Shown: positions 1 through 64,000, counted from the stretch's first letter. The stretch: DNA of 64,000 bases from Neoechinorhynchus agilis (GCA_051530055.1 CM121342.1:1770797-1834796), one strand, 5' to 3'. Notes: generated by a model not told the origin, from the sequence alone. Translations and numbers: made by a program.

Positions 1-1743
1 ACGGGGATGGAACATTCCATATGAATTCAACGATAGCGATTTCGATTACGCACTCAATTCTTTGCGCTTTTATTGCAACAATAACGAGTTTGATTGGCGA
101 GCTTTGAACTACATGATCGGTAAATCTAGTAGAACTGCCTACAATAATTATTTTCACTAAAAATTCCAACAAAAAAATATAATATTTTCAAATTTAAATT
201 TAATGCCCTTAAATGAACGTTTTAGGCGAAATAACATACGGGGGCCGAGTGACAGATTTTTGGGATCTGCGGTGTCTTCGAGCGACGCTAAGGCGAATCT
301 TTTCGAACAAAATTGCTTCGAACGAATATTTGTTCTCAAAATCAGGTACTTTATGAAGAACCCAAAACGTGCAGCAATATTATTTTTTTAGGAATTTACC
401 ATGTGGCCAAGTGTATAGATCAACTTACTACCAAAACTTATATTAACCAATTACCTGCTAATGACAGCAGTGACATTTTTGGTCTTCATCCAATCACCGA
501 TGAGCTTGTGCAAGTAAGCAATCGCGTTAATATAATTAACTGAAATTTTTTCTAGAAAATGGAAGGAATCGAATTTACTGAATCATTGCGTTTGTGCTTC
601 AGGCAGTCAGTTAGATCAACGAAGATTCGATCTACAGATGTGAACATTCTTGATCTCTGCAAGTGGATTTTAATAATGTTGCCTATAAATGATTTGAATC
701 TGGACTCAGCACCCCAATGGATGTTTGAGGTTTTAATGCAGAATTATACCATCTTTAAAGCACATTTCACTTTAGAAAGATAAAGAAGGGCAAATAAATT
801 CATTATCGACATTGCTCGAACACGAAATTTTTCGTTATAATAAACTTGTCGAATTTCTTCGGGTACTTTAAGCAGTTTTCTTGAAAATTTAAATTTTCAC
901 TTTCCGATTACAGGAATCAACAACGAACATAATGAGTGCAATTAATGGTCTTGTCGTAATGGATGAACAAACGAATCTTGACTACAACCGATTTTTAGTC
1001 AATAAACTTCCTGATTCGTGGAATAAAATCTCGTATCCCACCACAAATTCTCTTCGTGCCTACATAACGAACTTAAAAGCGAGACTTTCCTTTATGGAAG
1101 CGTGGATATCCCAGGGAAACCCAAAATCTTTTTGGCTGCCTGGACTTTACTTTACACAAGGATTCCTCACTGCAGTTCTTCAAATCCACGCGCGTCAAAA
1201 CATGCTTCCAATCGATCAATTAAAATTTAAGTTTAATTTTACCAATATTTACATCGATCAACAAGAGTATGTAGAAGCGATTATGGAAGCCTTGGACGAA
1301 GAAACAAAGTTTGATATGATTGTAAGTCGTATTTTTAGTTATTTTTAATTCTTGAACTTTTCATATTAAGCTACCCAATATAACTTCTGGAATTCTTATC
1401 CATGGATTGTACTCAGACTGTTTCCAATTTTCTCAGGAAACATTAAAGATGAGTGAACCCCAAGGCACATCATTGACCCACAAGCTTCCGGTTATACACT
1501 TGGAGCCAGTTTCACTTCTAACTAACGACCCAATCAAGATGTACTCGTGCCCGCTTTACCGAACTTCTGTAAGGTCGGGAATTTTATCAACGACCGGTAG
1601 GTTTTTAGCTTTTATTATTGATTATAAAGTTTTAAATAGGTCATTCAACAAATTATGTCATGACGGTTGATATCCCAACGGATAAAGATGACGATTTTTG
1701 GACTGAAATGGGTTGCGCGATTTTATGCCATCCATCGGAATAA
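1..1743 (+). CDS. DNAH6: Axonemal dynein heavy chain, C-terminal exons (DNAH6-like); gene begins left of the window
   Basis: Short GT-AG introns join GWNIPYEFNDSD, KDKEGQINSLSTLL, SFWLPGLYFTQGFLTAVLQIHARQ, GILIHGLYSD, YSCPLYRTSVRSGILSTTG|HSTNYV and FWTEMGCAILCHPSE*(TAA 1741-1743). These match the DNAH6-type C-terminus. Confidence 0.85.
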
Positions 1744-2139
1744 ATATTTGGATTTGAGAGATATCTATGGCTAGCCCTTTCTTATGTACATTTAAAATCA
1801 AACCATTATCAAAGTGGTGATGCTCATTTAAAGCGTTCATTATCTACAAAGTACGCATAGACCTCGATTTTTTTACTTTGTTTCATTGTAAACGTGCCAA
1901 CGTCCAATGTAATTATCCAAGAAAAAATTTTACCGGATATTTTTTTATTTCATGCATGATTCGTCAATAATGAAACTGGGCTGAGATCTCCCTCTTTAAT
2001 TTTCCATCGAATCAATATATTCTTAGTTTCCGTAAAGTTCTCACTTGCATTTAAAGCGCCCTTTTGAATCAGTATAATTTTAAATACTAATTCTAGATTC
2101 AAGGAGAAGCAACTTAATTACTTTTATATGGACTAATAA

Positions 2140-2790
2140 TGTTTCTTTGAGTTTCTGAGGGGAACGTTTTGTCTTGACCAAGACTTTGTGGTGGCAGTTG
2201 AAGAATGGTGCCTGCAGACAGGCGCTAACCATGTTCCCGTGAATGACCTCAGACAGTCGAACTGGGACAGACCTCTCGTCGCGCGAGCTCGCAGTTCTCT
2301 ACTTTCAGGTTCTCGCGATGGGGTCGTCCGAGCTAGATTGTTGGCAGTTTCGACACGAGAATCGAAATCGTTGTTGGAGGCTGTTCCTCTGGCATCTGTG
2401 GGAGCTCTTCTTACTGATGAGGTAACGATGATCGCAGCCCTTAAGACTTGGTCTCCCGATATGCATGCCCCATCGCTGTCGATGTGGGTCTTTGGTTGTT
2501 GCTTTCGGGCGATACGGTCTCGAAGGTTCTCACGCCATTCTGAGATCAATAGCGTCATTTCCCGGGCGTTGAGAACTGCGAACCTCCCCAACATGTTGGC
2601 AGCTCGGCACTCACTCTGCTCCAAGATCTCTAGAAGAGATTGAGAAAAACGACCGGCGACGCACGAGCAGGTGTATTCCTGCGACAAAATATCTCGCTCG
2701 CGGTACAACGAGGCAATGCTGCTAGCGTGATAGCAGCAGCCGAGGAAGGAGAGAAGCTCCAATTTTGCGGACGGTGGTGATTGCACGTTT
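2140..2790 (+). mobile_element. CRE-clade non-LTR retrotransposon 3' fragment, frameshifted and internally deleted
   Basis: Plus-strand frames give WDRPLV...RARLLAVS...LEAVPLASVG, LRLGLPICMPHRCRCG, SRHSEINSVISRAL and FLRQNISLAVQRGNAASV. The endonuclease core expected between RAL and the C-terminal helix is missing. Confidence 0.85.
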
Positions 2791-3389
2791 TGTGCTTTAT
2801 CATGTTCTACAATTAGAAGTTCTTTTTTTTTAATTTTTATTTTAGTGCTCGCAAGAAGGTCTACTCGTAATTTTGCTTCATATGCCTGAACAATATATCG
2901 ATTAATTGTAATTAAAAATGAGCTTGTATTTCCGTTAACGCAAATCTTGCCTTGTCACCTTCTTTAATCACTGATGTAATCTAAAATTCCTTTGCAACTT
3001 ACTTTTCTCAGTTATCATAGAATTGTCTTGTTTGCAGATTGAACTAGTCACGCTCGAAGAGCAAAGCTTATCAACAACATTTCCGCTGTTCGAATTTCCA
3101 AGAGTAAAGCTAAACGAATATAGTTTTTAATTTTAAGATTGCAGCAAGTTTTCACTTGCAAACATAAATACAAAGTCCATCGCTCCAGCGTCGCATTAAG
3201 GTTCCATGAATTATTTGAAGATTTTAAACATTTGTTTATGTAATAGGGAAGCGTAATCTATACACAAAAGTTGTACAAATTGCTCAGATTCAAATACTTA
3301 ACCGAATATTATACAGTTGGTTTTTGCTTCATATATAGCGACGATAAACTACGTTTTGTTTAAAAACTTTGCACAAAAACGATTGACTT

Positions 3390-3875
3390 TCAACGAAGAA
3401 CCACATTTTTAACTTTCTCTACAACTTTGAAACATTGATTATGGAAACTCTCTGCAAAAATTCGCAGAAGATTTGCACTGGTTGGTCTTCGAATATTCTC
3501 TATTACTTCGCTGTTAAACTGAATGGCAGCGAGAGACTCGTATTTTGAAATATTTGCCGTCAATTTTGATGTACTTGAAGCACGACATTTTACATGATCA
3601 TCCGCTTTTTGTCTTAGTTTCACGTGGTAGATTCTAACTGGAGTTATCAGCTTAATAGGAACACCCCGAACGGGGATCGGTTTGTGGATTTGGTGATCGA
3701 TGAGACTGAATTGGTCTTTCTTAGGTGGATGAGGATGAGCGAAAAATGTTGGCCTAGTGAAGCGATCTTGCATTTTTTGAATGCTTGCCTGATGAATAAT
3801 TGGGATGCATGTCATCGAGTATACATTTCCTTCATAGCAATGAGTCCGCTGAACAGTGGAAAGGTCCCGGCTCAT
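3390..3875 (-). CDS. Uncharacterised 161-aa single-exon protein, HPHPP/KPIPxRGVP family member A
   Basis: ATG-started ORF. Shares RPTFFAHPHPP...HQIHKPIPVRGVP with the ORF at 11825-12313. Confidence 0.6.
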   Translation of the reverse strand: MSRDLSTVQRTHCYEGNVYSMTCIPIIHQASIQKMQDRFTRPTFFAHPHPPKKDQFSLIDHQIHKPIPVRGVPIKLITPVRIYHVKLRQKADDHVKCRASSTSKLTANISKYESLAAIQFNSEVIENIRRPTSANLLRIFAESFHNQCFKVVEKVKNVVLR

Positions 3876-4140
3876 TTAACTAAAGATTATTGATAAAAGT
3901 ACTCAATCAACGAAAGTTGTAAAAATCTTCATACAAATCGAGCGTATCATTGAATAATTGTAAAACGAGCATCGTGCTAATTTTCATAAAGTAACCTTCT
4001 AAGCATAACTTAAATAAGGGTAGGAAACTGATGAATGCACTACTTTATAAAGGAACTTTTTTACTAAACCCCGCACGAAAGTGATCCTATATCAGCGTAT
4101 CCAGAAGATGATGGTTTTTAAAGACTAAATCCCTAATTGG

Positions 4141-4318
4141 AATTATTGTTTAGGACTACACCCGGTAAATGAATATTTATTAAAGACGTTTCGAACCTCG
4201 TCGGGTTCATCATCAGTTTGTTAGTTAGCAATAGACGCTATCGATGATGAACCTGACGAGGTTCGCAGAACGTTTTTTATGAATAATCATTTACCGGGTG
4301 TAGACCTAAAAAATAATT
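4141..4318. repeat. Inverted pair of ~76-bp Penelope pLTR-like units, each with a minimal hammerhead-like motif
   Basis: 4141-4216 is the reverse complement of about 4240-4318. The left arm on the minus strand reads CTGATGA-T-GAACC-cgacga-GGTTC-GAAACGTC; the right arm is degenerate. Confidence 0.75.
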
Positions 4319-4874
4319 CAAATCACATTCCCCGGTACCTCACATGTCGACATAAATCCATAATTTTACTTACATGGAAAAATAAGAATAGTAGAAAAGG
4401 AGAAGTTGCTTTGTCTTTGAATCGTAACAAATTTGTCAAAAATTGAAGTCAATAGTTATGTAGTGCACATTGACTGAAATGATTCAACCTGAGAAACAAG
4501 GTGAGCACGATGAAATCGCTATTAGTTGAATAATTTAATTAATCATCTCACCTATGCAAATTGAAGATTTTTCGGTTAATTAATTGATCAATAGAAGATA
4601 AAGACAAGAGGAATATTTCAAGAATTGTAAAAGGGAATACATGTCCTATTTTTCCAGAAAGGAAGATCTGAAATAAAGATGCAAGGAACCAAAAAACTTA
4701 CTGATTTGCCAGATATAATAACGTTACGAAATAATAGCTGCTGTTAAAATTTCCGTAATTGAAAGTCTCGAGAGTAGAACGTGTTAAAATGTGATTTCTT
4801 ATATTCGTATTTGATGCTCCCAACTGTGCATAACGTGATTTATATTTTCCCTCAGAAAATTAAGATACCAATGT

Positions 4875-7800
4875 TTACAAACGTTCATCAAGACATAACC
4901 TATGAATAAGCAGGGGGTGTGATGGTTTCTCCGAGAACTTCTGACATATTTCTATCAATTTGAATTTTCGGTATTGGTACCCAGACTTGCTTATGAAATT
5001 TCCTTGACCCTTTGAACCACCTATAGGATTCGAGCGCCTATGTTTGTGGTAAACATCAGCGATTAATTTGCTGAGAATCTTTGGTAGAGCCGCTTCATTA
5101 GCGAGTAATCCATCGATCGCGCCTATCGATAACCAATACTTGGACGCATCTTGTTCTTTACAATTGAGATTAATTAGAATGCCATTGTGGTGCCAAATTT
5201 CGACAACAATTGGAGTACATTGATGGATTGTGAGACCTGCAAATCTGTTCGAAGTTGTCACTTTTAGATCCTTGTCAACCCAAGAGACGGACACCAATGG
5301 TCGGCAAAGTAGTGGTTGAGAAGAACTTGTTTCAGGTGCGCTTTCCGATGAAAACAGAAGGCGTACGCTACAAAATGGATCCCTTTCATCGAGTAGTTCA
5401 ACACGAGGAATCGGAATTATCTCTCGTTCAACAGAACCGCGAGAATTGTCTTTTTGGTTAGATAACTGAAGAATGTGACGACTTGAATAATAAAAAAGAC
5501 ACCTAGACTTACTGGGCGAGTTTCATTGAGGATAAGACAGTCAGCTGTTGTCTTCTTGGACGTCCGGTCTAGGTAGTCAAGTGCATTAAGAAAGGAGTCG
5601 TCCATTTGGTTTGCAAACAGGTAAATCCTATCGTTATCCATTGCATGATTGGGACTTTCGTTCGTCCTTGATCGCTAATGAAAGCAGGAGGCATTTTAAA
5701 GATTTATTTAAGAACCTACCACTTTAAGAAGGGGGAATTTGCCCTGTACAGTGAAACAGTTACCTTGTGCCAACAATATCCTCATTATTCGCCTTTTATC
5801 GAAATCATTTTTCAGTGTCTTCCTTTGTGGTTTCTGATTAGAACAAAAATCATCGTTTGTGTTGAACTCGAGTTGAACGTCGGATATGTAGCGCTGACCA
5901 TTCCTCCAAGTAATATCATCCATGGATATCAAACGAACGTCTATGGTTTTATTCGATAAATCCTTAGAAAGTTGAAAGCTTAGAAGGGTTGGACAAGGTA
6001 TATTTGAAGGTGAACTTGGAGTGATTACAGCATGATGATCTGATTTGGGTTTTTGAGTGTATTTGATAGTCCATTCACAACACCCAAAAGGCGTCCGGCA
6101 CAAGACGGCAACTTCTGTTAATTCGTTTATGACCGATATACAATGTTGAGGATCACACATGAACGTAAAAGCATCTCTAAACGCAAGACAAAGATTGTCG
6201 TCAGCATCGATCATAGCATGACCTTCGAATAGACCAAAAGAAAGTAAAAGTTCAGCAGCCTTTTTCACGCGGATGGAAGCCGGCCCTCGTCCTTCACTGC
6301 TAATAGATACCATCGAGGAAGCAGTTGTAAGGGATGAGATCGAGTACGTGGATTTTAGAGCTTCGTTTTGGTACCCAGTTAGGCCCATGTCTACCATATG
6401 GATCAACGATGCCACGATTTCATCTCGAAGATTCGTTGGACTCTTAGTTTCACGCCAGAACTGTCCAATGTTCATATCAACGAGCCATCGGGTACAACAA
6501 TCGTATGCGTCTACGATTGCGGTATGCATATCTCGAACGTGACGATAACTCTCTTTTTCAAGTTGATGAACACAAAACTTGCATGACGCTTCAATGATCA
6601 GCATAAAGTATTCATGATTGTGAGTGAACGAAAATGCATTCAATACACTGAAGCACAGACTTGCGGATACGTAGTTATCGGCCAAATGAGTATTGAGTTT
6701 TGAAATAAGTATTCGAACTAATCGATCAGTCCACGCGAAGAAATCGAAGGAGCGTCCGGAAGATCGGTGCCGATAATGTCGAAACTGAACGCTGCTTTTC
6801 ACGATTAGATTAATCGACGCTATCGACGAGGTGGTAAAATTTAAAGCGATTGCAAACTCACCTGCAAGAGAATGAAAACTGACTAATTCCAAGTTTTCCG
6901 CTTGAATAACTGAGCAAATTAAAGCTCCAATATCACTTAATACCAATCGCCTGTTCACTTCGCCTCCTACTTTAAGCAAATGAAATTATTCTTATTGTAA
7001 AAAGACGAGAATACTCTAACCCAGCGTAAAGATCTTCGCAGACACGTTTTTAAGATGCCTAAGGACGAAACCAGTTGAGGTGCGAATGAACGAACAAATG
7101 GACTTAAGCACCACAGCTTCGTCATGTCCACTATTTAAATATTTCGAAATGGATCGTTTTTAATGAAAAACCTGCCTGCCTGACTTCCTCGATTCATTCA
7201 GGGAAGCCCATAACCGTCTTGTTGTGAGATTATTCGCACAATTCAAAGATAATACTAATACGGCCCACAGGAATTCAATTGGTAAATGAGTGCACAGGAT
7301 TTGAGAACAGTTCATAACCATAGTTGTCATTGATTGGACCTTTTCAATCGAAAATTAAGTTTATTTTATACAAAAGGCTTACCGGAGTGATTGCCGGCGT
7401 GCTGCAAGATCGATAGAACGCAGCTAAAACCAAAGCTAAACTTGTTTGATCAATATATTCATCGGGTTGTATTGAAGATACCATCTTGCCGAACGTATTA
7501 AGTGCCATTGATTGCCCATTTCCACTCTGAAAAAGTTATCAACTAAAAAAACAACCAACTAGATACCTACTATTGTCTGAACACAAGCTTTAAACAACCA
7601 TGGTTTGAATAATTTAAGAAGCATATAAATTGAGCATCGCGGTCGATTGTCTGCGACCATTAAAGTATCGACCATATCGCAAATGTGTTTTATAACAACA
7701 TCAAATGTTCCACAACGAAACGCTCCACATGCAATCAAACCAGACGGATCATCGATTAGTTTAAGAAATAAAAACCATGCTTTACTAAGTCGTTCCGGAT

Positions 7801-8972
7801 CATTTATGGAATGCGGAGCACCTCGTTTATGGTGAGTAAACTCACTCATTTGCCAGCACACGTTGTACATATCAACAGTTAGCGTAAGACAGACTTGACT
7901 CCATTGACAATAAACATAATCGTGAATGATCCACAATTTGAACAATTGCTTTAGTGTGAGCCAATGTTCTGAGGGTGGGAAGTATTTATCGCACGCGATT
8001 AGCCAAATTTTAAATACAGTAAAAATTAAGGATGTACCCAATGATTCAGCTAAATCATTCATTGAAGATAATGTATTGTCTGCCATTGAGAGAAGACACA
8101 GAAGGATTTCAAAGTACGCAGACCGATCTTCCACGAGGGCAGGACACGGCGATTGAATAATCGTTTCGATCAATTGAAGAATTTTTTTACAGTGAACAAT
8201 TTTCCAATTAATGACACTGATTAAATACGTGAAAAAGCAGTACGTTTAATTAGTGCCTAGTAAGGATTTTTCTTTGACCAACTTGAGACAGTGTAAAAGT
8301 CAGATTGGGCAAAAAAACTTGGCATAAGGGCCATAACATATCGTGATAGAACAATCGCGGATTATCTTTCAGTAAAATAGGCAAATTAGACGATCGCTTA
8401 CTTTCTCCCAAGTCCGTCGATCGATCCTCGTGTAAACTCGTGAAAGTCTATTTAAAAACCGATAAAGATTCGCTACAATTTCTGACTAAGCCTGTAAAGA
8501 ATTATTTGGAATAGCATAAAACCCTCAAAAGAATTAAATTTTACCTTCAAATAGACTTTCACAAGCGGAGAACGCTCAACCATTCACAACAGACTTCAAC
8601 TGCGCATTTCATTCGCTCTAATTCGCGATCCACGTCCTCATCAGTAGCTATATCATCATCGAAATCACCAAGAGTGAATTGAACACCAAATCGAAGGCAT
8701 TGGATAAACCAGCAAATGGTTGTTTGTTCAATGTTTACTATACTGTGATTTTCGAATTTATTTACCCGGTGGATCGGGGCTTTGGAAGAAGATTCACATT
8801 TTGTTTGAGGTAAGATGGAATGAGATGGTAATGTGGCAGTCTTTACAAATTCTATAATGTCCATTACACATTTGCGTGCAACCTTCTTCGGAATGTGATT
8901 CAAGGCGCTGTTCACTTCATCGCGATACTTTTTCATGGAGGGTATCAGTGAATCGCAATGATATCGCAACAT
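4875..8972 (-). CDS. RALGAPB: Ral GTPase-activating protein subunit beta-like, multi-exon
   Basis: N-terminal SALNHIPKKVARK, CWFIQCLRFG and AVEVCCEWLSVL; NPRLFYHDMLWPLCQVFLP; VFKIWLIACDKYFPPSEHW...WSQV; C-terminal GAIDGLL...YRKFKLIEICQKF. All are collinear with RALGAPB. The start Met at 8972 is inferred from that alignment. Confidence 0.8.
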
Positions 8973-11824
8973 TTCTGAAGTGGGAAGGGTGTTATTTTTA
9001 GACAAAATGTGGCTTTCTGAGTAGTAGAATCCTTCTTTGCTAAAAAAGACGAATGAAATTTGAGAATAAAAATAGATTCGTATACGCATGGAGCGATTGA
9101 TGTAGCAAGGAAAAATAGACACTCTCATCTTTTAATCCCATTCGCTTGAACTTTTTAAACCAATCTTTGTTCGATCGGAAATTCGGATGGCTTACAATGA
9201 TTTCTCTTTTCGTGTTTAATCACGGCGAAACCATCACTAATTGTTGCCAAAAAATTATTTTACCATAAAAAAACCAAGGAAAAGCCCTTAAAATAAGCAA
9301 GAACTTTTCATATATTAAGCGCAGCCTAAATTTTTAAGCCATTACTGAACATCATCGAGAGGAAATCCTTCGGGATGGTGACCATAATCCAATGCGAATA
9401 AAAAAATATTTCATTGAGAGATATTTCGAAAGAGGAAACTCCACCTCATTAATTTTCTAAAAAAATATTTTTGTTGTTTTGTAGACTCGAGTACGCGGGA
9501 TGGCTACGTCGCTGAATATTTTAATAAATTATGTTTTGTCCGGCATTGTGATTACCACAGCTCCGTATCTGAACATTTGAAATATATTCTATCCAATTGT
9601 TCCTTCAAGTGGATGCGTATTCTCAATGGCGAATCGTGTGAAACATCACCTCGGGAATCGACGGTCCCGTACACCCGAGTCAAGGCTACCAACTTAGGTA
9701 TCCCCACCACATCCATTTTTACATGCTTGAGAAGAAGGCTGAGGCCTTGAAAATTCGCAATGAAGAAACTCGAGTGTGTTACAATTCGCAAGTGAGAATT
9801 TTAAATATATCGCAATTTTTTTTACAAATGCAATATTATCGATCAAGGTTTAGAATAAATAAATTTTTGTGGTGAGAAATAGAGTTTAATTTATTAATTC
9901 CTACTTTTTAGGCCCGAAGAAATCCTACGAGACGGACGAAAAAAATATATCCATGAACAACTTCTTTAAAAGAATAAATAACCTAAACGTACTTTCTTGA
10001 GTCCCGGAACCAAAACATTGCGACGAAAAATAAGATCGATATTCAGAATACTGTAAATTGTAAAGATGTTATCACTTGGATTGTTTTTGATGAAGGCGAA
10101 ATAAAATTGAAAAATTATTTAATTTAATATTTTTCGTCTTCTACGCGTGGAACATCTTCAGAATCTCAATGTTAAGGCGCTCGGAACTTTAATTTGGGTT
10201 GGTAATTAGATTTGATATCGACGAATGGTTTCATTCGTCATTAAATTTGGTACCAGGCAACTTCTTATCCGGTTATGTCGACCAATACGAAAACCGAAAT
10301 TTTTAAATCCTTAAATTAATGTTCACATTTGTAAAATTGAAACTTTCTTCAAATAGCAATCTCCAACGATGATAATCAGTTAACCTGAGAAACCGACACG
10401 AAATAAAAGTCCATAAATGCGAAATTCGATTTCATCGCCGTAGAAAAGTGTTCATTAAAGTACTTAAGAATAAAAATGAAGAGCACTTCCTTTGAAAAGG
10501 CCGTTAAATCTGCATACTAACAAAGTAGTTCGTATTCTTCCCGAAGTAAACCTCATTATTTATACAAGCCTTTTGAACAATTAAACTTGATTATTTTAGT
10601 CGAATTGTTGGATGCAAATAACTCCAGCAGAGATCTGATTGAAAAGGTGAGCAAAATCCCAAGAAATATTGAATTATAAACTGATTAACAAGTCACTTTC
10701 TCCAAATTTTGAATTCAGTTTGTTGTTGAAGTGTTTAAAATCCGATCACTGCATTTCCTTCTAACATTTTGATCTTAAATTTTTTGAGCAAGTTACATCG
10801 AGAATTTGAGTCAGCGAAATTTCCATCTTGGTCTCTTTTAACCACAAGCACCTAATTTCAATGCGAAATCTTATAGGAAGAAAATTCGTTTTGGTTTTTG
10901 CTTAAAAGAAGTCGATATATGTATAGAAATGTTTATTTTCCAGGAACATTAAAAATTTATAAAAGTTCCCACAGGAATAACAAAACATCTTTATCTTCCT
11001 TGGGAATGCTGCATTCCCTTTGCTGAATCGCTAATTTTCTGATAAAAATTATTGGCTGCATTGCGACCAACCATTTTCAAAAACATTGGTTAAAAATTCT
11101 GCTTGGTCCGACAACAGCGAGGTTGAAAAATCTAGAGCGATACAGGTCGAGGCGCTACTTCAACAGGTTCTGAATTTTAATTTTTACTTTCAATCTCCAG
11201 TCAATCATTAGATAAATTTGGTAGAAATTACTCCGACGGTGCAGATTTTTCTAACAATACGGAAACCGCAATTCGTTGCTAATACGTGCGAAAATGCACA
11301 TCTTTTGAACGTTTGCGAAGAATTTTGTTTTGAACATTGATGAAAAAAGCGGAGATAAAACTTGTTAGCGAATTACTATTTGATATTTGCATCTTCGATG
11401 CCATGTTTTATTGAACATTATTTTCAGAAACGAAGATTCTACTGACTTTGAGCGTATAGACACCCGTCTCTTAAGAATCTCTCAGTGACAAATAATTTTC
11501 GACATTCAAATCAGTTTCCTCTTTAGCGAAAAGTTTATGCTCATTTATATTCAGGATTGAGTTCGTAAAAAAAGATACGAATTTCGTCGCTTCAATCGAC
11601 GACTATCTGAATGAAAAGCATCATTTAGTGACAATATTTCTGGAGAGCTTTCGAATGACCATTTCGTTGCAAAGGAGATAGTTTGTGGGGTTTTTTACTG
11701 TTTCAAAAAATTTTTTATTAAGGTTTCTTCTAAAATATACGAATAAAAAGAAGAATGATATGTCAAAAATGCACGTTGTTTTTTGAACATGCGATTTTTT
11801 TACAAGATGATAAGGTATTCGCGA

Positions 11825-12313
11825 TCAGAGAATACTTTTGAACCTTGATAGGATTCGTACGAAAACATCAACCAAACTTCCACCGAAAGTTCGACGTGAT
11901 TTCGAGCTTTCCCATGAGCTGATGTCGGCTAATCCATCATCATCATCGTCGTCGTCGTTGCTAACGACATCTTTTCGTCCATTACCCACGAACGAGATTG
12001 TTGATGGACTCGATTTATAAGCAGTGTGTAAAGGCAGATACTGATCTACAGAAGTTGAAACGATACATCCATTGTCTAATCTCCTTGATTCAGATAAGAC
12101 TTCAGGGACACCACGACGAGGAATGGGTTTGTAGATTACGTGACTTTGTTCGTTGTTATTTGTTGATGGAGGTGGATGAGGATGTACAAAATAAATTGGT
12201 TTCCTTTTACACCCACTCTTGTCTGTCCAAGTCTTAGAGAATTGAGGTAAAGAAGCAGTGGACGAATATTCGAGGTTCCGGGCATGTTCTAGTTTATTCC
12301 TCTTGAATAACAT
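11825..12313 (-). CDS. Uncharacterised ~162-aa single-exon protein, HPHPP/KPIPxRGVP family member B
   Basis: First ATG at 12313. Contains RKPIYFVHPHPP...HVIYKPIPRRGVP, shared with 3390-3875, plus a poly-Asp run. Confidence 0.6.
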   Translation of the reverse strand: MLFKRNKLEHARNLEYSSTASLPQFSKTWTDKSGCKRKPIYFVHPHPPPSTNNNEQSHVIYKPIPRRGVPEVLSESRRLDNGCIVSTSVDQYLPLHTAYKSSPSTISFVGNGRKDVVSNDDDDDDDGLADISSWESSKSRRTFGGSLVDVFVRILSRFKSIL

Positions 12314-14849
12314 TCTATCGCGAGTGCTCTGCAATGTTCAGAACGGTTTCTATAAGATATTGATTATCAAAAATGCGTTAATACTGCTCACTGAATTAAT
12401 CATAATCTCAAAAAATTCAATTGCATTCTCTTATTAGCCCAGAATTCGTATGGTTCGACTTATATGGGCGAAAAGGATATTTTACACTATTGTTGGCGTA
12501 GCGAATGGAATTATATAGAGGCCAGATTTTGCTTTGAATGGAGACCTTTTAAAGTTCTGAACAAAAAATTCATAAGTCATCGGAACCGACGATTCCGGTT
12601 CATTGACTAATGGTTATACATTTCCGCCGGCGACGTCTCAAGATTTCAAGAAGTAGTTTAAGACAGCTTTAAAGCGCACGAGCTTTCTGTTTTAAAGACT
12701 TGTTTTAAAATTTTCAAATGTACACTAGGTAAAAACGGTTTGAACAACACAATGTTGACGCTATTTTGATTGTCGAACTACAATGTCTAAGTTTTTGCAG
12801 CTAAATCGAAATGCATTTTTTTGTTTGATTGCGAAATGGATAACTTTCCTCTTGACATGATATTGTCGTGAACTATAGCCTTAATGTTGCTGATAAGAAT
12901 TTTGTGCGCAATGAAATGCAAGACTTCATTTGCAACTAACGACATTTCGATATAACAGTCACGTTCCTTGCACTCATGTTGACTGAAATAGATGGAATTG
13001 GAACCCCCTGAATAATATTGGTGTCTTTAGGTACCTCAATTTGCGACTTTTTCGTGCTTTTGAAATTCATCTTTCTGACTATACTAAAAGAGGCGAAATC
13101 TCTAGTTTAATTTAAATATTCAAAAGAAATTATTTTACTGTATAAGCTTCTTGCACATCGTGTTGATGTCTTTAGAGGTAGTACACAGCGAATGCTTGCT
13201 AGACCATACAAATGTGCTCCGTTAATTTCTGAAGATTAGATTTGACAAGTTTCTTAAAGATTAGACTTTTTTATTGTGGTCACGTCCCTTCTTTAATGAA
13301 GATGTAGGTGAAGAAAGGAGGGGCTAGTAGCTGCTCTTTGTCAAATGTCATTTTATTTGTCTACAAAAAATGATGAATTATGTCAGGGTTCGAGATGTAT
13401 TTAAACCACGATGGACAATTTTGTCAGTTCTCGTAGAATATATTCACTAAATAAGTGATAAATCAGTAATTCTTTGGCTGAAGTTTTTGTTAAAAGTGGA
13501 CGACACTTAACGAATTGTATTATGAATCCGGTTTCGCTAGTTTGTCGAATGCTCCGTCTGTCAAGGTTCGCCTTTATGGCGTTGCATTAATCCACCGTTG
13601 AGGCCTTCTCGCCTTCACCGTGCATCTAGAGCCTACCACTTGCTTAGATCAGGGTCCGTCACGAGGACTTTAAAGCGTAAATCTATTTTTGCGAGCATTT
13701 CGCATGAATCGCTAAATTGATGCACTTTACTGAAGAGAAATGACCATTTTTAGAGTTCCGGAATGCAAAATTATATCTAAATCGTTGAAATGACAAGTGA
13801 GTGCACTACTATAAGTGATCCAATCAAAATTGTGATCGTTTCAACTTTTTGTGCTTTGCTTCAATCTCGGCAAAAACACCCATCATCCGTAATGTAGGAG
13901 TAATGGCCCGGTGGATTGCATGTGATAAATGGGAGGCATTTATCCACAATCCAGTTCTATCATGTGCATTGTAGATTATCAGTGATTATATGAGTGGTTA
14001 ATGGATCACTTATCGAAGCGAAATGTGATAGATGGGAAGCCGTTGTACTTAATGTTCTTTGAGTAATTTTTTGATATGTTAAAAAATACAGTATAACGTC
14101 GTTTATACGACTCAATTGGGACGGGATACCATTCGGATGCGAGATTTGTTTCGGATAACCGAAAACTAAATGTAATGTATTCAGTTTTTTTAAGATAGAC
14201 TACAGATATCAAAGTTCTTAACATGCGGGGAAGTGGTCTTAGAAAAAGGAAAACTAAAGTATAATTACATTACTTTAACTTTATTTGTTTGAAGATTCTT
14301 GATGGCGGTGCGGAAATATCGGATTTTATAAATTCCTCCAATTTTCCGCCGTTTAACTTTATTGTTGATCATAATCACTATTTTTTCTGTACCAATGGAT
14401 ACCTTGGTTTTTTCTCTGTGAGGTCTATCATTCTCTTCTAGCAACGGTAATTGAGTAGGACAGCATTCTGATCTTTAATTTTGTAGTCGAAAATCACGTC
14501 GATTGGCAGTTAAAAGAATGGAAGAGGTTAAAATATTCATCGAACGTTTTTTCTGTTAAGCGCTAGCCTATGAATGCTATATGTCGGCTGACCTTAACTT
14601 AAAATACTCCGCAGGTCTTTGGAGTGTTTAGAAGTTGAAATCCGCACTAAATTGCTTTTACCTCATTCTCGCATTAAACTACGTGAACCGAATTGTGGAC
14701 ATCTCAAATTAGACATTACATAACGAATCCCTGATGACTTGTTCCACTCAAAATTCACTCATTAATGTACACTTTGATCATTCAAATCATTTTGAAAATC
14801 ATTAAACAAATACCAGGATAATATATCCATAAACTTGCATTTGTTTGAA

Positions 14850-17800
14850 TTACACAGGGAAGCGGCTTGATCCCTGTAAGAGGTTCCTTCCGTTCGCCGG
14901 GGGCGTAGGTGATTTCACATCAATTGGAGGTCGCTCGAATCTCAATAGGACTGGTGATCGTGATTGTAGAGGAGCATCTTCTAACTCCTCGCAGAGTATA
15001 ACCGGAACTCCCTTTTTTTTCAGTTTTGTTTTTGAGCCACGACTACCTGCCATCCAAATTCGTTGATCGAGCTGACTGCGGATGCGATCGGCTTCCATGT
15101 CACCGTAAAGGTAAATACATATTCCGATAATGATGGTGAGTAAAACACCTATCACCAGAATTAAAAGTGCCATCGCCGCCGCAACATTGAAATTTCCGGG
15201 CAAAAGATCACTTGGCTGACCGATGGTGCGGAAACTCACGATACCCTTTGTGCCTTGTAGGCCGTTGGTTTTTAGTTTCTGGTAGAAAATACGGTTCAGA
15301 TCGATCGACCGGACAGGTGCTGACCATCGAACGGACGGTGGGAGGACGCTATGAACAATCAAGTCACTTGCGTTCAGTTGAAAAACTTCGGCAATCTTTT
15401 GAGCGATTCGGACACGTGCTTGGGCCGTATTTAGGGCATACGATGAATTAAACTCAACAACGAACACCGGATCGCTGCGTATTGAAGAAAGTCTCAATCC
15501 CATTGAGCCAAACTCTATTCGTAGGTCTAATGATTGCTTAGAAAGTGCTAAAAGAGAGGAAATTTATTATTGATTATGGCGTGGTAGGAAAACGGGCTAC
15601 GTGTAAAAAGAAATCGGCACGAAATTCGCTGTAACGATTTTCCCGTATCAATGGAAAGGTTTTTTGTGCACCATAAACAACATTCAGTGATAAATGGTTT
15701 CCGAAGGAAATTGTTAAGGCTACGAAACGTCAACCATTTGATTGGTTAAAAAATGTGTTGCAGAATTTATAGAAAAAATTAAATAATCTAAACTTGAAGA
15801 TAAAAACGATTCTTAATTTTCACGTTTCTGAATTTCAGGTTAATTTATTAAAAAGATAAAGATCAGTTATCCAATATTTCGTTTTTATGCATATTAAATC
15901 TAATGAATTGATGAAGGCAAAACGAAAGTGAGCAGGGATATTATGTCCTATGGAAAATTCGGTTCTTTAAATCTTATGTATTTAACTTTACGAAATCAAC
16001 TTTTATTTGCTGCAAAATACAAATTGTCAAGGTTTTTCATTTTAGGATTCGCAAAATTCATTTAAAAAGTACGCTCTCGAGATGACAACATTTTCATTCC
16101 TTGACGATCCAACCTTGATTTATATCTATAAATTAAATATTCGAATTATTGGATATTAGTAGAAACATGTAATGTTTGCATACTAACCAATTAGTTTTGT
16201 AACTAAAAATATCAATTTTTAATTTTATTTTGATTGGCTAGTTTTTAAAGTTTTATAGAATAAGATTTGAAAGCGTTACATAAAGATTTTTCCACTTAAA
16301 ATTAATATCGGTTTCTGTACAAAATCTGAAAAGGCTCATGTCATCTCGCTCGACAGGTGGAACGCGAATGGCACAATGGACAAGACCCCAGACTCGCTCG
16401 ATACAAATTCCGGTCTATTTCGGTAATGAAAGCGAACTGTTGTATTAAAAATGAAGATTCCCGCCGTTTTCTGTGAGCCCAAGGGAACACCTAGATACCT
16501 CCCTCTGGTCTCATTGAACCTTTTTGTATTCTTCTCCTCACACAAACCGTAAACGACGTCTGCTGCTAAGCGGTGTTCGATGGCGAAGGCTGTTGTGCAC
16601 TTATAAAATAAATGTCAGATGAGTAATCCATTAATGGGAGAAAAGAGGTTACAAAGGAACCATTGCAAACAGTCCCGCTACTCATTGGTCTGGTTTCCGA
16701 CGACCACGCCGTGAAGCAGTTCGACAACAGACAGCCAATATTGTTGATTGTGGTGGCTAAGGGGTTGTCTCTAGAATTTTTCTAAGGTGTTGTATTTACA
16801 CAAATGCTTGACCGTACTGTCTCACCTAGAGACATTCCTAAAAAGTGGATTCTAATGAAATTTGACGAGCTTGAGTGAAAGAGGGAATGCCCTTGGTTGC
16901 ATAGGAGCCTTCACCAATCAGACGGCGACATACTATTTCTCATATAAATATTTACCTCTCGTTCCCAAGGATCTTATCACTTAAATGACAGTGGGAACCA
17001 TATTTCTCGGTAGGTATCATCTTCTATTGAAGGATCCAGAACCTCGTGCTTTATAGCGATAAAACCAGAAAGACGATCCAAACCGAAGAACAAGTATGCA
17101 TATTTGTACATAAGGATACAAAAGCGTCTTCCCTCGATATCTGTCGCCTAATGAAAAGAGAATCTATTTCTGACATGCAATGGCCCTGGCATTATCCCAC
17201 TTGCACGTGCCCTAGTCTATCCTTGGCACTCTAAATCTCTTATTTCATGTTTTCTCAAGATATCGATTTCCTAGCTTAAACACAACAGGTGGGTTAGGTC
17301 TAGCCTGCTTTCCATACGAATGTTATTTTGCAAGCAAGTGTAATCTACTAGACTTACGTTTTTCAAGTCTTAATACTTGCACAAGACCTTGCTCATCGGT
17401 CAGTGGTAAGCCTATCAACATTCCATTTCGGATGTAGAAAACGGAGTTCGGTTTGAACTGAAAGTCTAATCTGCTTATGGTATCCTTGTTGGTTCCGCTT
17501 CGTTTAGTTCCTGGAGCGAACAGCGATAACGGCACTTTCCATCGGAATATCTAAATGGACACAGGGAACGACTGGCAGGAAATGAAAAACGCGTCCGGGC
17601 TTGACCATCCGATTGTCTGAGATTTCGGTAAGAATAACGCCGGGTAGGCGATTCTATGATTGGTCTCCAAACTCAATTCTTAAAGACTAGTGATTTTATA
17701 GCCACTCAAATTCTATTCAAATAACCTAGATTTTGATAACTAACCTTTCCTACCGGTACTGTCAATATCACTTCAAGAATCTAAAAATTGGGTAAGTTGA

Positions 17801-18343
17801 AGTCAATCGTCCTTTTAGGGTGCGTACTCTATGTTAAAACCTTATCTGACAGTGACGGTACGGCCAAAATGACCATCGTTACCAGATAAGAGTGTTTAGT
17901 TCTTTGTCAGTTTACCTGTCCTCTTTTCCTGAGGCGTTTAACCCGCCTGGACATTCTTTGATTGAAAAGAAACTTTTTTCTCATTAGTTCTCGATTTTTG
18001 TATACATGTAACCCCGTTGAGGGCTTGTACCGTAGTCGCTGATTTTTTGTGGCCCCGTTTTGACCCACATAAATTTTATGAGGAGATATATTTAGCGTTC
18101 TAATGTCCGAATTAAGGCAATTAAAATCATGCCGATTGGCAGTCCGAGTTCGGTTGGAAATTCGACTGATGTTTCGCTCCATCTTTTTCCGAAAAAAATG
18201 ATTATATAATTAAAAGTATGGACAAAACCGCTGACCTTAGAAATAGGAGAACAATTAAATAGTGACACAAATGTTCTCCTTTTATAGCCCGCGATATTTA
18301 ATGCAAGTGCTGCACAGAAAAAAATCCTAATTATACTTGGCAT
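14850..18343 (-). CDS. DAG1: Dystroglycan-like type I membrane protein, multi-exon
   Basis: Signal-peptide-like exon MPSIIRIFFCAALALNIAG joins in phase to the 17907-18182 ORF. Cadherin-like (CADG) motifs IFRWKVPLSLF, MLIGLP, ATDIEGR and YLGVP follow, then a TM helix and KKGVPVILCEELEDAPLQSRSPVLLRFERPP, resembling the beta-dystroglycan tail. Internal exons are only partly resolved. Confidence 0.7.
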
Positions 18344-19582
18344 TGTTCCCAAGTGAACAATTCATTCTCTCCCAGACTTCATCGTGCCATCGCGCTCTAA
18401 AACGAGTTGGTATAGACAAAGAAATAGTCTTTTTCTTCACGGTATTGTCAAAACATTCTGAGAAATTCGAAGAGCATGACCGTTTATTTCCTTTCCCAAA
18501 TGAGAAAAAATTCGTCGGAACTCCTGCGCTCACTATCGAGTCAAGAAATCTGATACTCTCCAAGAGAACTTTCCGGGACACTATATACAACCTGACAGAC
18601 TAATTATACACCAAGATTGCAAAAATGGAATCTCAATTTCTTGTACGATTTAAACATGGTGAAATTTTTTATATTGTTTTAGATCAGTAGTCACTCTTCA
18701 GCTTAGATTCACTTATGCTGTAGCAAAATCCTCGTCAAAATTCGATGACCAAAGTGATACACCTGCAATAATTTATCAATAAAAGGTGACGGGTGTTATC
18801 TATTGCACCTATGGAATTAGAGACGTTAAAACAACGTTTATCATCATATCGCTAGACTTTTTATAGTGCTTCCACCCACTAATATCTGTCATGCCAAGTG
18901 CCAATCGGTCGGGTACTGACATGTTATCCTTTTTAAAGTATTCGTATCGGTAGAGCCAGCCAAATACAGGGGTCAAAATGGAACAACTCTTGTCTTTTTA
19001 AAACCGCAATTCACAATTTTTGAAAATGACTTCATAAAATCGTGAATTAAATATTCAGCTTAATAAATATTACCATCTTAATTATACTTTATTGTAGGCT
19101 CGGTTGCATTTGTGGTCGTAAAATTTGATGGTCCGAAAAACCCTGTTCGAGCCAAATGTCACACTTCATTAAAGTAGCCTGATTTCTCAGAAATAGGCAA
19201 AAGACTGATTGCGTGTCCTGTCCAAGATTTTGTAATGACGAATTTAGCATGGAGCAATCCGATTTTTATACCTAAACCGAAGCTTTTCTTTTCAACTGGT
19301 TCATATTTCTCAGTATATTCCTGCTGCGGTTCAAACTTAGCTAATTTTTTAGTGGTGCAAGGGCGTGAATCAAAATGTCTTAGAATCAAAATGATCTTTG
19401 GTTTTGCTGCTAAAGTTGCCTTTTTAGTCAATATTAAAAAATACGTATTCAATCGTGTGAACGTATTAAAGTTTTTGCTCTTTTTTGCCTAAATTTTGTA
19501 TCAAACTGCCTTTGCCCCTTAAATATATTTTTTGGAATCTAACCGACATAATTTTTGCGAGCAGAAACATTCACGGAGCAGC

Positions 19583-21246
19583 TTAATACTTTCCGATTGA
19601 ATATACACAAAATCCTATTCTTTTCAGATTCTCACAATCCAGAAGCATCCTTCCATCGAACAAGAAAGCCGGTTTGGATATGTTTGCGTAAATCAAACCA
19701 TAATCCAAATCCTATTTTTTGTGGAAAAATGTGTAAATAGACAAAGTGGCAATTTACCTTAAATTCGTCCCACTCAGTGCAAACGACGAGAGCGTCCACT
19801 CCATTCGCTGCCTCGTAGGCACTTCCATGCATGGATACCCGCTCGATCACCATTCCTACATTGAACTTCGTCAAACATTTCTGGATTTGACTAAGCTTCA
19901 CTTTCGGATCATAAATTCTCAAAAACGCTCCTTCTTCTAATAAATAGTTGCACACATCGATCGTAGCGGATTCTCTTTATAAAGAGAAAAATGAATTCTG
20001 AGAGTAATTTCTACCTTATTTTCCTACCTAATATCCGCTGTGTCTTTTTTAAAAGAGAATCCTAACAGACAAATTTGTTTTCCGGCAATAGAATTGAACA
20101 TTGATGAGACGATCTTCTCTGCAAATCTTTTCTTTTGCCAATTGTTGATTTCAATAACTTTGTACCAATAGTCCGCAACAAGATGTAGATTTAAAGATTC
20201 CGCCAAGTACACAAGGCACAGAACGTCTTTCTGAAGGCAACTACCACCAAAACCTGGCGGAAAATGGGGATTTTTTAAACTGTGAATAGTTCAAACCTAA
20301 ACTTGGCTGTAGGAATTTATCACCGATCCGTGAATCCATACCAACTGCTCGACTCACTTCTTCAATATCAGCACCTGTGGCTTCACATATCGCTGAAATA
20401 GAATTTATCGAGGATATTCGCTGTGATAATACGGCATTAGCCGTGAGTTTGCTCAATTCCGCGGACCATGTGTTCATAGTGATTATACGTTCACGTGGAA
20501 TCCACTCTTCGTAGATAGAAGCCAGTTTATTTATTGCTAATTTCCCATATTCGTTATTTGGACCACCGATTAGGATTCGATCTGGACTAAGTAGGTTATG
20601 AATTGCAGTTCCTTCAGCCAAAAATTCAGGATTTGACAAGACGGTGAAGCGAGTGCCGTTCGTTTGGGCCTCCAATATTGTTCGTATTATCTCCGCAGCA
20701 TTTACTGGCACAGTAGATTTCTCCACTACTATTTTGTGACCCGTTTGAGCATATTGCCCGATCAGTCTGGCAGAAGACTCGATATATCGCATATCCGGAG
20801 CTTTACCTTTGCCGAAACCCGCATCCTTGGTGGGCGTATTTACCGATATGAATATCAGTTGAGATTTGCGAACGCAATTCTGGATATCAGTTGAGAAGAA
20901 CAGGTTCGTTCCACGACATTTGTGAACAATGTCGTCGAGTCCTGGCTATAAATCGGAGAAGAAAATGAATCGATAAATGGTCTAACGAAGAAGCACTTAC
21001 CTCGTAACAAGGGAGCTGATCAGAATTCCAAGCATCGATCCTGTCCCCATCAATATCTACCACATGTACTTGGAGTTGTGGACACTTGAGTGCCATTACC
21101 GCACACGTCGGTCCACCAACGTATCCTGCTCCAATACAGCATATTGTCTTTATCGGTTCATTTATAAGCTTTAAGGTTCCGTTATGCCCATTTTCGGTGA
21201 TTCCATTTTGAACGGAACTACCAGATAAATGATTGGAGTTAGGCAT
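19583..21246 (-). CDS. UGDH: UDP-glucose 6-dehydrogenase, multi-exon
   Basis: [68 protein letters not shown] and KPAFLFDGR...IGKY*. All joins are GT-AG. Confidence 0.97.
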
Positions 21247-22593
21247 CCGCGGGCAATGTGATTGTCTGTAAACGATATTTATAATATGCTTTTTTTATTG
21301 TCAAGACTATCTTAAACAAACAGAATCATATTGTCAATATTTGACGAAAACGCGGAATTTCCCATTTTCGCTTCACATGATTCTAAATAGAAGATTGAAT
21401 TGTTCATGTTTTTTGAAAGGCGGAAAATTTTGAAGGAATTTATTGAATCCGACATTTCGGTTGCACAATCTTGTACGCCTCTATCAATGTTATTTGAGTA
21501 TTTTATTCGCACTAGTGCGAAATTACTTCAATTTTTCCACAACATCTTCACATTTCGAAAATTAGAAATCGCTTCAATTTTTGAAATCAAAAATTAATCC
21601 TGTAGAAAATTCGAACAAGCTTTTGTGAAAATTTGCGTGTTCCCCTTTAGCAGATCCGTATTTGAAACGCTTCAAACCTACGAAAAATGTTGCTCATTAT
21701 CTACTTATGGCGACAGTTCAAACGGATTTTCGAATCAAGAATCTTATCATTAATATAAGCAAAATCAGCCACACATCGTCGAGGGGTGGAGTCAACTCGC
21801 AGAGCTTTGTTAATCATAAGTTGTTCGCACTCCTTTTCGTTCCTACAAAATGATTCATTTTTATGCTATGCTTGTTAGGTAGATAGAGCAACTGCGTTAA
21901 ACGGCAGGATTCCTTCTGCTGTCTGCTGATGTAAACACTCAGCTTAATCGGTCCGTGTGGGTCTAAAATGGTCGGGATTAGCTTTTTATGTTGTACCTCA
22001 GCTCTGCGATTCTGATCACACCCGCCGGTGTTTTTAGGAAACAAGCTTTCCGCAGCGTGAGGGATGCGGTTTTTCCATCATTGCTTGTTAGGTAATCACA
22101 TTAATATTGCGGCATTTTATGAGCACCGATGATATGGAACTAAAAAGTCATTTTCGGTCCTTTTGATCTGCACTTTCAATCAAAGAGCAATTAAGCTGTA
22201 TGTTAATATTGTTCAGATACTTGAACTTGTGCAGGATCTTTATTAGTGAAAAATCTGAACATTATAAAATCGCGAAACATGAAAAATCAATAACGTTTTC
22301 ACTTTTATTTTGGACCTTGAACTATAACCTTTGTTTCTGAACCTTTTGGTAAATAATGCTGAACATACGATAAAGTTTTTAAACAAAAAGCTTAAATCTT
22401 CATGAATCAAAACAAAGTTATTTCTGCGGTATTTCACACAACAAGCCATTTTTCTTCGATCAAACAGCGATACCCTGTTTCCACTCTAACTCACTTTAGT
22501 CCTTATTTATTTTGCATTAAAAAAGCAACCCAATGGCACAAAACTTTAACAATTAACACACATTCTTTCACTTTTAAATCGAAGCTCAGCCGT

Positions 22594-25259
22594 TCACGAA
22601 TGTGATGAGTATTTGAGTTCTACAACTGTGAATGGCAACGACGCGTCTGAATTTTCTCCAAGGTTCGTGTTTTCTTCGTGCTCCTCGTTTCCGTATTTAC
22701 GATCTGTCCTTGATTTGGATGGTCGAATTGCTCTTCGTACTTGCCTCCAGCACAATCTGAAAGGACTCTCTGACAGTTTAAGTCCCTGAACAACATTTGG
22801 CGTGCTTATATTGAACCGCGGAACACTCTCATGGATCGGTGGCGGTTCCATATTGCTATACTCCAAAAAGTCACGTCCCTTTTACATATTGTGGATAATT
22901 TTGGAGACATGGAAAAAAGTGAACGTACAGTAACGGCTTCAAGGCAACCAAGTAAATAGAAGTGTTGATGTTGAATATTGTCAAGTTCCGATTCAATTGA
23001 AGAGTTTCCTGACTTAAGGTCTTTTCTGTACTTTATGTATGCATTTGTGATCGCAACTTTGGCTTGGTGCAGTCTTGATTGTTGACTTTTCTAAATAAAA
23101 CAGAGAATAATTTTGAAATTATACTTAATATGAATGCTCGCCTTTTGTGCGTTAACTTTATCGGATCTTTGACTTTGACTGTAGATCCTACTAAAGTTGT
23201 TGACTATAACCGGAACAGGTAGTGCAATCACGAGAACTCCACTTAGAGCACATAAACCACCCACCAACTTGCCAAACCATGTTTGAGGAACCATGTCCCC
23301 ATATCTATCAATGAGTTATGAGTGTTGCTTAAAGTACGAGATGAAATATTTAAAAATTTATTTTAAGTGCTTTTTTATTGTGAAAGTAGAGTGCTAACGA
23401 TATAGGATATCATTTAAATTTATTTAAATATGGTTTAAAATAAAAGACTGGTGTTTATCGATGAAATTGGTAAGTAGTGAATCGTGGGATTTTCACAAAT
23501 AAAAAGGGAAGGAAGCAACAACATCACTGGAAACTGCTCTCGCATTATTTCGTTTACAAATTGCATCCTTTTAAAACATTTTAAACGGGGAATAACATAA
23601 AATGGTTTGTTTCTACAATTATCTTCCATCAAAACACCGAGAAGGTTAATATTTGATAGAGTTCTCAGTTGCGTTTTACAGTGCGACAAAAGTAAATGTC
23701 ACAAATGTCATAGCCAAGATTCAGGTGATCCAAATCGACGTGAAATTTTAATTATCATTTATACAAACTTCAATGTCGGTGACTCAAAAATAGGAGAGTT
23801 ACTTTAAAGCAATAATATGAAATTTCGTTGAATAGAAATGAAAATTGGACGGCAATAGACTTTTTATGGAACTATTTTCAAAAATATAGTCATTTCCTTT
23901 TTGACAGCTGCTTAGTGCTGATCCGCTTGTTGATGTCTAACAAATTTTGTTACTTCTTTAAATGCTATTTAATTGGAGATAAGCGTAAATTTAGGATTCC
24001 TAATATCTGAATAAAGCCAAATAATTCAGTTACAATAGATAAAAACCTTTCCAAATTGAAACCCGCTCCCGCAAAGACGAAACAGGCATACCCGAGAGTG
24101 GTCAGCGTAACAATTGTGTACCAAGCGGACACCGGAATGCTGACAAAAGTAGTGTCCGGAACATTCCTCTCAGTATAATACATTGTAGTAGCAAAGATAA
24201 CGATAACGAGCGACATTGAGAACACAAGGAATCCGAGTTCTTTGGCACAGCTTTTTAAAGTGTATCCGAGAATCCTTAAACCTTGTGAATGCCTTGAAAA
24301 TTTGAATATCCGAAACACGCGAAACACTCGGAGAGTAACGAACGCTCCGCCGAGTTCTCCTTTGGTTGACATTGCCAGGCCGGTGTAATACGGCATTATA
24401 GCCACTAAATCAATTATGCTCATAACGCTTTTTACGAACTTCATACGGTTTGCTGAAGCATACAATCTTAGTAAATACTCAACCGTAAAGATAAGGACAC
24501 AGGCGGTATCGATAACAAAGAACTGTTTAGGATATCGAAGTCCGCATGAGATGGTTTTGTTAGAAGTTATATTCCGTCCGCATGAGACTGTCTCAATAAG
24601 GTTTGTAAGAACCGAAAGCGCAATAAATACGCCGAGAACATAGTAGAGAAAGAGCGCTGACTTGCTAGAATGTGGAAACTCAAACGCTTTCCATATCTTC
24701 TCTCGGACTGTCTTAGGGTCTGCTTTGCCATAAGATGGATTCCCATACGATCCCATTGAAAATCCTTCTTTTGGCTTACACATTCCATGTCATCATCCTC
24801 TACAATAATATCTTGAGTGCGTTCAAAAACTTCTCGTCTTCGTTCCAAATACTCTTCATAACAACATTCGCCGATCATTTCCTGGGCCAAACCGAAATAG
24901 GCTAACTCCTCTTCATAAGCACTAACGCATTCTCCTCTTGGAAAATGCAATTTTCCGGTCCGATAAAAATTGATGATGTGGCGAAATAGTTCCGGATCAC
25001 GATCGAAAAAATATTCGTTGTTGTCTTCATCGAAGAAAAACTCTTTTTCGTTTGAACCCAGTAAAGAGTCTGGAAATCGAGCTAGAGTGCTCGACCAGCA
25101 CTCAAAACGCTTTCCACTTACGTTCATGATAATCTTTTCGTCAAACATGGCCCTTTTGCTCGCCTTCGGCGGGGACGGTAGTGGTCGTTTTGTCAATGGA
25201 ACCCATGCGATGGCCGCAGCCTTCGCAAACGGGTACCATGCTGCTGTACTTGTCATCAT
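22594..25259 (-). CDS. Shal (KCND): Voltage-gated potassium channel Shal/Kv4, 5 coding exons
   Basis: [15 protein letters not shown]-terminus, T1 domain ([13 protein letters not shown]), S4 [15 protein letters not shown], pore TLTTLG|YGDMVP, S6 [13 protein letters not shown], then C-terminal [15 protein letters not shown]. Confidence 0.95.
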
Positions 25260-28200
25260 TTCTAATTCAACGAGCTAAATGCAACAAGGGATAGGTGATT
25301 TTTGTTGTCTAATAAAGCGAAACGCAGTATTGGCACGCCGAAACCGCAAAAAGTCACTCGTCGAGCAGGAAATAAAACAGTTGGGCTCATGTAAATGCTA
25401 AGCTTGGTATTTGGAGAAGTGCCTACAGTGCTTTGTTGATGTCTCTACATCTAAATGGCAATTAACGTTCTCACCACAGTCATACTCACAAAGATACCAA
25501 TCTCGCTTTCTAGCATCACTCGCTTTCTGCACAAGGACAAAGCGTCCTTGCATAGAACCGTTGCCAAGGAACAGGTATGAGAAGGACGGGAGTCATGGAA
25601 CTATTGTCCCAAGAGAGAAATTAACGATCCGTCTGACGAGAATGCAAGGGTTTAATGAATATTTCTTTTTAATTTAAAGAGCCCTCTTGTAGTAGTGATA
25701 AAGTACTCTTCGAGAACAAGTAGTCAATTCTGGGAATTGTTAATTTAATAGATTCTGGATCACCATTGTGGCTCCGGTTTCGTCGAAAGCCTCCTATACC
25801 CGTAGGGAGGCTTTTACATCGACACCCATGGAAATTGCTACTTCAGCTGCATACAAAAAAAGAGATATCCCGCGGCTTTTGGTAAAAAACTTGGAAATGC
25901 TCTTGTTTTCTGCCAACATTCGATTAAGTGAATAACACGCAAGCACGCAAATCAGAAGGGTAAGTGATTTTGAGTGATGGCAGGGCGGGATGGGGAATCG
26001 TCTTTGTATACTTATTCCACCATGATCGAGGAGAAATAGGTTTTTTTATGACCGGAACGACGACGCAGATCTAGACGGAATTTATGTGGATTTCATAAAT
26101 ATTCTCAAAAGAGGGGCGCACTATCTTGAATTCTAGGATGCTTTTTGTCAAATAACACGGTCAATCGGTCTAATTGAGTTCTAATATTAGCGCGAAACGA
26201 GAGCAGATTTTTCTATTTCAAAGGGAATAACACTAGCTTTCAGGAAAAGTACATTGCTAGCCGACAATTTATCTTCTTTGCTTTTAGGCCTCGTCTCTCA
26301 CATTTTCTGCTTCATTGACAGTAATAAGCCATAAATCCCGCGGAGGGCGTGACTGTCTCCTAGAAAATAAATTAAAAAATCCAACAATTTTAAAAGCGAA
26401 TTAATTCAATTAAAAGTGTCGAGGCTTAGCCTGCGAGGTGTCTCTTGGGAATGGCCGTTTCAATTTTGTACCTTATTTTCTTGATTACTATGTAACAATG
26501 GAGCTCATTGGCCAGTCGTCCTTTTCGGTTGAATTAACCAGAAGATTTCAAAAGAGGAATCTTCTATTTCCAAGATGACAATGGTGGCAAAATGTTCTCT
26601 TGTCATTCATCTCTTCCATGCACTCGTTCTCATCCACTTTTCACACACACGCACACGACGACTACAGAGGCAGCCGGATGCTCATTTGCGATTTGCAACA
26701 CTGAAGGAAAGGCGTATCAAGCTGCTACAAGCAGAAATCGATAAAGCATGAAATGCAAAGTGTCGGGATAGATCACATATACAAATAAACCGAAATATAT
26801 CCATTTCAACACTCAAAACGAAGATAGATTGACACACGCATGAACAGTGCTCGCGTTTTACTCACGTGCTCCATTTGGTGTGTCAACACGACCTTGAGAA
26901 TCCACCGATGCCTTAAGAAAACCGTCGATCAATTCTATTGCTTTTTGATTTTAAGATTCCAGTTGTGCTTTGGGAGGCAGGAAGGGGCTGAAACAATCTG
27001 TAACAATGGAAACAAGACACGAATCGTCCAATTAAAATCTTTAGTATCATTCGAATGCACATGACCGATTCTTAAGCATTAAAGACAAAGAGCTCAGAGC
27101 ATGGAACGTGAATATTTTGATAAGTTCTTATTATAGCCAATGTGCTCACCATATGCAAAGCGAGAAACTTAGATACCGATGATTGGGTAAAAGGTAAAAA
27201 AGTATTAAAGGTCACCTTTTATAGTCACTTAAGAGGTTGTGAATATGCATAAAAATAGCGTATCTAGGAAAAATCAGAACTTCATTTGCAATATCTCGAG
27301 CATCTACAGACATTTGGTTCCGCATATGTTTAAGGAACACATAAATGACATATTATCTTCGATTTTCTTAACAGACACTTAACTAAATTGACTCGCATAT
27401 GAGAAATCAATAACGAAAATTTAATCAATTTTTTAATAAAAATGAGAAAATATTTTTGCAACAATCATTTAGGATCTGCGGACAATCCAAATAAAAAATC
27501 CACTTTTGATCAGTACAATAATATATTCGATGGTACCAATGGTGAACCAACAATTGAAAATTAGAAGTTTATAGTTTTTCGAAAATACAGACAGCAAATT
27601 TTTTTACAAATATATCGTCTTTAAGAGCTAATTGACGGGTGTACCTTCCTCCAGAAGTAATTTTTGAAAAATAGTGAAAAAAATATACAATTAAATCATA
27701 CTGCAGATTCTCGAATTCATCCCGGTTTCCGATCATCTCGAGAGTTTGTGAGTGAATGGCTGATATCTTCATAAGACGTCTTCGTTTTGCATATTACCTG
27801 TCGTTCTATTTCCGTCAATGTCAAACGGGATTGCCTCAGGGACTTAGAGGCGATCGTCTGACTCGATATTAAGGCGAAAATACAGAGAATCTTGCAGTTG
27901 TGATGGGTGATGATCGTTTTTTACCGTGAGTTTCATAAAATTCCTGCGTAGAAGTTGATTGGGCGAAGATATCACTTTCTTATACGAAATTTTGAGCTTA
28001 TTGGAATTGAAGCAGGTCCAAATGTGACTTAAAACTGAGTTTTCCAAATGGAGGCATGCATTTATAAATCGCTACCCTCTTATATTTTACATAATATCAC
28101 TACCACCGTTGTAGATAAGCGAGAAATTTACTCTGTAGATCTCGTTCTAAGTATCCATTATACCGATACTAACAACTAAATGCTCAATAAAAATGTTTTC

Positions 28201-28339
28201 AGTTTAGTAATTTCGGATAACATTAAGGTTGAAATGGCAAACGATAGATGGTATTATCTGATAAAACTCACGCAATTCACATCACCTACTAAGAGAGAGA
28301 AGTTTTACCATTGCTTCCGCTAATAGCGGAATCATTGTC

Positions 28340-29333
28340 GATTAGTCCCGACTCTAGAAATGAATCTTCTGTTTCGCCTGTAAAGAAACTGAGTTCTCAC
28401 AGAGTTACACAATTTAAAAAGTAGAACACTTATTCACGCGAGTGATTATGTAGAATCAAGTAATTTAATAAGTTCGGCCCTATAGTGCTTCGATGTTTTT
28501 TTCTTTTTCACGCGGTGAAAAAAGCACGAATGCTAAAACTCTTGATAAAAAACTTTTTGTCTCGTCCGTCAAGAAACTGATTTTTCACCAAGTTAAAAAC
28601 CTTAAAAGTAGCAAATTTTTCACTCGAATGACTATGAAGAATCAAGTAATTTGACAGGAAAGTTCGGCTTTTTAATGTCTCGATTGTTTCTCTCTTTTTA
28701 AGTTATGAAAACAAAGCATGAATTCTATAACGTTAGTTAAATAAACTCATTTGTATCTTCCGTCAAGAAACTTATTTTTCACAGAGTTCAATAATTTAAA
28801 AACTGACACTTTTATCGAAAGTGATTACGTAGAATCAAGTTAGCTAATAATAAAGATCTGCCTTCAAGTGCCTCTATTGTTTTGGCTTTTTGACACATTG
28901 AAGGAAAACCCACGAATGCTTTAACGCTTTTTAAATGAACTTTCTATTTCATCAAGAAACTGATTTCTCACAGAATTCAACAATTTAAAAACTAGACAAT
29001 TTTTCACATGAGTTACGATGAAGAATCAAGTAATCCAATAAGAAATTCGGGCCTTCTAATGCCTCGATTTTTTGGTTCCTTTACACAATGAGAAAAAACC
29101 AATTCTACAACTTTTTATAAATGAACTTTTCATTGTGAGTCAAGAAACTGATTAATAGCAGAGTTCGATAATTTATATACTGGCAAACTTTTACCGAGAG
29201 CGACTATTAAGAATCAAGTAATCTAATACGAAATTTCGGACTTATAGTACCTCGATTGTTAATCACCCTTTACATGGTGAGAAAAAAACATGAAGGCTAC
29301 GACGCTCGGTAAATTAACTTTTTCTCGTGAGTC
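28340..29333. repeat. 190-bp tandem array, left block (5 units)
   Basis: The AAGAAACTGA-like anchor recurs at 28383, 28571, 28765, 28954 and 29142 (spacing 188-194). Each unit carries GAATCAAGT. Confidence 0.95.
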
Positions 29334-29680
29334 AAACCACCACCGACAACACCAATGCCACCATCGACGACACCGATGCCACTACCGACGCCACCGCTGC
29401 CACCACCACCACTGACGACACCGATGAAACCACTACCGATGACACCGATGCCTCCACCACCGACGCCACAGATGCCGCCACCACCGACGCCACCGATGCC
29501 ACCACCACCGACGACATCGATGCTTCCAACAAAGACGACGACACCGATGCCACCACCACTGACGACACCGATGAAACCACTACCGACGACACCAAAGCCT
29601 CCACCACCGACACCACCGATGCCGCCACCGACGACGACACCGATGCCACCACTACTGACGACACCGATGCCCACAATATG
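29334..29680. repeat. (ACC/GAC/GAT)-based minisatellite at the 5' end of the CRE insertion
   Basis: About 24-30-nt units such as ACCACCACCGACGACACCGATGCC, open in several frames (TTTDDTDA and poly-Pro/Thr readings). Confidence 0.9.
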
Positions 29681-32439
29681 AAAACGAAAACTTGCCTGCC
29701 CAGTCCGAGCCACGTGAAGAGAACAACGCCGATGTAATTGTTTTAACTTCATCAGCCTAGTGTAACACACGACCGAGCTTCTCAACAGGATTCTGTGAGC
29801 TTTGTGATGGGATTTTCTACCTGACGAAAACAGGAGTTCTTATCGTCCATGGACCCGTAATTGACGCCGCGGCGGTTCTGGTTCACCCCCCTAAGTCCAT
29901 TGATGGTGGTCGCATAAAGCCCATCACCAGTACAAAATGAAATTCCATTTGTAGAGAATATTGTGCGAGTTCTGCCCAGGAACCAGGTCACAAAGAGATT
30001 CACTTCTCTATTGACAGACTGCATCGAGACTAACTCAGAGTTGTCGTGGATGCGTTTCTTTGTGTTCCTTGTTCTAGTATTTTCCGCTGGTGATGTCTCT
30101 AAAGGATCTCTGACCCCAAAAATAAAAGAGTGAATAAGTTCTTTTGACGAAAAGTTTACTCAATGCCTTTCGGCAGCATGCGAGCTACGTAAGGAGTGTG
30201 TCCAGGAGCCTGGCGACCGCCGCAACGCAAGTCAGCCGCTTGCTGGATGCGTTTCTTCGAAGCTCACAGACGGAGATGTCAGAGGAGCAGTTCGTCTTTT
30301 AACATCAATGGGCAGTATCGCCAAAGAAAACGAAGAAACTTTACTAGCTCTTCGTTCCAAACATCCGAGTTATGGCGGTCGGCAGTATTTCGTGAAATCC
30401 TCCTCCTTACATACGATCCCTTATGTTTTATCATCGAAATCAGAGTTGAAGATAGCAATCTCCTCTTTTGCTAACGGGTTAGCTCACGGGCTTGACGAAC
30501 TCTGGCCCCAACACCTAAGGGATATGATTTCCTTTTCAGTAGATGACGCTGCTCAGTCCCTTGAAGATGCATTATTACGCTTAGTTGACCAATTTGCAGG
30601 GGTAGAGCTGATTCCGAAAGCAACTGAGCTATTTTTAGAGGCATTTTTGTGTGCCCTCGCAAAAAAGGAACGTTTGATTCGTCACATTGCAATTGGAACA
30701 ACTCTGCGCCGCTTAACAGCAAAAATTTTAAATAAAAGGGTCAAGGAAAAAGTAAGGATGCTGTATCGCCCTACTAAGTTAGGCTGCTGTACACCTTGTG
30801 GCGCAGATGCGATTGTTTATTCACTCCGCACGTTTATCACCGAAAACTCAAAACCGTGCGTGGTCTTGAAATGTTATTTCAAAACTACATTCATCACAGT
30901 TCTTTGAGCAAATTTACCAGAAGTAGTTAGAGATCACGCACTTGAAGCATTTCGCTATTTCGTTAATGCTTATGGGACTTCAACTCCCTTGTTGTTCTAT
31001 AACCACGTTTTGTGGTATGAAAGAGGAATTCAACAAGGGGATCCTATGGACCCAAATGCTTTCTCACTCGCAGTCAATCTGGTCGCGCACTCTCCAGTTC
31101 AGCTTTAACGGCTGGTACCTGGATGATGCCACGCTCGGAGGTAACCCCTCCGAAGTACTGCGCGATTTGGAGACACTCGTGAAGGAGACGGCGAAAATTT
31201 TTCATTGAATCGAATGCTGCGAAATTCGAGATTTTAGTGATGAACGTGGAAGATGAGGCGCATTGGCAAACAATCGTGAACTATTTTCAGAACCTGGCCT
31301 CCTGGATAGAATTGGTAACTCTATACCGGTTGAATCTTGTATTAATCTGTATTTTTAACTCCAACGTTGAAGCAGAGATTGCCAGTCTTCAACCGCAACT
31401 TTCGGTGCCTCTCGAGCTGCAGGACGAGGCCTGGCGTCAAGCGTCCTTGCCTATGTCGTCCGGCGGTTTGGGTATCCAAAAAGCAGCATATATTTCTCTG
31501 CTAGCTTATTTGGGATCGTATGAAGCAAGCCGCAAAATATTTCAATCTTTTCTTGTCGAGAATTACACTTTGGATGAAGATTTCGTGGAGGCTCTTAATC
31601 TTTGGTGTGGAGATTTAGGCAGCGAGCAAGTCCCCGTCAATGGTTGCAAACAATCAGTTTGGGACTCAGCACTGGTAACGAGAATTCATAACTCTTTAAT
31701 TTTAGATTCTCGTTATCTGGTGAACCGAACTCGGTTCGGGTGCTTGGCTCAACGCTTTTCCAATCGCCTCTGTGGGTACCCTTCTCTCCGACTAGACAGT
31801 AAGGATTGCAGTGTCCCTAAGACTTGGGGCACCGATGTGCACATTCCATCGCTGCCGTTGCGGAGCGACCGTGGAACCATCGCCACGCCATGGTCTCATT
31901 TGTCGGCAACAGGATGAATTTGTTCACGACACACCGAAGTGAACCCAATTCATAGTCGTGCCCTAAATACTGTGAATGCGCTCAACATCCTAGAGCCGAC
32001 TCGATGTTCGTAGACCAGACGGTTTCACAATATTCCCGCCTTCTCTGGGACGCCACGTGCATGGACACGCTCGCAGCAAGCAATATAAAATTTGCCACTA
32101 TTAAACCAGGGGAGCAGCAACTGCCGCTGAGAAACTCAAAAAGATTAAATACAGGACCTGAGTCGAAATCGTTATTTTGTTCCCTTTGGCGTCGAGACAC
32201 TCGGGTTGTTTGGTACCGCGGCGATGGACCTGGTCAAGCAATTGTCTAAGAGACTGAGACGAATCACTGGCGATCCGAGAACAGGGGCATTCCTCCTACA
32301 AAACATAAGTCTGGCTGTGCAACGACGGAACGCTGCATCCGTCCTTTCGACCGTTACACCAGGACGGCAGCTGAGTGATCCAGAGCGGTGGTGCGAATAA
32401 TTTCATGCCCGAAAAAGTACGAACTGAAACATGAACTTT
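29334..32439 (+). mobile_element. Near full-length decayed CRE-clade non-LTR retrotransposon inserted in the 190-bp array
   Basis: Zinc knuckle CELCDGIFYLTKTGVLIVHGP, KLTDGDVRGAVRLL...LRSKHP, IRHIAIGTTLRRLTAK, GIQQGDP, WYLDDATLGG, QASLPMSSGGLG, LLWDATCMDTLAAS and FLLQNISLAVQRRNAASV. Multiple frameshifts and stops. Right junction uncertain (32400-32440). Confidence 0.92.
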
Positions 32440-33510
32440 AAGAAAATCAATAATTTCAAAACTAGACAACTTTTCACACGGGTGAGTATGAAGAATCAAG
32501 TAATATAATAAGAAATTTCGGCTTTCTAGTGCCTTTTTTTAGCTCTTTTACACGATGGTAAAAAACACAAATTTTACAACTCTGTATAAATCAACTTTTA
32601 TCCCTCGTGAGTCAATAAACTGATTTCTCACAGAATTCAACAATTTAAAAACTGGCCGACTTTTATCGAGAGTGACTATGAAGAATCAAGTAATCTAATA
32701 AGGAATTCCGGCCTTCTAATGCCTCGATTTTTTGGCTCCTTTACACAATGAGAAAAAACCAATTCTACAACTTTTAATAAATGAACTTTTCCTTGTGAGT
32801 TCGTTCTTGGCGCAAAAAATAAGCATTGCGGTGCAGCGGGGCAATGCGGCTAGCATTTTGGCCAGCGCCGATGAATAGGAGCGTTGAAGAAACTATAAAT
32901 TATGTATGCTTGCTTAAAAATTAAAAAGATTTAAAAAAAAGCCTATTAAAGAAACTTATTAATAGAAGAGTTCGACAATTTAAAAACTGACAAACTTTTA
33001 TCGAGAGCGACTATGAAGAATCAAGTAGTCTAATAAGAAAATTTGGCCTTATAGCACCTCGATTATTTTGGCTTTTTAACAAGGTATGAAAAAATAACAC
33101 GAATTCTACAACTCTTGATAAATGAGCTTTTTCCTCGTGAGTCAATAAACTGATTTCTCACACAATTCAACAATTTAGAAACTGGACAACTTTTCACTCG
33201 AGTCAGTATGAAGAATAACGTAATCTAATAAGAATTTTCGACCTTCTAGTGCCTCGATTTTTTTGGCTCTTTAACACGGTATTGAAAAAGCACAAATGCT
33301 CTAACACTTGATAAGTGAACGTTTTCCTCGTGAGTAAAGATAACTGAGTTATCACCGAATTAAATAATTTAAAAAAACAACCCAACTTCTATCGAGGGTG
33401 ACTATAAAGAATTTAGCAATTAAATATTAAAGTTCTGCCTTATTGCGCCTCGATATTTTTGGCTCTTTAACACAGAATGAAAAAAACACGAATGTTCCAA
33501 CGCTTAATTT
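32440..33510. repeat. 190-bp tandem array, right block (5 units, interrupted at 32801)
   Basis: Anchors at about 32440, 32614, 32949, 33144 and 33336; same unit as the left block. Confidence 0.93.
32801..32948 (+). mobile_element. 5'-truncated CRE-clade insertion (C-terminal codons, 3' UTR, A-run)
   Basis: Translates SFLAQKISIAVQRGNAASILASADE*, followed by an AT-rich 3' UTR and an A8 run at 32933-32940. Flanked by the two halves of a 190-bp unit junction. Confidence 0.88.
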
Positions 33511-34604
33511 TTATTCTGTGGCCTTGCCGTTTTATGTTGATAGGTATCTCGTTATTGTCAGCAACAATCAATCGAAGTTTATTGTAAGGTTTAAGTTCGA
33601 ATTTACAGGTTGCTAGTAAGGACAACATTTTTTAAATCGAACTAGAGATTATGTTTAATTGACTCTTAAATCAAAGTTTAGTTCTGTAGATAATTACAAT
33701 CCGCACTTCCCTCGATGTTTGCATGGTTAATTTAACGATAAAAAATTAAGGAATTTTTTATCAATGTTTATTTAATCGATTTCTGAATCAAATTGTAAAA
33801 CAATGAAAATATAGTTAGTGGGATTATTGATGGTAAAAATTATCATTAGTTTAAATTTTTCCTTTTTTGATTTACGTACAACATAACGCGTCTGAAGATA
33901 GGTTTCTCATAATCTTATACAAAGCTTAAATAATTTCGTGTCGCAAAAAGGCAAACATTTGTACTCAGAAATGCTTCTTTTCACGACTTTCTAGAATTCT
34001 GGAAGTTGCTTTTGATCTCCGACTCTTGCAATTACTTACAGGATAATTGTAAGAATGCGCAGCGGAGAATGCTTCATTAATAAACATAGTTTAATCGGCA
34101 ATGAGCATTGTATTTTTCTTTGTAGACAAAAAATTTAAGTTATTTTTCCCTTTAAATACAACCTATCAAAAGTGGAAAATTTTCATAGATCAAACAAATA
34201 TTTCAGCTTTATTGCCTATTGGAAATTCCTTTAGTTTTTGTAAAACAAAATCTCTCAACGATCCGCGCTTTATTCGAACAACGCTAAGAGCAATACATTA
34301 CTTTCACAAATGCACTTAATGAGCGTAAGAAGCCTTTATCCCCCGCAAATATCACTCCAACAGCGTAACCTCGCATTTAAGACAACAGTGCCACACGCTC
34401 TCAAACCCAAAATCATTCGTTTCAAACTCGCGTAACCTACCAACGATTTGTGTACCAAGAATGGTGTTTATATTACCTTTAATAATCTGTAATAAACCGC
34501 CTACAAAACTTTTAGTACAAGTGTTTTTCTAACACACTGCAGTTATATTTTTGCTCAGTTTAAAACTGCATTGGCATCTCATCCAACCAAAGCCGTACTG
34601 CAGA

Positions 34605-36472
34605 ATGATTTTTGTCACATATTTTGCCATTGTTTGTGTTTCGGTGGTTACTTTTGCAAAGGTGAGATAGTACGATGAGTTCTGTCTATTGACACATTCA
34701 ACCAGCATTCTCAGATATTATTCAAAAATATAAACGAAAAGCTTGCATTTGGACAAATCGGTGGATTGGCTTTTACAAACGACAATCGATTAGTCGTATT
34801 CCATCGTGCCAATAGAAAATGGGACAAAATGTGTTTGATTGCCATTGTATTTAATGTGTTGATGATGGCGAATTTTAGGGACCTTAAAGATCTTAAACCA
34901 ATCTCAAGAAATGTTGTAACTGTTTTCATGCAAAATACGACTAATTCTATTCACTTCAATTGGGGAAAGTATAAGTAAGCTTTTTGGAGAAACTGGTTTA
35001 AGGTGGTGATTTTAACGAAAATTTCTTTGTCCAAAATGATATCAATAGCTTTATTTAAAAAGTTTAAGTGACAGCGCGGCCGACGATTATTAAAAATTCG
35101 CAAGTGGAAACGGAGATCGCATACTTTGCTCGCGCCTAATTTTAGTATTATAGCAATATCTTGAAATCGAGCAATGAAACATCCCAAAAGAGTAAATAAA
35201 ATTTTTATCTGCTTAAAAATGGAATTAATAATCTTAAAATCAGAAGCTCCGCCATTTGTTTGATCACAAAAAAGGAATATTCGTTTATGTAGGAGAAATA
35301 AATCGTGCTCTTCACGCACAACAAATGCAAATCGCCTTTCGTTTTTCAAGTCAAAGCTTTATCTGAAAAACTATTTAGATTCGTTATGCCTCACGGGCTC
35401 GAAGTGGACAAGCAAAACAATTTATGGCTTACCGACTCTTTATTAAATTCGGTAAACACACTCTATTTAGTTTAAACAAATTGAATTTAACTTCAGACAT
35501 ATAAATACACTCTTGAAGGAAAACTGGTATTAAAAGCAAATGACTTTTGTGGTCCAACCGACATTTCTACCGTTCACAATGATCCAGAGGATCTCTACTC
35601 TGAATGCTTGTATGTTGCAGACGGTTATTGTAATCACCGAATCGTCAAAATGAATGCAACAAACGGAAAATTTATCGATATCTTTGAAATTCCGATTGTT
35701 TCACAGCAAAATCCAGTTATCCATAGCATCGTGGCTTACATTAGCGATTTTTCAGGATTAGTTACAATCTGTGTTTCTATCAGAGATCAAGGAAGGTAAG
35801 TCACTAGATGGGAAATGGATATGTTTTTTCAAAAATCTTACAACTAAATCCAGGCTTACATTTTTAGTAAATTGTAAATTTAAGAGAAATGCTTGTCGCC
35901 GTTTCTTAATGAAACGAAGAAATTTCCACAAAATCTGTGGATACGCTTTTAGTTTGATCAAGCAATTAAAGTTTAACAGCGACATTAAAACTTTTGATTT
36001 CAACGTGAGCTAATTCGTTTAATTATCCATACGATCGCATTTTAGAGTACTTTGTATCCTTGAAGATGACAATTTGGGATTTTCTAGTGCTGGGGTAGTT
36101 ATTGAACCAACGTTTAACGATCCCGTTCGAGTGTTTTCCGTGAGATATCTCGGGGGACCTGAACCGATGATTTTATTACTAAGTGGAGATAAATCATCGA
36201 ATCTATGGACAGTGAGCGACGAAGACATTCAAAAAGCCTTCAAGAGCACTGGAACTCGTAGAGTCATAAGAAAAGGAGAAAAAATCGACATGGTATGTTT
36301 TAAGACAATTTCTAAGTTTTTTGCAATACCAAATGTATCGTTTCAAAATAAGATGACAGAAATGGCAACTCACGTTTTGGATGCTCACAGTATAGCAGTT
36401 AATAAACACCAACAAACGATGATTATAGGCACTTTGAGCAGACCGTATTTATTCACAGCAACAGATCAGTGA
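34605..36472 (+). CDS. PAL: Stand-alone peptidyl-alpha-hydroxyglycine alpha-amidating lyase (PAL), multi-exon
   Basis: Signal peptide MIFVTYFAIVCVSVVTFAK; GQIGGLAF...VVFHRANRKWD, FVMPHGLEVD...WLTD, FCGPTDI, YVADGYCNHRIVK (catalytic Tyr motif) and DAHSIAV. No PHM domain. Confidence 0.85.
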
Positions 36473-36578
36473 GCGTGTGTGAAAGTATGAATCGGTGTTG
36501 TAGCTGTTTTAAATAAACTTTATTGCCTTACATCGCTCTCCGCAAAATATTCTTTATTGCTCGACAAGCTCTGGACAC

Positions 36579-38366
36579 TCACGGACTAGTCTCGTAGTGC
36601 TTAGTTGGATCATAAAACATTAGTGGTGCCGGTGGATTGAGCGGCGGTTGGGGCGGTTGAGGTGTATTATTTAGGTGCTGGTAAGCGCCCTGGAAATGGT
36701 GTCCGATTGGGATTGGTGGATGTTCACTAGGGAAAAGTAGGGGTGCTGTTGGAGTCGTATGACTTTCTTGAGGTGGCGTAGATTGAATTCCTTGAGATTG
36801 AGGGAACGCCGACGGTTGAAAATTGAACGTATTGGTAGATACTGCTGTTATCGGGGAACTAGAAAGCAGTTCGGTTTGTTGATCTGGCATCTGTATTGAT
36901 TGTGTCACTGAGGACTCCGATGTATTCAAGAAATCTCTTTTGGGCGTAAATAAATTGCAGAATAGTTTTGTGTAGAATTAAACAGTAGATCACATACTGG
37001 GAGTTATTCAGCTAAGAGTTTATCACCAAGTGTGTACAAAATCGAGTTTCATTCACTTATTCCTTAGAATGAAAGATCAACTTCGATGTACAATTCTTAA
37101 ACAGTCAATCAGATCCAAGCATTGTTAAGAAAAGCATAAAAATTAGCATTCATCGAGAGAAAATCCCTGGGGATAATAGAGTTGTACTTGTGATGTTCAT
37201 TATCCCTCATAAAACATATTTTATCTAACACCACTATTATAAAAATTGGTATGTATCGAGCTAAAAGGGAAACCCAAGAAAAAGTCGCTAGTTGAATCTC
37301 AAAAACTATTTATTACATTATCTTGGACGTGACACGACGTCAGTGAAGTGATTTCCTAATTATTTAATTGATATTTATCCACAGGTAGTCAATCACAGTA
37401 TAGCATCAAATTCGAATATTAAAAATGCCTAAATTCACGGTGGATTTTTCGCAATGGTCAATTTCTGCTAATGAGAAATAACTACAGCAAAAAAGAGATT
37501 CCATTATTACTTGCCACTGCATTCTTCAAATTCATCGAATCATCGTTGTTGCTAGTCGATATGTCGTTCGAGAACACAGAGCTAAACTTCTCGTCACTCG
37601 TCCCAACAATCGGGATATGTTTTTCTGGCTTAGCCTGAGCGGGGATTCGATGTAAGTATCCATATGACAATTGACAACCAATAAAACCTGGACCGCCCCA
37701 GTCGCTATTAGGAGTCAGCAAAACCATTCGAGTTTGATCCATAAGATGATTGTAGACATAAAGTCTAATCGTATTTAGATTGTTGTTTTCAATAAATGCA
37801 AAAATATCCTCGGGAGCATGAATATTCGCATCAGCCCCGACAATGTAGTCTTTGTCTGACAAGAGACCCGCATTTGCCGCTGGTGAGCCAGGAATAACGT
37901 CCTGAACGTGCCAAACGGTTTCCTCTAGATTCGAAAATGTGCAGTACCGAATACTGAGACCGAGAAGTCCTCGGCCGCCCCATTGATCGTCCGGAACAAC
38001 GCGGACGACTCGAATATCCCTCGTTTTTATGGAGTAAATGTAAAGACGAATCTCTTGGTTTAAATTGGACTCCAGAATCTTAGATAAAATGTTATTTTCC
38101 TGGTCCTAATTTGAAAATAGAAGAAGATCAGGATTTAAGTTGTTGATTTTAGCTTACCAAGCGGTTTTCATTAGCGCTAACAATAAAATCAAAATACGGT
38201 TCAATTCCGGCGTTGTATCCAGGAGATTTGTCTTGTACCTTGAGAAAAAACGGAATATATAAGGGCAAAAGGGGTTTATAAATACCTGTAAAACATGAAA
38301 CCCTTCAGTGGAGGGGTCAATCTGTGCAGTCTGATTCTCACCCGGCAACGAAGCACCTGAACCCAT
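36579..38366 (-). CDS. GORASP: Golgi reassembly-stacking protein (GRASP55/65)
   Basis: MG start, EGFHVLQ|[60 protein letters not shown], then a Ser/Pro-rich tail. Confidence 0.93.
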
Positions 38367-38445
38367 TGAACGTACACGTCAAAGCAATGATCCTATTGAT
38401 TGTTTCTTTTGATGACGTGCAGAATACGATTCTTTCGTGAGCCAG

Positions 38446-38924
38446 ATGATCATTAAAGATACCTTAATCTCTAAAGAACGCGGTAAGTGTTAGTACGTTT
38501 TACACAACGTGTGCGGCAACCTTGGTAAAGGCATAAGATTGTACCTCTTAAATTTTGGAATCAATAAAATCTTTTATTTTTACGCCAGATACCAACATGA
38601 ACAATTCAATCTTCAAGCGTTTATTGAACTATTTTTAATTTCGATCAAATTACGTATTTAGGTGTTTTTGTTCTGGTTTTTTTGGTAATTTACTGGTTTC
38701 GATATAGCTTTTTTGCTATTTTTGTTGCAATTTTAGCATCAATCACGACCAAGCTTGCCGCCCATCGAGGTCGTTCCCATAATGCTTACGGCGTTCTTTG
38801 TTGGACATTAATGTTTATCCTTTTAGTTTCTATCGCGAGATCTAATATAATCTGCAGTGAGGAAAAAAACAAAATCATTATTTATGGATATTTTTCGCTT
38901 TTTATCCTCAGATCACAAACATAA
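38446..38924 (+). CDS. Predicted small multi-pass membrane protein (~100 aa, 2 exons)
   Basis: ATG 38446, phase-1 GTAAGT donor at 38483 and acceptor at 38661 join in frame to the hydrophobic 38682-38924 ORF. No family recognised. Confidence 0.45.
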
Positions 38925-38994
38925 TCGCGAATTAGTTTTGGTACTTAAATTTATTTCCGATACTACACGTCTGAGAATTCTGACGCAGAACCAA

Positions 38995-39080
38995 CCACTG
39001 AAGGGAGAAAACTCACTGATGAATCCTGCCTCCTGGAGGTATCTGAGGATCCGGAGGAATGTACAAACTTTTAACCGTGC
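38995..39080 (+). repeat. Dispersed repeat, copy 1 (CTGAAGGGAG...AAACTCACTGATGA...ACAAA...ACCGT)
   Basis: Aligns by eye with 48858-48933. Confidence 0.7.
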
Positions 39081-39340
39081 ATTAGAGACTATGTGGTTAT
39101 ATCACTTTTCTGATGTAATTGGTTTGGCTTTATGCCTAAAAAATAAGCCGGGCAAGAAAGGGATAGACTAAAATTTAATGATGATACAATACCGGCTTGC
39201 CAGTAAAAACTTAAAATCAAACTAATCAAGGTACAATTTTATTTTACCGCCTTCAAAAATGTATTACAGAAAGCATAAATTAAAAGCTAATTAATTACGA
39301 ACTTTCAAATAAGGACAAATCTTGATAATGTTGGATTTGT

Positions 39341-39405
39341 CCGCGAAATATCGGTAATAAATTAGTCAATTTAACTCTGGGGCGGCAAAACTTCCAAAAC
39401 GAAGC
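39341..39405 (+). repeat. ~65-bp dispersed element, copy 1, upstream of INTS7
   Basis: CGAAATATCGG...ATAAATTAGT.AATTTAA.TCTGGGG.GGCAA.ACT.CCAAAA, shared with 63033-63100. Confidence 0.75.
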
Positions 39406-39549
39406 ATATTTTTCCTCGAAAACAATAATAAAAGACATGATCGTAGTTCCGACTGATTATTTTTGTGTATATTTCAAAATGTAGCATACGAATGCACATA
39501 ACAAAAGTCGATTTTTTGAAATAATTTCTATTATTTACAATTGTAGATT

Positions 39550-42500
39550 ATGTCAGTTGTCTTCGACGACTTCTCCGACTCGGATTCCGATGTCGCAACA
39601 GTCGTAGAGCCTACTCATGACTCTCTTGTGATTCACAGAGATGGGAAATTAGACGAAGAGCGGGATTTACTATTTCTAATTCAAAAAATCAGAAGAATGG
39701 ATAATCCACTTGAAACGCTTCTTTCACTTAACATGGCAGTTAATTCCATTGCGACCGAATCGTCAGTGTCTAGCGTCCTCAATCAAATCTCTCAAAGTAT
39801 CTTACCAGTCATATCCATTCGAGATCGACTCTTTTTAAGTCAACAACTTGAACTTATCGGGCGTAAATCTCTTTTAAAAGTCGATTTACAATTGCGGACG
39901 TTCTTAAAAGCGTTACTTAACGGCTACGAGGGAGTTGATGTGCTCGGTAGATGTTTTATTCTCTCAAGCGTGACACAATTATTGAGAATTTGGTCATCGA
40001 CGAGTGTAGAGGTCACTGATAGACTAGTTCGTTTGGCCGATACTTATCATCACCGAATGTGTACTATGGAGTTTATCGAGTTCGTGGATGCAATTTGTTC
40101 TCAGGCGGCGTTCAACGTGGTCTTTGCATCTTTATTAAACAATCAGTTATCTAATGAAGAGTTCGACGGTCGATTGGCGTACTTTGCTTTACAAATGGGA
40201 CGCAAAAGGATTTTAAACGCTCAATTGCGTTCTCGTGTTGTTGAAGAATTGAACAACCAACAAGTGTCTGGCGAGATTTACGTGAGTATGCGAACCCTTG
40301 CTCTATACTGTCTGCATAATCCACGATTCACAAATGAAACTTTGGCAGTGATTTTTGAAAAGGCAAAAAGTTCATTGGCACTCATTAGCGATGAACATTT
40401 GAAACTCATTTACAGATTAGCTTGTAAGAATGCCCAGTATTGGAACGAAAATAACATTCGAGAAACTGGGAATCTTCTTGTTCGTGTAAAATCAGATGAT
40501 TGCAAATACGTTTTGATTGGAAGTATTAAACAATTGATTAAGTCAAACGATGCACTAAGCGATGTTCAGAAATTGTCTTTAACTGAAACTCTTGCTCGCG
40601 TTGTCTCTAACTCCGAAAATGACTTGGTGTCCCTGGAAGCGCTAAGTGTTCTTTCAAATCTTAAGAATTCAAAAGCGTTGCGCTCTTTCTGCAGTCTATT
40701 TAAAGGAACACTTGCGTCTATATTCAATGAAAACAATAATCATAAACATAAAGCTACAATGAAACTAAGACGTGTATTGAATATTTTGCTAAACGTTTTG
40801 AATTTGAGCCATGTACCTCTTAAAAGAAAGATCCATTTGGTTGGGTATTTACTTGAAACAATTAATTTAAATGAGACAAAGAATGGTACAGTGGTTGTTT
40901 GTCTAAGGAAAATTGCCAGGATAAACCCTGATATTATTGAACCACATATCGATAAAATCTTACAATACATAGTAGTGATCGGTCAAAATGTTAATTCTCT
41001 GAGTCTTATATATTCAGCGACTCTGGCTTCTCCATCCATCGAAATCAACCACAAACAGCAGTTTGGTGAGATTGCGGAAGGAGCATATTCGGATTGGCAG
41101 TTATATTGCTTGGTAAGGGAGTGCTGCTGTCAAGGACTGTTTCATTTCGCTTCGATGGCCATAAAGGTGATTTTGAAGAGACACGAAAATCGCGGGACAC
41201 GAGATGGCTAATTTTTGTTGCTCAAATGCAATAACAGAAATTTTTTATACCGTGTTGTTTTCTATTTATTAACCCAAATCGATAAATTGACTAAATTTCC
41301 TTTCAGTGTCTTTTAGTACCAGAAACTGAATACAAGCGTAGTCCTAATAAAATTGTTTTCCTTAAATGTATTTTAAACTAATGACAAAAATTCGGCATCT
41401 CGTTTAAAAAGTGCTTTTTGAGATGCTCGTCAAAAATGTTTTTGTTCATCATCTTAAAGATGTGCAAAGCTGAAACAACGATTGTATCAAATCGGCCAGA
41501 TTCTCTCATGGACGCCCTCAACGAATACAAACAATGTCTAGATCATCTCATGTTGTACCGACCATGCTTAATATCCATCAAAACAGATATAGCGACCAAG
41601 GAATTGATTTTCAAGACAAAACTTCGATTCGATCATATGATTAACTTCATCAAAATACGACAGAGCATGCTTTTACTGGGAAATGCCTTATTCTTATGGA
41701 TGCGCCCTACACAGCTAGACGTAAATTCCGCTGAAACAATGACAGTAAGCCACGTAACATTCCGAATCGAAATGAGGTTTCGTCAATGTATTTATCTTCT
41801 TGAAAATATATTCGACACAATGTTCACCTGTGATGAACAAAGTATTCAGCTTATTCTTGATGTTATTAGTACAGTAAATGATCTCAAACAAATCATATTA
41901 GATGTTCTTCACCAGAATACAAACTCGAATCCAAAGTTGAAACTTTACTTCCGAGAGGACACCTTAAGCGATGCATTCGATAAAAACGTCGACGAACTGA
42001 AACGTGTATGTTCGGAGTTCTTTCTTAAGCCCCTCAGACTACCTCGAAGCATTTTTCGACGCAATAAGGAAACTGTCGTTCATGCCGAAATTGAATCAAG
42101 CGCCAGTAATCGAATGGGAATCTCGCAAACACTCAAGACGTAAGCAGAATTATTTACATCCCAGGGCACACGCAAACGCGCGTCCACACACGTATACACA
42201 ACGAAACGATAAACTTTATGCACACAAATACACCCGCCCAAGCGCACACACGCGTGTAAGCACGCGTACGCAACGACATCGAACAGATCCATTCGCACAA
42301 ATACACTCGCCCACGCACGCACACAACAAACACAATACGGGCCCATTCGCAGAAAAGAACTCGCCCACGCACGCACACAGCGACCCCAGACGGATTCATT
42401 CGCACAAATACACTCGTCCATGCGCACACACACGCCCACGGCGCGCGTATGTACGCGCACCCAACGATACCGAACATACCTATTCGCAAAAATACACTCG

Positions 42501-44213
42501 CCCACGCACGCACAGAACAAACCCAAATGGGCCTATTCGCACAAATGCAATCGCCCACCCGCGCATACAAACCCACTTATGCGCGCTCACTACACCGAAC
42601 AGATCCAGTCGCACAAATACACTCGCCCACGCACGCACACAACAAACACAACACGGACCCATTCGTAGAAAAGAACTCGCCCACGCACGCACACAGCGAC
42701 CCCAAACGGATTCATTCGCACAAATACACTCGTCCATGCGCACACACACGCCCACGGCGCGCGTATGTACGCGCACCCAACGATACCGAACATACCTATT
42801 CGCAAAAATACACTCGCCCACGCACGCACATCAAACCCAAATGGGCCTATTCGCACAAATGCAATCGCCCACCCGCGCATACAAACCCACTTATGCGCGC
42901 TCACTACACCGAACAGATCCAGTCGCACAAATACACTCGCCCACGCACGCACACAACAAACACAACACGGACCCATTCGTAGAAAAGAACTCGCCCACGC
43001 ACGCACACAGCGACCCCAAACGGATTCATTCGCACAAATACACTCGTCCATGCGCACACACACGCCCACGGCGCGCGTATGTACGCGCACCCAACGATAC
43101 CGAACATACCTATTCGCAAAAATACACTCGCCCACGCACGCACAGAACAAACCCAAATGGGCCTATTCGCACAAATGCAATCGCCCACCCGCGCATACAA
43201 ACCCACTTATGCGCGCTCACTACACCGAACAGATCCAGTCGCACAAATACACTCGCCCACGCACGCACACAACAAACACAACACGGACCCATTCGTAGAA
43301 AAGAACTCGCCCACGCACGCACACAGCGACCCCAAACGGATTCATTCGCACAAATACACTCGTCCATGCGCACACACACACGCCCACGGCGCGCGTATGT
43401 ACGCGCACCCAACGATACCGAACATACCCATTCGCACAAATACACTCGCCCACGCCCGCACACATCAAACCCAAATTGGCCCATTCGCACAAATGCAATC
43501 GCCCACCCGCGCATACCAACCCACTTATGCGCGCTCACGACACCGAACATACCCATTCGCACAAATACACTCGCCCACCTGCGCATACAACAAGCCCAAA
43601 TGGGCCCATTCGCAGAAAGGAACTCGCCCACCCGCGCATACAAACCGACTTATGCGCGAGATAGTGCCGAAATAACGGATTTTAAAATGAAATCATTTCA
43701 ATTTCATCGGCCGAAAACAACCAATATGAACAACCCAATCTTCGAACATACACACGAATGCACACCTTGGTATGGACATACATTATTAGCCCATCATTTA
43801 TTCAACGTATTTCTGGTGCTCGATGTAAACCCTGCGGCCAATCACCGTCTCGACCGTTTGAATGCCTTTTGAATCAAGATCTTGTCATTACTGTTCATGG
43901 GCGTTTCTCATACAATACGTCTAAATCGCTGAGAAAAGTGCACAAAGTCTCTGCTTCAGTAGAAGGGGTCCTTTTATATGACGATCAGTCTAGGAGTCTG
44001 AGCGCTAACAATTTCACAATCATTAATAATCAAAGATGTGATTGCCAAGGAGAATCTTCAACGTTCTATCTGACTCTTTTAATTCCTAGCAAGGAGTACA
44101 ACATTTCAGCGTGCACTGTGATGTTCAACATCCACCTTAACTTATTTGATGCGCTAAATCGACAATTTCGAAATTTTAAGATCTTGCGGACGTACGTGAA
44201 ATTTATACAGTGA
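39550..44213 (+). CDS. INTS7: Integrator complex subunit 7-like; last exon boundary uncertain
   Basis: Long helical-repeat-type exons with WQLYCLVRECCCQGLFHFA, FIKIRQSMLL, LRLPRSIFRR and LVITVHG...RKVHKV, collinear with INTS7 motifs. Donor GTAAGC near 42140 precedes the repeat-filled intron. Confidence 0.7.
42165..43660. repeat. ~315-bp higher-order tandem repeat inside an INTS7 intron
   Basis: Anchor CCAACGATACC at 42461, 42777, 43091 and 43409 (spacing 316, 314, 318). Each unit is built from sub-repeats with core ATTCGCACAAATACACTCGCCCACGCACGCAC. Confidence 0.95.
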
Positions 44214-44689
44214 ATGGCGCTGAAAGCGTGAACAAGAAAACGAGTGTAAATTTTGATTTTGTGCTTTTGATACTGGTGATTCTTAGTACAAATTGTCAGG
44301 AAACATCACCATATTGCCTTAAACAAATCAAAGTTTTTCTACTACAATTGGAACAGAAACTAAATACAGTCAAATCCGTCCGAAACATACACCATCCCTT
44401 ATCAAAACGATCGCATCCCGATGTTGTCCGATTAACCGGAATCGACTATATATCCGTGTTAAAATTGCAACGGTGAAAGTGAGTGCAAAACGACGTTTTC
44501 ATTTTTCGTAAATTTTCGGACAACCTTTCCATTGACAATAGTCGAATCGTAGAATTCCATTTTTGACTATTTATAGAAATTTTACAGAATGCAATGTAGC
44601 TGTAATTAATTTAGAGACCTTCGAACAGGTGTGGCGGTATCAAAGTGCATTTTAGCCTTTAATTCAAATCCATAAAAGCATAAATAGAT

Positions 44690-45560
44690 ATTGAGGTATA
44701 CCAATTCGGTTTCATCATCAGTTCTAAGAAACTAGAGGTAAAATGATTATTCTGCTCATGTGTTGTTCGATTTCTATGAAGACGGAAATTTAAACTCCCC
44801 AGTTGTTTATATACGGTTTCTGTTCTATGTTTAAGAAGGCTTCCTTAATTAGGCGTCGAATGTTATTATGTTCATTTGCTAAAACCAATGTTTTGTCGGC
44901 GATATTCGACGATACCACTTTCTGGGTCTTGGACCGTTTACGTTCCGCCAATCTCGTATACAGATTCTGGCCTGTTTATCCGATGTAATTGCTATTGCAT
45001 TGGCTACAAGAAACTTTGTAGACAACAGCCCTCCTTTCTACTTCCTTGAATTTCCGGGAAATGATGTTTCCTATAAGTACATTAAGTCAAAAATAAAATT
45101 GACATTTTATCGGCAGACCGCTGTTCTTAATTGTTCTTGAAATTTTATTTCGTCAACAGTTGGTCTGCGGTCCCATGTCCGGCACTTCAATGCGTAGTAG
45201 ATTCATTCGATTCGGGCTCATGACTGTTTCTTTTGACTGTATGTTCCTCGCAGGGTCCACTTGCTCTCGCGCTGAATTAAGAATATCTTTGGGGTCCCCC
45301 AACTTCCTGGAAATTCGTTTCAACTTTTATGCATAAAGATTTGAATATACCAACTTTTGTGCTTTTACAATGAGCAATATTCCAAAGTATATAATTATTT
45401 GTTTCAGTTGGCTTTCTGTGGACCGATGTAGTAATTCGTGTTTCATTTTTTTGAATCAACACATCTAGAAACGGTAACCTTCCGATCTATTCATAGTGAA
45501 TTTGATTCGATTGTGTTGGCGGTTGAGATGTTCAATTAAATCGTCGCGGTTACCTCAATT
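44690..45560 (-). mobile_element. Decayed Penelope-like element (RT thumb plus GIY-YIG endonuclease)
   Basis: Minus frames give EHLNRQHNRIKFTM, LPFLDVLI...TSVHRKPTET and VVYKVSCSQCNSNYIG*TGQNLYTRL. A degenerate CTGATGATGAAACC follows at about 44708-44721. Confidence 0.88.
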
Positions 45561-46211
45561 TCTCAATTTGACTGTATCGGTACCTGATTTTCGATGGGAT
45601 TAATCTCAGGCATTTTTGTATCTGTTTTAAGCTTTGCTTCAATACTTAATTCTCGAAAAATACAGAAACTACGAAACACCTCCTTAAACCGCCAACTCAC
45701 TGATAAAAAATAGATGGCTGCACGCATTAAAATTCTTTTAATTTACCAGCGCACTGTTAAACAATCAATAAATGACGTCATTTGTCCAATTTTAGTTTAA
45801 GGAATGGTGTTTGATCGCCGTATAGAGCGACTTGGCAAACTGATTAGTTGTTTTTCAGCGATGAGCATTTTTGTCCGTTATTAATGTCAATTTACTCTAC
45901 TGTCCCTTTTGTGAATAAATCGATGATGTTCGGCTTTCAATATAGTGGTTTCTCTCTATCTCTCGATGAATTCGCTTTAAACATTTTTGAAAGTTAGTCT
46001 TGATTGTTCTTTATTCGATGATAGCTTCGATCTAAAATCGATTTCTCTATTAAGGATTGGCAAATTTTCATATATATGTTTAAATAATCGTAAAACTTCA
46101 CATTGTCGAGAGCAAATAAAGCCCTATAAAACTTCTTGGGTCTATTTAAAGATGTGTCACAAATCAGTTCAAGAGGCCTCGAATTTAAAACATTCAAATT
46201 CGGGTAATACA

Positions 46212-46877
46212 ATGAGCCAAGAAGCTGAACACTCAAATTGTTTATCATTGGCTGAGGTTCGGGATATTTTAAGTCGATTTAAAATAGATTTCCTGTTTTA
46301 GGATACATTCGAGAATTCAGAAAGTCGAATAGCCAACAATAATTTTGGAAATAAGCGGTCAAAGTAAGTGCACCAGTTTAGGATTCCGATTATAGGAAAA
46401 GTTTTAAGAAATTCAAATTACCACAACGAGGAATCAAACACATTGGGCGAATTAACGGACACTGCGAGTCATTTAAATAGTTTGGTTCAAAACGACCGAG
46501 AAGTTCTTAACAAACAGCTCGAGATGATTGCTATGAGTACCCAGAAAGCGAAAGGAATTGGTAGCTGCGACGAAGCTTTAGACTGGTTACAAAGTTTCAT
46601 TTCTTCGAGTGCGAAAACAAACGACAACTTCGTGATTTCTTTAAATATTGCTCAAGATAATCATGATAATTTGGACGCACATTCCAGCTTTTTCGATGGT
46701 ATTGGCGAGCGTAGTCAATATTCTGTAACGGACACGGGCTACTGTGATGACTTTGACCTCTCCCACAATAATGATGCCGATTCCATCGCGATATCCGATT
46801 CGTTGATGCTAATTTCTAGGCGTAGAGACGACTCACAAAATTTTGAAGATGAGGGATATTGTGATTCTATCGATTGA
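46212..46877 (+). CDS. Uncharacterised acidic protein, 3 exons
   Basis: Two 45-nt GT-AG introns (46257-46301, 46364-46408) join in frame and remove the intervening stops. No family recognised. Confidence 0.6.
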
Positions 46878-47499
46878 AGTACTATTATAAATTATCTAAA
46901 TAACGACATGGAAGCACTCGTGGTCGTTTAACCGTTTAAATTCAGTTTAAAGCATCGAATAACACGAAAAGTATTAATTCCATTTAGACTTTTCTTCAAG
47001 CTGTTCTTTTCTTTCTGCAATAAAAATATTAACCTTTGATCTCATAAAGCTGCCCTTTAAACATTAGGACATTAAGTAGTTTTGTTCCAAACCGTAAAGC
47101 TCTTTCTAAAAATGAGGTTCAGAATCTTGGGTTATTGATTTTTTATTTATTAAATGTCAAAACAGTCAGACTTTTTATTTTACAACAATCGACTTTGTGG
47201 ATATTCACTTAACCAATCAATAAGCCACTCAGACTTTTCCTACTAGAAAAGCTGATTTTTCATTAAAAAGACGCCATTGTTTCCTTTAAAACTGACAACT
47301 TTTTTGATAGAATAACAATGATAAAAGCCGGCATTTATCGAGTGCTTTTTTGGTTTACAAATAGTTTAACAGAAACTTTGTTAAATCAATGTAGGAGGTA
47401 TACGTATGGAATTAATAAAATTGCAACTTGTCTGCTTAAAGACCTTTTTAATAAGCGAGATATTTCCAATGAATTACCGTTGAATTTTATTGTCGTAGT

Positions 47500-48690
47500 T
47501 TGAAAACTGAGAGGCAGAATGCTCTATTTGTCGGCCACATATAGTTTAAAGTTTTCTGTGTGGGAAAAATGAGTTGTGTTAAACTTCTTGCGGAATCCAT
47601 GAACAAGAAACTTATTGTCGTTAATTTAAACCAACAAGGTGACACATTGAGAGTCTTGATTGGTTTATACAAACCATTGGACATTTCAAAGGTAATTGAA
47701 CTTGTTCAAAGTTGTCTTAATGTTCTATTAAACAATGTTTTCCCACTGCATTTCTCTGAAAAGATGGTGGATATGATCAGGAAAGAAGCGAGTAAAAAAT
47801 TTCAGTTTGGCAGTACATTTGATAGAAAATGCTGGTAAGAAAATCATAGATAAACATGGAGATAATGGACGAAAGATATTAGCGGAAATACAAGATTAAA
47901 AAGGAAATTTAAAACCGGGCCTACATTTTACATTTAAATTTGTGAATGGACCATTGGTGCGGCTTCTGATGAGACTTGCTGTCATCAACGAGCTTTTAGA
48001 TAGTCGAACGATTGTAGACTATGACAACAGACAATTTGCCTTTATGAAACCTCCTGATTCCAGCGGAGCGAAGAAACGTATCCTACCACGGTCTATAAGA
48101 TCGAGATTCACTGAAATCACCGTTGAAGAGTGTATCGATGATTTAAAAAGTATTATAACGGTGATTCGTGATGGAAAGAAAAATCCTGCTGGCATCGTAG
48201 ATGGATTTTGTCAATTTTACACGACAGTAAAGCCAGTGCTAGACGTAAATATCCGAACTCTCTGTAGAACTATTAGATATTTCCTCGAAATGAAAACGGC
48301 TTATGTTATCCTTAGATTGTATGATGTTCCTTTGATGTGTTTTGGATATCATTGTTGAACAAGTAACGACCATGCGATTATCGCTTCGTTTGTTGCTAAT
48401 TTTTTTAAATGAAATTGAATCAAACGCACTTGACAAAATCAAGGCTTCTCAGTATTTCAAATTTGAACAATCAGATGTTAAAGTATGCGATTATTGGCTT
48501 ATGAAAGTGCACGAATTCTCATGAGTTCAAGTTCGTGTTTACTGATAGAGTTAATAGAAATCTGAGCGTGTTTGCACGAGCATTCAATTTTGGAAATATC
48601 CAATCCTTTTACAAGGTGAGACTTCAGTGGGTAAGACCAATCTTGTTCAGTGGCTTGATAATCACACACCGGAGTAAGGGGAGAAGACAG
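47500..48690 (+). pseudogene. MDN1: Midasin (MDN1) AAA-domain fragment, disrupted
   Basis: GKMSCVKLLA...VVNLNQQGD...LIGLYKPLD, FKFVNGPLV, LPRSIRSRFTEI, NIRTLCR and YPILLQGETSVGKTNLVQWL. In-frame stops and frameshifts; the Walker B region appears deleted. Confidence 0.8.
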
Positions 48691-48857
48691 TTATTGAGAG
48701 CTCGACATAAAGGAAATAGAAACTCGTTATGTTGCTGCCATCTCTATTTAGCGTATGCATTGCTCAGACGGTCACACTACTCCTAATCGCTCTTTCTGGG
48801 TTAAAAAGGTTCAAAACCCATTATCACCAATGACTCATAGCTAAAGGGGACGGATTA

Positions 48858-48933
48858 CCGCTGAAGGGAGGAGGAAACTCACACTGATGAGTCCAGTCTC
48901 CTCGGGAGGGATGCACAAAATTCATAACCGTAC
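48858..48933 (+). repeat. Dispersed repeat, copy 2, next to a decayed PLE
   Basis: Aligns with 38995-39080. Confidence 0.7.
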
Positions 48934-48949
48934 GGTCATGGCTATTTAT

Positions 48950-50150
48950 TGCAGACCAATCGCTCCCTTGACCCAGATCTATGGGATAACTTAATTTACA
49001 TTGACATCTCGTTTGTCACTCTCATGGAAGTGACGACTTTGTGGATCTTTTCGAAATTTATTTTTACGTGCCATCATCTCGAGAAAACGAGCCTTGCGCT
49101 CCTTTATCATTTTCTTACGCTAATCATCTTGAATGGATTGGTTATTGTCCAAAACCATTGATCTGACATAGGTAAAGTGGCCTTTGAAATTACCAAGATA
49201 AGCTTCTGTAGATATGTCATCAAGATTTTGACAAGTTCTTTAGAGTATCTGTAGAATGCCGTGTGCTGGCCTGGTGGTCGCTGTGCCACAATCCCGATTA
49301 AATCCAGCGTCCATCTGTGCTTAAATGGTGTTTGACGGGACCTTATTCGCATTCGCACGTTCTTAGGGAAAGGCAAGTGGTAAGTGATTGACTGAAGAAT
49401 GTCCTTGAATGGGTGTGGATTAGGAACGGCAAGGAAGTGAAGCATATTTTTAGCTTCCGCAATTCTAATCGTGAATGCCCGTTTTCTTTACGTTCCGAAG
49501 CCGCATACCGATAATGGTAAGGATGGAATTCTGCGTCGGCTACCTCTGGTTCGACGGCTCTATTGGGTTAACATTTGCTCTAGGACCTGCTCAAAGATTG
49601 CTGAATTTAATTCGTTTAGATCACTAGCGATTTCGTCAATTCTGACTGTGATGGCGGTGTTAGTATTTGGTTTTACACATAGGTAGTAAACAATCTGTCG
49701 ACGAAGCGATTGATCCAAACTGATTTGACCGATGCTATGGTTGTATCGCTCGCAAACAACGTTCATGGGCAAATCGAGCATGTGCTCAACTATAAGCTTT
49801 CTCGACTTTTATGTGTTTCCAGAATCTTGAACATTCAGTTGGGCAATGCCCTCGAAGGATGCCCAATGCCCTAGACCATAGTGAAAAACGACTCGGATCG
49901 ACGAACCATGCAGCAGCCATTTTAACCGCCTGAAGATATTGGTAACTCATTTATGAGCAGCGTTGACCTGAAGAAAGAAGATGAAGTGAGTTTGTGACAG
50001 AAGTTGCGTTTCGCATTCACATTTAAGCGTAACTTGGTCCACCAAAGCACGTAGTGTTATTAGAGAGCGGATTTCCCATCATTGTCAGCCTAGAAAACAA
50101 GAAGGTAGCCGGGTTATGTGCGGAGCCTCCAGAATGTTCGGTACAATGAT
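48950..50150 (-). mobile_element. Highly decayed Penelope-like element
   Basis: Minus-frame remnants MGNPLS, WFVD and FNRDCG occur in the order expected for a PLE RT-EN ORF, with many stops. Confidence 0.5.
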
Positions 50151-51528
50151 AGAAATCGCCACCTATTTGAACTTCTTTCAAGACAATCAAGATAAAAACA
50201 ACAAGGAAAGTTGCTATCAGTTGGATTTTATATTAACTTAATGCATTTTGAACTGTGTAAACACTTTATTATATTCAATTTTATCTAAATTCCTGTATCG
50301 CATATTCAACGCACCAACGTATTTCGTAATTTCAATCGCAGAATTCTTCACTGAAAAAGTCTTGAAGTGTGCAACATATCGACAGGAATTCTCAAACACG
50401 AAATTTCGAATATGATTAAACGTATTAGAAGGGCAACAGGTCAATACAAATCGAAATGTTTCTACGAAGGTAGAGATGTGGCTCCTTTGCAAAGTTGAAT
50501 CGATCAATATTTCAACGGCCCGCGTGTTTAACAACTCGCATTTAGTATTTTCACTTGCGCGGGTTTTTTTACTACCAAACAATACTACAAAAGTTGAGTA
50601 TCGTGACCTCAAAGTGTCCAGCGGAAAGGTGAGAGGGTCAGCGAAATTCGGAAAATTTTGTTTCGCTTAAAGATGCGTTTTTCTATTCATATCTCAAAAT
50701 TTTTTTTATAATACAGCCTTAATGTGACTATTCGTATTCTCAATCGAATTTTATTTAACCATCTTCTGTGATCTATTTAGTCAAATATAAATATTTTCTT
50801 TTGGTAGTTATAAAAATCCAGAATTAAATTTAATGATTTATTACTCATATTTCACGTCGAATATTTCCGACATTGTCAAGGTTTGTCACTGTTTTCGTAA
50901 AAACTTTCAAATAATAACAAACCTTGATAATCTAGTAATTATCCGAAGAAATATTGGGAATAAGTTAGTCAATTTATATGCGAGGTATTATAACTACCAA
51001 CAGAAAGTGTCTTTCCCCCGAATCTAATACATAAATATAATGTTTTAGTCAAGACGAATCATTAATAAAAATTAAATTATTTTCTTTATTTCGATCAGAC
51101 CAAAACAATCTACTGAAGACAAATTGTATTTTATGGAATGTTTTTAAATCCTACGCTTGTTTATTATAAAGACAAAATCGCATCAAATCATCCATTAGAT
51201 TTGCTACGGCTGACTATTATAGATCATAAAGAAGTTACAATTTCAAGAGGGCGTTTTTAATTTTAAAGGTGAAAATTTACGTTTTAACCTTTTCGAATTA
51301 AACGATTAATAAGATCTCTAATTTGCATTATTTATTGCACAGCTTGAGCATAACACTCTTGTCTCGTACTCACATCCTTGTCGCCCTTCTTGCAACGTAT
51401 CTTAAAAGGAGCTCGTGAGAATGAGAGCAATTTTGTCACACACGCCGACTCACACTGAAATTCCGTTTCGTCTTTCGAAAAACCTCACCTTGACCACTCA
51501 TTGTCCCTTTAGAATCTTCAGATTTTTT

Positions 51529-52599
51529 ATGCAGGCAGCAGAGTGTCGTTTGAGGCTATGTTCTTTTAATATCCTCGCTCAAGATTTGCTAGAAGAGCAT
51601 CGAACTATTTATCATGGAATAGATGAACATTTTTTAAAATGGGAGAATCGGTGTCCACTGATTTTGACGGCATTATCATCCGGAGAATGTCATATCTTAT
51701 GCCTGCAAGAAGTGCAAGTCGATCATTATTGCCAAATTCACGATTACCTTACTAAATTCGGATTTGAAGGATATTTTACAAAAAGAGACGATCCCAAGAC
51801 TGATGGATGCGCTACTTTTTATCAAACTAACACGTTTAGTCGAATCACAAACATTGACGTTAATCTTCAAAGGGGACTCACATTAAGTCATCCAAACGTA
51901 GCACAAATCACAATTCTTCAACATAATGCTATTAAAGATTTTCAATTGTGCGTTTGCAACGTTCACATTTGTTTTAATCCTCGACGAGGGGACGTGAAAT
52001 TAGCACAAATTGTTCTGGTCCTCAGTGAGTTGTACAAGTATACCAGGCACCACGACGGTCATTGTGTACCGATTATTTTAGCCGGTGACTTTAATGTCAC
52101 CTCAAACTCTCCGATTTGGAAGTTTATCAGCGGTGAAGAAATCTCAGTGACCAATTGTAGCCGCAATAGTCTTGCTATGAACGATTTATGCAACATTCCG
52201 GGCATCTTTCTACCCATGCCTCGGCCACTGCTGCCCGACGAGTTGAGGATCAATAAAAAATGTCAACATGATAATGACAAACAAACAATTTCGAACTCGT
52301 GTGTTATCGATGCGTTCAAACACGAATTAAATCTTAATCCAGTATATCCTGGAGATACGACTCTCTACGGCATATACCAATGGCCTAATGTGTATGGTGA
52401 TTTATATGTAGAAGTCGATCATGTATTCTACTCAAACGGCACCGTGTTCGGCCTTAATCCAGTTCTTTGTACTCTGTTTCATTACCCAGGTTTTGCTGTA
52501 CCCAATGGACGAATACCAGCACAACATAATGGAAGCGATCATTATCCATTGTATGTTGAGTTTGTTGCGTACACTATCAAAAGTGGCATTGTTGGATAG
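51529..52599 (+). CDS. ANGEL: Protein angel homolog (EEP/CCR4 family); upstream exon possible
   Basis: SFNILAQDLL, ILCLQEVQ, DGCATFY, VCNVHICFNPRRGDVKLAQ, ILAGDFN, VDHVFY and GSDHYPL. Confidence 0.92.
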   Translation: MQAAECRLRLCSFNILAQDLLEEHRTIYHGIDEHFLKWENRCPLILTALSSGECHILCLQEVQVDHYCQIHDYLTKFGFEGYFTKRDDPKTDGCATFYQTNTFSRITNIDVNLQRGLTLSHPNVAQITILQHNAIKDFQLCVCNVHICFNPRRGDVKLAQIVLVLSELYKYTRHHDGHCVPIILAGDFNVTSNSPIWKFISGEEISVTNCSRNSLAMNDLCNIPGIFLPMPRPLLPDELRINKKCQHDNDKQTISNSCVIDAFKHELNLNPVYPGDTTLYGIYQWPNVYGDLYVEVDHVFYSNGTVFGLNPVLCTLFHYPGFAVPNGRIPAQHNGSDHYPLYVEFVAYTIKSGIVG

Positions 52600-53420
52600 A
52601 CATTTTGATAAAGAGTGAGTGCAGTGACGCATATTAAAAGTGTAGGTCTTTAGAGTAGTTCATAAACATGCTAAAGAAATCCCTTTCACGGTCATAAAAA
52701 CAGTCAAAAAGTAATAGTAAACCAAAAATTGAGGTCTTACTGCCGATTTGTGTCGTTTTTCCCAAATTTAATATGGACTGTATAGTATGGACAATTTGGT
52801 TGAGTTTTTCACGCTAAAAATTATTTCAGCATACGATTACACACTTATCCGGTCAAATCACAATTTTGGTTTATTTTTATCAAGAAAAATGAGATGACAC
52901 TTTGAGGGTTAAGTCACTCTTATTAGCATCCGAAAATCAATACTTTGATTAGACACTCGTTTAAAAGGTATTGAACATGTCAGCTTCCATAATGCACTGG
53001 GGACGACTGCATACCTATAAGCTGTTACAAAGTGTGACAGGTAGAACAGAGTCAGACGTTGTCTATCTTTTGTTAGCGATTCTTAGAATTTACACGAGAC
53101 GGAGTTAAAAGTTGTATTTAAATCATAACTTTAAATTTTAAATTTGTAATAAAAGATGCCTCTCTAAACTTTTTTACTGGTTCAACGTAATGTCCAATTC
53201 GTGCAAAAATGGTTGACTTATGCGGAACCTTTGAAATATTTTTGTACGAAATAATTACACAAAAATTGATTCTGTAGGACCATTTAAAATTATTGAAGTT
53301 AATTTTAAATAGTCTTAAAGTATTCTTGAGGTTTATGAGTTAATAAATTTGTTGTAATCAGAATTTATGCAACTTTGCAAACAAAATTGAATGTTTGAAG
53401 GTATATTTATAATTTTAAAA

Positions 53421-53601
53421 GTGTTTGTTTATCGCGTAAAAAATTAAAAGAATTTATTAGATCCGGTATTTCAGCACAATCTTGTGCCTTTATCATAAGT
53501 TTGTTGCTTAACAAACTTGCGAAACAATCTTGATAGAGGCACAAGATTGTGCTGAATTATCGGATCTAATAAATTCTTTTAATTTTTTGCCTTAAACAAA
53601 C
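53421..53601. repeat. Long near-perfect inverted repeat (fold-back)
   Basis: Arms 53438-53495 and 53531-53588 match at 55/58 positions; an outer 11-bp extension and an inner AAGTTTGTT/AACAAACTT stem are also present. Confidence 0.95.
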
Positions 53602-53701
53602 ATGAATAGTTCAATCTTCAAGCAATTTCAAATGTGGTGATATGTGAGGCACCGGCGTGTATGATTAGAAGTGTTATTGAGGTCTTCACCTCGTAAAGAA
53701 T

Positions 53702-53780
53702 TTTTTTATTGAAGATGAGCCCGACGAGGTTCGAAACGTTTTCAATAAAAATATCATTTAGCGGGTGAAAACCTAAACGA
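53702..53780 (+). repeat. Third copy of the Penelope pLTR-like hammerhead unit
   Basis: TTGAAGA-T-GAGCC-cgacga-GGTTC-GAAACGTT, followed by the AATAAA...CATTTA.CGGGTG.A.ACCTAAA tail shared with 4141-4318. Confidence 0.75.
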
Positions 53781-54795
53781 CGTTTCTAATTTTAGAGGTA
53801 TTTTGAGAATTTCACACTTATGGAAAATCTGCATAAATGTAAGATATTCTAACGATAATCAATTTGTAAGATTACCCGACGAAAAAGGATCAATATTTGA
53901 ACTGTAATCGGCCCTAACGAAAGTTTGTCAAAAGTATAAACAAAACATTTCTTGTGCAGATGAAGATTAAGGAAACTAGGAATCATTGTACGCAAATCTT
54001 TAAAAGTGGTTGAATTTTTAAAAGATGACGTTAATAAAAAGGCAACTTACCAGGCGAGTCTTTATGGTTTGCACGCCTTCTCGCATATTCAATGCCTTTC
54101 ATCGGTGTAGATTATTGAATTGTGAAAATGGGGTTCTAGATTCGTAAGGTGGGGCAGCGGGAACCCCGCTTTTGACCCCAAGAAGTGTAAATGTATATGA
54201 ATTAAGCAATAAAAAGGCTTTTGCAGACTCACAGATTTCGTAAATATATTTTAACTAAAAGCACTGAACTGCTTTTCGTAAGTTAAAATCCTTCGAAAGT
54301 TTAGAACGACTCACTTTAAACTCACTATTTCGTTCTTGCTCCCTACAGCAAGTCTGTTTCCGCTAATTGGTTTCCCTAGAGACTTTTAGATCTCAAAAAA
54401 GTATAATCGTCATTCTCGCACCGGAATGATATAAACTACAAGACTATACATGAGAAACCAATAAGGATGGTTTTTGTTAGCTTTCACGTTGAAAGTAATA
54501 TGAGTGTGTGAATGTGGCGATTGCCGTAACTTCTCATGCTGATTAGTGCTCGGTATTTAAAGTCAATTTCTGTTCGTGGTTTACTTGTCAAGCAAAGACA
54601 TCACGAACTAAGGTTTTTTCAGCATGTCTTGTTTAATTTTTGAAAAAGGCGGAGACCGAGTTATGTACGTGGAAAGGAAAGCGAGCAAAAAATAGAGACG
54701 TGAGTAAGAGTAACAATATGGTTTCGTTCTGTTTTAGTGAAGCCTTCTGAATTTAAGGAGTGATAGAAATCGATAAGTGAGCACAGATTGCACAA

Positions 54796-56489
54796 ATGAA
54801 TTCAACGAATAGTTCATCGGCGGCGCCTGAGCTCCAATTCACTAAATATCGGGATGAGCAGAAGTTCCTTCAATCTCTACTCCGCACCATGTCATTATCG
54901 ATCGATTCCGCAGTTAAAAGCAGAGAAGAAGAGGGTATGTTTTCTGCCTTAGAATCATGTTTTGAGTTCGTTTTTCTTGTTTGAAAAAGTAAAAGAAAAG
55001 ATAGAGCCGTCGAGGATAGTAGTTCCAGTAGAGCCGAAAAGACCCAATCCGACGCAGATTAGCAATAAACCAGTGAATACTCTGACTGTGATGGCTAAGC
55101 TCTGCAATCGATTCACAGAGGAAGCTTATAAGATCATGTCAAAGTGGGAAGGCAACTCAGTTGTTATGAAAGAGTTCTTATGGTCTAAAAAGGTTAACGA
55201 GTACATTCTCGGTAAGTCTGAGAGCGGAAAAGGAAAGTGTTATTCACCTTTTGCTCCGCCCACCACATCAACTCACATGTAAACAAAAATATCACTAAGA
55301 ATCTAACCGTAACGTCTCGCTCTGGTGAATTGTGTGTGCGCGCGCTATATTCTGATATGAACTTTAAAAAAAGAGTCATCGGCATCGAATCTCTCGCTCT
55401 ATTGTGCCACCTGAGAATGTCTTATTCGCTCTTAAATTTGAATCACTCAAACCACTCTGCCTCATTCAAACATAACAAGAAGAACCTTTTATACAAGACC
55501 CCAGCAAGTGCACCTCTCCTAGCGAAATGCCGATCAAATCGAAAAAATACGAGCGAGCAGAATCTATCCATGTTAAACGTTCAATCAAGCGTAAAATGAA
55601 AGATTCGGCCAAAAAGAAGGCACTGAAGATACTAGAAGCTAAAACTAATCGAGATACGAACTTAGAATTCCGTGGTAGTTCTGAGCTGTCGAGCAGTTCA
55701 TCAATACCATATCAACTACAAGAAATATCATCCTTAGATCATACCCCAAAGCAGACATTATACCAGGCTCCAGCTAAAGCTCCTGTCCAGGAAATTCCGA
55801 TTCAGCCTCCACTTCCTACTCCAGCCCACACAAAATACGGAACCCCGCCTCCACCTCCACCCGAGATTCAACTGAAAGACCAAAAGACAAAAGGGATAAT
55901 CGCAGGATCATCGGTACAAGCGGCCAATAAACTCTTCTCTCAAATAAATTCAAAGCGACACGTGGCTAAGTCGTATTTATCCAAATTAGAAGACCTTAAA
56001 CCAAAGAAATATTACCAGGAGGAGATAGAAGAAGAGCCTGTGGAAAGGGAAAGGCACGAATTGGGCCACGGCAAGTTACACCGTGTTGCTCTTTCCGTAC
56101 TCAAAATTGGAGGATCATCCATGAAAGTGGTGAAAGGTCATGATGGCAAACGCGAAAAAAGTCGCAGTGGCTATTCACTGCGAGATACTGTCCATCAAGC
56201 GATGAGTGGAGCGAGAGGAGCAGCTAAGGTGAGCAGGCAAACAATGTTCTTGATCAAGGCGGCGATGTATACTGCAAAAGTAGGCAGAGATATAAAATCC
56301 ATTTCGAAGCGGGTGCTTCATGTGTGTACATCGGTGGCATCGTTGACAAAACGAGCTTCGGTCGAAATATTTAAATCGTTTTTTAAGGCTCCAGTGGTTT
56401 TACGAAAACGTGGACTGTTTGAGTTCTTAATCAGAGCGGTTACTAAACCGGCACGAATCGTATTCAGAATAGCTGAAAATGAACAGTGA
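54796..56489 (+). CDS. Uncharacterised basic, Pro-rich protein; probably one 3-exon gene
   Basis: ATG 54796 and intron 54936-54990 join in frame. A strong GTAAGT donor at 55212 can splice in phase at about 55479 into the 55527-56489 ORF; two separate genes is the alternative. Confidence 0.5.
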
Positions 56490-57149
56490 ACGTATTCAAT
56501 AACTTACACAAACAGAGTGGTTTGAGTGACGAAGTTTCGCGGCTAATAAATACACGATTTTGATGTGAGTTAGAAGTACTCCGGCACACTTCATAGCCTA
56601 ACAAACTGAATGACTCACCTTGGGCTATGTTTCTCCATTGAAATATGTCACCTCCTAACTACTAATGTGCGTTTCGTTGGTCCACCACACTTTGGTCCCT
56701 TTTCACTCTAAATATTTGACAATGGAAACCACTTTTGATCAAAGAATTCCTCTTCCTTTGTTCTTATCGTGATGTTGCTCATTCGGCTGAAAAACTATCA
56801 ATCCGTAATGACTGACAAATAAGTCTCTTAAGCCTGTTGACATCGTGGGCTTGACACGCTAGGATGTGGGACATGCATTATTCCTACGCTTTCATGGATT
56901 GATTGCATTAAAATGGAGTGTTAAGTGGTGTTTGATCCCCACAATAAGTTGGTTTTGAGTGGTATATTCTTCTACTTTTGCAGTTTTCGTGTCAAGATTG
57001 CCACTTAAAAATAAGCGCTCTTAAATCCTTATACACCATAAGCGGATTTCTTCACCAATAAGGACGCTATCTGTTTGGCATACCGAGCTGAAATCGATAC
57101 TTGCCAAATGCATCATTGCGCCATCTCCTCCCCCACAACACCCCTTCTT

Positions 57150-57770
57150 ATTTTCTAAGCTATCTGCGAGATATACACAATATCAAGACGGATCAAGGCA
57201 AGTTATGAGCGGAAGCGAATAGGTACGTTTCTCAATATTAGAAATGGCAATGTCTCTATTTAAATCGAGAAAAATCTTTTTTAAAGACATTTGCGAACCT
57301 CCGTTGTTAATAGCCTGTTTTGATGGCATAGAAGTGCCGTTGTTCTATACAATTGTGTTGCTTCATTGGTGCAGACACGTCTGATGTCTTTTCCCGTCGT
57401 ATGAAAATTGGGAGATATAAACAGAATCGTGTTCTAACGAGTTCTTCGGAATATTGAAAGCTGTAAAACTCTTTAAAGGCGAAGGATTCCATAGTTGATG
57501 GATATACAGAAAGTTTGACCCTGTTGTATACGCCACTTTATCTTTTAGAAAACGACAATGAAACCGAGACTGAAGCTGCCCTCATCAAACTTTATTTGGA
57601 CAATGCTTATATTTGCTGGTGTGGACTGTGTCAAATTCTGGAAGGCAGGGCACCCTATTTAAAGGTAAACATAACCTCCGTAAAATTTAAGAGCTTTAAA
57701 CTGCGCTGTATTTCATTAATGTTTACGTGAGTTTGTCTGCAGAAATGTGGAGTGCCACACGAATAAACAA
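57150..57770 (+). CDS. Possible small multi-exon gene, unidentified
   Basis: Short open segments bounded by plausible splice sites (ICEIYTISRRIKASYERKRI; ENDNETETEAALIKLYLDNAYICWCGLCQILEGRAPYLK|GTAAAC). Start not found. Confidence 0.25.
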
Positions 57771-59387
57771 CCAAGAACGCCTAGGTGATTCGTCTGCTTC
57801 GTATGGCTCATCAGACGACTGATGGGAACAATATTGATGCGACTGTATGTTCCGCGTTCTTCATCTATTGCGAAACGACACATCCTCCCGAAACTATGTG
57901 CTCACCATTGTACTTATGACTTGACGTATCAAATCAAGTCGAGACGCACAAAACATCTAATTTAGAAAGCTTGTCCTCATGTGACTTATTCTGTCTCTCC
58001 CAATATTTTTAAAAGACGACCTTTGTCGTTTTTTCATTCTAACACGTCTAGATCCGGACGACATATCAAGTAGAGAGTTTTTATTTTTCATTAAAGAAAG
58101 GGGTGATCATCTAGAGTTCTCATTAATTTTATTCGTTCCCTAAGAGCGAATTAAATTAATGATAAAGTTCCACAGACATGAAATGCTTCCCGTCGCGACA
58201 TTTTCGTCTTGAGGTTTCGCACTTTTATTACTCTAGATTTGAAATACGCTATTTTTTGCCAACCATTAGCCAGATGAACCTATTACATCGATAAGTTTTG
58301 CTTTCTTTGTGGTCATGCTTGTAAATTGCTTCTGTTACGAACATTCTGACTATACTAAAAACTCGTTGTTATTTTACGAAGAAAGATTTTCATATTCTTA
58401 CAAATTGTATTAGTGGCATTTTAAGATGCCGACGTAAATGTGGAAAATTGATTAAAAATCCGAGAACCTATTTTTACGCCCTGCCCTTTAACGTTTTCAA
58501 GAATTTTCCAAAGGTAATTATTTTTGCACCATCATTTGGTCGCAATTTCTTAAGTACCCCAAGTGTAATGCATGCTTTTAACGCGCAGTTGATCCCATTG
58601 TTTATATTGATGGTTCTCTCAGCCAAAATAGCAGAAGAACAATTTCGCTGTTTTCGAAATTCTAGCGCTATTACCAAACTTGGCGATGAACCTCTAACGA
58701 ACCTTTTCTTCCTTAAAATAAAATGCCGAAACTTTGCTGCAGCTATAAACTTTTAAACTTTTAGTCCTTTTAGATATATATGTCTATCGCTTCAATGATT
58801 CATACTATTGGTTCTCCTAATGAAATCGCGTAGTGAAAATTACTCGAAGTTCGCTCTTATATCTCGGTTACTTTTTTGGATATACTTTTAGAGTTTATTT
58901 GCTCAAACACTGATTCATCTTGGTGTGAGATTAAGGAAAAGTTATTTCTGACAAATTTGAAATTATTCCTTGTTACGTTCATTTACTTATAAAGAATAAA
59001 ATATAATAGTGTTTAGTTCCACACTTGGTATCCCAAGAATTTTGATCGAACAGCATGTCTCCGTAACTTCCCCAGCATCGATTTACCAATCGCCTGTTTT
59101 CATTTAGGAAACATTTAAACGTATTGATTCAGTTTGCAAACAAATCGAACAGACCGAGTGGAAATCGGGCCAATCAGATAATCTTTTACTGATGTTAGAC
59201 GACAGCGATGAACATGTGCGTTGCTGCCTTTGCGATTGTGTGATGAATTCCGAAGATCAGAGCCCTTACCACATCAGTTGTGGAAAGTTATTTTTAAACG
59301 AGATTAGCCACGAATAACAATTTTATGAGCAAATCCTATCCTTTTTTAACTACACATTAATTACTCATTTATATTTTGTTTCAGATA

Positions 59388-61092
59388 ATGAGCATCTTCA
59401 GAAAATTAGCCGAACCAAATGTGGTCCAAGTTTCTATGGACGTTGGGAACCTGGCAAAGAAGACCCTGCTAGTTGCGGGTGTTTCGGCGGGTATCGCTAC
59501 GGCCTATTATATGGGCAAACGTAGAGGCGAAGGTGAAGCAATTACTCCTCCACGGACAACCTTGACCGCCGAAGTAGAAAGCTTGTTAGAGCGATTTTCC
59601 TTAGATGAAGATACATTAAGGATTATAATGTCATTACTCGAAGACGAGATGGAAAAGGGGCTTGATCCGAAAACACACGATTTGTCTGACTTGAAAATGA
59701 TTCATTCGTTTGTGAGAAATCTTCCAGACGGGACTGAACGAGGACGAGTGTTAGCACTTGATTTGGGTGGAACTAATTTCAGAATTCTTGAAGTGAACTT
59801 GATCGATAGTGATCACGTTGATATAAATCCAAAAATTTTCATGATACCTCAAAGGTATTTGAATAGCGAAGGAACTGAGGTATGTTTCTTTGTGAATAAT
59901 TTGTATTTTTCGAATTTACAATCGTTAGCTATTCGACTATTTGGCTAGTTCATTAGCCAATTTCATGAAGACGCGGAAGCTGTCCGGTGTACAAGGACCT
60001 CCGATACCATGCGGATTTACGTTTAGTTTTCCATGTGACCAGAAGAGTCTTGATTCAGCAGAATTGATTTCATGGACCAAAGGATTTACGTGTGATGGTG
60101 TAGTTGGCGAAGATGTGGTTCGAATGATGCAAGAAGCAATCGATCGAAGAGGCGATATAAGAGTTAAGATCATGGCTTTGATCAATGACACGGTTGGAAC
60201 TTTAATGACATGCGCCCACCGCGATTCCAATTGTTCAATTGGAGTAATATTCGGAACTGGTACTAATGCATGTTACGTAGAAAATCTTGAAAAGGTAAAA
60301 AGATGGGAAGATCCAGGTCCTGGATCGAATCAAGTAATAATCAACATGGAATGGGGGGCATTTGGAGACGGTGGTTGCCTCGACTTTATCCGAACAAATT
60401 ATGACAAAACGCTCGACGAAAATTCTGTTAATCCAGGTAAACAGAAATTCGAGAAAATGATTTCGGGTATGTATATGGGTCAGCTAGCACGAACGATTAT
60501 GTTCGATTTCATCGACAAACGAATAATGTTTCCGGGATTGTTGTCAAAACACCAGGAAGAGATCGGGAGTGCGAAGCTCACAGCGAGCCACCTTTCTTTT
60601 CAATCAAAAGAAGTATCGGATATTGAAACCGATCAAGGTCTCAAATTTAACAGAGCAAAGGAATTTCTAGAAGAGAATGGATTTGAGCCAGATTATAACG
60701 ACTGCCACGTTCTACAAAGGATATGCGAGTTAGTTTCTGAACGCGCGGCTACGTTGGCAGCAGCAGCGATCGCTGTTTTGATTAATAGAATCGGAAAACC
60801 AAATGTTACAGTGGGCATTGACGGCTCATTGTTTCGGCATCATCCAAATTTTAAACCGCGGATGGACGCAATGCTGTCTACTCTCGTAAACCGTGGAATC
60901 AACTATAGATTAATGTTGAGTGAAGACGGAAGTGGAAAGGGAGCCGCTCTAGTTGCTGCAGTTGCTAATAGATTGACGGGTGCAGGTGATAGTAAGCATG
61001 ATAGTCATTTATCAATAAGGTCCGAAACATGGCCAGAGTTCCATCGAGATGCAGCAAATGGACATGACGAATTCAATTTTCACACCGAATGA
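59388..61092 (+). CDS. HK: Hexokinase (single-domain type), 2 coding exons
   Basis: LALDLGGTNFR, GFTFSFPC, WTKGF, INDTVGT, IFGTGTNACY, INMEWGAFG, EKMISGMYMG, GIDGSLF and SEDGSGKGAAL. Intron about 59880-59933. Confidence 0.97.
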
Positions 61093-61529
61093 GAGCAAAT
61101 AAAAGAGCGATTACATCTTTGTGTGTCGAGTAAATTAGACTTGTAAATTTCGCATGAGCAGGTCAGGGTTTTTCATTTATTCGCATTCTTTGGCGAAGAA
61201 AGTGTGGCTAAGAGCAATCTTCATGCGTATACGCGTTGAATGCATATTGGCCACTTAAAACAGTCGGCGTACTAAATGGCACAAACGGTGCTTATTTACC
61301 AGGTTGTCCATTGATCTTTCATAGGATTTGATTTTCTTCGAAACACAAATGTGACCTCTCAAGTATTCAGCGATTTTCTTTTACTATTCTCTAACAAATC
61401 AGAAATGGAGGAAATATAAGATGGCGAATCTCATAGTTTTCGTGAGCTGTATCGGCAATCGAACGCAGTCAAAGACAAATATATTTGCTTGAACAATCAT
61501 TGGTTATTTGCTCTTATGAGCGTATTCGC

Positions 61530-61913
61530 CTACGGCTCTGCGTTATCGTCGATTTCTTCGGTGATTTCGGTGTCTTCGTAGGAGAAGCTTACGATTGGTT
61601 CGGAAGCACCAGTACTGGTACCAGTAGACGACAGCTCCTCAATTATTATGTTCTCAACATTGGTCGCTGCGACGACGTAGTTCTGTTCCTCGGCAGCCTT
61701 TACACTTTCGCATTGTTCAGTACAAGGCGAGATACAGAGTTCCCATTTCTCCTTGGTTTGATCGACTGGTTGGGCTGCAATGTAGATCTCATGGCACATT
61801 AGCTGGCATTTCTTATGGCATTCTATCAAAGTGTCCATCGTTGTTGAAGTCGTGCCAGCTGGATTAGTATTGATCGGTGTGACCAATAGAAGCAATGCAA
61901 CCCAAAGAAGCAT
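61530..61913 (-). CDS. Small secreted Cys-rich protein with acidic tail
   Basis: Signal-peptide-like MLLWVALLLLVTPINT, two CxxxCxxxC motifs and an E/D/T/S-rich C-terminus; single exon. Confidence 0.7.
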   Translation of the reverse strand: MLLWVALLLLVTPINTNPAGTTSTTMDTLIECHKKCQLMCHEIYIAAQPVDQTKEKWELCISPCTEQCESVKAAEEQNYVVAATNVENIIIEELSSTGTSTGASEPIVSFSYEDTEITEEIDDNAEP

Positions 61914-62241
61914 GCTCGCTGTTCCTCCACCTCCTGCCGTTGTTACAGATATATGTAGCTGGACTTGGTTAACAAGCTCTCTTTGAAAGACGCTCGAGTG
62001 GCTGCATAATCAGCACCACAACCACCACAGGAGTCTAATCAAAATTCCTTGGCGTAGGAGCAAACACCCCGAACAAATGGGAAAGTGTTTTCCTTTGGCA
62101 GGAAGCTTCTTAGCTGCTCAATAAAATCGTTAATGGCACTACCCATTCACCCCAACGCTACGGCTGAATGTCTGTCTAGCAGATTAACTAAAATTAGTCG
62201 GAAGTGCGCAGCTACTTTATTGATTTATATGGCGCTCATAA

Positions 62242-62826
62242 TCATGAAGGCACGATGATCCGTTCTCGCTCGGGAACGCGGCTCTCCTCAATTTGCGTCC
62301 TCATTACATTGTGAACAGGGACCTCTGGGAACTGCTCACTAAGTAGACATTCAAGCTCTTGCTCAGCCTTATCCTCATCAACGAGAATTCCGCGCCCCAT
62401 CGCATCCCCGATCGCTCTCTGCTCTTCGATCTGCTCATTGACAACAGACATCAATCGACTGATGTCATCCACATTCATTAATGAATTTATCTTCTTTAAA
62501 CATTCTGATCCCAATCGAAGACCTTCGACGACTTCAACTTCAATCTGACCAAACTCAAGATCAACTATCATCTGCTCCACTGCCGTCAAATTACGCTCCA
62601 TTTTATCACTTAGTCCTTCAAGTAGTTTCCGTTTTTTCATTATCGTTAGTGCTCTCTGCTTTTCTCCGTTTCGCAAAAGATAAAGCATTCGAGATCGATC
62701 CACTTCAGTTGATGAATCCAATTGTCGTTGGTATTGCCTCAGTCGGTCGCGTTGGTGTTGAAGTTTGAATATTGCTTTGTCGTGATCAGTAACTCGACTT
62801 CTTTTTTTCCCGAGAAGTGCACCCAT
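62242..62826 (-). CDS. CHMP6: ESCRT-III subunit CHMP6/VPS20
   Basis: MGALLGKKRSRVTDHDKAIFKLQHQRDRLRQYQ, A-x3-KKRK, LEFGQIE..VVEGL..G. Intronless. Confidence 0.93.
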   Translation of the reverse strand: MGALLGKKRSRVTDHDKAIFKLQHQRDRLRQYQRQLDSSTEVDRSRMLYLLRNGEKQRALTIMKKRKLLEGLSDKMERNLTAVEQMIVDLEFGQIEVEVVEGLRLGSECLKKINSLMNVDDISRLMSVVNEQIEEQRAIGDAMGRGILVDEDKAEQELECLLSEQFPEVPVHNVMRTQIEESRVPERERIIVPS

Positions 62827-63032
62827 CTAAAGATTTTTGTTGAAAACTTTTATCCAATCTATGGATTCTAGACAATCGAGATACAGTTCGCACATAGTAA
62901 AAAGGACTACTTCCAAAGTGCTTTTAACGAAGCAAAGTGCAGGTTCTTTGCTGAAATGATTTATTTTATCTCAATTCATTCTAAAAAAATTCTTTTTCTT
63001 AGTTATACCATCACTCTGATTTAAATTCATGC

Positions 63033-63100
63033 CCGACGAAATATCGGGGAAATAAATTAGTGAATTTAAATCTGGGGTGGCAACACTACCAAAAGAAAGT
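63033..63100 (+). repeat. ~65-bp dispersed element, copy 2, upstream of CHMP6
   Basis: Aligns with 39341-39405; contains GTGGCAACAC. Confidence 0.75.
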
Positions 63101-64000
63101 AAAATTCTATATTCAATAACGACGTTTTCTATAGATATTTAAAACTTGAGTAAATCACGACCTTCGCATCACAAAACAGTCACAAAATCAATCATTTTCA
63201 AGGATTGACAGCAAAATGACATCAGGAAGATTGACGTTTGTCAGCAGTGACTTAGGCAAGTGGAGGAGCATTTATCCTCCAATCTAAATATTCTTTTTTA
63301 AAAAAGTATTGATCATACTGGCGATCGAAGTCATTAGCGACACTTCACTCGGCATTGTTCGTGATGAAAAAGTGCATTAAAAAATGACATTTATTCAATT
63401 TACATGATTAGGCTTAACTTGAATGCCGATCAGTAGAAAGTCATAATTTTCAATAAAAAAAGAGTGGCAGATATTTATCACTTCGTGGCCAAATCGATCG
63501 ATTGTGTTCCTCCCCCCCATTTAATAGAAATCACGCATCAATTTTGCCTTTAGGACAATAGGCAAAGTGTTTAATTAATCACTCATTAAAAGTACAGAGA
63601 GGAAATCTCTCGGGATTCCGGCTAAAACGTATTTTATTGAGATGTTTCGAAGCAGGAAGCTTCGACCTCGGACATCAACCAAACAACTATACCTTTTCCA
63701 AACCGATTGCGTGTACTTTTTTTATCCCTAAACTTGCTTGCGCTTTGCGAGCACACTTACGACAATACTCAATGACGTATTCTTATCGACGTTTCTATTC
63801 TTTCTTCTTTATCAAGGGCTAATAAATTTGCATCGTTTTGAAAAATACCATGATTTTAATGAGTAGATCAACGATTTGTTGCAAATGAAGTTTTTTAATG
63901 ACTCGGATTTAAAATTGAATGCCGTGGGATTATTATATCGTATCTGTTACTAAATGGATTCAGATTTGTGTTTTTTATTCCTGTCGAAAAAAAATTGACT

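Follow-up and report, generated by a model that had tools for sequence, protein, structure and literature searches.

A 64-kb stretch of the genome of the acanthocephalan Neoechinorhynchus agilis (GCA_051530055.1, CM121342.1:1770797-1834796), called the window below, carries a satellite array broken twice by remnants assigned to non-LTR retrotransposons (Table 1). The array is made up of ten head-to-tail units of 188-195 bp spanning 28383-33510, and BLAST and nhmmer detected no unit elsewhere in the 64 kb. For u1-u5, TRF gives a period of 186, and the nhmmer unit profile matches with E-values of 1e-41 to 1e-53.

Table 1. Features of the satellite array, its insertions and a comparison copy; positions are counted from the first nucleotide of the window.
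Feature	Position	Strand	Basis and remarks
F2, 5'-truncated RLE-LINE fragment outside any satellite	2153..2803	+	tblastn; comparison copy
Satellite units u1-u5	28383..29333	+	~188-194 bp each; BLAST with unit u4, MAFFT, nhmmer, TRF
F1, dead RLE-type non-LTR retrotransposon, full length, ~3.07 kb	29334..32407	+	three-frame translation, tblastn, copy comparison
5' UTR repeat of F1, 14 tandem copies of a 24-nt unit (ACCACCACCGACGACACCGATGCC)	29336..29671	+	TRF
3' junction stretch, 32 nt (CCCGAAAAAGTACGAACTGAAACATGAACTTT) then AAGA	32408..32443	+	F1-copy alignment, local alignment with shuffles
Satellite units u6 (starting at unit position 21) and u7	32444..32800	+	BLAST, MAFFT, nhmmer
F3, stub (5'-truncated) from another RLE-LINE lineage, <=148 bp	32801..32948	+	translation, tblastn
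Satellite units u8-u10	32949..33510	+	BLAST, MAFFT, nhmmer

Pairwise identity among the ten units is 60-90%. Intact unit junctions read GTGAGTC/AAGAAACTGA or GTGAGTC/AATAAACTGA, the slash marking the boundary here and below, and GTGAGT is kept in six of the ten units. Units u4 and u7 are 90% identical and u5 and u8 81% identical, which points to a duplicated unit pair (u4-u5 and u7-u8). The units match no relevant Rfam family, whether spliced-leader RNA, snRNA or any other, either at the gathering threshold or at E<=10. Hence, the possibility that the satellite derives from RNA genes (5S, tRNA, spliced-leader RNA, U2 or other snRNAs) was rejected as unsupported, the units being also too divergent and GTGAGT being kept in part of them only. 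Rfam likewise found no rRNA within the 64-kb window, and a literature search retrieved no published acanthocephalan spliced leader. The ~190-bp satellite is best read as a decaying array.

The larger remnant, F1, lies directly 3' of u5. The last satellite base is 29333, at unit position 188, where u5 ends in ...TCGTGAGTC, and the element sequence begins within 29334-29337 (AAA/CCACCACC). An ORF remnant extends from 29679 to 32400. Three-frame translation recovers in it the RT motif WYLDDATLGG at about 31110, a CCHC knuckle at about 31870, RLE remnants (RRPDG..., WDATCMD) at 32005-32060 and a C-terminus that reads ...LQNISLAVQRRNAASVLSTVTPGRQLSDPERWCE before the stop codon. Counted in this translation, the decay comprises five or more frameshifts and as many in-frame stops. 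When the intact relatives P0007, P0008 and P0034 are used in tblastn, F1 aligns to residues 31-913 of P0007, and a homologue search with F1 in a representative set gave 2109 matches (best E 3e-34). At the place corresponding to the tandem repeat of the 5' UTR, the F1 copies of loci L001 (9920-10000) and L003 (9400-9540) hold a single 24-nt unit. F1 has a very short 3' UTR of 7 nt. The window copy and three other F1 copies have ...GAATRATTT(CATG) in common and diverge right after, so that the 3' end of F1 can be placed at TTTCATG, position 32407.

The 32 nt that follow (32408-32439) are not element sequence and are absent from the other F1 copies. They weakly resemble unit positions 141-180 (local alignment with shuffles, p 0.014-0.016). 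AAGAAA is then found at 32440 and the array continues from unit position 21 at 32444, the unit 3' of F1 being devoid of positions ~7-20. A preliminary description of this DNA had the array resuming at AAGAAA after both insertions. This is confirmed on both sides (32949 after F3, 32440 after F1), with the qualification that F1 itself ends 32 nt before that motif. The same description suggested that 32410-32440 may be a decayed target-site duplication. However, u5, the unit upstream, resembles this stretch no more than other units do, and the target-site-duplication reading is therefore unsupported; the comparison of the two F1 flanks with shuffles was not significant (p 0.12). Priming by microhomology would have been possible with a longer 3' UTR common to F1 copies and terminated by AAGAAA, but such a 3' UTR was rejected since the four copies diverge directly past TTTCATG. 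Pairwise tests of the 3' UTRs gave p 0.04 for L002a against the window copy, 0.24 for L001 against the window copy and 0.77 for L001 against L002a.

The second remnant, F3, begins just after u7, which ends in ...CTTGTGAGT. The last satellite base is 32800, at unit position 187 (...TTGTGAGT), and element homology starts within 32801-32804. The coding part of F3 is limited to the final ~25 codons, (S)FLAQKISIAVQRGNAASILASADE, followed by a stop codon at 32876-32878, and tblastn with P0007 and P0008 matches the region 32795-32866. Past the stop codon comes a 70-nt AT-rich stretch with an A8 run (32933-32940). Because a single F3 copy was found, the 3' end of the element can be placed only within 32886-32948. 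The array then resumes at unit position 1 (32949), u8 beginning with AAGAAACTTATT. A decayed partial unit in the post-stop stretch was considered and rejected, as its similarity to the satellite unit is not significant (p 0.17-0.45). The stretch also contains an internal AAGAAACT at 32887, the probability of which is estimated at ~0.005 from base composition.

Both remnants derive from early-branching, RLE-type non-LTR retrotransposons that carry an RT and a C-terminal CCHC/PD-(D/E)xK module. The intact relatives P0007, P0008 and P0034 match Pfam RVT_1 (E 2e-20 to 7e-20), and Pfam finds no AP-endonuclease domain in full-length relatives. The degraded pieces of the window alone have no Pfam match, and a search of PDB sequences with the C-terminal piece returned noise, with no R2 found; comparison of folds was therefore needed. 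Across 64 homologues, the invariant columns H79, C81, C83, H93, C97, R106, H107, D141, D157, K187 and Y191 fit a CCHC, RH, D, D, K..Y pattern. The C-terminal module is modelled by AlphaFold with a pLDDT of 93.6, and Foldseek aligns the model with seven R2 retrotransposon structures over 208-273 columns (E 1.5e-5 to 4e-4). Thus, the restriction-like endonuclease initially proposed for these elements finds support in the conservation of the CCHC, RH, D, D and K positions and in the R2-like model.

F1 and F3 are both on the + strand, and the top-strand 5' junctions of both immediately follow GTGAGT(C). On the 3' sides, the insertions differ, with 32 nt past F1 vs. up to 62 nt past F3. The junction reads thus bear out the original claim of two insertions at one unit position in the same orientation. 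The two insertions are independent and belong to different lineages, as had also been proposed from their different C-termini, the earlier reading of which is confirmed. Indeed, F3 sits between u7 and u8 with nothing between u4 and u5, and F1 is found 3' of u5 with nothing 3' of u8, so that neither insertion is common to the two duplicated pairs. Independence also follows from sequence divergence, the identity between F3 and F1 being 59%, vs. 76-87% among F1 copies. Over the same 63 homologous nucleotides, F3 is 63% identical to F2 and 73% to an element of the butterfly Bicyclus. C-terminal length, stop position and 3' UTR are all unlike in F1 and F3.

If two insertions in the array are taken as given, the chance of the same orientation and of 5' junctions within 1-2 nt is estimated at ~0.8-1.3% (3-5 of 190 positions x 1/2). 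The array holds two copies in 1.9 kb, vs. one in the other 62 kb of the window and three unascertained copies in ~78 kb of loci. At background density, the Poisson probability of at least two insertions in the array is ~1e-3, to be multiplied by ~1e-2 for the common position, both values being estimates made on two events in a window picked post hoc because of them. A DNA hairpin or cruciform (GTGAG...CTCAC) at the junction was rejected: folding is no better than that of shuffled sequences (z -0.3 to -0.7) and the downstream arm is missing at the F3 site.

Ten copies from four lineages (F1 to F4) are present in 145 kb of N. agilis sequence, made up of the window and of loci L001-L004, the latter reached via annotated proteins, which may under-sample copies buried in satellites. 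Further homologue searching yielded no additional copies from this species. Only two of the ten are in the satellite. The eight others, namely four of the five F1 copies and every F2 and F4 copy, have unrelated flanks, and no satellite unit occurs near any of them. F2 of the window is 87-92% identical, at the nucleotide level, to a copy in L002, which is the least damaged one observed (one stop in about 475 codons). Relatives in Pycnogonum (sea spider) and Bicyclus are dispersed as well, and not in repeats. The four F1 3' flanks have no common motif, and the junctions of the other copies are devoid of any motif like GTGAGTC/AAGAAAC, which precludes the formulation of a sequence rule. The programmed target in the satellite advanced in the preliminary description is thus not supported for F1: unrelated flanks around other genomic copies, which that description had named as a refuting outcome, are what the 145 kb show. 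Flank alignments with shuffles gave no significant target-site duplication for F3, F2 and the L001 and L004 copies, which also have no direct repeats. The only exception is in L003, where a direct repeat of 32 bp without mismatch surrounds an internal fragment of F1.

In our view, the best explanation is a local hot spot for generalist RLE LINEs, not a programmed retrotransposon-target pair, and our confidence in it is evenly poised. [quoted passage not shown] The zinc-finger and RLE machinery may weakly favour the unit junction for its sequence or its chromatin, and insertions in satellite DNA may in addition have survived better. Such a weak site preference for the satellite junction is plausible. 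The families are not dedicated to the satellite, given that most of their copies lie in unrelated DNA that is not repetitive.

The position and orientation shared by two lineages, together with the strong enrichment of the array for insertions, would also be accounted for by a target-specific RLE lineage recognising GTGAGTC/AAGAAAC. F3, found solely at the satellite site (one copy), would be the obvious candidate, and F1 would have a weakened specificity, its other copies being off-target. Precedents are available: target specificity prevails in four of the five RLE clades, and some families are weakly specific and have many off-target copies, such as reptile Utopia (U2 snRNA gene) and Ciona YURE (U2-derived satellite U2_sat) (PMC4640811). 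We nevertheless consider this unlikely, because the F1 copies outside the satellite and all F2 and F4 copies have flanks without a junction-like motif and because close relatives in other phyla are dispersed. Moreover, with units only 60-90% alike and GTGAGT in 6/10, the satellite would be a poor long-term home for such a lineage. In its strict form, a satellite-specific LINE is not supported for F1, since 4/5 of its copies, and 8/10 over all lineages, are outside; F3 is represented by one copy. Another explanation is that elements without specificity inserted twice in a neutral satellite that tolerates insertions, were retained there, and have junctions that coincide purely by chance. This fits with families that insert at many unrelated sites, with the mismatch between the 3' sides of the two insertions and with a finding picked post hoc from a scan. 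In addition, the N. agilis genome is compact, with a coding portion of 31.6% (PMC12690905), and neutral landing pads would thus be limited. Still, this coincidence is rather unlikely, as the common orientation and 5' junctions within 1-3 nt have an estimated probability of ~1% and two insertions in 1.9 kb one of ~1e-3, and because most of the genome is non-coding, retention alone cannot explain a ~60-fold enrichment.

The array duplicates blocks (u4-u5, u7-u8), and F1 and F3 have the same orientation and unit position, as would be expected if a single ancestral insertion had been copied by unequal crossing-over or gene conversion, F3 being a deleted and diverged duplicate of F1. This history is very improbable. 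F3 is no closer to F1 than to F2 or to the butterfly element, while the flanking units are 81-90% identical; the C-terminal length, stop position and 3' UTR disagree, and the two remnants occupy non-corresponding junctions of the duplicated pair.

It is decidedly doubtful that F3, and ancestrally perhaps F1, represents an undescribed acanthocephalan RLE lineage homing to GTGAGTC/AAGAAAC of the ~190-bp satellite. If true, this would be a new retrotransposon-target pair, the target being a plain satellite and not an RNA gene, a microsatellite or a telomere; it would provide a new specificity module and the first case from the parasitic branch of Syndermata. Target-specific RLE LINEs such as R2 are under development as site-specific gene-insertion tools, and such elements inform on how early retrotransposons avoided host damage. 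What the evidence shows at present is more ordinary: several RLE-LINE lineages, old and dispersed, coexist in the compact genome of an acanthocephalan, and two of their dead copies share one satellite position. It is of use for repeat annotation of the N. agilis genome and designates a candidate hot spot, not yet a discovery.

Among known systems, the CRE clade, put forward in the preliminary description as the candidate assignment, comprises CRE1/CRE2, SLACS and CZAR in the spliced-leader genes of trypanosomatids and MoTeR at fungal telomeres. In this clade, elements such as SLACS generate long target-site duplications, to which the 32-bp direct repeat around the L003 fragment may be compared. 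They are also RLE-type LINEs with a C-terminal CCHC and endonuclease. However, neither spliced-leader genes nor telomeric repeats serve as target here, and most copies are outside repeats. With R2, which is specific for 28S rDNA (8gh6, 8iby, 9dou), the elements have in common the linker-CCHC-PD-(D/E)xK fold, as seen in the predicted model (Foldseek E 1.5e-5, probability 1.0), as well as a homologous RT (phmmer E 1.7e-8 over ~215 residues) and a presumed TPRT mechanism. In contrast to R2, they have no rDNA target, are dispersed, align in fold at 16-20% identity only, and have, in F1, a 3' UTR of 7 nt. With no 28S rDNA site and a distant RT similarity, they probably do not belong to the R2 clade.

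Dispersed RLE LINEs without a dedicated target are also represented by the R2-like elements without site specificity of the German cockroach (PMC7650587) and by the HERO clade, which is largely non-specific (PMC4640811); compared by description, these families are not reported twice at one satellite position, unlike the elements described here. Utopia and YURE (PMC4640811), again compared by description, differ in that the present repeat has no Rfam RNA-gene match, that two insertions are known in it and that off-target junctions have no target-like motif. Otherwise the resemblance extends to several features: all are single-ORF RLE LINEs, some copies occupy a fixed repeat position and many lie elsewhere, 3' ends are precise and 5' junctions more variable, and different families may occupy one array.

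The AT-rich animal DNA of the window carries a satellite array of ten units (u1-u10) that share 60-90% pairwise identity and matched no Rfam family, at gathering thresholds or at E<=10. Where units meet uninterrupted, the sequence is GTGAGTC followed by AAGAAACTGA, or closely similar. Two insertions break the array: a block holding a large element, F1, and a short stub, F3.

Repeats and element copies in the window and in four loci of the assembly (L001-L004)
Feature	Location	Strand	Basis or description
Satellite array, ten ~190-bp tandem units	window 28383-33510		TRF, BLAST, alignment A1, nhmmer
3.1-kb interruption (F1)	window 29334 to ~32440	+	coding remnants
148-bp interruption (F3)	window 32801-32948	+	coding remnants
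24-nt repeat, F1 5' UTR	window 29336-29671		x14
F1 copies	window; L001; L002; L003 (two)		
Internal F1 fragment	L003 2440-3339	-	both element ends missing
F2 copies	window 2153-2803 (+); L002 (-); L004		window copy 5'-truncated, internal ~250-bp deletion, outside any repeat
F4 copy	L003		
F3 copy	window array		stub
Other ~200-211-bp satellites	L003 11020-13285; 14457-15160; 18906-19370		the first with 10.8 copies, 96% matches
C/A-rich tandem repeat	window 42276-43658		316-bp unit, 4.3 copies, 96% matches, nested 53-125-bp sub-repeats
RF00485 match, full-length	window 23196-23308	-	72.8 bits vs gathering score 51, E 6.7e-13

A Pfam search with the broken pieces from the window gave no match; a 257-residue piece retrieved 2109 relatives from a representative library (best E 3e-34). 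Intact relatives, 926-1156 amino acids long, carry Pfam RVT_1. F1 aligns with residues 31-913 of a related protein, P0007, and keeps WYLDDATLGG and a CCHC knuckle, along with remnants of RPDG/WDATC, with at least five frameshifts and at least five in-frame stops by our own count. The C-terminal module was tested via a 271-residue piece that is intact in a sister lineage (L002, minus strand). Sequence search alone with this piece found nothing. Columns invariant across 64 homologues fit CCHC, RH, D, D, K..Y, and the AlphaFold model (pLDDT 93.6) matched seven R2 retrotransposon structures (E 1.5e-5 to 4e-4, probability 1.0), in agreement with the restriction-like endonuclease (RLE) claimed in the preliminary description. 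The RVT_1 relatives, these columns and the R2-like fold therefore support the assignment of F1 and F3 to RLE-type non-LTR retrotransposons, with the CRE clade of the preliminary description as a putative placement. The relationship to R2 itself is distant (E 1.7e-8). GCA_051530055.1 is the source of all the closest fragments (P0114, P0071, P0135, P0151). Lepidoptera and other arthropods hold many members of the clade. In the full-length P0008 (ENA assembly, 1156 amino acids), the RT is preceded by an OTU cysteine-protease domain at the N-terminus and by two C2H2 fingers; this protein is a domain variant inside the RLE-LINE group. The 24-nt repeat of the 5' UTR occurs as a single unit in two other F1 copies (L001, L003), so its expansion is specific to the window copy.

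The array contains a duplicated unit pair, u4 and u5 resembling u7 and u8 (90% and 81% identity, respectively). The F3 stub lies between u7 and u8, with nothing between u4 and u5, and F1 directly follows u5, with nothing after u8; neither insertion therefore travelled with the duplication. Across the 63 coding nucleotides that are homologous, F3 shares 59% identity with F1, 63% with a third lineage and 73% with a butterfly (Bicyclus) element, while F1 copies are 76-87% identical to one another. On this divergence, F1 and F3 are different lineages. The unit-pair layout and the 59% identity, as compared with that within F1, practically rule out a single insertion with later array dynamics.

Both 5' junctions are crisp. 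Before F1, u5 stops at unit position 188 (...TCGTGAGTC, window 29333); before F3, u7 stops at position 187 (...TTGTGAGT, window 32800). Bases are ambiguous at AAA 29334-29336 and AGT/TCG 32798-32803, respectively, and, microhomology allowed for, the junctions lie at most a few nucleotides apart in the unit. Past the stub, unit position 1 (32949) is exactly where the array starts again; past F1, AAGAAA occurs at 32440, then unit position 21 onward from 32444. Array phase was thus kept across both insertions. The events described earlier as independent, from different lineages, in the same orientation, at one unit position and in phase are borne out. F1 ends with TTTCATG (32407), which places the 32 nt at 32408-32439 outside the element. 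These only weakly resemble unit positions 141-180 (p about 0.015) and are no nearer to u5, upstream, than to other units, so that the decayed target-site duplication also suggested after F1 is unsupported. In F3, a 70-nt stretch follows the stop codon and closes with eight A residues (A8), which recalls the UTR of the butterfly relative; its similarity to the satellite unit is not significant. At 32887-32894, 8 nt past the stop codon, stands an exact copy of the 8 nt that open the unit, AAGAAACT, and it recurs at the true restart. Its probability by base composition is about 0.005 (our own estimate), and an early 3' junction or a target-like sequence in the UTR are candidate readings.

The survey covered the four 20-kb loci and the window (145 kb) and gave ten copies of four lineages. 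A satellite profile search over these 145 kb found none of the eight copies outside the array close to a unit, and TRF placed none of the eight inside another tandem array; one F1 copy lies ~540 nt upstream of a 211-bp satellite of unrelated sequence. The 3' end ...GAATRATTT(CATG) is common to four F1 copies, and the flanks that follow it are unrelated in all four. Relatives are also dispersed in the sea spider Pycnogonum and in the butterfly, where the relative lies inside an intron. The window F2 fragment is 87-92% identical in DNA to the L002 copy.

The eight copies off the satellite and the unrelated flanks indicate that F1 is not dedicated to the repeat. The strict retrotransposon-target pair proposed at the outset, a lineage with a programmed target in the 190-bp unit, is therefore not supported for F1, unrelated flanks being what was found, and a genuinely target-specific lineage, for which F3 with its single copy is the candidate, seems improbable to us. 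That two insertions in the array would share their orientation and have 5' junctions no more than 1-2 nt apart has a probability of about 1%. As for density, the 1.9 kb array holds two copies, against a background of about one in 35 kb of unascertained sequence; the Poisson probability is about 1e-3. Both figures are our own estimates from these tallies. They argue for some real preference, but from two events, in a window chosen for them and with no statable motif. The DNA structure at the junction showed nothing unusual. Pure coincidence plus retention, against which the two estimates stand, we consider rather unlikely. The reading we prefer, with about even confidence, is that generalist RLE LINEs would have hit a local hot spot in the satellite unit. 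Among described elements, Utopia and YURE behave most similarly, as weakly specific families sometimes found in satellite with many copies elsewhere (PMC4640811).

The internal F1 fragment of L003 is bounded by perfect 32-nt direct repeats (CAGCAAATTTCTATAATTAATATCGCAAGATT). Judged from sequence, it looks like a 3'-truncated copy within a 32-bp target-site duplication, unusual for target-primed reverse transcription, and suggests that, at least in some events, the two nicks were staggered by about 32 bp; the other copies showed no duplication. The three L003 satellites, within 9 kb, differ from one another and none is related to that of the window. The N. agilis genome seems to have many satellites of ~200 bp; it is described as compact, with a coding portion of 31.6% (PMC12690905). 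The C/A-rich repeat is distinct from its surroundings (local GC 0.52, GC skew -0.35). Finally, the match to RF00485, the potassium-channel RNA editing signal, would imply that this acanthocephalan-like genome holds a gene for a Shaker/Kv1-type channel, together with its ADAR editing hairpin.
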